DNA from: Camelus ferus
Lineage: Eukaryota
Assembly: GCF_009834535.1 (NCBI RefSeq)
Contig: NC_045696.1
Coordinates: 48,548,001-48,612,000, forward strand
Direction of reading: 5' to 3'
Length of the DNA: 64,000 nucleotides
The position numbers were made by a program, and so were the translations under genes. This document shows, one piece after another, positions 1 to 64,000 of the stretch. Under the pieces are notes generated by a model. It saw only the letters and a list, made by a program, of their open reading frames with translations, was not told where the DNA came from and ran no database searches. Position 1 is the first letter of the stretch. Each line of letters starts with the position of its first letter.

Positions 1-1789
1 TTTTAAAATGGTGAGCTGTAACAATTAAGGTTTTCTACCAACCTTTTCAACCAAGTTGGACTGCTTCCCAGTGTGTTTCCCCTGTTGGAAGAGCAGGGGA
101 GGCCAGCTATACCTGCGCACTCTTCAGATGCCAGAATACCCCTGACCTGGAGACTTCTGTCCTTGCTTTTGCTGGAATGGCATTTTCTGGGTCATCTAAC
201 GTGCCCCTTCAAATTTACCAAAATGTCAGCTCTTTGTTGGGGCTATTCCAATGCTACTTTACTTCCCTAGCCACCTTGTTGGGAAACAGCTGGGCAGTGT
301 TGGCTTTATCCAAATGCATCAAATTGAATATTGAATCAGTAAGGTCTGTAAATGTTTATTACTGAATTCCAGCAGATCTCACAGGATTTAATTCTGCATC
401 CATGGTAGAGATTCCTCACCCTGTTTCTTAGACTGAGCATGTAGGATTCTGTGTCATTGCATAATATGAACCAGAAGACTGCTCTGCACACCCGATCGAG
501 TTGTAGCCCCTTTATACACACAGGGCTTTTTATGTTCCTGACGAAGTGTACTAGGTATTCTGGGATCGCTACATTTTTTTCTCCCTCCCAAGGCATACAA
601 GAATGTCCAGGAGCATTGTAAAATTTCTGCTTGGCAGAAACAAAGCTTCCCTCTGGTTCATGGTTGGTTTGACATTGCCCCACTGCTTGCCTGCTCCTCT
701 CTGAGAATATCCTCAGTGTGGCAGAACTTCCTAGTTCATATCAAAACCGTGAAGGGGGCTAGTAAAAAGTTCCTTGAAAAAACGAATGATTATAAATGTG
801 CATAAAATCAGATACGTAATCATACTGTTGTTCTCAATGACAAATATTTTGTTGGAGGCAATAGAGTTTTTATTAAAAAGTTACTTGAGAACCCAGTGCT
901 TATCATGTTCCTAATTTTTTCTCTTTAAATCAGTTCCTGCAATTTCCACTGAATAGTGCTAGAAAAAGTAAAGAAGACGAGTCAGTGAATAAGGATACCC
1001 TCTCTCTCTTAAGAGAGGCTTATGTGAGATCTTTTCAAGAATCACTAAAACAGAGAGTCATCTTGCTTTTCACAAAAGCATATTTTTGTTTTTCATCTGC
1101 TTTATCAAGGAAGCAGTGAGCTTTGGAAGTGATTTGCAGTATGCTTCTGGTGAATAATAAAACCTCTTCTTTCTCTTTTCTCTCTCTTTCTCTGTCATAA
1201 TGACGAACATTTTGACACCATTCTGCAAATTATGGAAAATAATCAGAAAGGGAAAACAGAGACACTGTGTGACACTGTCAAAACTCCCTGGGCATTTCAG
1301 ATTTCTGCTCTGCATGAAGGAGTGTGTATTTATCTAATTTCACACTTGGATAGTGAATCATTAATCCAGAATGAAAATGGACGTCCTGCTTCTCAGGATT
1401 CCGCCTCTCTTTTAAAGTAGCCAATCAAATAGCTTAATTTTTCATCACTTAAGCAAAGAAAGGATATTTGGAAATTATTTCTTGTACATCTCATTTATCC
1501 ACAAGCCCTCTAATTAGTCCGCATGAAATACGATGCTATTTACATACCTGCCTAACAGAACTGTTTTTATTCCCCCATTTGACCTTCCTTCTCTTACTGT
1601 TTATTCCCAACCACCCCAGCTTCTCTTTTTTTTTTTTTTTTTTTTTGTGGATTTCATTACTATGCTGTTTTCGGGTCTTCTAGAATAATAATTATTTGAA
1701 ATAAGGTAAGCAAGTTTGGCGTCGTTTCCCTTACATAATGAGAAAATGCATAACCAGATGATGGTGCGATGTGTGCTAATAGCTGCCCT

Positions 1790-1985
1790 TCTGTTAAGTG
1801 CTTATTTTTTTTACATGTATCATATTTAACCTTATAATAAGTGCTTGAATAATATAGTTACTGTTTTTCAAATGAATAAAATGATGTTTGCATAACTTCC
1901 CCAAGATCAAAGAGCTAAGCCGTGTTGTATAAGGATTCAAACCCAGTTTTAGCCTCACATGCTGTCTTTGAAGTAAGGTAGCTTT
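1790..1985 (-). mobile_element. MIR SINE fragment
   Basis: Resembles the reverse complement of the MIR core (…taacttccccaagatcaaagagctaag…ggattcaaacccag). Confidence 0.55.
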
Positions 1986-2524
1986 CATTTAATAATGATC
2001 TCCGGGCCCAGAGTGGTTCTTCCACCCAAGCCCCAAAGAGCAGCCATCCCGCTGTCCCTGGTCGTGCTCCCTCAGCCCTGTTGCTTGTAGTCAGGCTCCC
2101 CCTTCCTCATTATTTTCCTTATCTCTGCTATTTTAAACTATTTTAAAAATGTTTCTCAACTCTAAAACCTACAAGAAGAATCTCTTATTCAGATTCTTAC
2201 TGCTCACTTCTCTTGGAATTTATTTCTCCCGCCTCCGACAGCTGGCGAGTTTTACTCTGTGATACTGTTCAGGTGATCTAAGCCTGCCCTTTCTTCTTCT
2301 GTGGTCCTTATCCCTCACGTGTATTGCAGTCACTGCGATACTTAGGGGACTTTGTTTCCCATGTAGGAGTCTTTATTTACCCTATGAGTGTTCCGTTAAC
2401 CTTTGCTTAACATGAGAATAAAGGCCAGTAAAAGAGATCACCACCTGAACACAGAAGCAACCCGTGACTCAGTCTTCTGTCCTAACCTGGTGTCTCCACT
2501 CACTTTCTAAAATAATGTCTTCAG

Positions 2525-2833
2525 TGGGGGTGGGTGAGATGGTGAAAAAGGGTCAAAAAGGACAAATTTCTAGTTATAAAATAAGTCACTAGGATGCCAT
2601 GTACAGCATGGTGACTATAGTTAATAATATTCTATTTGAAAGTTGCTGAGAGAGTAGATCTTGAAAGTTCTCACCACAAGAAAAAAAAAAAGTTTTGTAA
2701 CTATGCATGGTAATGGATGTTAACTAGACTTATTATGGTGATCATTTTGCAAAATATGTAAATATCAAATTATTACATTGTAAACCTGAAACTATAATGT
2801 ATCAACTATATATCAATAAAATAAGAGAAAAAA
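2525..2833 (+). mobile_element. L1 3' UTR fragment (L1MA-type), 5' truncated
   Basis: Typical L1MA 3' end (atgtacagcatggtgactatagttaataat…gagagtagatcttgaaagttctcaccac…ggtgatcattttgc…cctgaaact), ending in AATAAA and an A-rich tail. Confidence 0.8.
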
Positions 2834-3557
2834 GGAGTAAGAATGGGTGCCTTTAACTGACAGCACTCTTCGCCCTTGAATCTGATTCACTCACGGGTTA
2901 TCTTGACCCTCCCGTGGACCCTGGTGTCAGTCTTCTAATTTTTGGTTTCTAGACCAGGCACATCTTTACAGACTATGCTGAATAAAAATACCTCCATCTG
3001 TGTAAACTGAACAGTGACGTCCTTTTATAGCCAGCATTTTCTCAGAGTCACGTTATTGACATGGGCTACCATTCTGGTTCAGCCGTCAACCCCAGTTACG
3101 AGGGGGCCAGCTTCCTTTAAACACAGAAACACTGCTGGAATGAACCTCAGAGACAAAAAATCATCATCTTTCCTCCCTATTTTATGAAGAATGATTGAAC
3201 TGAGACCCAGAGAAGGGCACTAACTTTAGTTTTCACATTATGACACATCATGACACAATTAGATCTAGACCCAGGTATCCTTGATATGAGTCCTAAGTGC
3301 CATTGCGGGAATATCGCAGCATCTCTCTTTGCTGTTTTATTTTTCTTTCTCTTTTATGCATTGTGGATACCAGAACAAGCCCAAGTAGCAGGGCTCTTTC
3401 CATGGCCAAACACCCAGGCCCTCATTTGGCATCCCACCCCACCCCCTCGTACCTCTCCCTCTTTCAGCAAGTGAGAAAGAAAGGAAAGAAGCTGCTCTTC
3501 CTCTTTTCCTCTTTTCACCAGCACATCTAAGCTTAGACTCAGGATAATATCCCCCCA

Positions 3558-3559
<2 letters not shown>

Positions 3560-3596
<37 letters not shown>

Positions 3597-3600
3597 TACA
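3560..3600. repeat. (CA)n microsatellite
   Basis: Direct CA run. Confidence 0.95.
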
Positions 3601-4714
3601 TCTTGATGTAAACTAGGACTTGAGATCTAATGGGTAGCCCATGCAATACAGTCACACACAGGAAAAAAAAAATCTGCTACATGTGTTTTGAAGGGAAAAC
3701 ATTAATCTCTCACCTGTTTTAATGAGATTCAAGACTGTGTGGACAGCTAAATTCACATCACCCACTTCTCCAAGAGCACTTGCTGTGATCTGTATTTAAT
3801 TTCTATTTAATATGCCAGCACCTGTTGCCTTCCTTTTTGCAAATGATAAGTTATTTTCCCCTCTTCCAATTCTAAGTCCATGACCTTTATATTAACTCGG
3901 AGGAAGTGGGGGCAACCTCACACACTGACACTTCATGTCTGGCATAAACACCTTTGGATCAAATGTCTCCGCCGCCTGAAATGCCAAGGAAGCCTTTGGG
4001 CACCTCTGAACTTTCAGGGTCAGGAGGTTGCAATAAGGGTGACGGCCCTGCAGCCCAGCCCTACTGGTGACGTGTATAACTGAGGCTGAGATCACTTTTG
4101 TCCCCTGAACATCCTGCCCAGATAGTCAGCCTCTTAAGCTTTAGTGAAAGATAATTTAACATCCGGCTTCAGACATACATTGTTAAAAGAATCTCCACCC
4201 CCTGTCACTCAGAAGCCCCCGCTGATAGATTTATGTGACTTCAGCTCAGAGGAGGACATGAAGCCAGAGCTGTTGACACTGCGGCACCTGTGTGACTTGC
4301 TTTTAGACACAATTCTTTGCTGACAACTAACGAAAAAGAGCTTCCCTCTAATAAGGGAAAAACGAAGGAAATCCTTCTTGGCTTTAAGATTGGAGCCAGA
4401 AATACATTTGTATACTATTTAAGAGAAGTCAGCCAATTCATTTCAATAACCACATATTGAAACCTTAGCAGAAGTTACACAGTATGCTAGGATCTGGGGT
4501 CAGAAAGATGATTGAGACCCAGTTTCCTGACTTTAAGAAGTTCACCATGTAATTGGGAAGGTCACGGCTTCAACACTGAGGCTCTGGAAACAGCCCACTG
4601 AAGTCTCCTCTCTCTCTGCGTGTCACATGGGTTTTCACTGTCCTGTGTGTTGTACTGCTCCCCTGGAAGGCTCCAGACTATTCCCATCCCCTCCACCTAG
4701 CAAGACTCTGGGAT

Positions 4715-5330
4715 TTGTTCATTTCTTCAGCATATATTTATTACATCCAGTAACTAAACACAGGGTGTACAGAGATGAGCAGAGCACACATGGCTTCTCT
4801 CTTACGGCACTTTTGTTCTAGTGGGTGGAGACACATCATGAACAAGCAAGTAAATGAATAATATAACTTCAAATAATGCTATGAAAAACATTTAGAGGTG
4901 TGAGACAATAGACAGTAACTGAAATGAGTTAAATTAGACAAAATGGTCAAGATGGGTTCTCAGGAAGGTGACATTTTGATAAAAACCTAGACTATGAGAA
5001 GCTGGACATGTGGAGATCTGAGGTTAAAAACTTTTTAAGCAGAAAAATCTATGCGTATAAAGGCCTTGAGTGAGGGACTGAGCTGAGTTATCTGAGGGAC
5101 AGTTTGATGGCCAGTGGAAGTGAGAATCTACAAGCTCATTAAGCAAAACAGAAAATGTAAGCGATGAATTCTGAGAGGGCAGCAGGAGCACATCAGGTGG
5201 AACTTCTGAGCTGTGGTGAAGATTCTGGATGATGAATTACGCATCTGCAGTGCCACTGGATGTTTGTAAGTAGTGGAGGGAGGGCAATGCTGTATGTTTA
5301 AAGACATCACAGTGGCTACTGTGTAATAAG
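4715..5330 (-). mobile_element. L2 LINE fragment
   Basis: Antisense L2 3' region motifs (ttcagcatatatttatt…gttctagtgggtggagac…ggaaggtgacattt…tttaaagacatcacagtggctactgtgt). Confidence 0.65.
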
Positions 5331-5639
5331 TAACTTCTACCCATGCTTCTTACTGCATGATCTCCAGATCTCTGTGTCTCAGGTAAGCCTCCATCTGTAG
5401 TCTTCAGGTTATGTATCACACGGGTATATGTCACACATATGAGAAGATACTATTCACAACATGTAACTTGTCATCTTTAATAACTGCCATCTGTACCAGT
5501 GGTGAAGCGTTTCAATATAAAAAATGCCACATATTTACCCTCAGTTTTCATTCAGTAATTTCACAGTCTTTGTGTTTTTTGCTGTTATTTGGGAAAAATA
5601 TTAGAAATTGATTTTGAATGTTTTATGGCATTTGTTGGA

Positions 5640-6010
5640 TATTTGTTTTGCAAATATTTATTGAATATCCCTGTGTGCTGGGTTCTATTCTAGGTGCTGT
5701 TGTTACAGTAGCGAGCCAGATGGTTTGTCTTCATAGAGCTTTCACTCCAGTGAGGCAAGAGAGAGTTTTGGGGGAAAAAACAAGTAATAAAACTTCAGGG
5801 GGAGGGTATAGCTCAGTGGTAGAGTGCATGCTTAGCACGCACAAGGTCCTGTGCTCAATACCCACTGCTGCCATTAAAAAAAAAAAAACAAAACCCTAAT
5901 TACCACCCCTCCCCAAAAACCCAAATAACTAAAAACAAACAAACAAAAAAAACACTTCAGATAGGATCTTGCTACAAAGAAGAACAAGCAGATAAGAGAA
6001 TGATTAGGGA
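5640..6010 (-). mobile_element. L2 3' fragment interrupted by a SINE
   Basis: caaatatttattgaatatccctgtgtgctggg…ctaggtgctg…catagagctttcactccag is the antisense L2 tail; similarity resumes after 5960. Confidence 0.55.
5799..5953 (+). mobile_element. tRNA-Ala-derived SINE (camelid vic-1-like)
   Basis: ggggagggtatagctcagtggtagagtgcatgcttagcacgcacaaggtcc closely follows tRNA-Ala(AGC). Box A TAGCTCAGTGG is intact and box B is degraded (gtgctcaatacc). A-rich tail; ACTTCAG repeated on both sides (5792-5798, 5954-5960) as a TSD core. Confidence 0.9.
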
Positions 6011-9000
6011 CTGGAAGGATGGAGATCTGATCATAAGGAAAATAAACGTGTAGTTCTTGGTGACATGACTAATGGAAAGAAGTTTCTCTCTGACTTAGTA
6101 TTTGTGTGATCAGCCATGCTTCTTGCTTTGCTCCCTTCTTACTCAGGTTAACTAGTTGGGAGAAATTCTTTACAGACTTTCAGCTGTGAATGTTTGCATT
6201 CATTTATGACTCTTGTTTTCAGGAGAAAAATGAGGATTATATTGCTCAGACGAAAGGTTGAGGAAAGTAAGTTTTCATCTGTCTCAGACACGTATTTTTG
6301 TCCTGCTCTAGGTTCCACTGACATTTGGAAAGCATTTTCATGGATAAGAGAGACAGGAGGTTTAGATCTGCCCTTGGAACCTAGGGTTCTTAGCTGAAAA
6401 ATCTGAGTCCCTTTTCTCTGAGACAAAATGGGTAATTTCATGAAGGTCACTGTCATTCTCCTCTACCTCCTGGAGAAAATCCTTAACATCAGCTCTAAGG
6501 TGCTCTTACAGGAGACTCACTATAGAAACACTCATTTCTTTTCAGTGTGTTTAATTCCCTACTCTGACACGGGCTAGTTAAATGACCTTGCACAAATTGC
6601 TTTCTCTCACAAAACTTTTGATTCTCTCTGACAAATTCCCTTTACTTCATCACTCAAACAGGTCTTGAAATCTCATCTCCCACAGGAAGCAGTTCTAATA
6701 AATTAGAGAAGAAATGATTAATTCCAATACATCACTTCCATTGTGACATATTCTATGTCCCTACTAAATGCACGGATTCCTCCCAGTTTACAGCTAATAA
6801 AAAGGCACTTTGGTTAAAATTTCATTACTTATCTTAAACTAATTATTTATGTTATCAACCATCTACATGCTTATCTATTCCAAAGATTATATTCTAAAGT
6901 GATTGAGTTATCCCTGCATGTTTCAGCTTCATTGAAAACGATCTTTTCCTTCTACCTGTATTCTGCTTAACAAAAGAGTGGGGTTTTTTTCTTTTTTTTT
7001 AAGGAAAACAACTTCTTCTAGACATATCTGAAAATATCAGATGGCCCTGGGTGTCAGTTACGGCCTATGAGAGATTTCTCTGCACACAGGGATTCAATAT
7101 GGCTTTTACATCTGTATCCTGGTCTTAAGTCCCATGGCTCACACATTGTAAGTGCTCAGTATTACCTGGTCAAATGATTAGTAGCAAAACATCTTAGCAC
7201 TGCCTAAGAATGCCAAGGCATTGGTCCTAGGAGCTAAGGTTTCCATGGAGTTTGTCATGGCTTTGACAGACTGGTCTCTGGAAAGCTTGTGGAGTAAAGG
7301 GACCGGGAATTCTGGAAATCAACTTACCACTGTCTCAGACTCTAATAGGCTGGATGATTTTGGGCAGATCACCTACTCTCCTTAACACTCAGGTGTGTGT
7401 GTGTGTTGGGGGGGTGTATGCATATATATTTAAACATATATGAAATTGAATGAGGTTATCTCTAGAGTAACTTTTAGATATAGTATTATAGGAGTCCATG
7501 ATTCTATTGATAATGCCTCAAATAAACTAAAGCTTCTCCTGGGGACTATAACTAAAAGTAGGCGATGCTGTGGTCAGAGGTGATGTCGGGGTGATTGTGA
7601 TCCTTCCCATTGGGGAGATGGTGTAATAGTTATGCTTACAAGTATGTCAAGGAAGGAATTATTTTCTGAGCACTGGCGTGTGCAGTGCAGCAGGGGACTA
7701 ACAGAGGGCTTCATCCAACTATAGGCTTGCGATAATAGAAGTTTGATGTCAAGCAGGTGACTGGGTCTTTTATTTAGCAAAGAATGTCAAAGAAGGCTAC
7801 ACACATAGAGGGGTGCTGGGAAATACCACTTCTCCTAGTACCATCGCTGCAGCTGTGAATATAATCTGCCTCACACTCAAGAGCCATGAAAGAATTAATG
7901 AATGCAAAGTGCTTTTGTGAAGGGGGAAACTTCCTGAGCCTGGTCTCTGCCAGTGAAATGGGCTGACACTAAATAACCTAAAGGTCCCCGAAGCAGGGTG
8001 CCATGAGTATTAACATATGTATTACAGTGCATTAACATTAGGAGCAATTAAATGAACTCTGACCGAAACATAACAATGGCTAAATCATCCTCACTAGGCA
8101 GAGCAGAAAATCGCACCCAGCTTCTGGGTTTGGGGCAGTGCACAGGATCACAGCGCCTCAGCGTCGATGAGGCAGAGGCAGTACTGAACGAAGGCTGTTG
8201 GATTCACAAGATACCCTGGCTCATTTCCAGGGAACACTTGCCTTGCAATTAAACATCAAGAGGGCATTTCTGTACCCCACAGTAACTCAGTGCTGTGGCG
8301 TTTATTTATCCCTTTGAAGACACATATAGGAAAAGAGAACAATATTATCACTTGGGGACATATGGGCAACATCTCAGCTGAATAATAAATTCTCCTCTGT
8401 CTTTTCCTTTACATTGCAAGTCTCCACCTTTGAGGGTCTCCCTGCCGCTTGCAGAAGAGGGCGTAGAGAGGTGACACCAGTCGAGTGCTGCCTTGAGCAT
8501 CCTTCATGCGGATTACAGCATGACTTTACAGGGTAGCAGCGCAAGTCATTATACTGGGGATTCATTAGGGGAAAGAAAACTTCTGTGAGAACTGACATAG
8601 CGCATTGTAGTCTCAAGAGCTCCTTCTCGTTCAATGGCCCATACTAATCATTGCCAGGGAGAAATAATCTTTTTTATTTCCTGCTTGAATAATGAAGAAC
8701 TCCTGAGCCACTCTTGAGGTGTCAAAAGCTCACTGTGTGGTCTTTGTCCTCTTTGGCCACTGATCCCTCCCCTGGACGCCAGTGATTGTGAAGTTACTCT
8801 CACCTTCTCCCACTTGAACTTGCACTTGTCCGTCCTCTCTCTTTGGTTAAACAGGAGCTTTGTGTGAGAAAGTCGCTATGGACGTTGCTGCTGCTTCAGT
8901 GAAAAGTGTTATGAATAAAGCCGCATTTTCCTGGAGGCTTCTAAAAACAAAACAACTTGTTGGTTTAACAACCATCCTTTCTAAGAGTTTTCTGCATGAT

Positions 9001-9075
9001 TAGGAATATAAGCTTACTGCTTAGAATCTGGGAACTCCCCTGTTTCCCTTAGAAACTGGAACAAAACAAAACGTG

Positions 9076-9097
9076 TTTTTTTTTTGTTTTGGTTTGG

Positions 9098-9128
<31 letters not shown>

Positions 9129-9131
9129 TTT
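9076..9131. repeat. T-rich low-complexity tract / poly(T)
   Basis: Long T run with G/C interruptions. Confidence 0.9.
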
Positions 9132-9752
9132 GCTGCTTCCTGAAAAATAGCTGCTTGATAAGAAATAAGTACAAATTGTGAGACTACTTCTCAAAGCCTG
9201 GCTATTTTGGAGATTCAAAGGCCACAGTCCCAGGCTACATTTTCATCCATGGATTTCCACTTTCCATGTATTGTAATGGAATCTGACATGTAGGAGTTAC
9301 ATATGCTTGTAAATTACAGTCCTCTGTTGTGTTCTCACATTGATAAAGAACAAAGTCTTACAGGTAGAGGTTAAGCAGTTGAATCATTAACATCAAGATG
9401 GTTAATTCTCAGACTTACCTTGAAGAGAATTACCTTCTGAGAATTTATAAATACTGCATTTTTACAGTATGACTCTTATAATACTTCTGTTTTAGTTTTA
9501 GTTTTGGTTTGGTTTGGTTTGGTTTTTAGTGATAATTCTGTCCACGAAAGAAATAATCTTTGGGGAAAATTATGTATGAAATCCTTCTATCTCAAAACAT
9601 AAGTTATAAATAAGATTTCTTCTTGTTAAAAAAAATCAGAATTCTTTAACAAATATTCATTTTACTCCCACGTTTCCTCCTTTCTCTATCCAGATTCCAT
9701 CGACCTAGGCCTGACTTTATGTCACCAATGTGACCAGTTAAAATGTGACCAA

Positions 9753-10110
9753 TGTTAAAAATGACTAAAGAGGACAATTAAGTTGATAAAGAGCAAACTT
9801 TATTTAACATTTCATGAAGTGGTCTCTATTCCCAAGGGTCCAGAGAACTGCAAACTGTGACAGAAAGCAGGAAACTTTTAAAGGATAAAGAATAAGGAAC
9901 AAGGGAGAGAAAAATAGAAAATGAATGAGGAACAAGGAAATTAGCATAGTGCCCAGAGCTTGGCTTGGCATCTGGGGATTGGCTGACTGGATTTACTGCC
10001 ATTTCTGGCCAAGCATGCATAGGGACACAAACGTTACCTAAGTTTCGGTTTGCTAGTACAGCACCCCGAGCAAGAGCAGCTCCATCTTGGGCCTAGACAT
10101 TTATTCAGCA
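9753..10110 (-). mobile_element. Solo LTR, probably ERV1 class
   Basis: The minus strand runs TG…CA (tgctgaataaa…ttttaaca) and contains caagatggagc, a CCAAT box, a TATA-like cctttaaaag and AATAAA near the 3' end, in LTR order. No clean TSD seen. Confidence 0.6.
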
Positions 10111-11359
10111 AATCACATCAGGGTCTCAAACTCTGTAGGGCTCCTGCTTGAGGTTTAAAGCTTTGAAGTCTCTGTCTTGAAATTTTTAATAAGGTTGTCA
10201 TTGAATTTGTTTGGTGATGAAGTCCAGTGGGGCAAGAACCATGTGCTGGGGATAATGAGGTCTCAGCAACTAGATGGTTCACCTCACATCATCTCTCCCT
10301 CTGCCCGGGAAGGATTCTCTATTGCCCCCTCCTAGCTCCTGCTCCCCTTGGCCAGCCACCCGGTGACCACTGCTGCCAGAGATCTGGGCACAGGAACAGG
10401 AGTCAAACACATTTTGTGGGCTCCCTGCGCTGGGAGAGCAGTAACCACCTCTGCCCCAGGTCAGCTGTGCATCTGGACTCATTCATTAGGCAACTTGCGA
10501 TGAAGTCTCCCACCCTACCCAGAAACCAAGAGTGTCCCCGTGCTGAGGTTGCAACCCATTTTGGGTTGCCCATCCACTGAGTGTTGAGATGAAAGTGTGT
10601 GGAAAGGGAGATTAAACCACCCCAGGCAGTGTCCCCACATTTTCATGTGGCACTGGACAGGGCAGTAGGCAGCCCTTCCTCTGCGCCCATGATTCTAAGT
10701 GTGAGGTCCCATATGACTTTATATCAGTAGATCCAAAGGTCTTGCTCATCGGTTAACAAAAATTTTGCTGAAAGGAGGCAAAAAATGGTTCTAAAGGACT
10801 TTGACTATGACCCTCACTCTTCAAAGGCTCTTTCAGAAGTGAGAGAGCGAGCACACAGCCTGTTGGTGACTGCTTCAGTTAGATTTTTTTGGTTCCAGGC
10901 GACAGAGAATCGCTGACACCACTACCTCAAGGAAAAGTGAGTCTGTTGTAAGGCATGGATGCGGAAAGCCATCAAAGCCATTGGCAGCCGACACCTTGGG
11001 CAACCGCTTCTCTCCCATCACTGCCAGGAGCTCACACGGTCTCTCCAGGGCATCTCCGCTGCTTTCCACACGTCGGCCTCCTCATAACTTTGATTTGTGC
11101 ATGGCTCACCATGGTCTGCCATAGGCTTCTCTGTCTGCACTGGGACCTAATAAAGGCAGTTCCCACTAGTACCTCCTTTGTTATCTGGATAGTTCTGCTT
11201 TCGTGCCAGGGCACACCACTGCTGGCTGGTCCTGACTGCAGATTGGCTACTTTTCAGTCAGATTCTCAATCCAGTTACCGCAGCGATGGCCAGGGTATTA
11301 GGTAGTAAAATGGGCTGCCTTTTTCATCGAGGGCTGTGGACGGGGCATCTGTGCAGTGG

Positions 11360-12365
11360 CTCATCTTTCTCCTGCTCCTAAATTGACTCTGACCCATCTG
11401 TTTCCTGTCTCAGTTAGAGAGCCCATCACTCCAGCTACTCAGGGAGACACAAAAGAATGTTCATTCTGTCCCCTTTCCCTGCTGCATCCCTTCTAGTGGC
11501 TTAACCTTCCAGCTTCCTCTTTTCACAGTTGGTGATTGATTTCAGAATAAAATACTTCTTAGAATGACATAAAAGACCTTCTGGACCTGGCCCTTAACTA
11601 TTCTCCAAACTTCTCTGCTGTCCTCACTGTTTCCCACCCTCCAGAATCACTTTTAAACTACTTGCAATTCCTCTTTCTCATCTTCACAATTTCCCACATT
11701 CTCCTCTTCCTCCGTAACACAAGCACACTGTTTGCCTTCCTCAGACCGTTTATCACAGGCATTGCTGCTGTTTATTTATGTGATTTTCCAATAGCTTGTG
11801 AATTTCTTGAAGGCAGACACCATGTTTCAGCTTTCTGTATCCCCCATATCTAGCAGAGAATTTAGCGTATGATATATATTAAATATAACACATGGGTATT
11901 ACCATGTGCCCCTATTTTTAAAATTTCAGCGACCTCACATTGCTTTCAGTATGAAGTGCACACTCTTCGGCACCTCTCCCATATCATCTTTTCACGACTT
12001 TTCAATATTACGTTTCAACAATAAGGAGATACTTCTGGTTAATCAGTAGGTCTTACTGATTTGTATCTGTTTGCTTTTATAAAGGATGCTGTTCATGCCC
12101 AGAATACCTTCCCCTCCTCTTTCCTACACAGGGAACTTCTATTCATTCTCAAATATTTAACTCAGGCATCAGCTTTCTTAGGAAGTCACCGTGTTCTCTC
12201 TCCTTCCCTTTCTTGCAGTGTTAGGCTCCTTCTCCTTTAGCATCTCTTAGAATTATTTTCTCCATTATAATACTTTTCGTATTAAAGCAGACTTATTGCT
12301 TTTATTGTCTTTTTACATCCTCAGTTTGTAACACAACATATGGTGGGTGCTCAATAAACACTGAA
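11360..12365 (+). mobile_element. Degraded L2 fragments
   Basis: L2 3' motifs (tagcttgtgaatttcttgaaggcagacaccatgt; tcaggcatcagctttcttaggaag; gggtgctcaataaac). Confidence 0.5.
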
Positions 12366-12524
12366 AAAGGGAGAACATAATAAATCTGGAACTAAGCCCT
12401 AGATCTCTGTGCTGTTTTTCCAGATAATTTCCATTGCATCATGTCACTTTCCATGAAAACAGTTCTCTCCAAGATAGATCACAGTTATTTCAGCGATACC
12501 ATCATTGGCCAACACATGCTTAGT

Positions 12525-13790
12525 TCTGTATTAGATAGGAAACAGATTAACATGCTGTAAGAAAGGCACCTAGAATATAGATAAAGTAAAATTAAACTTT
12601 CTTGCTCTCTCACATAACAGTCTAGAGATGATTGGCCTCGTAAGCTGTTAGGTTTTTGTTTTTTTCTTTTTTCCCCCCACAGCAACCAGTTTTCCAATTA
12701 TCTGACACCAACCAGGTGACCTACAGTCTGATTCAGTTCTGACACTAACTAACTGGAGTTAGTATCAGACCCCATAGATGAAGGGCTCAGTCCTACAAGA
12801 CTACCCTCACTTCAGAGGCCAGGCTCAAGTATCAGGTCCCAGGTTACCCCCATTTCTGTTTGACATAGCTACAAATTTGGGGATTCCCGAAACCTCTCCC
12901 ACAGGTTCGATAATTTGCTGGAGTTCCTCACAAAACTGAAAAAGGCTATACTTACTACTATGGTTTATTATAAAGGCTACAAATGAATATCCAGATGAAG
13001 AAGTACATAGGGTGAGGTCCATAAGGGTCCTGAGTACAGGAACCACTGTTCCCACCGACTTGTGATGTGCTGCCCTTCTGGCACATGGGTATGTTTTCAA
13101 ACCAGGCAGCACCCTGAACCCCACAATTTAAGGATTTTGTGAAGGTTCCATTAACTAGGCACGGTTGATTAAATCATTGGCCACTGGTTATTAATTCAAT
13201 CTCCAGCCCCTATCCCTTCCCTGGAGGCTGAGGAGTGGGACCAAACGTTCTAAGCTTCTAATTAAGGCTTGGTCTTTCTGGTGACCATCCCCTATCCTAA
13301 GCTATCTAGGGGCCTGCCAGGAGTCACCTCACTGGAACAAAAGACACTCTTACCACTTCACTCATCACTCAGCAAATTCCATGGGTTTTAGACGCTCTAC
13401 GCCAGAAACCAAGGACAAAGACCAAATACATTTCTTATTGTAGTGCAGCTGCAAATGGTCTGTCTGTTCCATGAAGTTATTCAGGTACCCCAATTACTTC
13501 TGTCTTACTTCTCCGGTTGCTCTTGGCTACATAGTTGAAGCTGGGTTGCCACTACCAAAACTTAACAGCTGACAGGAAAGGGCAAGAGAGGATATAGGAG
13601 ATAAGATTGCTTTTCATCTTGTGAAATGGAAGTAACATATATCATGACAGCTCACATTCTACTGGGAAGTCATCTCACTACAAAAACAACTAGGAAATGT
13701 AGTCTCAAGCAGGGTTGCATGTGCCCTTCTAGTAAAGTTATTATAAGAAGGAGGGAACCAATCTTAGAAGACAAATAGCAGTATGACTCA
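12525..13790 (-). mobile_element. Old MaLR LTR (MLT1J/K-like), split by MER21
   Basis: tgtattagatagg…gctgtaagaaa…ctctcacataacagtctagag lies to the left and gctcacattctactgg…aactaggaaatgtagtct to the right of the MER21. Confidence 0.55.
12646..13447 (-). mobile_element. MER21-family LTR
   Basis: Characteristic blocks: ttctgacactaactaactggagttag…gggctcagtcctacaagact…ttgattaaatcattggccactgg…aaattccatgggttttag…gacaaagaccaaatacatttcttat. Confidence 0.8.
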
Positions 13791-13867
13791 AGTTCCTATT
13801 TTGAAATTATTTTTACAGCCCAAAGCACTTTATTTTGATGGTCAGTTGGCTTTTCAGAGGCAAATTC

Positions 13868-14100
13868 TGTGCAGTGTCTATGAATATAGGTTCTGGAACC
13901 AGTTCAAACTGAGCTCTAGTTGTTGCTGGGTATGTGGCCTTGGACAAGTTACTTAATCTTTCTAGATTTTTGTTTTCTTATCTGTAAAATGGATATGATG
14001 ATAATACTCACTTTTTACCTTGAGGAGTAAATAAGTTAATTCAAGAGGAAAGCTTAGTGTGTATCTGGCACAGTGTGAGCTCAGTATCAGTGTCACTGTT
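13868..14100 (+). mobile_element. MIR SINE
   Basis: Core: gccttggacaagttacttaatctttct…ttcttatctgtaaaatggat…tggcacag. Confidence 0.7.
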
Positions 14101-15053
14101 TATTCTGTCTATTCCTACAGGTGTTCACACTTATTTTTCTCCTTGTGGATATAAAGAAATATTTATTGAATGAAAGAACAACCTAAGTAGCTGATAAGTA
14201 TGCTCTCTATATTAAACAACCCCAGAAATAAATATTTTTAATATCCTGTGTTCAGTGTTCATAAATTTCAACCTTTGTTCTCACTTTGAGACTCTCACTT
14301 ATTACTTTTTATACTAGCACTTTGTCTTCCTCTAGAAGCCTTCTCATTCCGATTTACTGGTTATTGTATCTGTAAGTTTTTCCACCACGTAATTGAACTT
14401 ATTAAGGCTACATGTGAAATAGAATTAAATAGACTCTGGGAGACCATCTAGGAGACATTTTTATGACATAAAGTAAGCATACATTTCAGTGCCTCATCCT
14501 TGAGAATCTTTTGTTATTATTCAAGTATATTTTTATGTTCTGTGTTGATAGATAGCGTCAGCAAATAAGCATCTGTAGAGAAGTAAGCTATGAAGTTTGA
14601 TATACTCATACACATAGAGACAATTACCAAAAGCCCAATAAAGTCTTGAGATATGAAGTATAAAAAGAATTTTAAAAAACAATTAAGTATTACACCATGT
14701 CGAATGAAAATGTATTTTACTCTGAAAAAAAAAAAAACACAAAGCAAACAGAAACATCATCAGACTGGTAAAGATATGCATGGTAAAGTCATCCTCTAGT
14801 CTATAGACGGCAAGAAATTAGGGCATGCACTAACAGACACCTTTCTACTTCCTCTGATGCTCGCTGAGTATAAACAGTATCTCTCCTTCTATGTTTGTTT
14901 GTTTTTTTTTTAAATCTTCTATTCTTTATTTTGGCCAGGACTAATCCATTTTTTATCCTTTATTCTGCTTTATTGCAATTGGGAAACAAAACACTAATAC
15001 TGACTCTGTTAGGGGAGACGAAGTTTTAGAAGCAACTAAAATTGAAGTGCACT

Positions 15054-15057
<4 letters not shown>

Positions 15058-15100
<43 letters not shown>
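15058..15100. repeat. (TG)n microsatellite
   Basis: Pure TG run of about 21 units. Confidence 0.95.
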
Positions 15101-15101
<1 letters not shown>

Positions 15102-15829
15102 TTTGATATTGCAGTCATAGTTGTTGCCTGCCCAGCATCCAGCATCTCCCAGACATCCACAAATCAGAGATCCTGGTTATTGAACCTGAACAATTATATG
15201 ACAGTTGAGTAATGAAACTATAAGTTGTCTTAATTGCTGCTTTTTCTAACTTGTTGAGATAACTATAAATAAAAGACAGTAGCCCTGATTGGATAATATA
15301 AAGCCATATCTTTCTTCAGTCTTTTTTGGTGGAAGTCAGTGTATCTGAGTATGAAAATGTGAAGCATTTTAGGATGGGAAAAAAAGGGTGGAACAGCCTG
15401 TCACCCCTATGCCATTCATTTTACTCCATTTTCCTCCCAAAAGACACCTCCAGTCATTACACAGGAGCGACTCCTTAGATGGTGATTGAATTCTAAACAC
15501 TCATCACACACAGGAACAGTCTGCAGATGTAAGGATATCACATTTCTAACTTGATTTCTATGTGTGGCTGAATAATCTTAGCAAAGGGCCACTGGAGCCT
15601 GCCTATCCTTTAGTAAAATCTTTGACATTGTAATTAACAACATCATGATAATAAAAAACATTCAGAGATCTTAATACCCATAGTCATCTTTTTTTCTACC
15701 TGCCAGTAAAGGACATAGTTTTGTCCCTTGGTCCCCTTCAAAGATTTTCTTCCTTGCCTTTATGCAATGCGAAGTCCCCTTCCTTCTCTCACTACTGCTG
15801 TTACGTAGTAGAGAAATGACACAGAGGTG

Positions 15830-16125
15830 TTGGTCTGTGACGTTTAAAACTAGAGCCAGGAGACAAACTATGGCATATAGTGCACAAAACAAAAAGGGCA
15901 GTCCGTTGGGCCTCAGCAGTATTTGCCGCCTGTGGACAAGGAGCTGGCATTCCCTACACCTCCGGGAGTGGCCGGAGGAAGAACAAGTACCCCGTATCCG
16001 CCGGGTTCGTGTTGAGGTTCCCACCACATACCACACACTGCGCTTCTTTATTATGGCTGCTAATTAACCAGCCACAACTGTAAAAAGGGACCAATAGAAT
16101 TAGGGAAAAATAAACCTTGAGTCAT
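15830..16125. promoter_or_regulatory. Candidate enhancer (CpG-enriched patch, tandem RUNX motifs, AP-1)
   Basis: About 9 CpG in 15900-16045; ACCACA twice (ccaccacataccacac); TGAGTCA at ~16118; unique sequence. Confidence 0.35.
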
Positions 16126-16898
16126 AAAAGCATGCAGTAATTTTCTTCCTTTTCATAGACTCTTAGGCAAAGACAGTTCTTAACAGATGTAGTTTCTTGA
16201 AATAAAAAGAAGTACTAATGAAATTTTAAAAAATCAGATTTTAATGTTCTGTACTCACTTTAGTTAACAAACTTTCATATGGAGTAATTTATTATTGTAT
16301 GTATCATTGAAATGTTTAAAAAAGATAAATCAATTTCTCGCTCTTTTCTCTCTACATATCTACTTCTGTACCTCTGTATCTCTATCTCTGTCTCTATCTC
16401 CAGCCACAGCCGGTGTGCACTGTGCATCCTGACTACGCCTTCAGCCACTTACAGTGCCACACCCCAGAGCATGGGATGCAATCATTTTAATTTATTCTAC
16501 TCTAAACTCTTTTGCATTTATTTTGTGTTCTCATGAGTAGTTTTGGACTCAACTAAGACATGCCAGTGATAGATACCTCTCAAAGGAAACAAAAGGAAAG
16601 TACCATGTGAGCTCAAGACTTGAAGCAACTTCAAGGAGAGCGTCAAGGAAGCAGAGTGTGGATGAGAGTGTGAAAGTCAGGGCTGACATTATGAAGGACA
16701 TCATAACAATCTTGGGGAGGGGAGGACTGACCCACAATACATGAGCTGGAGCTGGAAGACACTAAGCCTGAGGCAAAATCACAACTTCAAGGAATATGAG
16801 AACCACAGGTATCACTACTCTGAAATTCAAGAAGGCAAATCCTTAAGATCTTTGAACTAAAAAATCTGAATTTGTGCTCACCCAAGTCAATATGTTCC

Positions 16899-17262
16899 TG
16901 TATTAGTCTACCAGGGCTGCTATAACAAAATGTCATAAACTAGGTGGTTTAAACAACAGAAATTTATTTACTCTCAGTTCTGGAGGCTAGAAGTCTGACA
17001 CCTGCGTTCCAGCATTGTTGGGTTCTGGTGAGGACTATCTTCCTGATTTGCAAACAAACTCCTTTTCACTGTGTCCTTTCTTCACAGAGGCAGAGTGAGC
17101 TTTCTGCTGTCTCTTCCTAGGACACTAATTCTATCAGGGCCCCATCCCTATGACCTTATTTAATGTTAATTACTTCCTTACAACAAATACTGTCATATTG
17201 AAGGTTAGCGCTTCAACATATGAATTTGGGGGGTAGGGGTGGGGCACAGTTCAGTCCCTTTC
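16899..17262 (-). mobile_element. MLT1A-type MaLR LTR
   Basis: tgtattagtc…gggctgctataacaaa…aacaacagaaatttattt…ttctggaggctagaagtc…ttcaacatatgaatttgggggg…ttcagtcc. Confidence 0.85.
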
Positions 17263-17444
17263 TGGAAATTTTTCTTGCACTCTCTGACAATATGTGTATA
17301 TGCAACTGAACTAACAGATTCTTTATTTTGAATAACCAGACAGTCAAGAGTACAATAAGCAGAAACAAAATCCAGACTTTCCTTATCTACACATAGCTGG
17401 CAATGTTCAGTTGAGGTTTTTTCCCATTTCATCACTTTGAAATG

Positions 17445-17662
17445 ACTTTTCTCCCTCTATCTTACATCTTTTAAAGTCCTTTGTGATTATATTGGATGCA
17501 CTCAGATAATTGGGGGGAAAATCTCCCAATTTAAAGTCATCTGATTAGAAACCTTAATTTCACCTTAACTTCCTTATCCATGTAACATAACACTGTCACA
17601 GGTTCCAGGGATTAGAATGTAGACGTCTTTGGGAGACCATCTTCTTCTTTTTAGCCTACCAC
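17445..17662 (-). mobile_element. MLT1C/D-type LTR fragment
   Basis: ccttaatttc…catgtaacataacactgtcacaggttccagggattagaatgtagacgtctttggg…gcctaccaca. Confidence 0.7.
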
Positions 17663-19319
17663 AATAGTCGTATAACTATATTAGAACACATAATTTCTTG
17701 TACCTGTAATCTAACAAGGTAAAGGACAAGTAAATTAAATCATTAAGTTTGGAACTGGGATTTGACCTAAATAGGGCTATTCTCCTGGGCATTTTAATTT
17801 CTGGCTTCCTAAAAATGGACCTTTTAAAATTAGGTAATACTCAGATCCGATTATGGATGTAAATTAAAACACATTTAATCAATGGCACACAACTCAATTG
17901 TCTTCCAGTTCTCTTTAGTGTTCAGTCAGCTGGCACTTGCAAGTTTTCAAACAGTTTAATAAAGAGAAACATACCTACTTTGCTATAGGGAATATACTGA
18001 ATTTGAAATTATGCTTTAATTTATTCCAGTTTCAAACTGTGACAAATTTTAGGAAGTAAATATGAGCAAAGAAATACCCACATTTTTAAACAATGGATTT
18101 GGAAATATGAAACTGTTTCTATCACCATCAATGCAATATATCAGTTTTACAAATAATTAGTATTTCACTTATGTTTTGTACAGAATATAGGAAAATGCCG
18201 TAATGTTAATTTGATGATCTTGGAAAATGCTCAAATATTAAGTTACTCAAAATAATAATACACTCTTTCCAAATAATATGCAAGCATATATCTTCTTTAA
18301 TGAAGATATTTACTAAGTGTTTATTATATGCAACATTTGGAAGACTATAAAAATTTATAATTTACATATCTGTATAAGAGAGAATAAAACAAAATTATAT
18401 AAAATATTACCTTTATATCACCATATATCTTACTTTGAAACAATTAATATAAAACAGAACTTTTTAAAAAATTTTTTGTTGACAATGCAATTTGGTTAAT
18501 TATGCTAGAGTCTCTTTAAGAGAACATAATACGGTAGTGGAAAAACTTGGTTTTTGTTTCAGTTATTTTAGTTGAATGAATATAACTGATTTGTTCCTTT
18601 GGCTTCTGTACACACTCACAGTGATCAAAAGTCAGAGTAAAAAATTAAAGCACAAAAAGAGTCAGTACATGCTTGCTATGTACACACACTGCGCACAGCT
18701 TGTTCTTTTTATGTTTAAAAAAATCAAGATAACAAAGCCATGTTGTGCAGATATTTCATATTTTGTCCCACATACAAATGCTAAATAAACACTTGCTAAA
18801 TGAATGAGTAAACAGTTCTCCTCAATGAATTTATTCAATGTATGAAGGTCTTTAAGTTTGCAAAGAAGAGACAGCCTCGGATAGTTTCAATATTGGAATT
18901 TATTGAAAAATTACATGGGAGTTTAGGAATAGAAGATTTCATCTTTTAACTATATAGTCAGTCTGGGTTCTAGGGTATCTAACCCTGGATACAGCAAAGC
19001 TTCCATGGAGTACTAGATGATTATCTCAAAACCTCATAAGGTATGTCCTGACTTCTATTAACTAAAGTTTTTCTTTACTTCTTTAATATTTATGATGGAA
19101 AATTTTAATACACAAAACTAGTTCAGTGACCCTGCACTTCATCACACAGCTACAGGAGTCACCAACTCATTACCGCTCTTGCATCGTTTCTCTTTTAGCC
19201 CCACTGGCCCTTACCTCGCTGGATCATTTTGAAGCAAATCCCAGACATCATGTCATTCCATCTCTATACATCTATAGATGTGTCATAGTTTTAAGTTGGC
19301 AGGTTGGATGGATTTTTTG

Positions 19320-22300
19320 AAAGTGCCTAGTTAAATCAATACTTTGCTCATTTTTTTCACTGGGTTGTCTTTTATTAAATTATAGGACTACATCGTATAC
19401 TGTATGTATGAGTCCTTTGCTTTTATGTGTTTGTCTGTATATTTAAACAATATCTTCTCCCGCCATGTGTCACTTGAGTTTCTTTATGGTGTATTTTGAT
19501 AAATAGAATTTCTCATTTTTGTTGTAGTTCATCTTACCAATTTTTGACCTTTATATATTTAGTGATTTTTCTGCCCAGCAGAAGAAAGTTTTGCCTACAC
19601 CAAAGACATGGGTATTTAACTGTATGTTGCTATGGTCTGAATGTTTGTGTTCCCCCGAAAATTTGTATGTTCAAATCCTGATGCTCCATATGATGCTCTT
19701 AAAAGGTGAGATGTTTGAGAAGTGTATAGGTCATGAGCATGGAGCTCACATGAATGAGATTAGTGCTCATGTAAAGGAGACCCCACAGGGCTCCCTACTC
19801 CTTTCCACCATGCACGGACACAATGAAAGTCAGCAGTCTGTGACCTTGGAAGAGGGCCATTACCGTAACCTGACTGTGCTTACACCCTAATCCAGCACTT
19901 TCAACCTCCAGAACTGTGAGAAATAAATTTCTGTTGCTTATAAGCTTTCCAGTCTGTGATATTTTGTTATACTAGTCCAAGCAGACTATGACATATGTTA
20001 CTTTTTAGAAACTTCATTTTTTAACTTTCACATTTGTCTTCAATCTAACCGAAATGTGTATCTGTGTAATATGAGAGATAAGGGCCAAGTGTAACTTTTT
20101 ATTTGAACATTTAATTGTTCCCACGACGTCTATTGAATGTGATATCCTTCTTCACAAAGTAATGGTGCCATTGTCATTTATTAGGTGACTGTATGTATGT
20201 AGCACATCAGTGCTACAATATTTAAATTACTGCAGCTTGATATCTAAAATTGCAAGTTCTCTAGAAATTTTCTACTTTGGGCTTGGTTCTTTGGTTTCAT
20301 ATATGTATGTGTGTGTGTGTGTGTGTGTATATATACATATGTCAGAGTATACTTTTCAAATTCCACCAAAAATTAAAAAGCAAAAGATTGCTGATCTTTT
20401 GATTGTTATTGAAACTATGTATCAGCTTTAAAAAGATATCTTTACAGTAATGAGTCTTCTAATCCAGCAACATATCTCTCCAATTATTGAATTATTCTTA
20501 ATAATGTTTTGTACTATTTCAGTAGAGATCTCCTCAGAAGAAATTTAACATCACTCATTAGTTTACCCCGTACTATTTTTGATCATTTGATTTCTTTGTA
20601 AATAATGTGATTTTTAAATTTTATTTTCTATTTGCTGTTGGTAGATAGAAATACAATTGACATTTGAGTATTAACGCTGTACCTTGTAACTTTGCTAAAT
20701 TTATTTATTAATTCTAATATTTATCTGTGGACTCTTTTGAATTTTCTGTTTTACAAATAATGATAATTTAATTTTTTCCTCCAAAGCCATATACCTTTTA
20801 TTTTTTTTCCTTCCTTTATTGCATTGGTTATAATGTCCAGCATGGAATTGAATAAAAGTAGTACTAGCATCTTGATCTTACTCCCAATCTCAGTAAGAAA
20901 GCTCTCAGTATCCAATATTAAGTGTGATTGTGTTGAAGGCTTTTGTAGATATTTATCAGATTAAATAATTACTCTACTCCTGGTTTTATTATGAATGGAT
21001 TATTCACATGATCAATGATGATCATCCTTCTTTCTAGTAATGTGGTGAACTGCATTTCTTTTCCAGTGTTGAGCCAACTTAGCATTCCTGAAATAAACAC
21101 AACTTGGTCAGAGTATAATCATTTTTTATAATAAAGGATGTGGTTCCCTAATAGTTTATTTATAATCCTTGCTCTATATTTATAATACCAATTATCTAGT
21201 AATAATTTTTTTCTTTACATTTTAGAGATCTTTTGAACTTTTAATATCAAGTTTATACTGCCTTCATAGAATGATTGGAAAGCATTCCTTCCATCTTTAT
21301 TCCTTGGATCATTTTGTATAATATGGGGTTTTTTTTGAACATTAGGAGAAGTATCTAAGCCTTAAGTTTTCTCTGTGGAAAGATCTAGAATTAAGGATCA
21401 AATTACTTTATAAGATTATTTAGATTTTCTATTTCTATTGGATTCAGTTTTGCTAAGTTGTATTTTCCTATTTCATCTCCATTTTCAAATTTACTGGCAC
21501 AAAACTTGTTTATAATATCTGTTTATTAATATTTTACTAAGTTTAAGATATCTTACTTGATGTTGCCTTTTTCACTGCTGATACTAGAAATGTATTCCTT
21601 CTTTTTTATTTATTACTGATCAGTCTAAATAGATCTGAATTTTTATTAGTATTGTCAAAAGACCCAGATTTGGTGTTGTTTTCTTCTTACACATTTCTTT
21701 CTATTTAGTTTTCTATTTTCTATTTAATTCATACCTGTTCTTTATATTTTTATTATCTGTATTTTACTCTCTCTGGGTTTAGTTTGCTGTTCCTTTGTTA
21801 TTTCCTTGAGATGGAATTTTAGGTCAAGTGTCAGACTTTTTTCTTTCCCAATCTATGCACTTGGTATTATAGATTTCACTTTAAGTATATCTTTCACTAT
21901 ATCCCATAGGTTTTCACATTTTTTTCATTATCACATTCATTTCAAATTAAAAGTAATTTCCTGTGTGCTATCAACTTTCGATTATGATTTATTTTAAAAT
22001 AATACTGTTTCATTTTCAAAAGTTGGGTATTGTTTAGGCTCTTTTAAAATTTAAATTGATTTCTAGTGTAATTCCTGTCTGGTCAAAGAAAATGTTTGAA
22101 TTTTAAGATTTAGAAAATTTGGGGACCTTACTTTAGGGCTTAACATATTATTTTGGTAACTATTGCAGGTACAGCTAAAGAAACTTTATTTGGTCATTGT
22201 TGGGTTTAGCGTTCTTTATAAGACAAGGTTAATTTTATTAATCTAGTTAAGATCTTCTATAGCTTTTCTAGTATTGTTGTTTGTATATACACCATCAGCT

Positions 22301-22900
22301 ATGAAGAAAGGTTTGTTTTAAAGTCTCATATGCAACATAGATCTTCCATTTCTTCTTTTAGTTCTGTACATTTTTGCTTCATGTACTTTGAAGCTCTGAT
22401 ATTGGGAACATGTATTGCACATTGTGATATCTTTCTTTTTGGGTTGACCCTTTTATTATCATAAAATGTATCTTTACATTTATTGTTAGTCTTCTGAATT
22501 TAAACTCAACTTTGGTTTTGGTACAGCTTTACCAGTTTTATTTTGCTTAGTGTGTGTATGCTATATCTTTTTCTGTACTTCTAATTCCAACTATTCTTAT
22601 ATTTAAGGTGTTTTACATTTATATTTTGTATGTTCTTATATTTAAGATGTGTCTCTTGTGAGCAGCATATTGTTGGATTTTTTATGAAATTATTGATGGT
22701 GTTTTGGGTTAGATTTGCAGTCTCATGATTTGTTTTCTGTTTGCCTCGTCTGTCTTATATTCCCCTTTACTCTTCATTTTGCCTGCTTTTGAACTGAACT
22801 ATTTTTGTTATGTGACTTTTCCCTTTAAAGAGAAAAGTTAAAGAGAAAATAAAAGTGTTACTTACACACTCCTTTACTATGCTGATTATTGTGTAAAATA
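19320..22900 (-). mobile_element. Ancient L1M (ORF2 region), degraded
   Basis: Long T-rich antisense L1 sequence (tagaaatacaattgac…taactttgctaaattt; gagccaacttagcattcctgaaataaac; tttttgcttcatgtactttgaagctctgatattggg). No intact frame. Confidence 0.75.
19628..19993 (+). mobile_element. Full-length MLT1A/MLT1A0 solo LTR with 5-bp TSD
   Basis: Starts tgctatggtctgaatgtttgtgt and ends …cctccagaactgtgagaaataaatttctgttg…gactatgaca. TATGT flanks both sides (19623-19627, 19994-19998). Confidence 0.9.
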
Positions 22901-23589
22901 TAAAAGGTATTTTTGAGTCAGTATAATTATAATTATAAAATCTAATATGAAATAAATTAAACATATTTAAATGAATATAAAATATAAAGTCTAATACAAA
23001 ATATTACTTTTCCCACTTTCATTAAAATATTCAACTGTTAAGTTTCTGTAGGTTGCTTCACTCTTTCATCAAAGCAAAACTATGTTCTCTTCACTAGAGA
23101 GTCCACTTCAGTTAAGAATTTTGAACCCTGTGTTGTCATTTAATATATTCTGCTATTCCCTATGTTAATTTTCAGTTAGTAATTGGATCTAGAGGCTTCG
23201 TGTACTACAGTCTTTATATTTCTTTACCATGTACACTTCATAAATGGTGGTGTGAATTTCCATTAGATAGTATATAATGTCTAATCATCTCTCTTTAATG
23301 ATGAGTCATAATGAGTGGCCTCTGAAGTAATTTCAGACATGCTAATGTATAGAAAATCTTAAAAAAAAAGATTTAAAAAATATGACATTATAAAATCCCA
23401 TATATAAAAATTAATAACCTTCACATATACATGCAAATATCAATTTGATCATTTAATGGAGGAAAAGATAGCCTTGCTATAGCAATGAATAAGTGGATAG
23501 AAAAATAAGTAGATATAAAATACATACATGAAATTTAACAAAATATAAGTTTTTTTCTGGCTGTTTATACGAGTTTGTTTTTCCAACTT

Positions 23590-24120
23590 TCCAACATAAA
23601 AGTTGACTGGAATAAATGGAAATGACATATTGCATTCTTGATTAAGGAATCTCAGTGTTATAAAGATACCAATATCCATATGATAAACTGCAAAATTAAA
23701 GCAATTGCAGTATAAACACCATCAGTTTCTCCCTTCCCTTTTGCCTCCCTAAACCTAATAAATTGGTTGTAAAGTTTTCTTGGAAAAACAAACTAGCATG
23801 AATAGCCAGGAAAAAAAAAAACTGAAAAATAAAAGCAATAGTATGTGAGGCTGTGGGGAGTGAGCGGTGGTTGTCTCTGCAGAGATATTAGAACATATTG
23901 TAAAACTGCTCCAAATAAAACAGAGTTGCACTGGTTCATGAATTGAAAGGTAAATTAATAGAGCAGAAAAAAGCCCATTTGCATATGGACCTTTAATATT
24001 TGGTTTAGATTGGACCTCAAATTTGGGGGGAAAAGATGGAGGTCTCAATAAACAGTATTACTCCAACTAAATAGTTTTGTGGAAAACAATGAAATTGAAA
24101 CCTGATCATAAATCACCTGT
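23590..24120 (+). mobile_element. Ancient L1M ORF2 fragment
   Basis: aataaatggaaatgacatattgcattcttgattaagga…ggtctcaataaacagtattact…aacaatgaaattgaaacc. Confidence 0.55.
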
Positions 24121-24282
24121 GTTTGTTTGTCTGTGTGTGTGTTTAGTGATTAAATCTGTTGGCCATCATCCAATATGTTCTACTAGATGAACTATTGTGT
24201 CCGTGACATGACCAGTCTATCTTTTGTATAATCTTATTGAGTTCGTCTAGCTCTGGTGCTGATCCCTACCTCAGTCTGTTGG

Positions 24283-24326
<44 letters not shown>
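24283..24326. repeat. (GATA)11 tetranucleotide repeat
   Basis: 11 perfect GATA units followed by (GACT)2. Confidence 0.95.
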
Positions 24327-24328
<2 letters not shown>

Positions 24329-26114
24329 CTGACTGATTTACATCCAATTATCAATTTACATGCCATCATAAAATATGTGTAAAAATATTTTTAAAGTCGC
24401 TTTCCTTAAAAGATACCTATGTTTATTATAGCCACAACAGCTTCAAGATCTTTTCTTACAGCCATACATTTTAATGAAATTAATGATTATTAATGTAGAC
24501 TATATGTAATGCACATATTCAAAGGTAGTCATATCACTTATTGTTCAAAAATATTAGTGTTTATTGTTTCAGATTTTCTGTTTCTCATCTAACTGATCTC
24601 CTCTCAAGTCACTTGCAATGACTTTCCTTTGCATAGTTCATTTGGCTTAGAATCCGATAAAGTGTTCTGATTTCTTGGTAAGCTCTTGGAATAAGTCTCT
24701 GTTGCTATGGGAAGGTATCCAAAATTTATGGATCAGTAATCTAATCCAGACTGGCAACTCCTGTGGAATGAAATGACTTTCCCTTTTACTGTGTTCACTC
24801 TCTCACATGGAGCACCTGGTCACAAGCTCTATTCATCACCTCAGTCCAGTCTTCAAAATCACCTTCACAAGCCATGTTCCTGTCTTTTATGTAGCTTCCG
24901 ATTTTCCATGCTTGTGCTGATAAATTGGATGACATGAATGATTGTGTAAATGCCATTCTGATAGTTTTTGGAGCTCAGTTGTCTTCCTTCTGTACCACAG
25001 ATTCCAGGCTTTCTGAGTAGATAAGATTCAACATAGAATGTTATTTTGTGCCACAGGAAATGGTAAGTCCCATCCCTAATACAATCATGTATATATGGAG
25101 GAGTCATTTGGGAACAAATAATGTAATGAATTCCCAAAGAGGCATAACTTCAGAAGGAATAGCATAAATGTTCTTTCAATCATTCTAAAAACATAATGAG
25201 AGAAAGGTAGAAGATGTGATAGTACCAGATAAAAACTTGGAAATTTTGAGGTCATGGAAAGATTTTTCAGGGTAATAGATACTTAAATTCTAGTCTCATC
25301 TCTTTCACTTTTGTGACTTTGAACCAATAACTTCAATTTAAGTTCCCTGTCTGTATTATTGAAAGACTGGTGCAAGTAACCATTAACAGTCTTTCAAAGT
25401 TTGACTTCAGTTAATCTGAACCTTGATACCTTGATATCTATACTTTGATACATAGATAGGACTGAATTTTCAAGCAATTAAACCTAACTACTTTGACATG
25501 AGGTACATGGGAGACTCCCTTTCAAAAAACGTCCACCTACTCGATGCTCTAGATCTGAAAATAAATTTGTGACAACTCTTTTTGATCATGAAAGCTGTTA
25601 ATTTATCAAGGGAAAGGATTTCTCAGGGCTTACCAACCTGTGAATCTAGACTTCTTAGAATAAATACTGTTCCTAGGGACTGAGTGCAAGAAAAGGACCC
25701 AAATGGAGGAGGAAAGTACTTTAAAAAGAGGAAAAAGAAACCTCCTTCTACTTTGAAATCAACCTTAACACAACTTTTTCAATAAATAGTAACCAAACTC
25801 CAGGTGAATTTCCAATAGGCATTTCCATTTGGTTCCCACGTGTATGCTAAACAGAAGCCCAGGGAAGAGAAATTCACTTGGTTGAAAGATGACCTGTGAG
25901 AGGAGGTATGGAACATTAGCCTTTTTAGATTTCTGAAATTCAGAGATAATTGTATGGTATAAAGTTCCTGCGGTGTTCAGATCAAAACCAGACATTGATA
26001 GAAAATATATATGCTGTGGTGAAGGAATATATGTGTTAATACATACAAGTATATTTTACAGAAATATAAAACAAATGGGAGAGTAATGAACAGCCTATTG
26101 TGATGTAGTATTTG

Positions 26115-26160
26115 TGTAGCCATGTATCCTGGCATTTCTGTAGCCATGTATCCTGGCATT
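26115..26160. repeat. 24-bp-period tandem duplication
   Basis: tgtagccatgtatcctggcatt at 26115-26136 and 26139-26160, identical. Confidence 0.95.
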
Positions 26161-26512
26161 CCTACATACATGTCAACAAAGTTATGAAAAAAAGCTGTAG
26201 AATATTGAACATGCATGCGTGCTTGTAATGTAGTAAAATCCAAAGGAGGCATAACTTCAAGAAAATAGTAGATATGATCCTCCAATAATTCTAGATAATT
26301 TACTGATAAGAGGCAGTGGTTGTGATTATATAACCAAAAACCTTCAAAGTTCTGGAGTCCAAGGAACATTCTCAGGGTAGTACAGAATGATTGTAAAACC
26401 TCATCCTGCAAGGAGCAGGTAGCATTTGACCTCCTGAAATTAGCACCAGTGTCACACAGATGTGAGCTGAAGGTGGGGAATAATAAATAAATAAGTAAAG
26501 GCCCTAGCCAGC

Positions 26513-26740
26513 TCCAATGGCAGGGGGATCATTTTTACAGGCAGAAAATAATTATCCGGCTGGAAGTTAGCCAGAACACCAGAGAGTGAGCATCCTTATC
26601 CCGTCTCAAAATTCTGCGGGATTTTTAATGAACACAAATGGTCATGACCTTGAGTTACATGCTCCATCCACAATAAGAACTTCTTAACAGCAATGTTAGG
26701 GTGTTCCCTCCCTTGACCCCTGCTGCAGGGCACTGATTTA
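26513..26740 (-). mobile_element. AmnSINE1-like element (Deu domain)
   Basis: ggcagaaaataattatccggctggaagttagccagaacacc…gggatttttaatgaacacaaatggtcatgaccttgagtt…catcc is collinear with the remembered antisense Deu domain (ggcagaatgtaattaccc…tggaatttggccaggacacc…gggatctttaatgaccacaagtggtcaggacctcggtt…catcc). Confidence 0.7.
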
Positions 26741-27376
26741 GAAACAAGAATTAAGAAGTCTTTGAGATCTAGGAGGATAATGAGGACCCCTGCAAAAATT
26801 AGTCAGTTCAATTAAATGACAAATTTTACAGAATAGTAACAGTAGTGTTTTGGCGGCCAGTAGCAAACTGCAAAACTGCTTAACAAATTTCTACAAAGGA
26901 ATTTCATATCTAAATGACAAAGTGGAGATCATCTATAAGGGCTAAATACTGCTTCTGCTGCCATTTGGAACAGCTCTCCTATCCTCCCCAACACTAGTTT
27001 TACTTTTGTTCATTAGTCATGGTTTCCTTGTCTTGGACTAATTTTGCACACATGTATTTGATTTGCAGTGAATGGATGACAGATTAGCCAGATTGCAAAT
27101 CATAATTCAGCAGAGAGCCATGTAATGTAAATCACATAGCCCAGCATCCACTTCTGTTTGCCAAGACAGCATTCTTGGAAGTTGCCAGATAAAATGATAG
27201 CCCTCAGTTTGAATACCAAGCATCATTTGTGAGATGGTAGACTTTTTGAGAGCTTCTTAACAGGAACAAAGCTCTGATTTTGTGGCTGTAGCCCACAAAT
27301 TGCCAAAAAGATAAGGCCTCTAGGAGGACATTTCTATAATGGGATCACAAGGCAGAAATGGGAAAGTATCACTTTT

Positions 27377-27711
27377 TTTTTTTGCATGCTCTTTTTTATT
27401 TTTTAATTAAAGTGTAGTCAGGTATAGTGTGTCAATTTCTGGTGTACAGCGTAATGTCCCAGTCATGTATATAAATATACATATATTCATTTTCACATTA
27501 TTTTTCATTAAAGGTTATTACAAGATATTGAATATAGTTCCCTGTGCTATACAGAAGAAATCTGTTTTTTTAATCTATTTTTATATATAGTGGCTAACAT
27601 TTGCAAATCTCAAACTCCTAAATGTATCCCTTCCCACCCCCTTTCCCCTGGTAGTCATAAGATGGTTTACTATATCTGTGAGTCTGTTTCTATTTTGTAG
27701 GTGAGTTTATT
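27377..27711 (-). mobile_element. Young lineage-specific L1 3' end with 12-bp TSD
   Basis: Poly(T), then antisense L1 3' UTR (aatatagttccctgtgctatacag…gtgagtctgtttct). AGTATCACTTTT at 27365-27376 and 27712-27723. Confidence 0.9.
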
Positions 27712-27916
27712 AGTATCACTTTTGATCACTTACTCTGTGCCAGACCTTGTACTAGGAATTTTACACATAGTACTTCATTAAGTTTTCTCAATAATGGAAT
27801 GGGTACTATTAATGTCATTTAACACATGAAGTGAAGGGATATTATTTCTGTGCAGGAATCCGAGCAACTAACACCTCTGTCTCCACTTCCCTAAGCTTCT
27901 TTGCAATTAAAAGGAC

Positions 27917-27919
<3 letters not shown>

Positions 27920-27973
<54 letters not shown>

Positions 27974-27981
27974 ACACACAC
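27920..27981. repeat. (CA)n microsatellite
   Basis: About 30 units with one TA interruption. Confidence 0.95.
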
Positions 27982-28399
27982 CCTAGGCTATAAGTTCATG
28001 CTGTTTATATAGATCTGGGAAGAGAAACATTATGGCATGAATATTCCATATAATCATATTATATCTATTGTAAAACCATGGCAATTAAATTTTAGTTTAT
28101 ATGCCTAACTTCAGAGGATGATGTTGGATAAATGTGCCAGGCATTTATTTTCCTGTTTCCTCTGAGATGCATTCCTCATACGTCATGGGTTGCACTCTAT
28201 TGAAGGGAGCCAGTCTTTCAAACTACTTGCCAGGTTCACTTGCTTCTGAGAGAGTTCAGACAAGACCTTGAAGGGCCAGGTAAATACAAAAGCAGGGCAC
28301 GTCTCCTCTTCTCTCCGCCTCAAGCAGTGGGCAGTGGCTTTGTTCCTCCCTGCCTTCGGCTCCTACCAAAATTCTCCCTCCTCCCTGGTCCCAGATGAT

Positions 28400-29510
28400 A
28401 CTATCAGTTACATTATTTTCTTAATTTCATTTTGTGTGTTTGTACTTGTTATGTCTTGCTTATGGAATGACCTGTTATCATCATAAAATATCCTCCTTTG
28501 TACCTATTAAAATTTTTGTAGTAAAATCTGTTTTGTCTGATATTAATCATGCCCATCCAGATCTCTTTGGTCATTGTTTGTATAGAACTTTTTTTTTTCT
28601 TTTTTCTTACTTTTCTTTCAACATATTTGTTTCTTTGAATCTGAAGTGTGTTTCTTGTAGGTAGCATATGGTTACATCATTTTTAAAACTGTTCTGCAAA
28701 TTGCTTCCTTTTGATTAGCAGATTAATGTGTTCAATCCATTTATATTTAATGCAATTACTGGTAAGGTAGGATTTACGTCTGCCATTTTACTATTATTTT
28801 CTATATATCTTAGGTCTTTGTTTCTCTCTTCCTCCATTACTGCCTTATTTTGTGTTAAATAGATCTTTTCTAGTGTATCATTTTAATCATATTACAGTTT
28901 TTTGCTGTGTTTTTTAGTTATTTTCTTAATAGTTACCCTAGAGGTTAAACTTATCATTTTAAAGCAACCTAGTTTGGATTTGGATTAGTGCTAACTTTGT
29001 TTCACTAGGACCTTGTTCTGTAATACATCCATTTCCCCCACCCTCTTTTGTCCACATATATATATAAATATATATATAATATATACATATATAATATGTA
29101 TATGGTATATGTCTATGTGTGTATTTTTACTGCTTCCATGCTGTATTAGTAGTTGGAAACAAACCTAACAAACTAGAGGTGATGACATCCCAGAAACCCA
29201 AGAGATGGGGAAAATAGTTTTGCATTTTGTCCCTTTTTAAAAAAAATTAAATGCAAATTAGCAAAAATGGATTAAAAAAGAAAAAGCGAAAACTCCAGAT
29301 GTCAGTAGGGAGAGGTTGGGGACCCAGGGGAGCCATAGGCCCCCTGCACCACAGTCTTCCTTGAATAAATGCTCCTCAATCTTGCAAGCACTTGCTAATT
29401 TACAGAGTTCTGAAGAAGCTGATGATCACATGTTTTATGCTAGTGTTTTTGTTGCTTTTTCACACGAGAAGATTTGTGGAGAGCCTCACTCTGCCCTTCT
29501 GAAAGTCCTA
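28400..29510 (-). mobile_element. Ancient L1M fragments (ORF2 piece plus 5'-end-like piece)
   Basis: aaaatctgttttgtctgatattaat…aatctgaagtgtgtttcttgtaggtagcatat…ccatttatatttaatgcaattactg; 5'-end-like gagcctcactctgcccttctgaaagtcc near 29500. Confidence 0.6.
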
Positions 29511-29574
29511 CCCCTAGAGACATTTTCAGGGAAAATTTAATGTAACTTCTTGTACGTGTGTAAAGGTAGTTGTT

Positions 29575-29878
29575 AGGAGCCAGTACAATGTGAGTCACAA
29601 ATACAAGCTACGTATTTTAATTTAAATATTTAGTGGTGATACTAACATAAGTAAAGAGAAACAGGTGAACTTAATTTTTATAAGTTATTTATCCCTGTAT
29701 AGCCAAAGTGTTATCAGTTCAACATGCAATCATTAGAAAACTTACAGATACTTTATATTCCTTTTTCATACTATCTTTGAAAGCTGATGTGTGTTTTACC
29801 TTATAATTCAGTTCAGACTAGCCATATCTACAGTACTCAAGAGCCACATAAAGCTGGTGGCTACCATATTTTAGAACA
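29575..29878. mobile_element. MER33-like hAT-Charlie DNA transposon
   Basis: aagtaaagagaaacaggtgaacttaatttt…ttcaacatgcaatca…gactagccatatc…agccacataaagctggtggctaccatatt. Confidence 0.75.
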
Positions 29879-30004
29879 AGACTGCTTGGATTAATCACTC
29901 TTCTGCCACTTGCAAGCTGAATTACCTTTGCTGTTTACTTATTTATGTCTCATTTAAATTTTCTCAACTTGCAAATTATGAACTAAAAATGACTTCTGCT
30001 TTAC

Positions 30005-30232
30005 AGTTTGCTTGTCAGACTAGGGCTTTTTGGCCAAGCCTAACTCACTGCACATGTTGGTAAATGCAGGCGTATTGGAATTCAGCCGTACTCATTCACT
30101 TATGCATTTCCTAGGGCTGCATTTGAGTGACAATGGCAGAAATGAATAGTTGACACAGAGACGATGTGGCCTACAAACCCTAAAATATTTATTATCTATG
30201 GCCCTTTATATAAATAGTGTGCTGGCTCTTGC
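30005..30232. mobile_element. MER58A-like hAT-Charlie element, inserted in a MIR (~29880-30325)
   Basis: tattggaattcagccgtactcattcac…aatagttgacacagagacgatgtggcc…cctaaaatatttattatctatggccctttat. MIR core halves lie on either side. Confidence 0.7.
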
Positions 30233-31099
30233 TTTATATAGTTGGAAGGAATAAATTATTTAACACATGTAAAATACTTATAATAGAGGCTAACATATAA
30301 ATATTTCTCATGTATTAGCTAAAATTTTTAGGAATAGACACAGCCCAAAGGGAAACATATCTGCTAATTCTTTGCAGTTTTCTCTGAAAATACTGCAAAT
30401 AACAGAAAAGAACATGTTTTCCCAATTACCATAGTTAGCCAAAGCATGTTATTCTTAGCTTTTCAAGAATTTGGGAATAAAAACAGATACAATAATTTTT
30501 ATTTGGGGGCACAATAATCCTCATTATGTAAAGCATATTAAGAAACTGTATTATACCAATACATTCCAAATTATGATTCTCTACCTAAAACAATTTTTTG
30601 GCGTTTTCTTCACACCTGATTTTTTGCAATGATAAAATGAAAGGTTAGCTATAGGAGCATCTTATCAAAATTATCCACCCAAATCCTTGACCCATGAGAT
30701 CTTACATATGGGTAAGCCAATGGAATATTCCTATGTTATCTCGAATGTTGCCCAGTATGCCATCAGGTTGTTGTCTAAGCTAATAGTCCCCTCACAACAG
30801 CCTGTTCTTTAAGAAGGAGGAAGTGTCCAGAGAAAATGTGTCATGAGGGAATTTCCAGTCTTGATCCCATGTGGTTCCTATAGTCATGAACTCCCAGTAG
30901 TTGTTAGGCACAGAAGATAACCTGTTTAGCTAAAACAAACATATAACAAATTGCATGTTAGAACAATATTGGCAAAAAGCTACTGCCTTTCTCCTTCTCA
31001 GTAGGACAATTTATTTTTAATTAAGTTCAAAGCTGTTGAAAAACTTAATTGAAGTCCATTTGGTTGTTTGTATCCTCTCATTCCCTTTCTGCCACATAT

Positions 31100-31620
31100 A
31101 TACAACGTTTAACCAGCGTCATGGAGTATTTACTTTGCTTGATGCTGTGGGCACACAGAAATTAACCTTGTTTTCTAGGATTTAACATTAAACAACTTAG
31201 TAAAATACAAAGCCAGATGGAATCAGTACCAAGTCAAAGCAGTCACGTTGTGCTGTGGGACAACAGAAGGAAAAGAGGCCAGTCTGACTGACAGGTCCTG
31301 AAAATGCTGTGTGGGCATGATGCCCTTTGATTTGAGCTTTGACTGATGACTTGGCATTTCCTGGCTTCAAACAATCCCAGGTGAATGAAATCTTAAGAAA
31401 ACTGTATCAATGTGTAATACACCCAGGAAAAGGCCATGAGTTTAGTATGAATGAGCTATGGACTAGGCAAAGACAGGTAACAGTTAATGAGTTTAAAGAA
31501 ATAAGAAAAGGCTTGTCCGTGGAGTATGTCTCATGCTGTATTAAGGAGTTTTGACGATAGACTGTATGAAAACAGGAATCAAGAACAAGTTTTAAGATAG
31601 GAATAGAATATATTTAAATC
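31100..31620 (-). mobile_element. L2 fragment
   Basis: Antisense L2 motifs (gtgctgtggga…tttgatttgagctttga…tgctgtattaaggagtttt). Confidence 0.5.
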
Positions 31621-32002
31621 CTTAGTGAGTTCTCCCCAGTGGGTAATAAAAGGAAGAAAATGTACATACTGACCTCTTGGGAGAAGTAAATTTCTCTTTA
31701 CTCCATCTTTGGGTCTTAGTAAGAGGCACTAATATTTCTGTATTTTTAGGAAAGAGGAGAATTTCTGAGTCTTCATGGGAATAAACTCTCAACCTTTACT
31801 TTTCTACTTAATACTCTCTATCACAGTTCTCTTTTTGGGTCTTTGTCCCATGAAGCTGGCACAATAAGACGAGCTGAGGCGACCTAGTACGGGAAGCCTG
31901 GACCTCTTGCTCTGGGGCTTGGGGAAAAACAGGCTCCTCTTTCCTTGTCCTGTTTGTTCTTAGATTTATTGGAAGAGCTAGTATTTCAATGTGGGCTTAG
32001 AA

Positions 32003-32206
32003 AAGAGTTTCTCAAACTCACCATTATTGATATTTTGGCCAGATAATTCTTTGCCATGGGGAGGATGTCATATGCATTATAGGATGTTTAGCAACATCCA
32101 TGACTTCTATCCACTAGATACCCTAGTTGTGATAGTGAAAAATGTCTCCAGACATTGCCAAATATCCCTTGGAGAAGGAAGAATTGTTCCCAGCTGAGAA
32201 CCACTG
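32003..32206. mobile_element. MER20 hAT-Charlie DNA transposon
   Basis: tttctcaaac…attgatattttggccagataattctttg…aggatgtttagcaacatcc…ccactagata…aaaatgtctccagacattgccaaat…gagaaccactg. Confidence 0.8.
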
Positions 32207-33514
32207 GCTTCGCAATGGAAGACGAGAAGGAGGCTTTCAGGCTGCTGGGTTCTGAGTATTGTGCTAGTCTCACACAAACGAAAGAATGTTGATGGCACTA
32301 CGATCTGATGAAGTCCCCAAAGCACATGCATTCGTAAACGTGAGTTTTAAACTTACAATGAAGATTACAAATCGTCCGAGAGCATCCCTTCTTTCAGTTC
32401 CCATTAGAAACCTTACACTAAGTAATCCTTCCAGGGTCAGATGTTGAGAATGCTAAGGTCATAGGTCTTTGCCAAATATGATAATCTTATTTCAATCCAA
32501 CTTACAATTTTAACTCTTTTTTTTCAACAATACATCAGACTTACAGTTTAAGTTTCTAACTCCCAGTCGCCAAAATAAATAAATAAATAAAATTGGAAAG
32601 AATTCTCACTTACCAATAAATTTTCAAGCTGAACTGAGAGAAAATGCAGATTTTAGCTTATGGCATAGAAGGGCTGTTCCTCCTAAATGAGAGGACGATA
32701 AGAAATGTAAAAACCCTGGATATAAGGCATCTCAGGAAATGGCTTTCTGAGGGAAACAAGGTAATATTTTTATCCTCCTGACCCATCTAAAGCTATTTTC
32801 TGTCTTTTACCTTCAGAGAGAGAGAGAGAGAAAGAGAGAGAGAACTGTAGAAAATAAGATAACTGAATAGAATTAGGCTAATTCAAGGTACAAATAATGC
32901 TCCTTGGGGATGAGGGAGGGTACTGTGTAGATAAGAGCCCAGTTATCTGGGTATGATGAGAGTTATATTATTTAATGTGCAAATATAAGCTCAAAGTTTA
33001 TGTTTTCATAGTTCTGCATATCAGCAAGCCAACCTTAGGAGTAGGAGATGTCATGTCATTATAGCAGAAGCAGGTTAGACATTTAGAATTGAATGGGCTG
33101 CTGTGCACAAGACCAGCTTCCACTGGTAGATTTCAAAAGGCGATTTGGCCATGACACACCTTCACAGAAAGCTGGCCCGGGGTCAAGCTGTACATCCTGT
33201 ATGGTACAAATGCTGAGCTTAGGAAATCTCACTTTATCCAAAGTCAAGCTAGCGTCATAAAAGATTGAATGGAACACAGGAAAGAAGAATAAAGCACACA
33301 GTGAAATTGAATGCAGAACATGCTGCTGAAAATGACCTAATGCATGATTCATTACATTATGTGACTACTTCAATAGAATTCAGTGAGATGGGGCCTCTAA
33401 AAATTAATGCAGGAATCCACTTGACGAGAAAAGACTAAGCTGAAAAGACAACAAAATAAGAAGGAAACTGGATGTATCAGAAAGGGTGATAGCCTAGATA
33501 AAACAGAATATCAC

Positions 33515-34300
33515 TGGGGGTTCCAGTTTCTGCTTAGGATGCAGAAATCTGGAAAGAACATCATTCCCACCTTAAAGGCATGAAAAACCTGGCTACAATA
33601 TAAAATCGTGTGTTTGTAAAGACTTGATGTTACGTCATAACCAAATACCCCGACATCTGTGTAAAGACAGTGTCTTTAAGGAGAGACGGAATACAAGCGC
33701 TGGCCTGATGGGCGAAAGGCGTGGGGAGAAGAAAAAGCCACCGTAAAAGCAGTAAGAGCTAAACTAAAATGTCTAAACTCTTTCTGAAAAGCCAAGAACG
33801 ATCCACCGTGAGTGATTGGAACCCCTAGAAGCTGCAGACACAAGGAGTGTTTGCACCTGGTCACAGACTCTGCTGCACAGGCCCCCACCAGGCAGTCACA
33901 AGAGAGATGGGGGTTGTGATGGAAGACAGGAGGAAGCATTTCCCTGCAGGAAAGCAAGCCTGTCATCCCTGGGGGCACAGGAAAAGCCCACTGTGGCTGG
34001 GGGAGGGAAACTGAAAAAAAAAAAAAAAAACTTTTATACCTAAGGAAGTGGAGAAGCAGGGTTATGAAATTTATACAGAAAGATAAAGATGCCAGAATAG
34101 GCAGAACAACTTTAAAGAACAAAAAATGGAGCTTTCAGGTCTACTTGGTATCAAAGTTTATCGTAAGGCAACATTACTCAAGACAATGTGGTGTTGGTAA
34201 AGAGCTAGACACATAGATTAGAATAAAATGGAAAACCCAGAAATCAACCCACACAGAGAGCGTTAATTTCCAACTAAGTCTCAAATTCACTAGAGAAAGG
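33515..34300 (+). mobile_element. Old L1M fragments (5'-UTR-like piece joined to ORF2 piece)
   Basis: The ORF2-like part is aaatttatacagaa…ccagaataggcagaacaactttaaagaac…aagacaatgtggtgttgg…cccagaaatcaacccacac. The upstream part is only 5'-UTR-like. Confidence 0.5.
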
Positions 34301-35844
34301 CTAGTCTACAAGCTGTATCTGCTACTCCCACTGCCAGGCTTACTCCCCAACATGAACTGCTGGCTGATTTGCACTATGGTAAGCCAGTTACATGAGTCAT
34401 TTCACTTAAGCTTCACGCTAGGTCTGTGCTGATGTTACTAGTGTTATCTTCATTTAATAGATGAGAAAACTAAAGTTTAGAAAGGCCATATTACATGATA
34501 AAGTCATAAAAATAGTAATTGTCACAGTTAGAAAATACATAGACATATATTCTTACTAAGAATTGAAAGAAAGGAAAAGGTTTTAAGAAAGATGGTCATG
34601 GTTCATTTAGCACTGAAATTGGTAATATTTTAGCAAATTTCACCCCCAAACTGATTTTAAACTTAAAAATAAATTTTATAATGGAAAATATCTAATATAA
34701 AATGTACTAACTGTAATAAACGCTCAAAAATGGTAATAGAAAATAAATACCCACTCCAAATTAAAATCCACTTTCTCTAGTTTAGACTGTGATTTTATAT
34801 GTTTAGTATATATTTCTAGTGGAGTTAATTTCCTCTGTAGTACTTGTCCACTTCACATTTTTCCTAGCTGTCTCCTCATTTACTTTTTTCAAATTACTGT
34901 TTAAAAAACTTATCAAGTTCCAGATCAATAGCTCATTGAGATTTTTATTGGAAGTATATTTAATTAATTATTAAATGTGGGAAGCATTGGCCTTTTTATT
35001 TGGTGTTTCCATTTGTGTGTCTCTCACAGTTCTATTGCTGATATTCCTTGTGTTTTCTATTTTTTTATAATTTATAATAACATTTTATAATAATGTTTTA
35101 ATTATTGTTGTCATTGAAAAAATTTTATATCATAATTCCTATGCTGTTACAGAAGTATTATTGCATTAACAATCTCTAGAAAAATGTTTTCATTATTAAA
35201 ATATTTCAGTGTTGTGTTTCAATAGCACATTGTTTTATTTTATTTAACCATAAAGTCGACAACCAAGAACCAGCACGTGATGATGACATTTGAGCTTACG
35301 CTGACTGTTGGCTGAATTCTGTGATACTCCTTTTGTCTTATTAGTTCATTTGTAAAGTGGCTCCAAAATTCCACTTAGGAAATTCCCTGAGGCCTTCATT
35401 TTCATCATCTTTCTACATTGTACACATGGCATAAATGCAATATATTTAAATGCAAATTCAGCTGCCTTATTTTGAGCACCTGCCATAGCCTAGATTCTGT
35501 GATAAGCTCTCATACACATACAGTCTTAATTATGCTTCCCAACACCATAAGATACGTATTATTTAAACCATTTTTCAGTGAGAACACATTTTAAATTCCT
35601 AAAGAAAGATAATGAGTATGTTTTAAATTCTGAGAAAACTTCCTCCATGTCTTACAGAGTACTGACGAACATACATAAAACCACTTTTTGAAACATTTTC
35701 CGAGTGTGTGACTTTTACATTGTTTCAGGTGGATTTCTTAGATTGGCTTTTGTGTGGCCTTTGTATACTAAGCAACATGTTCTTCAAATTATCCCTCACA
35801 TAAAGCAGTGGCGTTTTCTCTCAACAGCATTAAGTCACTGAGAG

Positions 35845-36010
35845 AGAAAACCACAGTCCACGGAAGTACTTATAAGACTGCAAAGGAAGTTCTGTCAAAC
35901 GAAGTGTGACCTTTGAAAAGCTCGAATATCTAAGCTTTCATCCGGAAAACAGAGTAGATGAAATGCACGCTGAGGTGGTGAGTTGAGTCCCGGGAAAGGA
36001 GGGTAAGTCA
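35845..36010 (+). promoter_or_regulatory. Candidate promoter/enhancer with possible first exon
   Basis: AACCACA (35849), CGGAAGT (35861), TATAAG (35871), AGGAAGT (35884), TGACCTTTGAA (35907); donors GTGAGT (35978) and GTAAGT (36003). Confidence 0.4.
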
Positions 36011-36898
36011 GGGTCTCCTGTCCCTGCCAAAGGCATGCTTACGGAGCTGTTCCCCGTCTTTTAATATTTTGCAGTTTTCAGGGGCATTGATCTTTACCCC
36101 AAAATGAGGTCACTTAACGGCTGTTTATCTAGTCACCCAGATTCAAATACAGATGTCTTTGAAAGAAGATACATCTTGCGTCATTTTGCGACGGGGTAGC
36201 TGCAGCCAGACTTTGAAAACCTCCAGCTCTAAGCCACTTTCACAAGGCTACCAACTGCTCCTTCAGAATGGGATTCCTGTTTCTTCTGAAGAGTGGAGTT
36301 TGGGGACTGAGCAGCAATCACTAAAGAGAATTACCATGGTTCCACTGCTGAGAGCCAATTGTGTAGGTGTAGAGTGAGTGTGTAAATGCGTGTGTGCATG
36401 TGTGTGTGAGAGAGAGAGGGGAGGAGACAGACCGAGATCAAGAGGAGAGAGAGAATAAGATAGTGATTGGGTTCAGTGATTTATGCAACTATAGTTAAGA
36501 ATTACAAGCCTTGCATCATTAAGTCAACTTTTGCCATCTAGAATGAAACTGATTATTTTAAGCTATCCAAACAGAAAATATCTTTCTTCAGTGTGTTTAC
36601 TCATGCTTAAAGAATAATTGACAAAAAGACACTACATGTGATCAATAAGGCCCATGAATAAAGAAAGATTATTCATTCATTCACTCCTTTATTTAATGAT
36701 GCAACCAATGGTTTGAACATCAGTGAAATACAAAGCATGATGTTATTGTCCATTCAGTATGAACATGACAGGAGGTCAGACACTAAACAAACAATCCAAA
36801 AATGAATTATGCATTTGCAATTTTGGTAAAAGTCATACAGAGGAGAAAAACACGGGAACCTGTTACAGGAGGCATCTTTTATTCCCTCTTAATAACTC

Positions 36899-36930
36899 GT
36901 GTGTGTGTGTATGTGTGTGTGTGTGTGTGT
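36899..36930. repeat. (TG)n microsatellite
   Basis: TG run with one TA interruption. Confidence 0.9.
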
Positions 36931-37215
36931 AATCCTAGGCTCCCATCCATAACAGGCATCTTGTTTACTATGCAGGGGTGTGGGATCTGGCATGTTGGAG
37001 GAAAGAGCAGAAAAAAAAAATATCAGCTTGTTTCTTTTTTTTCACTTCTTGGATTATTCAGTGTTATTTCTTGTGCTATTAAGTGTCAGATGATTAAGAA
37101 CTACTTTAAGTTTTGGAATCTCTAGCAAAATTCCCCAATTTAGTATGTCACCTGGCAGTTAGTCAATGATCTCGCTAACTTGGGATGCAGTTATTAAAAA
37201 TAAATAGAAACTGTG

Positions 37216-37417
37216 GTGAATGGGGATTAAGAGGCACAAACTACTAGGTATAAAATAAATAAGTTACAAAGATGTAATATACAGCACAGGGAATAGAGTC
37301 AATATTTTATAAACTTGGAACATAATCTATAAAAATATCAAGTTACTATGTCATACACCTGAAACTAATATAATATTGTAAGTCAACTATACTTCAATAA
37401 AAAAATTAAAATGGAAG
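37216..37417 (+). mobile_element. 5'-truncated L1 3' end with perfect 16-bp TSD
   Basis: L1 tail (tacagcacagggaatagagtcaatatttt…acacctgaaactaatataatattgtaagtcaactatacttcaataaaaaaa). ATAAATAGAAACTGTG at 37200-37215 and 37418-37433, next to a TT/AAAA endonuclease site. Confidence 0.9.
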
Positions 37418-37854
37418 ATAAATAGAAACTGTGAAACAACTCATCTTTGTCCTGTTTCTGGAGAATAATCTGGAGGCTCCATGGTCACACTCTACCTACC
37501 CTCCCTTAGGACGACTGACAGTAGAATGGTCTCTGTGGTCTGTCATCTCAGAGTGAGTGGCCTGTTACACTGCTTACAGGACCATGGCATTTAGAACAAT
37601 GGGCAAAGTGATTCTGTATGTTACATGTAATTTGGGTGTGCTGTTTTAGGTTGTACACATCTATGTGGGTTGCTTAAAATGCTGAAGTAAGTCTAAGTAG
37701 AAGTATTTATCAGGAGGGACCTAAGAGATAAATAAATACTACCTTTTTTCCCTGAAAAAAAAAAAAAAGACCCTGGAAATTAGACAGATTAAATGACAGG
37801 CTTGATGTCAAAATTGTGTTATTCACAATGGCAACTTGATTTTTGGTTTGTTTT

Positions 37855-37940
37855 TTGTTTTCAAGCTAAATAACTCAGTCCTTTTCAGCATTTCTCACTG
37901 GATTTCTTCAATTCCCTTACTAATTCAACAACATTCTTTA
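37855..37940 (-). mobile_element. Possible L3/CR1 fragment
   Basis: ttttcaagctaaataactcagtccttttcagcatttctca resembles antisense CR1 (ctccaggctaaacaaccccagttccttcaacc). Confidence 0.4.
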
Positions 37941-38362
37941 ATAAGAACAAAATATTAACTTATAAAATAAAAATAAGTAAGGAGAAGCAAGCATTCTGTT
38001 GGAAATTATCAATGTTGCTTGCTGTTTTTCTTCTTCCTGCTTCTCGGGATTCGGCCATCAAAATTTCCTTTTGGAGAAGTGAATTCTTCAGCTTTTAGCA
38101 TCTGCTCATTTTCTGAGTGTTGCTGTTCTTGGTTTCATTACAGAGCATTTGGGGAGAGAAGCCTACCTCTGGCCATTAGGCTGTCGCTAGCAGCGTGGTT
38201 AGAGACCGTAGATGAAATGTTCTTGTTAACATTACAGCAGCTGCACATTGTACCACTGAAGCCCAAACTGGAAGTCTACAACTCATCCTTCTGGAAAGCA
38301 CACATGCACATGATTGCCAGAGTGACAGATAACAATCAAATCTCCAACAGCAGATGTCTGGT

Positions 38363-38387
38363 GGGAAGGGGCCGGGAAGGGGCCGGG
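38363..38387 (+). other. G-quadruplex motif formed by an 11-bp tandem repeat
   Basis: GGGAAGGGGCC x2 plus GGG gives five G-tracts with 2-nt loops. Confidence 0.7.
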
Positions 38388-40129
38388 AAGTGAGAACGGG
38401 GCTGTGCCCAGCGATGCTGGGCCGGACGTTGTAGATTAAAAGAAAGCAACTAATCTTTATCTGATTTTGTTTTTCAGTTATTTTGTTACTGTGGCACCGG
38501 AGATGAAGACTCGATCTCTCCCATAGGAGCTCTTACAGGATTACATGTTTCCTTTTAAAAGGTCAAATGTCCTTAGAAGTGACCGAACTCAGATACATGT
38601 AACAGCTTTAAATTTCGAGTTGCTATCTGTCCCATCCTTGTCGAACCCTTTGAGGATGTCTGCAGCTAGTCTCCCATGGCTGCAAAATGTGATTTGGCCG
38701 TTCAGTTACCTTATTTTCCTTCTTATTCAAGTCCATTGCCCTCCTGCTAGTCCCTGTGTATGGATTAAATATAAACCTGAACATTTTTCTGTAATAGATA
38801 GTTTCAAAGACTCCCATGAAAATCGATATGTTTTTATAAAACTCTGCCAGACTCCAAACCTACTTTTGGACCTATTTTGCTTTTAAATTCATTCACATGT
38901 AACCATTGTTTCCTTTCTTACTCTGTTAATAATTCCCTTAGATTATTTGATGATTGAAAGTATATCGGAGCCTCTTTGAGCATCAGTTTCCTCTATGAAT
39001 ACGAAGTAAAACCTAACTTGTGGATTGACTGTAATATCCTCAGCAGAAATGGGGTGCTCTGTAAATCACAGTGACATCATCACCATCACCACTCTTAGCT
39101 GCTCACTTCAGGAGCCTGAAGTCTTTGAATTGGCTGTCCAAATGTGCTTTCTTTGTTTCCCACACAAGAAGTAGGATGGTAAACTCAGAGCTTCATTTCA
39201 AGTTTGAAATACATCAGTGGAAAACAACATGGCACAGGTATTCTAGGCAGGACCCCTGGAAAGAGAGAGAGCGGCATGATTGTGAACTCTAGTCCCTGTG
39301 CTGCGAACTTGAGCCAGATGTGCCGTGCTCTAAACCTCTGTCTCCTACTCTAAGAAAAGAGTACTTGTTATTAATTCACCAAATATTTAAGACTACTACA
39401 CACAAGCCTGTTCCATGGCCTGAGGATATATGACAAAAATTATCCCTGCCCTCACAGACTTTACTTGGGGAGAAAAGGACAATAAGCAATCAAATGCATG
39501 CTTAGTTTCTTTGTTTTTTAACTGAATGCTCTGAAGGAAAGCTACAGGATGCCGTGACAGCATGTGATGAGCACCCATCCCAACCTAGGAGAGCGCTGTG
39601 GAATAGAGCAGTGCTTTCTGCAGTATAGTCATGAGGATTAACTGTTACAATGAGGGAGGATTAATGGGGATTAGCTGTTACAAAGGGCTTAGCAAAATGA
39701 CCTGGCACAGAATAAGGGCTCAGTAATTGTTTGCTATTAAAGCTATGTTTACTGAGGTCCTCATGGATAGTTTGCACAAGAATAAAAACTATAAACTATA
39801 AAAGAAAGGTGAGTTAGGTTGCATAACCTGTCCCCTAAGGATTATACAATCCCATGGAAGATGCCATAGGTCATGTAAATATGGGACTAAATACCCACGC
39901 AATAAGCTTCCAGCAATTCATACCAAGAAAATTATAAACTTAGTCTGGAGTGGTTGAAAAATGATCCCAGAGGAGGTGGAACTTAATCTAGGCCATAAAA
40001 AGGAGCAGTTTTTTTTTTGTTTTGTTTTTTTTGTTTGTTTGTTTTATAGATGGAGAGTAAAGAGAAGGGGTTAATGTTAATGTGGGCCTTCACTATTTCT
40101 TGTATAAGTGAGATCAATTTTAATGTGTC

Positions 40130-40550
40130 ACTTGGTAGATGATTCGAAATTGGTGCAGCAGTTCAGTGATGTCCTCAAGGACCAAGATTCTTTCCACACT
40201 CCTCCATCATTCTCAGGGTGTTTGAGTTATCTCCCAAACAACAAATAAGTACATAAGTACCTTCGGAGCTGGAGCCAGGGGAAAAGGCTTTTACCTCAGC
40301 AGGCTTTTTTAAAAATCAGAGCAGAAAATATTTTCCATAAGCAACGCCGAGTTTTCTTCTCACACACTGTTGTACAAAAGGGACTGCACGCCCATCCCTA
40401 AATCAGCATTTGACAAAAAAGAACAAGAGTACCATGAATGGGTTAGATGGGTCATGACTCATCCCTTCAGCAGGGCATCTGGTGTTTAACAACAGCAGAA
40501 ACAAAAAAGAGCTCTTTTGTCGAAGGGCCCGGGGCACTAACAGCCACACT
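40130..40550. mobile_element. Old MaLR LTR (MLT1K/L-like)
   Basis: cagcagttcagtgatgtcctcaaggaccaagattctttcc…cacgcccatccctaaatcag…accatgaatgggttaga. Confidence 0.5.
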
Positions 40551-43403
40551 TCCGTCTTGCTCGTCCTTTGTATGTAAAGTCTTCTCTCCTATTCATGTCT
40601 TTCAAGATCCTGAGGAAGAGCTCATTCTCAGTGTATTATGTCCCTGATCCCTATTAGCTGACTCTGCATTTTCTTCTCTAAGAAAGACTTAGAGTTTCTG
40701 TTTCTTTATCTATGACCCACAGGCATAATCAGCTAGAATTTCTTCTCAAAGAGCTTTCAGGTGCACGATGTGACATAGGAATAGTCTGAGAGATGAAACA
40801 CAAGGGTGGAGCCAAGAAAATCTTTTACAGAGGCATGTGATAAAGTCAAGGACAAGAGCTCCCGACCCCTGCAGACTTACAGCCAGAACCTCTCTTGAAG
40901 GAGAGGTAATTAAATAGCCTGTATGTCAGGAGGACTGTCATGAGCACAGACTAAAAATTAACAAAATGGGAACCAAAATTTACAGTTGTGTAAAAACATT
41001 GGTAATTCACCAGGTATGCAAACTCCTGCCACTTATCACAAATTACCACTCAGTACAGTATTTGGTTGTGCATGTCGTGAAAATATGATTTTGACTGTCT
41101 TCTTTGAAAGTCTTTCCATTACAGTAGAAATTCCATACCTCAATGTTTTGTCTTCGTGGTGAGCTGCCTACCTGCCCGGCAAGTCCATCTGTTCACAATG
41201 TTAAACGTTTAGAAGGTGTATGTGTAAAAAAGACATGTTATTCCCCTGACCCTTGAAACTGAGGTTCTTCTAGCACAAGACAGCATATGGTGCAGAAAGG
41301 ACCTGATCAACTGAGGCAAGGAGGGGGCACGCGAGGGAGGAGTTCACAGGCAACATACCCGTGTACGTATGATGGGGGAAGCAGAAAAACAGAAATGGGA
41401 AAGTTCAGGCTTTTTTAACAGAGAAAAGAGAACTAAAAGTTGTTAGGAAGAAAGATGTAAGAAGTTAAATACAGAAGAAGAGGAAAAAGTTCAGGAATTT
41501 GTAAAAACGGAGTGAATTCAGGCCTTGACGAGTAGTTCCATTCCTGTAGCTGTCACGCGCTTCTGTAGCCTCCCACTACCAACTGGAGAAAAGCTCGAGT
41601 GATTCTAATTTTAATATTTTGTATTTCTTATACTTAGCATCCTACAGTGATGGCCAGTCTTTTGTGTCTGAATTTGGGCCAGAAGGCTGAAGGGAAGGGG
41701 TAGCTGTGCTAATCCTGGGTATCCGTAGTGGGAGGAGGGCTGGGAGGCACGTGAATTTCACAGAGTTGCGTCCCACCACCTTAGGCAAATTAGAGCAGTC
41801 TTTGTTTCTGGTCCTTCTCCTTTGAAGTGTTCAATCTGCCCTTACAATGTTCGTCCCCAGGAACTCAGTGCTCTTGTGCTGTCTTCTCCCCTTCCTCCAA
41901 TACCTGCGATATTCATTTGCTTAGGACTCTGATCCCTGGAGTACAATGTTTGGTTCAGCTGGGAGAAATTAGGGAACCAAAAATAATGGAACACAGAACA
42001 AGTATTTTTATAAAGGGGAGCAGAAAGTATACAAGGTCACTGGAAACCAAGAAACATCACACCTTTCCCACTGCTTTTGTGGGGATTTGACGTTTTAATC
42101 CAGAGTGACTCGTTCCACAAGATGTGGGCAGCGTGCGTGGCCCAGAGAGGGTGATGGAGACAGGCAAGGGCAGAGTCCAGAAGCCTGGAGCAGCCCCACT
42201 GCTCGCGATGCAGATCCCTCATGGTAGAGGTCACCACCGCCGCCTTCATGGGTTGAAACTGTGAAGGTGATGCAACCCCACTTTCCTGAGACAGGGCAGT
42301 GGGTGTATAAGGATGAGATGATTAAGACTGTGGAGGTAAGAGTGGGTTTTCTTACTTTGAAAAGGTATTTGACCATGAACAAAAGCAAACGAATACTGTG
42401 TTTTAAATGAAAGAACAGAAACCACCTTTAGGCACTGAAGTAGGAAGTAAGCAAAAAGAAAAAGAAAGACAGAAACCTAACTATTGCAGACTCTTTTCTG
42501 TCCACCCAAACGGCGAGCACCTGCTGTTTCTTTGAATGCATTAAACACTTTGCATTTTAGAGTAAGAGTAGATTCTGGACAGTAAAATTTTTTTATGGTT
42601 TTGAGCTACACAGGTGGGGTTTGCTTTTTGAAGCATTCTGCTTAGCACCTCGAGTGTCAGGACTTCATATTTACATGTTAAAAATCTGTTGCTTCAGACT
42701 GATCATCCATGAATGCCCAAGGATGGATGGAATCAATTTTAAATCAGCAAGCCGAATTGCAGGGATGTGAACTAAGTATAAGCTGTCATCTTACAGATTT
42801 GACTCAAGAAAACCAGGTCCTTAAGAAATAGCCTATGATTGCAGAGGGTCTTCTGGTGAATAAATAAGCTACTGCTGCTTAAATATGCCTTTACAGTACA
42901 CCTGACAATAAAGGAGAGACGCAGCTGATGATCTTATGAATAAGAACAGTCACTGTCAGAAAAGGCACGATATCTTGGAAAATCAGTGTCTATTCTGCAT
43001 CCTCACATAGAGCACAGATAGCAACAGTATGTTAATAGTAATAGCCTGTGTGTACTGAGCAGTTACTTTGTACTGAGAAGTTTTTATTTCGGTGTCCAAG
43101 GTCACAGAGTCCCTCAGCAATGGTGCTGGAATTTGAATGCGGGTATGTCTAACCCTGAGTCTACATTCTTAACCACTAGGGTAGGTGAAATATCCAGAAC
43201 AGCCCCTGGCCTTGGATGAGAGTAATAACAGATTTATTATCTAGAACGCTTCTTTCCCCCCTGTACCTATCACCTGCACTTGTCCACACCAGAATCCTGA
43301 CAGATGAGGAAGAAAGATGAATTGACTAGTCATTTAGTGAGTGTCTACCAAAGCAGACTTCGGGGTCCTCGTGATTCTGTTTCCGTGGTCATATTTTGCT
43401 CTG

Positions 43404-43757
43404 TGCTTTAGTCCATTCAGGCTGCTATCACAAAACACCACGGACTGGGCAGCTTATAAACAACAGATTTTTCTCACAGTGCTGGAGGCCGGCAGGTCCA
43501 CGGTCGGGGTGCCAGCAGGGTTGGGCGAGGGCCGTCTCCCTGGTGCATGACCAGCAGCTCCTGCCTGTGCTCTCAGTTGCTGAGGGGAGCTGCAGATCTC
43601 TCGGGGGCCTCTTGTCAAAGGCGCTGATGTCGCTCATGAGACTTCTACCTCATAACAAGCACCTCCCAAAGGCCGCACCTGCTCATCTCATCACTTTAGA
43701 GGATTAGGATTTGAACATATGAATTTGGGGAGAGGCACGAACATTCAGACCATAGCG
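43404..43757 (-). mobile_element. MLT1A-type MaLR LTR (GC/CpG-enriched copy)
   Basis: ttagtccattcaggctgctatcacaaaacacc…ttataaacaacaga…acctcccaaaggcc…aacatatgaatttgggg…acattcagaccatagc. Confidence 0.85.
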
Positions 43758-45192
43758 CTCCTTAACAGGCCAAACCTATGCTTGTAACATGTCCAGCAAT
43801 TTAGAATTATGCTTAGTATGACATTCTGCTCCCTCTGTATCCAACTGGAAGACACTGTAACTCATACTTTCATACTCATGTAAACCGAGGTATGTTGTCC
43901 TTAATCTGGAACATTCACACTGCTTGTTGACATTTCAGAATTTCAAAACCAAATACCTCTACTTCACCCTTTCTAGCAAAAACAAGTGAAAACAATGTAA
44001 GCGGTTTAAAGATAGTATTGATTTTCAGATGGATTGCCAAGCTCTATGGGGGTCAGGAAAATGTCAGAGAAACTCTTTGTTCTCCAGCCCCCTTCCCCAA
44101 ATTTGACTAGATGGAAGCAGAGGCAACTGGACTTTCAGTTACTATCCCCATCGCAGCCACCTGAGATGGTCTGCAGATGCTCTGCTGTTATTTCCAAAAT
44201 AGTTTCCTTTTCTGCTAACCAATAGTTCACTTTAACTATGCAGACAAAAACCCAAACAACTATCTTTAGGACCTAAGAGCTAATGACCAGGTAAGTTTCA
44301 ACCAATTCTAATTCATTTCCCCAAAGGTCATAACATTTGTCTGCCAATAGTAAAAAATAAAGCTGCCAACCAATGTAGTTCTACGATAGTGCCAAGAGCA
44401 TGGTGGCTTAGGACAAAAAGTGAAATCATTATTTCTGGACAGCCCAGGTATGGTGGGTGATGGAGGGAGAGGCAAGAAAGGGACAGATCATGAAGGGCCT
44501 TATGTGCCAAGACACCGGACTTTAATATTCAACATAAATTTACAAAGGGAGCATGAAAAGGTAGAAAAACATTTTTATTCCTAATTCAAGAAAAAATAAA
44601 ATAAATCAATTTGTGAAGTGCCTGTTCTGGTCCTGGATACCATTTGAAGCATGGAATGCATAACAGTTGCCACAGAAATGGTTCCTACCCTCATGGAACT
44701 TAGTGTCTCTCAGACAAGGCACACAACAATCCCCAAAGGAGAGGCACTTAAAGAGTGTCACATGGGTAAAGCAGAGCATCAGTTTTACTCTAATTTCTCA
44801 AGAACCAGCTCCCCAAACCTAACAAAATTCCTGGATGCTAGAAAGCTGAATCCAAAATCCTGTCTCCTTATACTTGTGACACCCAAACAAGAGGCGGCTG
44901 GTGGCCGTGACCCTGTGGGAAGTGTTTGCAGGCCTTACACCAGGGTCCTTCCTGCCAGGCTGTGCTGAGTCAGCCTCCCAGGGAGTCAGCCTCCCAGTGA
45001 AGTCCGGGGGCTTTTTGTCTAGAAACAAATACAACAGAACCTGCAGAATATTTGCCTTATAAAACAGTCGTCAGAAGCTTTAAGCTTTTTCTGACAGTAC
45101 TAACATCGGAGGGCCTCCCTGGAACTGCTTTTAAGACTGATTTTAAAATACAAAATAAAGTCAAGATAATTCTTTTAAGATAGTGTATTATT

Positions 45193-45370
45193 TCAGTGGG
45201 TCTCAAACTGTGGTCCCTGGACCAACAGCATCAGTACCACCTGGAAACTTGCTGGAAATGCAAGCTTTTAGGTTCTCCCTGGGACCCGCAGAGTCAGGAT
45301 CTCTGACCACTTAAGCCCTCCGGGTGATTGTGATGCTGCTTGTCTCAGGATCATACTTTGCGAATCATGG
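45193..45370. mobile_element. MER5A hAT-Charlie element
   Basis: cagtgggtctcaaactgtggtccctggaccaacagcatcagtaccacctggaaacttgctggaaatgca…aagccctccgggtgattgtgatgc. Confidence 0.75.
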
Positions 45371-45371
45371 T

Positions 45372-45690
45372 TATTTTGACCAGATCAATATTATTCAGTC
45401 TAATCACTTGTTCACCGTACCCACTTACCATCCTTAAAGGACTGGATGGCTTCCAGAAAGCCACCCTCGGAAGGTGAAATGTCCTTAATCACTGAAGTTT
45501 GCCAGGGAAACATGCTGCAGAATGTAAAGGTGACTGAAAAAAATAAGACAACAAAAAAGAGCAAGAACTGCCCAGGATTCTGTAACAAGGTTGTTGAGAA
45601 GGAGATGACACTTAGGGAATAAATGTATACTCGGGGTGTCTTATAACGTGCTTATGGAGAAATCAGTGGCCTTATAACTCAACCAGAACT
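45372..45690 (+). mobile_element. Possible mariner (MARNA-like) transposase 3' remnant
   Basis: The + frame ITEVCQGNMLQNVKVTEK resembles the mariner C-terminus (TIEDIQKNVLQALKAIPK). The terminal aaatcagtggccttataactca is end-like. Highly degraded. Confidence 0.4.
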
Positions 45691-47524
45691 GAATTCATAG
45701 TTCTCTTTTCAGACTTATTTTCTGTCATTTCTCCATGATATGTGTACTAATCAAGCCATCCACTAGAGCAGGTTAAGCAGCAGGGATGTTTGATTTTACA
45801 CTTCATCACTGGCCCCTAAGAACGCTTTTTCACCCCCGTTACCTTCTCAGTTTACTTCCTTACTGCTGTTGCTAATCACAGAACTGGAGAGGCACCCCCC
45901 CCCAGCGCCTCCCCAGCTGGCGGGTGGCATTTCCAGCTTCCTCTGCACGCGTGACCTCCGGGGGGATGGTGGGAAGCACTAGCGGCTGACGTGGCTCTAG
46001 CTTGAAGAGTGGGGTGCCAATGCTTGTTGGCTTTAATTTGCCAATTCTATTCAAGTGCTCTTTCCCTAGTAAAGAAACTCACGAGCATTTAGTATTTATA
46101 AAATGATAATTTTTTTTTTTAAAGAAACAACTGACTGACTTTGCAGTCCATTTTAAGGTACATTGCTCCTTTCAGACACAAATTCAGGATAATAGAAAAG
46201 AAGACAGCTGTGGTTTTACTAAGTGAGTGAATTCATGGCAACATTACATAGTCAAAGAGGTTCCTGTCTTAACACAAGTGGTTAGAATTCTAAATAGCTG
46301 TAAAGTTCTCTTTCTATTGATTTATATTCAGACCAAAAAAAAAAAAAAAATCAACTCTTCTCTATAAACCAGGAAAGCACAAGCATGCAGACAGATAATT
46401 CAGCTGTGTTAGCTGCTGTGTCAGCAGTTCCCATCCTCAGATTAACAAAGAGATTCTCTCCTGACATCTGTGTTTATGCGCAGCAAGAAGACAAAGACAT
46501 TTTACTAACCAGCATGAGTTGTATGTACACTTTTTTGTACATACACTTCTTGTCATTTATTACTGAATGAATTATTGCCACCCTCAGAGAAATGCAAAAC
46601 CTTTTATCTTGAACGGAACAAGTCTGGACACACTCAATAAACCCCTTTTGAAATGAAGAAGTGGTGTATGTTTACAGCGTTTCTTTTAAACTTTGTTCCA
46701 ATTATTTCTTTTTTAAATGCCCTGCTGTCTGGTGTCTAGGTGCCGGGGAAGACATTCCCTTCTACCGCTCACCTGCTCTTGGTTAGATTCTAGTGGATGA
46801 GAGAGGGGATGCGTCTGCTCTGTGGGAGGAGTGGGGAGACCGGGCACGATGCAGAGATTCAACCGTTAAAGAGGGTCAGATCGCTGTTCTGTTCCTCCCA
46901 ATAATAAATGTTTTCTCGGTAGGAAATCAGAAGGGTGGACTTCTCTCCTGTCGGACATGCGTTATCACTGGCAAAATCCACAATGCCTGCTCTGCTTTCT
47001 CTTGCCCTACAAATGAAAAAAATAAAATAAAATAAGCTGCCAAAGAGAACAGGATGACAGCTCCAAAGCAGTTCAGGAAAAGTCAGTCTGCCGTCAGGCC
47101 TGAGACAGATTTCAGGGACACAAATTGTTTCTCCGCATCCTGGGAAAATGCAGCAGACCATGGCTATACCACAGGGAAACTCTAAGTTACCAACTGGAAT
47201 AACCTGGGTCTTATGCCAAGCCTGCTCCCATTTAGATATTGATAGAGATATATTTAAGAGAAATCTGTGGCTACAATAGTGAGACATCTTGGAGAAGTCT
47301 GGTTGTCTTTAGAAGTAGCCTAGCAAGAAACCCAAGCGTTATTTTTACTTTCAGACTTTAGTCAGGAAGTATTAATTATCTGGGTCTATGTGTTTAAGAA
47401 AGAGTCCAGGCTCCATGAAGTTAGCAGGAATGAAGGAGGTTTGATCGGGATGTCGTTCATGGTAGGAGAGGGGTAGGGTGTTCTTGGGACAGGAGTTACC
47501 ACTCCTTAAGGGAAGAGAGGATTC

Positions 47525-48310
47525 TGTCATCTGCCACCCGGATGTCCAGTGAGCATCTGAAACCCATCCCGCCCATCATTCAGGTACTCATCCTCTCCTC
47601 ACTTCCCTCTGAATCCCTGTAACAGTTCAAGACAGCCTCATCCTGCCAGCTGCCAGGCTAAAGACCTTAGAGGCATCTCTGACTCTCCTCTTCCTTCTCT
47701 ACCTCTTTCATCCAGTCTCAACATCTCCAGTTGATTCAACCTTCAAAATAATTCCAGAGTCCACTGATACCACTCTGGTAGCCACCATCATCTCTTCCAG
47801 AAACCTAGAAGCTCCACCCATCCCCACATACATAGAAAGTCTATTTGCAACATAAAAATCAAGGTGAATCCTTTAAAACCTTAAGACGGATTAGCTCATA
47901 CTCTTTGTCCTTCTGCCTGTGGTAGGCAGCCTTTGCACTGGCTGTTCCCTCCTCTGGAGTTCCTGTCCTTCTGCTCCAGGAATAGGCAAGGAAATGTGCT
48001 TTGCTCCTTTGAGTCTTTGTTCAAATTTCACTTTCTCAATCAGACCTCCTCTGGCCTCATGACATTTGTCCCCAGCACTCCTAGTCCTCTTTGACCTGAC
48101 CTCTTTTTCAATGGTATTTATATATTAGTGCACTGTGTCATTTACTTATTCATTACGGTTTGTTGTTTGTTGCCTTTCCTCTTTCACTAGAATATACACT
48201 TCACGGTGACAGGGATTTTGAGCTATTGCGTTTACTAATGGATCCCATGTGCCTGGTACCTAGCATTTGCTAAGCTTTTAGTAAATATCCACTGAATGAG
48301 CAAATAAATT
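47525..48310 (+). mobile_element. L2a 3' region
   Basis: ggatgtccagtgagcatctgaaac…gcctttgcactggctgttccctcctctgga…cactagaatatacacttcacggtgacagggattt…gtaaatatccactgaatga. Confidence 0.7.
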
Positions 48311-49197
48311 ATGTGGTGAAGATGGAGGACTATCTTCAAATGTCATTGTGAATATTAAACCTCTGAAAATAAAACGTCGAATACACATACATATGTATAC
48401 AGAAATCTAGATTTTCATGATAATTATTTTTTAGCTGTTTCTCCTGATCCGGTGTATAAAACTGTGCATGGAGAAATGAAACCTTAATAAGCTCATATAG
48501 AATTATCTACATAGTACTTCACATGGAAAAAAAAAAAGTAGAGATTACATTAAGCCCATGAATTTCTACATCTGTCTAAGATGAATTCTTGTCCTCGTTA
48601 GAAGTTTATTAAATGATGAGTCAATTTCCTTTTTTCTATAATGCGTTCTCTCAAATTTTTGTTGTAGCATATGTTTTTAATCCACAGTTATAATAATATG
48701 GTTATTAAATTAAACGAGTGCATTTAGCATAATTATCTTAAGTAGATGCAAACTGTATTTTCAGCCACTTGGTTTCAGCCTGCATTCTTTATTCAATTTT
48801 ATGTTGATGATCAAATTCCCCTTTGCTGTGAGCTAAAGCTCTTGATATATCCATCTTCTGGCTCTACAGAACTTGCCAGCAGACTCCAGGAAAAAGTTAC
48901 TAAAAAAGAAAGAATCTCATTTAAAAGTAGCTGAACTGTGTTGTGTTAGATGATTATGGTATTTTCTAGTACCCACCCTGGAAACGGTCTTTATAAAACC
49001 ATGTTATTTTCGTGGAATGTGCCAAGCAGTGATGCAATTGGAGAACTGAACTGTCGGAAGACTTTTGTTAACACGCTGGAAAAGCTGTAGCAAGGTTAAA
49101 CTCCAAGTCCAGGCATCTCACTAAATCAAGGAACACGTTTCAAAGGGAAGACACCTTCCCTGCGGAAAAGGGAAGGTGCGGGCGCCTTTGTCTTTAG

Positions 49198-49217
49198 CGA
49201 GCGCCCCCTTGTGGTAA
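49198..49217 (-). promoter_or_regulatory. CTCF binding motif
   Basis: The minus strand reads TTACCACAAGGGGGCGCTCG; the core CCACAAGGGGGCGC (49201-49214) differs by one base from CCACCAGGGGGCGC. It sits in a local CpG-retaining patch. Confidence 0.65.
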
Positions 49218-51498
49218 TATCATGAATGACCACATGAACTGTGGTTCTCGTGGATGTGAACTCGCTCAAGGTTCAGTAGCAATACGTCCACCTTATTAGT
49301 CATGAGTTCCAACACGCAGGGTAACCTTAGTGCAGGGGAAACTTAATTTACATAATCAGGAAATTTTAATCCCAACTTTACACAATGATGTACGCCCATC
49401 CCACGGCTAACTGGAATAGCTTTTCAAGAGAACAGAGTCTGGGTGGAGACTTCTCCCGGAGCTACTAGCTGTTTGGGTGAAAACAGAGGTCACTGCCATT
49501 TCACAGAATACCGTGGGGATTAAATGTGAAGCACCTAGCACAGCGCTGGATGTGTACATGTTTGACAACTGTTCACTGTTAGTATTATCTCCCTCTTACA
49601 TCGAGTTTGTAAGAAAAGCGCTTTCTTAGAAAATTTCGGGACTGGTGCCTACTCATCAAAAGAAGAACAAGTTTCAGACCAGCTGAAATTCTTGGAAAAC
49701 GGGCTTCTGGTATAGAAACAAAAAATGTATTTGCTTTGGGGTAAAATCCATTAAAATTTCCTGTAAATGAAACAGTAACTGGATCAGGTAAAGTTGCAGG
49801 AACCCAAAAGACTAGGCAAAATCTGTAATGTCCGCTGGTGCCATAAGAAAAAGTCACACATCGGATCATAAGGAAGTATACTGCTCTTTCATTTCACTCA
49901 CATTTATAAGGCACTAAAAAGTCATAACTAAATATCCAGGCCCATTTAGCAATTTAATTTGCTTTAGTTTAAGATTATACTAATTATACTGATTTAAATA
50001 CAAGTCAAGTCTGCTGTTTGACGAACTAATGAAAATCCATCTGGACCCTAGACATGATAAGAAAATAAAAGATACATATCAATGTTGGAATGAGCACCTA
50101 GGTACCAGAAGATGAAAACTTTTCAACTCCTGACATATCAAACTGTTTACATCTCTACTGCCTTTTTCATAATTTGTTAAAGCTTTAAATGTGTTTGATA
50201 GTTGAGATTATGTGTGATGAAATGAAATAATCCAAATGTGAATTTCTTGCTTTATAGCCAATGATCCTGCTATGTTCAATTCACCAAACTTTTACAGAAA
50301 AATACTATGTACTTAGCTCTATGCTAAAGAGACATGGGGAACACAGAGATGACTAGGAGACGGTCCCTGCCTTCAAGATAAGAGAAAATACAAAGATACC
50401 ATTAAAATAGCAAGTGGCATATGCAATCAAAGAAATATTTGCAGGGTGCATAGGCTGTATAATGGTTGTGTGAGAATAAGGGGCATTAGAGCAGAAGAAA
50501 GGTGGTTCATAGGAAGAATAAAATAATTTTAGAAAGATAGGGGGAAAAGATCTTTCTAGGAAGTGAGACCAACACGTGGGGAGGCCCGGCTACATTCCGA
50601 GGTCCTGAATGTGCTGTCTGGCTGAGACAGAGCTTGGTGTTCTTGCCGTTATTAAACCTTTGGATTTTGACCTAACCAAAATCATTCTTTTGATACTTAG
50701 TTCTGGCATTTTCCCCCAAATATCACTCCATTAATTCCTATTACTTTATACCCAAAAGATCTACCCAAAGTAAAGCATAAACAGACACTAATAGTCACCC
50801 CAAAACAGTCCAAAACAAACATCACTATTGCACAATATTCTGCGAGTCATTTTCTGAAGTTTAAATTTGAACAGTCATTGATTGGTTCTGTTTCTCTCTG
50901 ATAAATACTGAGATTTTGATTTTTTAATTGAGCTTTTCCTCCATATCTCCCATTCTACATCGACCTTGAATTCTACTTTGAATCTGTCCTGCTGAATACT
51001 GGAAGAGTCAAGTGGTTGTGGGCAAAGCAGTAGGCTGTCCTGGATGGGAAAGCAGTTTGCCGTGGGGTTCTTTTCTCTATAAGTTACCCTTCTTAGCTTC
51101 AGGGTAACTCCAATAGGACCTGAACTTCTCTTTTATAGAAGAGGAGGGGAAAAGGAAGGGAAGGAGGGAGGGAAGACGGAGCAAAGAATGGGTTAATAGG
51201 AAGTTTGTGCCCCCACCTATCAAATCTTATAAAATAGGCTGGAGATGAAAAGCGTTAAGAGAACAGTTTCCAAGAACACGTGAGTGCTTTGCCCCCGGTC
51301 ATACAGAGAGCAAACAGCAAAGCTAAGCTGGACTCTAGTCCATCCTACCGCAAAGCCTCTGCTTAGTTTCATGAGATACGGAGGCTCAGTTTTTACTTAG
51401 TTTCCACTTGAAGGTGGAGTCCAAAGTAATGAGGCCACCAGTCCCCAAAACAGGAGGGAAGAGAGCATTCTCAGTTCTTCTGAAGGCCCCCAAACTAA

Positions 51499-51665
51499 GT
51501 TTTCCAGATTTTGCAAATGAAAATACAGATGCCCAGTTAAATTTGAATTTCAGATAAGAAACAATTTTTTTTTTAGTTTAAATAGGTGCCAAATATTTTA
51601 CACTAAATATTTTTGCTGTTGTTCTCAAATTTAACTCAGTGTCCTGTATTTTATCTGGCCAACTA
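51499..51665. mobile_element. MER53 palindromic hAT MITE
   Basis: ccagattttgcaaatgaaaatacagatgcccagttaaatttgaatttcagataa…tcaaatttaactcagtgtcctgtattttatctggc, with inverted arms. Confidence 0.8.
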
Positions 51666-52434
51666 TATTCAATGTACTAAATGGTGGTACTCTCAGTATT
51701 AATTTGTATTAAACATCTTAAACATGAAGAAAATTCAGAGCCAATATTTTAATGCATATGGTTATTTCCTCAAAGTATTAGATAAAAGCTATGTGCTCTG
51801 TGCTGTTTTCACTGAAGCAGCCAGCAAATATGCTCAGAAGTTTCGCTGAATTGTTGAGTAGATCTGCAAAACAGAACAAATACTGGAAAAAGCCTTCAGA
51901 GGAGCTTTAGTTATCCCGTGTACCTCACTGTAAGCTATTCTGGGCATTCTCTAGCATGTGATTCACTCTGAAAACAAAAACAAGACAAATAATTGGTGTT
52001 TACTGAGACTAGTGTTTGTCAACTCACAGCTAGCGACCATCATCATTTTATCCCCCACTGCAGCCCAGCTCCTTTTTAACATGTCAGGCAAAAGATGAAA
52101 TCATCCTGTCTCACCGACGCTATAGCAACAGGGCAGCTTTATGCTTGGGGAATGTAAAATCATGAAGTCTGACATGTAATTAAGAAACAGGGGTTCACAC
52201 TGACTTCCTAAAATATAAGCATATCTGATGTACTCAAAACCCTAATTTAGATCTGATGAAGTCAGCCTCTCTATTTTCCTGGAGTCTGGGGGTCTGAACA
52301 CACTTAGAGCCGAGTTGAGTCCTTCCTGAACCGCCACCCCATCGGCCGTGAGCGTGAGTTCACCGGGTGTGTGACTGTTCCTCGCTTGAATTTGCTTTAT
52401 GATCAAGTGCAAGTTCTGTAGCCTCTCTCTTCAC

Positions 52435-52620
52435 AGTAGAACACAGGCATTGAGGGCCTGGTCTGGGGGCCAGGCTGCCTGGTATGAATCCCAACTGTGC
52501 CGCACCATATGTGTGTGACCAAAGCACGTTCTGGTTCTACCTCGCCGGGATAGCTGGGAGGATTGAAACAGCGCTTAGAAGAGTGCTAGGCAAACGGTAA
52601 TTCTCAATACATGTTATTTA
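52435..52620 (+). mobile_element. MIR SINE (internally deleted)
   Basis: ggccaggctgcctggtatgaatcccaactgtgcc…gtgtgacc…cagcgcttagaagagtgc…ctcaatacatgtta. Confidence 0.6.
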
Positions 52621-53107
52621 TTTCAGTTTCTGAGCAAAAGTAGTCCTATTACATACACTATTGTACAAAGACAGATGCCAGTAATTAACAAAGGAAACAA
52701 ATCTGGATCTCAGTGTCCTTAAAGATACGATGAAGAAACTTGAGAAAGCATCCCTAAATAGTGATAGGTAAACTAATCTGAGATACTTATTTACAATTGC
52801 TGTGGGTCTTTGTAACAAGGCGTCTCGGGCAGGTGTTTCAGATAGCTGAAAATAAGGACAAAACAATTCAGCTGTCACTTCAGGGAGCTGGGGTAAAGGG
52901 AGCAAAGTCAAATTTCCCCATTCACGGATTTGGACTACGCTTCTGTCCAAGTCCTCCAGCATCTGACCGCTCTTCAGTTTATTTTCAGCTTTGAGAGCCC
53001 AAACTGATGTAGAAGGGGCTATCCAGTAAAATCCCTAAACCTGTAAGAAACGAAAAGCTGCAAGAGACATAGTCTGTTGCTCACATTCAGTCAGCAGGTT
53101 GGTGGCG

Positions 53108-53633
53108 GTGGTACCACGACCCAAGGTGGCCCTTATCAACCCCCACCTCCTGGTATTCATGCCCTCATATAAGCCCCTACTGTTGTGTGGGCTTGACTTA
53201 GTGATTTGCTTCTATGAATCTGGTAAGTGAAAGTGATGGTGTGTGACTGGGACGTAGGGCATTAAAGTCAATGTTCTCTCTCTCTCTCTCTCTCTCTCAG
53301 TATCTGTTTCTCTCTATACTGACTCTGTTGGAAGCCAGCTTCCAAGTCATGGGCAGCCAAATAGAGAGGCTCCCTTGGCTAGGAAGTGAGGCCTCCTGCC
53401 AACAGCCATGTGAGTGAGTTTGGAGGTAGAACCTCCATCCCCATTCAAGTCTTCAGATGAATGGTGCCCTGAGCAACAGCTTGACCTCAGCTTATGAGAG
53501 ACTGAGTCAGAACCATCCAGCTAAGCTGCTTCCAGGACCTGGCCCTTATAAATTGGATAAGATAATAATTTTGTTGTTGTTTTAAGTTGCTGATATTTGG
53601 GTAAATTTGTTCTGCACCAAAAGATAAATAATA
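53108..53633 (+). mobile_element. MLT1F-type MaLR LTR
   Basis: cccacctcctggtattcatgccct…gaggcctcctgccaacagccatgtgagtgag…tcttcagatga…gagtcagaaccatccagctaagctgc…ttttaag. Contains (CT)n at ~53275-53298. Confidence 0.8.
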
Positions 53634-54687
53634 GGGACAGAGCTGTTATAAGTTCATGATATTCTTGCTGAGCAGATAGCAATTTCTCTGAGTAAAGTGT
53701 GGAATAACTATTGTTTGGTCCTAAATGTTCACAACAGGCCTGAGCCATAGTACAAAGAGAGTTGAATTTATTTAAATACTTTTATTATGAGTTCAAATTA
53801 ATCCAAAGTTGAAATTATTATTTCAAATGGTCTCATTATTCAGCTATAAAGAATTCAAAGTGCTATAGCATTCTTTACTATTAGTGCTTCTGGCTATTTA
53901 CTCAGGCTCAACGTAACCAGGGCAGACCTCCAATCTACCTCTTCAGTTTAGGATAGATAAACACGTCTCACAAATCCTGCAGGTGATGACAACTCTTGCA
54001 AACACAGTATATACAGGTGGATTGGATTCTTTATATTGTTACAACAAACCAAGAACTGAGGGCTTGAAATAGCTTATATTTTTCAGACACAACATTATTT
54101 ACATAGCGATCATTTCAAGTCGATCAGTATTTTTAGTCCTGGCTTTACACAATGAGCGAAACATACTAAACAGTCTTTCTGAAGTCATTAAAAATATATC
54201 AGTCTTAGGTAAACATAAAAATGGAGGTAAAGATGAATCCATGCTAAGTCCAAGTGACATTATGTCATAATTGGTGAACAGGTGGAGTCAACCTCCCAAA
54301 AGTCAGTTTTCATGAGATCTGAGAGACTTCAAGCCGAAAGCAACACTAGCCGTGACCTTTCAGAAGGAGCAAAGGGACTGAAAACAAATGTACTTAGAAA
54401 AAGAGTGAGCTTCCTAGAGGAAGAAGGATAGAAGCCAAAGGAGTTAGATGCAGTACAAATACCATGGTTCTCAGGAGAAAGGGGAAATGTGATTACAACA
54501 TGGTCTTCATTCAAATTGTCTCCCAGGCGTCCCCACCTTGGATTCACTTTTGGATCCCACGGATGATAGAAAAGATCTAAATAGAAGATGAAACAACTGT
54601 CTCACTAAAAACTCTGTCAGATATCAGGAGCACTGCCTGGGGACTCATTTATTACATAGAGTACGAAGAACAGAGAGCTGTTCTTTC

Positions 54688-55318
54688 ATCCAGCAATCCC
54701 ACTTCTGGGTATATATCCAGAGGGAACTCTAAATCACAACCCGATGTTCATAGCAGCACTATATACAATGGCCAAGACATGGAAGCAACCTAAATATCCA
54801 TCAACAGATGACTGGATAAAGAAGTTGTGGTATATTTATACAATGGAATACTACTCAGCCATAAAAAAAGAATAAAATAATGCCATTTGCAGCAACATGG
54901 ATGGACCTAGAGATCATTATTCTAAGTGAAGTAAGCCAGAAAGAAAAAGAAAAATAGTATATTATATCACTCATATGTGGCATCTTACAAAAAAAAAAAG
55001 GCGCTATGAACTTGTCTACAGAACAGAAACAGACTCACAGACTTAGTAAACAATCTTATGGTTATGGGGGAAAGGAGCTGGGAGGGGATAAATTTGGGAG
55101 TTTGAGATTTACAAATGTTAGCCACTATATATAAAAATAGATTTTAAAAACTTTCTTTTGTATAGCACAGGGAACTATGTTCAAGATCTTATAATAACCT
55201 TTAATGGAAAAAAAATGAAAACAAATATATGTATGTATATGCATGACTGGGACATTGTGCTGTACACCAGAGACTGACACATTGTAATTGGCTGCACTTT
55301 AATAAAAAGAAAAAAAAA
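54688..55318 (+). mobile_element. Young lineage-specific L1, 5' truncated (ORF2 end plus 3' UTR)
   Basis: atccagcaatcccacttctgggtatatatcc…catggaagcaacctaaat…gcagcaacatggatggacctagag…tatagcacagggaactat…aataaaaagaaaaaaaa. No TSD found. Confidence 0.9.
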
Positions 55319-55780
55319 CTAACCTGCAAACTGTGACACTAAAAACATCCAGTGTTTAGATGCTACATCCAGCAAGGGTCCAGTGGTACCTTAATGCCAA
55401 ACACAATAGATGCTAACCCCACAGATGTGTCTGCTGGGGACACTGTTTGAAGTATGGTAGTGTCCAGAGTGCAGGGTAACCCCCAGCAGAAAGCAGCTGT
55501 TTAGTGGCAAATGTAAAGCAATCTTTGGAGACTCCTAGGAAGAGTTTGTAGGTGCAACTTCTGTAAAATGGAGATGAGGGCCAGAGAATTCTGAATTACA
55601 ACTGCCATGACTCAGTCTGACAAGGCCATGGAAGAATCAGGTTTCACGTTCAAATGTACATTGACAAGAACAGTGAGGAAGGGGAGAAAAAGAAAGGCCC
55701 TTTCTTGGAAGGGTATGGATGGACATCACTAACAGGTGCAAAGACTGCAACCACAAAAAACACAGCTTAATAACTTCACG

Positions 55781-58700
55781 TTTCAATCTCCTCCCCTCTC
55801 ACAACCGCTAGTCTGTTATGTGGATCAATAAGTCTGTTTCTGTGTTGTTTGTTTTCTTCCAGGAGTTTTAAGGTTTCAGCTCTTACATTTAAGTTTTTAA
55901 ACCATTTTGAGTTTATTTTTGTACATAGTGTTCTGGAAAGTGATACAGTTGGATTCTTTTGCATGTAGCTTTCCCAACACAGTTTATTGAAGACACTGCC
56001 TTTTCCCCATTGTACATCCTTACCTCCTTTGTCATAGATTAATTGACCATAGAAGCATGGGTTTATTTCTGGGCTCTCTGCTGCATTGATCTATGTGTCT
56101 GTTTATGTACCAGTACCATACTGTTTTGATTACTATAGCTTTGTGGTATAGTTTAAAGTCAAGGGGCATGACAACCCAGCTTTGTTCTTCTTTCTCATGA
56201 TTGCTTTGACTATTCTTGGTCTTTTATGGTTCCATACAAGTTTTGGTATTCCTTGTTCCAGTTCTGTGAAAAATGCCATTGGTATTTTGATGTGGATTGC
56301 ATTGAATCTGTAGATTGAGTTGGGTAGTTTGGATATTTTAACAATATTAATTCTTCCAATCCATGGGCACAGTATATCTTACCATTTATTTTTTTCATCT
56401 TCAGTTTCCTTTACCAATGCTTTATAGTTTTCAGAGTACAGGTTTTTCACCTCTTTGATTAAATTTATTCCTAGATATTTTATTATTTTTGATGCAATTG
56501 TGTTTGGATTGCTTTCTTAATTTCTGTTTCTGAGAGTTCCTTATAAATGTATAGAAATGCAACACATTTTTGTATATTTTTATCCTATTAGTTTCCTGAA
56601 TTTATTAGTTCTAATATTTTTTGGTGGAATCTTTGAGGTTTTCTGTGTGTCATCTGCAAATAGTGACAGTTTTACTTCTTTCTTTTCAGTTTAGATGCCT
56701 TTTTTTCCCCTTCCTAATGGCTGTATCTAGGACTTCCAATACTATGTTAAATAAAAGTGGTACACAGTCACTTTGGAAAAATATTTCAGAGTTCCTTTTA
56801 AAACTAAAAATGAATGTGTCATGCAACCTAACAGCTGCACTATTGTATGTATATCCTCGGAAATGAAAATGTATTTTCACAGAGAAACTTGTACACAAAT
56901 ATTTGTAGCAGCTTTGTGATTAAAACGTGGAAAATAAATGAATGAATGAATAAATAAATAAATAAAGGTGAGAGTGGGCATTCTTGTCTTTTTCCTGATC
57001 TGAGAGGAAAAGCTTTCAATTTTCTCTTGTTGTTTATAAGGTTCTCTCTTTATCCTTAACTTTCATCATTTTAATTATAATATCTTTGTGTATTTCTCTG
57101 AATTCATCTTATTTGGAACTTTCTGGGCTTCCTGGAGCTGGATGACTGTTTCCTTCCCCATATTAGGGAAATTTTCAGACCTTATTTATTCAAATAATTA
57201 TTCTGGCCCTTTATCTTTCTCTTCTCCTCTGGGACCCCTACAATGTGATGTTACTCTGCTCAGTGTTGTCCCAGAGATTCCTTAAGTTATCCTCACTTTT
57301 TAAAATTCTTTTTCCTTTTGCTGTTCTGTCCTTTCTGGGTATTTCCATTTATTTGTCTTTCAGCCTACTGATTCGTGCTTCTCTTTCAGCCATTCTGTTG
57401 TTGAGCCTCTCGAGTGTATTTTTTAGTTCAGTTATAACTTCTATTTGGTACTTGCTTGTAGTTCTGTCTCTTTGTTGAAGTTCTCACCATGTTTAACCAT
57501 TCTTCTCCTGAGATCAGTGAGCATTTTTATGACCATTACTTTGAACTCTATCAGGTAGGTTGCTTACCTCTGTTTCATTAAGGTCTTCTGGGGATTTGCC
57601 CTGTTTTTTGGTATGGAACATATTCCTCTGTTTGCTCATTTTCCCTATCTCTCTGTGTTTCTATATATATATTAGGCCGAATGGCGGCCTCCCTCAGTCT
57701 TGAAAGAGTGGTCTCATGTAGGAGCTGTTCCATGTGGCCCACAAGCACAATCTCCTCTGGCCACCAGAGACAGGCATTCTGTGGGCATTCCTTGTGCACT
57801 CTGTGTGCCCGCCAGCTGTTATTGTGGCTGCTGTGCAGGGAGGGAGGGGTTTGAGTCACTCGCTGGTCCCAGTTGTGGCTTGGTTTCTGTGCAGGGTGAC
57901 AGGGCTCAGGGCACTCGCCCAGCCTGGATGTGGGCTGGCTGCTACACAGGAATGGCTGGACTCAGGGTGCTTGCCCTGACTGGTTGTGGCTCAGCACATG
58001 GGGTGGGTGGGACTCAGGACATCCACCAGTGTCTATTACTGCTCAGCTGCTGCCAGGCTAAGGTGGGGCTCAGGGGGCTCACCCCTCTCAGCTCTGCGTC
58101 AGAGGGCAGAGCTCAGGGCAAGCCCAGTTGTGGCTCAGTACCCGCACCAGGTGGGTGGGGCTTACGGTGCTTACCCAGGCTGGTAATGGCACGGATGCTG
58201 TGTGGGGTGGGTGGGGTACAGGATGCTCATCCAGCCCACTTAAGACACAAGGTAGGCAGAGCATACCCTCTGGTGCTAGCAGGCTGGGTCGGGGAGGGGG
58301 CATTAAAAGTGATGCCCATCAGCTCTGTCACCAGCAAGTGAAGATGAGATTGCAAAAATGGCATTCACCGGTTGTTTCCATCCCTGGATAAAGTCCTTGC
58401 AGGTCTCGCTCCAGCAACTGCTTTAAAATGAGTCAATGGGTCTCCATCACTTGTGGTCTGGGTACTTTCAGTCTGTGCTGCTGCGCTAGGTCTCAGGGAG
58501 GGTCAGTTTCTGCACGAGCACGCCAAGGGCAGGAGCTCCATTCCCCACATGTCTGTGAGTCTCCTGGTCTTAATCCCCATTAGTTTTCAAAATTAGATGT
58601 TTTGGGGGCTTGTCTTTCCAGTACTGGCACCCAGGGTGGGGGTGCCTTATGTGAGGCACGATCCCTTCACTCAAGAGAGAGTTCTGTACTTCCAGAATTT

Positions 58701-58927
58701 CTCCCAATTGTGGGATCACTGTATCTGGGGTGAGGTCCCAGGTGAGGCCATGTCTCTGCCTCTCCTACCCTTCTTGGTGTGTCTTTTTTGTCTTCTGTTG
58801 TGGAGGTGTTGTTCATCTAGTTCTTGGGTCTTTTTCAAAGGAAAATTATTCCATATGTAGCTGTAAATGTGTTAGGTCCATAGGAGGAAGTAAATTCAGG
58901 GTCCTCCTACTCCGCCGTCTTGAGCCC
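55781..58927 (-). mobile_element. L1 retaining 5' UTR, ORF1 part, ORF2 parts and 3' UTR part, with large internal deletions
   Basis: The 5' end reads caagacggcggagtagg on minus. ORF1 remnant FPNMGKETVIQLQEAQKVP at ~57110-57175. ORF2 remnant [24 protein letters not shown] at ~55850-55925. Confidence 0.85.
56762..56960 (+). mobile_element. Older L1M ORF2-end fragment with (TGAA)n(TAAA)n tail nested in the L1
   Basis: cagtcactttggaaaa…gaaatgaaaatgtattttcacagagaaacttgtacacaaatatttgtagcagcttt. It interrupts the host motif aataaaagtggt|gagagtgggca. Confidence 0.6.
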
Positions 58928-58930
58928 TTC

Positions 58931-59457
58931 CAAATCTCAAGATTCTTAATTTAATTACATCTGCAAAGTTCCTTTTACCATGTAACATAACATGTTGACA
59001 GTAAGTTCATTTGTAACCTTTATTTTATATATATATATATTTTTTAATTCCACATATAAGTGATATCATATGGTATTTTTCTTTTTCTTTCTTGCTTATC
59101 TCACTTAGAAACAGACTCACAGACATAGAAAACAAACTTATGGTTACCAGGGAGGAAAGGGTGTGGGGAAGGATAAATTGGGAGTTCAGGATTTGCAGAT
59201 ACTAACTACTATATATAAAATAGATAAACACGGTCCTACTGTATAGCACAGGGAACTATATGCAATACCTTGTAGTAACTTATAATGAAAAGGAATATAT
59301 ACATATATGTATAAATGAATCATTATGCTATACACCAGAAACTAACACAATATTGTAAATTGACTATACTTCAGTTAAAAAAAGACATTGACACTTTGAC
59401 AGGTTCTGGCTACTAGGACATGAACATCTTTGGGAGCCATTATTCAGCCTACCATAT
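58931..59457 (-). mobile_element. MLT1C-type LTR fragment split by an L1 insertion
   Basis: atctcaagattcttaatttaattacatctgcaaagttccttttaccatgtaac … acaggttctggctactaggacatgaacatctttgggagccattattcagcctacca. Confidence 0.7.
59002..59383 (+). mobile_element. Young L1 3' end with 5' inversion (twin priming)
   Basis: 59002-59110 is antisense L1 and 59107-59383 is sense L1 3' UTR ending in an A-tail. TTGACAG flanks both sides (58995-59001, 59396-59402). Confidence 0.85.
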
Positions 59458-62172
59458 CCATGTATAAGAGCCATAAATGTATATCCCATAATATTCTGCT
59501 CTCATCCATTTTTTTTCTCTTTCCCAGGGTAAAAAAAAATGTTTGATCTTTATCTTACTTTGCTTTACATACTTGGACTCTTTATAGAAATCTGATTAAG
59601 TTCAAAGTTGTCATATTTTGATTTATCTTACACAGAGAGAGGTACGTTAAGCTGGCCCCTTGCTAGAGTATTCAACAGCATCCATTCGGTAGGCAGCTTC
59701 TGATTCCCTTTTGTATAGCAGACAAAGTGCTCAGCCTTAGAGATACAGAACATAAATGCCAGGAGTTCTGCATCTCCTGCAGCCTCGTCAGGCTCAGAGC
59801 ACCAAGGAGAACATCAGATGAAAGTGATCACAAATGTAGTAACAACCATACCCACTTACATGGCACCTTCTGTGTGCCAGGCACTATGCTAAGTGCTTAA
59901 GCGTGTTAATGTATTTAACAGAAAAGACGATAATCCTGAGATTGTGAATTTAACTCTACCCATCTGGACATCTCGCAGACTTTATCACACAGACTGTCTT
60001 CGCGTAAGATCTCTACCCACATGACTTGGCTATCCTGGAATTTTCCAGATCTTGAAAAGTAAGTTGTACAATTTTAGTAATAGACCTGATTCCTAAACAT
60101 CTTAGGTTTTTTGGAATACACTCATTCCCCTCTCTGCAGAACACTGTGGAACACGCACTGTAGCAAGGCCAAGGAGAGGATAATCATTAGATAACACATT
60201 TGAGGACCTCTTCTGCTTCATAAGAAAAGTTGTAATTGTTTTTCCCCAATGGCAGATCTAAAAAAAAGTTTTCCCTTCATTTCACCTAAAAATTCTTAAA
60301 AGTCCTTACCTTAAAAGTCCGTTTTAATGGTCCTTGATCTGTGCAACTAGAGCCTAGGGATTTAGCCCTGGCTCTCTACTAACTAGCTGCTGTGGGTAGC
60401 CACTCTGAGTATGACTGTCTTCATTGGAAATATCAGGGTTTTTTACAAAATGTTCTCTTCCAGCTCTAAGTCAGTCATTAGCCTATTTCTTGCTACTGAA
60501 GATAAAAAGTTTGGCTGAGAATTTCAAGTTAAAGCCCCTTTTGAAACACTATCCCTGATTTAACTTTTAGCTCAGTGATTTTCTGAGGGCTTTCACTGGT
60601 ATAGAGAAAAAGATTATTTCTGAATTACGAAATGCCATGAGAATAATCTGCATCCACTCAGTGCATACACCACTGCACAGCTCCCCCGATGAGCCAACAT
60701 TTCACACGTGCCATGATTGCTCTGTTTTAATGTAGCTTCCCTATATCACTGCTTTCTGAATATAATAACACCATCATCATTAATTATAATTACATCTAAT
60801 ATGCCAGCTGGTGATTATTTTTCCTTCTTCATTCTTGACTTTTTTATTTTTTAGATTTTTTTCTTTTTAAATTAACCTTCCCATCTACGATATATTTAAA
60901 ACTTATAATAGTCTTATTGCAAAACATCTTTATGAGTTCTGCTTTCAGGGAGACACGTGCGTTAAGAGTAAAGAAAATCAAAACCGTCCTGTTTCTACTG
61001 CTTGAATCTCATTGTGGCACTTTAACTTCTGTTCAGACCAACCACTCCTTAAAGTATTTCTTTCGCTCTCATCCCAATAAAACCATACAAAGGGAATCCC
61101 CTCTTTAGTAAACCGGCTGTGCTTCAGAAGCCTTGTATGAAAGGCCACACTCTAATCTGCTGTCACTAAGGCAACTACATAACATTACTGTGGATGAGAA
61201 TCTGGCCAATTACACATTTTCACAGGCCTGCCGTTAAGTTTCAAGTAATTGCTCGATTCTTGCATAACATGAGCTATTAACATAGCTTATCGTGTAGCAT
61301 GGCAGTATTGAATTTCCGTCTGAGGGGTTATTTAATAATGGCATTGAAATAAAAAATGAAATCTGTAAACCCTGAGCAGTATCACTGCCTTTCCATGCTC
61401 TGCAGTCTGTAATAGGCTATTAGATAAAAGATAGTAATGTATTCTGGAAGAGCAGGCCCATTGACAATGAATAAAGGGCATGATTTTATTCTCACTTCAC
61501 AAAGAATGATGTCTGTATCTTAAAAGAATCGTAGTCTTCAAAAGCTTCCAGACTTATATCCTTTTACAGCTGGCATATAGCTCTTGACCTATACCATGTC
61601 TTAAGAAGGAAAGCCAGAAATATTTTAGAATATATAGAAAGATATCTAAGAACATAGATGCTTTGAAATGTTAAAAGCACTGAGACTTGTAAGGTAATAT
61701 TATTAACAACTATGTATCTAATGAAGAACAAGAAAGAACGGAAATATTTCTTTAATAATGTTCGTAAAATTTAGTATATATAATTTGAAAAGCTTTATTT
61801 TCCACTAATGGAATAAATATTTACTGTGCAAATGTTTTAAATTCTTAATCTTATATATGTGTCTATTTCTCAGTTATTCAAATATTTGATACTGGGCCAA
61901 TGTCTACATAAATATTGATAAAGTTTACTGTTTTAAATGCTCAAAAATAAATGCATCAGTAATCCTCAAAGGAGTTGGCTCTCCCTAATTTCTCTATGAT
62001 CAACCAAGCACTCCAGGGCAATGCAAATGGAATTTTCCACATCTCCAAGAGCCAGAGCCATCAGAGCCCAAGGCGCATACTCCAGTTCTGAGGCTGTTTT
62101 ACCCTTCAGCAAGTCTCTGTAAGAGGGAGTTTGAACAAAGACACTTTACTTTTGTTTGAAAATAGAAATGTA

Positions 62173-62492
62173 AAGAAAAATACCATATGATATCGCTTAT
62201 ATGTAGAATCTTAAAAAAAAAAAAAAAAGACACAAATGAACTTATTTACAAGACAGAAAAAGACTCACAGACATAAAGAACAGATTCATGGTTACCAGGG
62301 GATAAACGGGGTGGAAAGGGATAATTTGGGAATTGAAAATTTGCACTTCTTGGGGAGTGATGGAAATGTCAGGTATCTTGATTGTGGCGGTGATTTCACA
62401 GGTGTATACATCTTTTAAAATTCATCAAATTGTACATCTGAAATATGTGTAGTTTACTGTACAGAAATCATACCACAATAAAGTTATTTTAA
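62173..62492 (+). mobile_element. Chimeric L1 3' end (young 3' UTR fused to L1M-type tail) with TSD
   Basis: Young-type sequence to ~62345, then ggagtgatggaaatgtcaggtatcttgattgtggcggtg…aataaagtt. TSD aaaatagaaatgta / aaaatagtaatata (12/14). Confidence 0.75.
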
Positions 62493-62678
62493 AAAATAGT
62501 AATATAGTTGTAAGTTACTATAGTGATACTCCAGTGACTTGTAAGGATTGAAAAGTGTCATGCGCTCCCTTTTTATACTGTTTATCCTGATCATTTAAAA
62601 TTCCTATCTGATGAAGGAAAAAAATCATTGAACACATCTAAAAAATTTAGCTAGTATTTGAAATATTGAGCAAGAAGC

Positions 62679-62702
62679 AAAAAAAAAAAAAAAAAAAAAA
62701 AA
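62679..62702. repeat. Poly(A) tract
   Basis: Run of 24 A. Confidence 0.95.
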
Positions 62703-63829
62703 GAAAGTGAAGAAACTTTCCATGCCCTTTACAGGTGCAGAAACAATTCTTGAGTGAGATAGTCCCCTTTGCTTTGCAAAAACCATTTGGAATCCTAAAT
62801 ATTGAATTCCACTACAGCGTAGTGATGTTGTTCAGTTGATGCTGCCACAGGACAAACTGCCTTCAACAGTTTGAAACAGCAAGTATTGGCAAGTCAGTGT
62901 TTTTAACTGGGTCTGAAGAAGCACATACATTGAAAGGAAAAGGACTATCTCGCTTATTTGAAGATAGACCATTGAGGTCGTCAGAACCCAGTCTAAGAGT
63001 CTGAAAACTAAACCTCATTAAAAAAACAAAGAGAGGCATTATTATGGCAACTGTTTTAAAACAAAAGAACGGTCTCTTTTTTTAAGGTGTCACACAGACT
63101 ACAAAATAAGAAAACTGGTTGACTGAGCAGAGAGGATCTGTCTGAATTTTAAAAGGAAAATTAAGCACAGAATCATGGTTTGCCCATCTGTCACAGCAAA
63201 AAATGTTATTTTAGCAGAGTAATGGAGACAATGACCTTGCTTCCATGCAAAACCTGGAGCGAGTTACTTTGTAAATTCAATCAGTTCCATTAACAGCCGC
63301 AACTACGAAAAGTTTGAAAATATATTCAACAAGCTTCTTGAAGTTGGCTGATCCATCTTAGACATAAACAGTGTATTTGGTCTGGAAATATCACATATAT
63401 TATGGATGCAAGGACAGAACAAAAGCAATTTTAACGGAAATGCTGAAAATGAAGATCTATTCGTTCTCTTGCTGTTTTAGCCTACAGCTGGGATATCCCA
63501 AATCTCCTGAAATACAGAATTTGTTCCAAGGCACTTTGTATAGGAAATAAGGAACTATTAATTTTCTTCTCCTTTCTTTCTTCTTCTTCTTTTTTTTTTC
63601 TTGGTGTCCACATAAAGGGTATTATTATCATAACCATCAAATTCACTGTAAAGGCTCATTTTAAGTATAAAGAACCAACTTTGAAAAAAATATACATACA
63701 TTCATGTATCACTCATCACACGATAAACTGCCTCTGTTCATCATAATAAACTGTTATGATTCAGAGAGGAATGTTTTTATTTTATAATGAGACACTTTTT
63801 AGAAATGACAATTGGCACAGATGTAATTC

Positions 63830-63950
63830 TGGGCGCTAATCCCAGCACTAGTACCAACTTGTTTCATTATATAGGAGAAAGTCAGTCTGCCTCTCTAGGT
63901 TTTGATTTCTTCATTTGTGAAAGCAAATTTAGCCAGGTGTTTTATCTAAG
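63830..63950 (+). mobile_element. MIR fragment
   Basis: ctgggcgctaatcccagcact…cctctctaggttttgatttcttcatttgtgaaa. Confidence 0.5.
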
Positions 63951-64000
63951 AAGAAACCAAATTTAGAATTTTGTATTTGTTTGTGGAACAAGTGGCCAGT

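What the first reader, a model, noticed from the sequence alone, without database searches (positions are those of the whole stretch)
26513..26740. Probable AmnSINE1 Deu-domain copy: candidate exapted developmental enhancer
Seen: ~230 bp collinear with the antisense Deu domain, including the blocks GGCAGAA..TAATTA, TGGAA.TT.GCCAG.ACACC and GGGAT.TTTAATGA.CACAA.TGGTCA.GACCT (consensus recalled from memory). Established: AmnSINE1 was active in early amniotes, survives in low copy number in mammals, and several copies act as distal enhancers (e.g. near FGF8 and SATB2). Inference: staying recognisable this long suggests purifying selection and a regulatory role for a nearby gene. This is the best candidate in the window for an undescribed functional element.
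Basis: partly seen in the sequence, partly recalled or inferred. Interest (0 to 1): 0.7.

Follow-up and report, generated by a model that had tools for sequence, protein, structure and literature searches.

The report
Ancient Deu-domain SINE relic, function untested
This is a real, worn-down 180-base piece of a very old jumping element of the kind that mammals carry in about 1,500 copies, some of which became gene switches, but nothing seen here shows that this particular copy is one of them.

Summary
The three motif blocks are in the sequence as stated. The homology was tested without the recalled consensus: a window-derived pattern found 2 public loci. L001 has a weak 5S-rRNA-like head upstream of the shared core, the DeuSINE layout. 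Outside the search seed, L002 aligns at score 42 against a null maximum of 30 in 20,000 draws. An L001+L002 profile gives one hit in 64 kb, 26678-26500, minus strand. So 26499-26678 is a Deu-domain SINE fragment, probably AmnSINE1. Function is not shown: no orthologue, chromatin or RNA data were obtained. Published rates of conservation among human copies are about 14% to about 40%, and 68-76% block identity also fits neutral decay of a copy about 180 million years old. Earlier notes place the window in a camel genome, probably in the DPPA4-NECTIN3 gene desert (inferred). The scan had not recorded a confirmed AmnSINE1 copy before. Verdict: new member of a known kind; enhancer about 30%.

The parts
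26499..26678 (-). Deu-domain SINE fragment (internal piece, probably of AmnSINE1); the span supported by tests
   Evidence: Only hit of the L001+L002 profile, 26678-26500, E 3.9e-8; seed-masked L002 hit 26576-26499, E 0.046
26616..26677 (-). Best-kept core block; holds the 27-nt search seed (26618-26644) and one TAAT-core site near 26625
   Evidence: 44 of 61 identical to L001; 34 of 45 to L002 over 26616-26661. The seed part is identical by selection; the extension beyond the seed is significant against L001 (18 vs null maximum 16 of 600)
26550..26586 (-).
   Evidence: 25 of 37 identical to L001; local score 21, p 0.03. L002 aligns here only with gaps
26500..26557 (-).
   Evidence: 38 of 53 identical to L002; lies outside the seed; part of the score-42 alignment
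26549..26554 (.). TAATTA homeodomain-type palindrome, shared with L002 and so inherited from the SINE
   Evidence: Motif scan: 1 site (counted on both strands) against 0.24 strand-counts expected per 242 bp; alignment to L002. The motif label is recalled
26679..26740 (-).
   Evidence: No match to the L001 flank, p 0.99; rests only on recalled likeness to the consensus

Best explanation
A dead internal fragment of a Deu-domain SINE, most likely AmnSINE1, inserted on the minus strand long before the camel lineage arose. Shown: about 180 bp of collinear Deu-type homology. Shown: no detectable 5S head and no detectable 3' tail. Inferred from known SINE biology: without head and tail it cannot be transcribed from its own Pol III promoter or be copied again. 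Inferred: it lies in non-coding DNA, probably the DPPA4-NECTIN3 gene desert. The single most likely state is a passive or only weakly constrained relic. It is one survivor among about 1,500, visible because its core blocks eroded slowly by chance, by past constraint or by late insertion, and it has no enhancer role of its own. Step odds: Deu-domain origin 0.95, AmnSINE1 0.85, measurable constraint across mammals about 0.45, enhancer activity in some tissue about 0.3.
For: Homology outside the seed. L001 shows the 5S-head-plus-core layout that PMC4824008 and PMC3234267 describe for vertebrate DeuSINEs. No 5S match in 26200-27300, p 0.51 against the L001 head and p 0.80 against the L002 3' part. 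0 tRNA genes in the window. No special fold (z -0.09). 0 of 150 best-scoring open frames (of 1,026 outside masked repeats) reach a Pfam cut-off. Most human copies are not classed as conserved. Block identities of 68-76% match the about 69% expected of a neutral copy about 180 million years old (rate recalled). None of the chr3 AmnSINE1 rows in S3 of PMC5065162 lies at the inferred position, but that table lists only 54 of 626 loci.
Against: Outside the seed the window is closer to L002 (score 42) than any of 120 pairs among 16 MIR-like relics in the window are to each other (maximum 36, median 20), although MIR is the younger family. That hints at slower decay. The hint is weakened because L002 was picked for being well kept, and because the MIR-like stretches were chosen by eye and cover different parts of that element. 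The fragment is long for the family. The family is enriched for enhancer marks: nearly half of human copies in open chromatin and 3.9-fold in cortex p300 peaks (PMC3757057), fetal H3K27ac (PMC6904449), Sox2 binding (PMC13063735) and RELA binding (PMC12212084).
Confidence: 0.5

Rival explanations
1. An exapted distal enhancer module. Homeodomain or POU factors bind the TAAT cores kept in the Deu blocks, and the fragment, probably together with non-SINE flanks, tunes a distant gene, most plausibly NECTIN3 about half a megabase away (position inferred).
For: 626 conserved human copies. Most predicted Oct-1, Brn-2, Nkx6.1, Cart-1 and S8 sites of conserved copies lie in the Deu domain (PMC3234267). 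Two TAAT-core sites fall in the best-kept blocks. Similarity above the MIR-pair control. 38 of 53 beats a 300-million-year neutral expectation, p 0.014. NECTIN3 is named as a locus with high non-coding conservation among closer species (PMC5585340).
Against: No orthologue, chromatin or reporter data. One TAAT site lies inside the search seed and the other is shared with L002, so neither shows selection. 0 octamer, 0 SOX and 0 NF-kB motifs in the fragment. Even in the proven wnt5a enhancer the AmnSINE1 part alone was inactive. The target gene rests on unchecked notes and recalled human coordinates.
Confidence: 0.3
2. A fragment of another Deu-domain family (AmnSINE2, a LmeSINE1-type element or the Repbase 'DeuSINE'), not AmnSINE1. 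The questions on function are the same.
For: The head that separates these families is missing. Repbase lists DeuSINE, LmeSINE1b and LmeSINE1c among human repeats; LmeSINE1 is a DeuSINE; AmnSINE2 is named in PMC6904449.
Against: AmnSINE1 is the Deu family with about 1,500 reported human copies. My recalled likeness is to AmnSINE1; this comes from no call.
Confidence: 0.12
3. An antisense exonised SINE piece, used as a small exon of a + strand non-coding transcript.
For: An AG and a GT bracket 47 bases inside the fragment (seen). Exon-like stretches with strong splice signals lie 1.5-2 kb to the left.
Against: No acceptor or donor inside 26499-26678 ranks in the top 4% of the 8,833 AG and 6,692 GT sites of the window on a crude matrix. 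47 bases is not a multiple of three.
Confidence: 0.04

Closest known systems
AmnSINE1 (570-bp consensus: 5S head, tRNA-derived part, Deu domain, L2-type tail; PMC3234267 and PMC4824008, passages read)
   Same: Deu-type central sequence, degraded, in non-coding mammalian DNA; length like that of the AS071 SINE part (204 bp).
   Different: Only about 180 bp of the middle is detectable; no head, no tail; not scored against the published consensus.
AS021 (Satb2), AS071 (Fgf8) and AS3_9 (wnt5a) enhancers (PMC3234267, PMC3427154, PMC5065162; passages read)
   Same: Same kind of source sequence; partial copies far from genes; identity in a similar range (AS3_9 is 71.4% to the consensus).
   Different: Those loci were shown to be conserved across mammals and active in transgenic mice, in AS071 and AS3_9 together with flanking modules. 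Neither is shown here.
Locus L001 (SINE3-type element in a public metagenome contig)
   Same: Shares the core and middle blocks (44 of 61 and 25 of 37 identical).
   Different: Keeps a 5S-like head (22.5 bits, E 0.087, below the gathering score of 38); the contig ends inside the Deu part.
Locus L002 (Deu-type copy in a public metagenome contig)
   Same: Shares the core and the 3'-side block (34 of 45 and 38 of 53 identical).
   Different: Has a deletion in the middle block; its further 3' part has no detectable match in the window (p 0.80).

Membership tests
DeuSINE superfamily | Central Deu-domain homology | tested here: met
   By proxy: collinear similarity to L001 and L002 outside the seed; L001 has the 5S-head layout. 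Not tested against the published consensus.
AmnSINE1 | 5S rRNA-derived head with Pol III promoter | tested here: not met
   No 5S match among 4 Rfam matches at E up to 10 in 26200-27300; p 0.51 against the L001 head. Expected of a fragment, but it leaves the subfamily unproven.
AmnSINE1 | tRNA-derived segment between head and Deu domain | tested here: inconclusive
   0 tRNA genes by ARAGORN; no match to the L001 stretch behind its head (p 0.99). These tests are too weak for a decayed partial tRNA.
AmnSINE1 | L2-type 3' tail | tested here: inconclusive
   No match to the 3' part of L002 (p 0.80); whether that part of L002 is the tail was not verified.
AmnSINE1 | Best score to the AmnSINE1 model rather than AmnSINE2 or LmeSINE1 | not testable with these tools
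   No Dfam or Repbase library here; the consensus is in figures or files I could not read.
AmnSINE1-derived conserved enhancers (AS021, AS071, AS3_9) | Orthologue conserved across mammals | not tested
   No genome is held for this window, 0 look-alike stretches in the scan's other windows, and no reads or contigs were laid on it.
AmnSINE1-derived conserved enhancers (AS021, AS071, AS3_9) | Enhancer activity (chromatin marks, reporter) | not testable with these tools
   Needs epigenomic data or a transgenic assay.
AmnSINE1-derived conserved enhancers (AS021, AS071, AS3_9) | Homeodomain or POU sites kept in the Deu domain (seen in AS021, not in AS071) | tested here: inconclusive
   Two TAAT-core sites present, 0 octamer and 0 SOX; one lies in the seed, the other is shared with L002.
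MER6-type DNA transposon with a SINE-derived module | Terminal inverted repeats around the element | tested here: not met
   1 chance-level 12-mer pair; none of the 25 longest of 50 inverted pairs brackets the fragment closely.

The most novel reading that the evidence does not exclude
A so far untested, mammal-wide conserved enhancer in the DPPA4-NECTIN3 gene desert, in which the Deu fragment supplies homeodomain or POU sites and works with the adjacent, anciently duplicated 180-bp module (25119-25300 and 26226-26405) to drive NECTIN3 in the developing nervous system or sense organs.
Probability: 0.15. Interest if true: 0.45.

Novelty: new member of a known kind. Interest (0 to 1): 0.2.

Why it matters
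Three AmnSINE1-derived enhancers are described in detail in the papers I read, out of hundreds of conserved copies. A fourth, with a named target, would add an example of transposon co-option in mammalian development but no new principle. As it stands the finding is a sound repeat annotation that any RepeatMasker or Dfam run should reproduce, and a cheap candidate to check against existing human and mouse conservation and chromatin tracks.

Tried and rejected
Own-genome and handle searches: nothing held. Rfam at gathering score: 0 matches in the window. Pattern scans with no hit: viral contigs 3 of 3, genome contigs 2 of 2. Sequencing runs: 14 of 24 rows hold all 91 sampled words, 13 of them marked as a possible source; 5 RNA-type rows hold 22-29% of the words and 1 holds 4%. 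None was laid on the stretch, so they say nothing about expression or conservation, and both questions stay open. Consensus text in supplements: none for PMC3234267 and PMC3427154; the PMC4824008 file has no Deu alignment in parts 1-2 of 4 or by search. Host gene by Pfam: 150 of 1,026 frames scanned, 2 weak matches below cut-off. Locus 16 of S3 in PMC5065162 (chr3:108.12 Mb, minus strand) was considered as the human orthologue. Rejected: it is 109 bp, abuts a MIR, and lies about 2 Mb from the inferred position. The idea that the neighbouring 180-bp twin carries a decayed second SINE copy, which would be an internal control: no match (p 0.67-0.93, 0 profile hits). The null printed for the twin included the twin itself and was replaced. 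RNA structure: z -0.09. Exonisation: weak splice sites. First attempt at a MIR control found no second copy and failed; redone with 16 stretches chosen by eye. Print check: 'AmnSINE1' with 'camel' gave 3 papers, and 'NECTIN3', 'enhancer', 'gene desert' gave 4. No listing pointed to this locus, but only two of the seven were opened, and Nishihara 2006, Sasaki 2008 and Hirakawa 2009 were not read.

Full report
Verdict. The enhancer reading is possible but untested, at about 30%.

Setting. The window is mammalian non-coding DNA, 28-48% G+C in 2-kb bins. It has 0 Rfam matches at gathering score and 0 tRNA genes. No genome is held for it. Of 1,026 stop-free frames of 30 or more codons outside masked repeats, the best-scoring ones and a few long ones, 150 in all, were scanned against Pfam; 2 gave weak matches below cut-off. 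Earlier notes, unchecked, call the genome a camel. They place ROBO2 22.1 Mb and CADM2 16.2 Mb before the window, and BTLA 1.55 Mb and GSK3B 7.54 Mb beyond it. With recalled human coordinates and a scale of 0.74-0.81 this points to about 110.3-110.8 Mb on human chromosome 3, the gene desert between DPPA4 and NECTIN3. This is inference. A late-replicating gene desert beside Dppa2/4 is described in mouse (10.1101/285650, passages). The list of human genes that contain AmnSINE1 has none between MYH15 and PLCXD2 (PMC12015672 Table S1). That fits an intergenic copy but does not show that a human orthologue exists.

The observation. They were fitted from memory, so I looked for independent relatives. 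A pattern with 21 fixed bases from the third block found 2 loci in metagenome contigs and none in the viral or prokaryote collections. L001 has a 5S-rRNA-like stretch about 120 bases upstream of the seed (22.5 bits, E 0.087, below the gathering score). A 5S head followed by a shared central domain is the layout described for vertebrate DeuSINEs such as AmnSINE1, SINE3-1 and OS-SINE1 (PMC4824008 and PMC3234267, passages). L002 carries the seed and the sequence 3' of it.

Tests outside the seed. L002 downstream: local score 42, null mean 17.1, maximum 30, 0 of 20,000 draws reaching it. L001 upstream, anchored at the seed edge: 18 against maximum 16 of 600. The other three anchored tests are not significant alone (p 0.07, 0.07, 0.31); the sum of all four is 31 against a null maximum of 24. 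Seed-masked L002 finds 26576-26499 as its only hit in 64 kb (E 0.046); seed-masked L001 does not find the site. With the seed included, a profile of L001+L002 gives 1 hit, 26678-26500, E 3.9e-8. Block identities are 38 of 53 and 34 of 45 to L002, and 25 of 37 and 44 of 61 to L001. The likeness is therefore more than chance.

What is missing. No 5S match in 26200-27300 and none to the L001 head (p 0.51). No match to the further 3' part of L002 (p 0.80). No bracketing inverted repeats beyond chance, which argues against the DNA-transposon trap of note e1-642210. No unusual fold (z -0.09). No strong splice sites inside it. Because the head is absent and no repeat library was at hand, I file it under the DeuSINE superfamily and call AmnSINE1 probable (0.85, partly on recall). 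AmnSINE2 and LmeSINE1-type elements remain possible.

Does recognisability imply selection? Not by itself. Human has about 1,500 copies (PMC12015672, passages). About 14% were called highly conserved, and a later screen counted 626 overlapping phastCons elements (PMC5065162, passages), about 40% if the counts are comparable. Over 95% of ancient transposon copies in general evolve neutrally (PMC3649676, passages). With a recalled rate of about 2.2e-9 per site per year, a neutral copy would keep about 56% identity after 300 million years and about 69% after 180. The 38 of 53 block beats the first (p 0.014) and not the second (p 0.40), and it is a best block from a gapped alignment. In favour of constraint: 0 of 120 pairs among 16 MIR-like relics of the window reach score 42 (maximum 36, median 20). 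But L002 was selected for being well kept, and the MIR-like stretches were picked by eye and overlap different parts of that element. At family level the enhancer prior is high: nearly half of human copies in open chromatin and 16 copies in cortex p300 peaks (PMC3757057), fetal H3K27ac enrichment (PMC6904449), Sox2 and RELA binding (PMC13063735 and PMC12212084); all read as passages. The fragment keeps two TAAT-core sites, the type predicted in the Deu domain of conserved copies, but one is in the seed and the other is shared with L002. No orthologue, chromatin or RNA data were obtained for this copy, so the direct test is open.

How it most likely works. As a mobile element it is dead (head and tail not detected; consequence inferred). 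The likeliest state is a passive or weakly constrained relic (0.5). The main rival is an accessory enhancer module bound by homeodomain or POU factors and acting on NECTIN3 (0.3 for any enhancer activity, 0.15 for the full NECTIN3 reading). In the proven cases the SINE part works with flanking modules, and at wnt5a it is inactive alone, so any test should include the flanks.

Known or new. The seven chr3 loci in S3 of PMC5065162 (19.0, 54.9, 61.2, 89.7, 102.7, 108.1 and 116.8 Mb) do not match the inferred position, but that table lists 54 of the 626 conserved copies. The full lists of Sasaki 2008 and Hirakawa 2009, and figure supplements of PMC3234267 and PMC3427154, could not be seen and may include the orthologue. 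Searches for AmnSINE1 with camel and for a NECTIN3 desert enhancer gave no listing on this locus. The scan's notes hold no confirmed AmnSINE1 copy and no look-alike stretch. PMC8143547, PMC5753468 and PMC5585340 were read as passages for background. Class: new member of a known kind. Interest 0.2.

Noticed in passing
window 25119-25300 and 26226-26405: Old local duplication, 124 of 178 identical (70%), 1,107 bp apart, ending about 95 bp from the SINE fragment. A weak further extension to the left (p 0.012-0.08). No third copy in the window and no SINE copy in the twin. Origin unexplained.
   Followed up: partly
window 24637-24677 and 25001-25062, + strand: Two exon-like stretches with good acceptors and donors (the donor at 25063 is in the top 0.2% of the window; a second acceptor at 25055 would give a 6-base exon). 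All three frames of both longer stretches have stops, so non-coding if used at all.
   Followed up: partly
window 36050-36500: CA- and GA-repeat-rich stretch with raised CpG that looks like a promoter or first exon on the minus strand (by eye); no gene assigned.
   Followed up: no
window 49198-49216: Close match to the CTCF motif (motif recalled) inside the most CpG-rich kilobase of the window (observed/expected 0.57).
   Followed up: no
window 27395-27700, minus strand: About 300 bp of a young L1 3' end of the camelid type (family recalled), 650 bp from the SINE fragment.
   Followed up: no
window 26110-26157: Two head-to-tail copies of a 24-bp unit, 96% alike, just left of the second twin copy.
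   Followed up: no
window 15840-16080: CpG-richer stretch with several overlapping open frames (up to 127 codons on +, 130 on -); no Pfam match. Possibly a decayed retrocopy.
   Followed up: partly
L001 1-322, minus strand: A 5S-headed Deu-type SINE inside a public metagenome contig, which points to animal host DNA in that assembly.
   Followed up: partly
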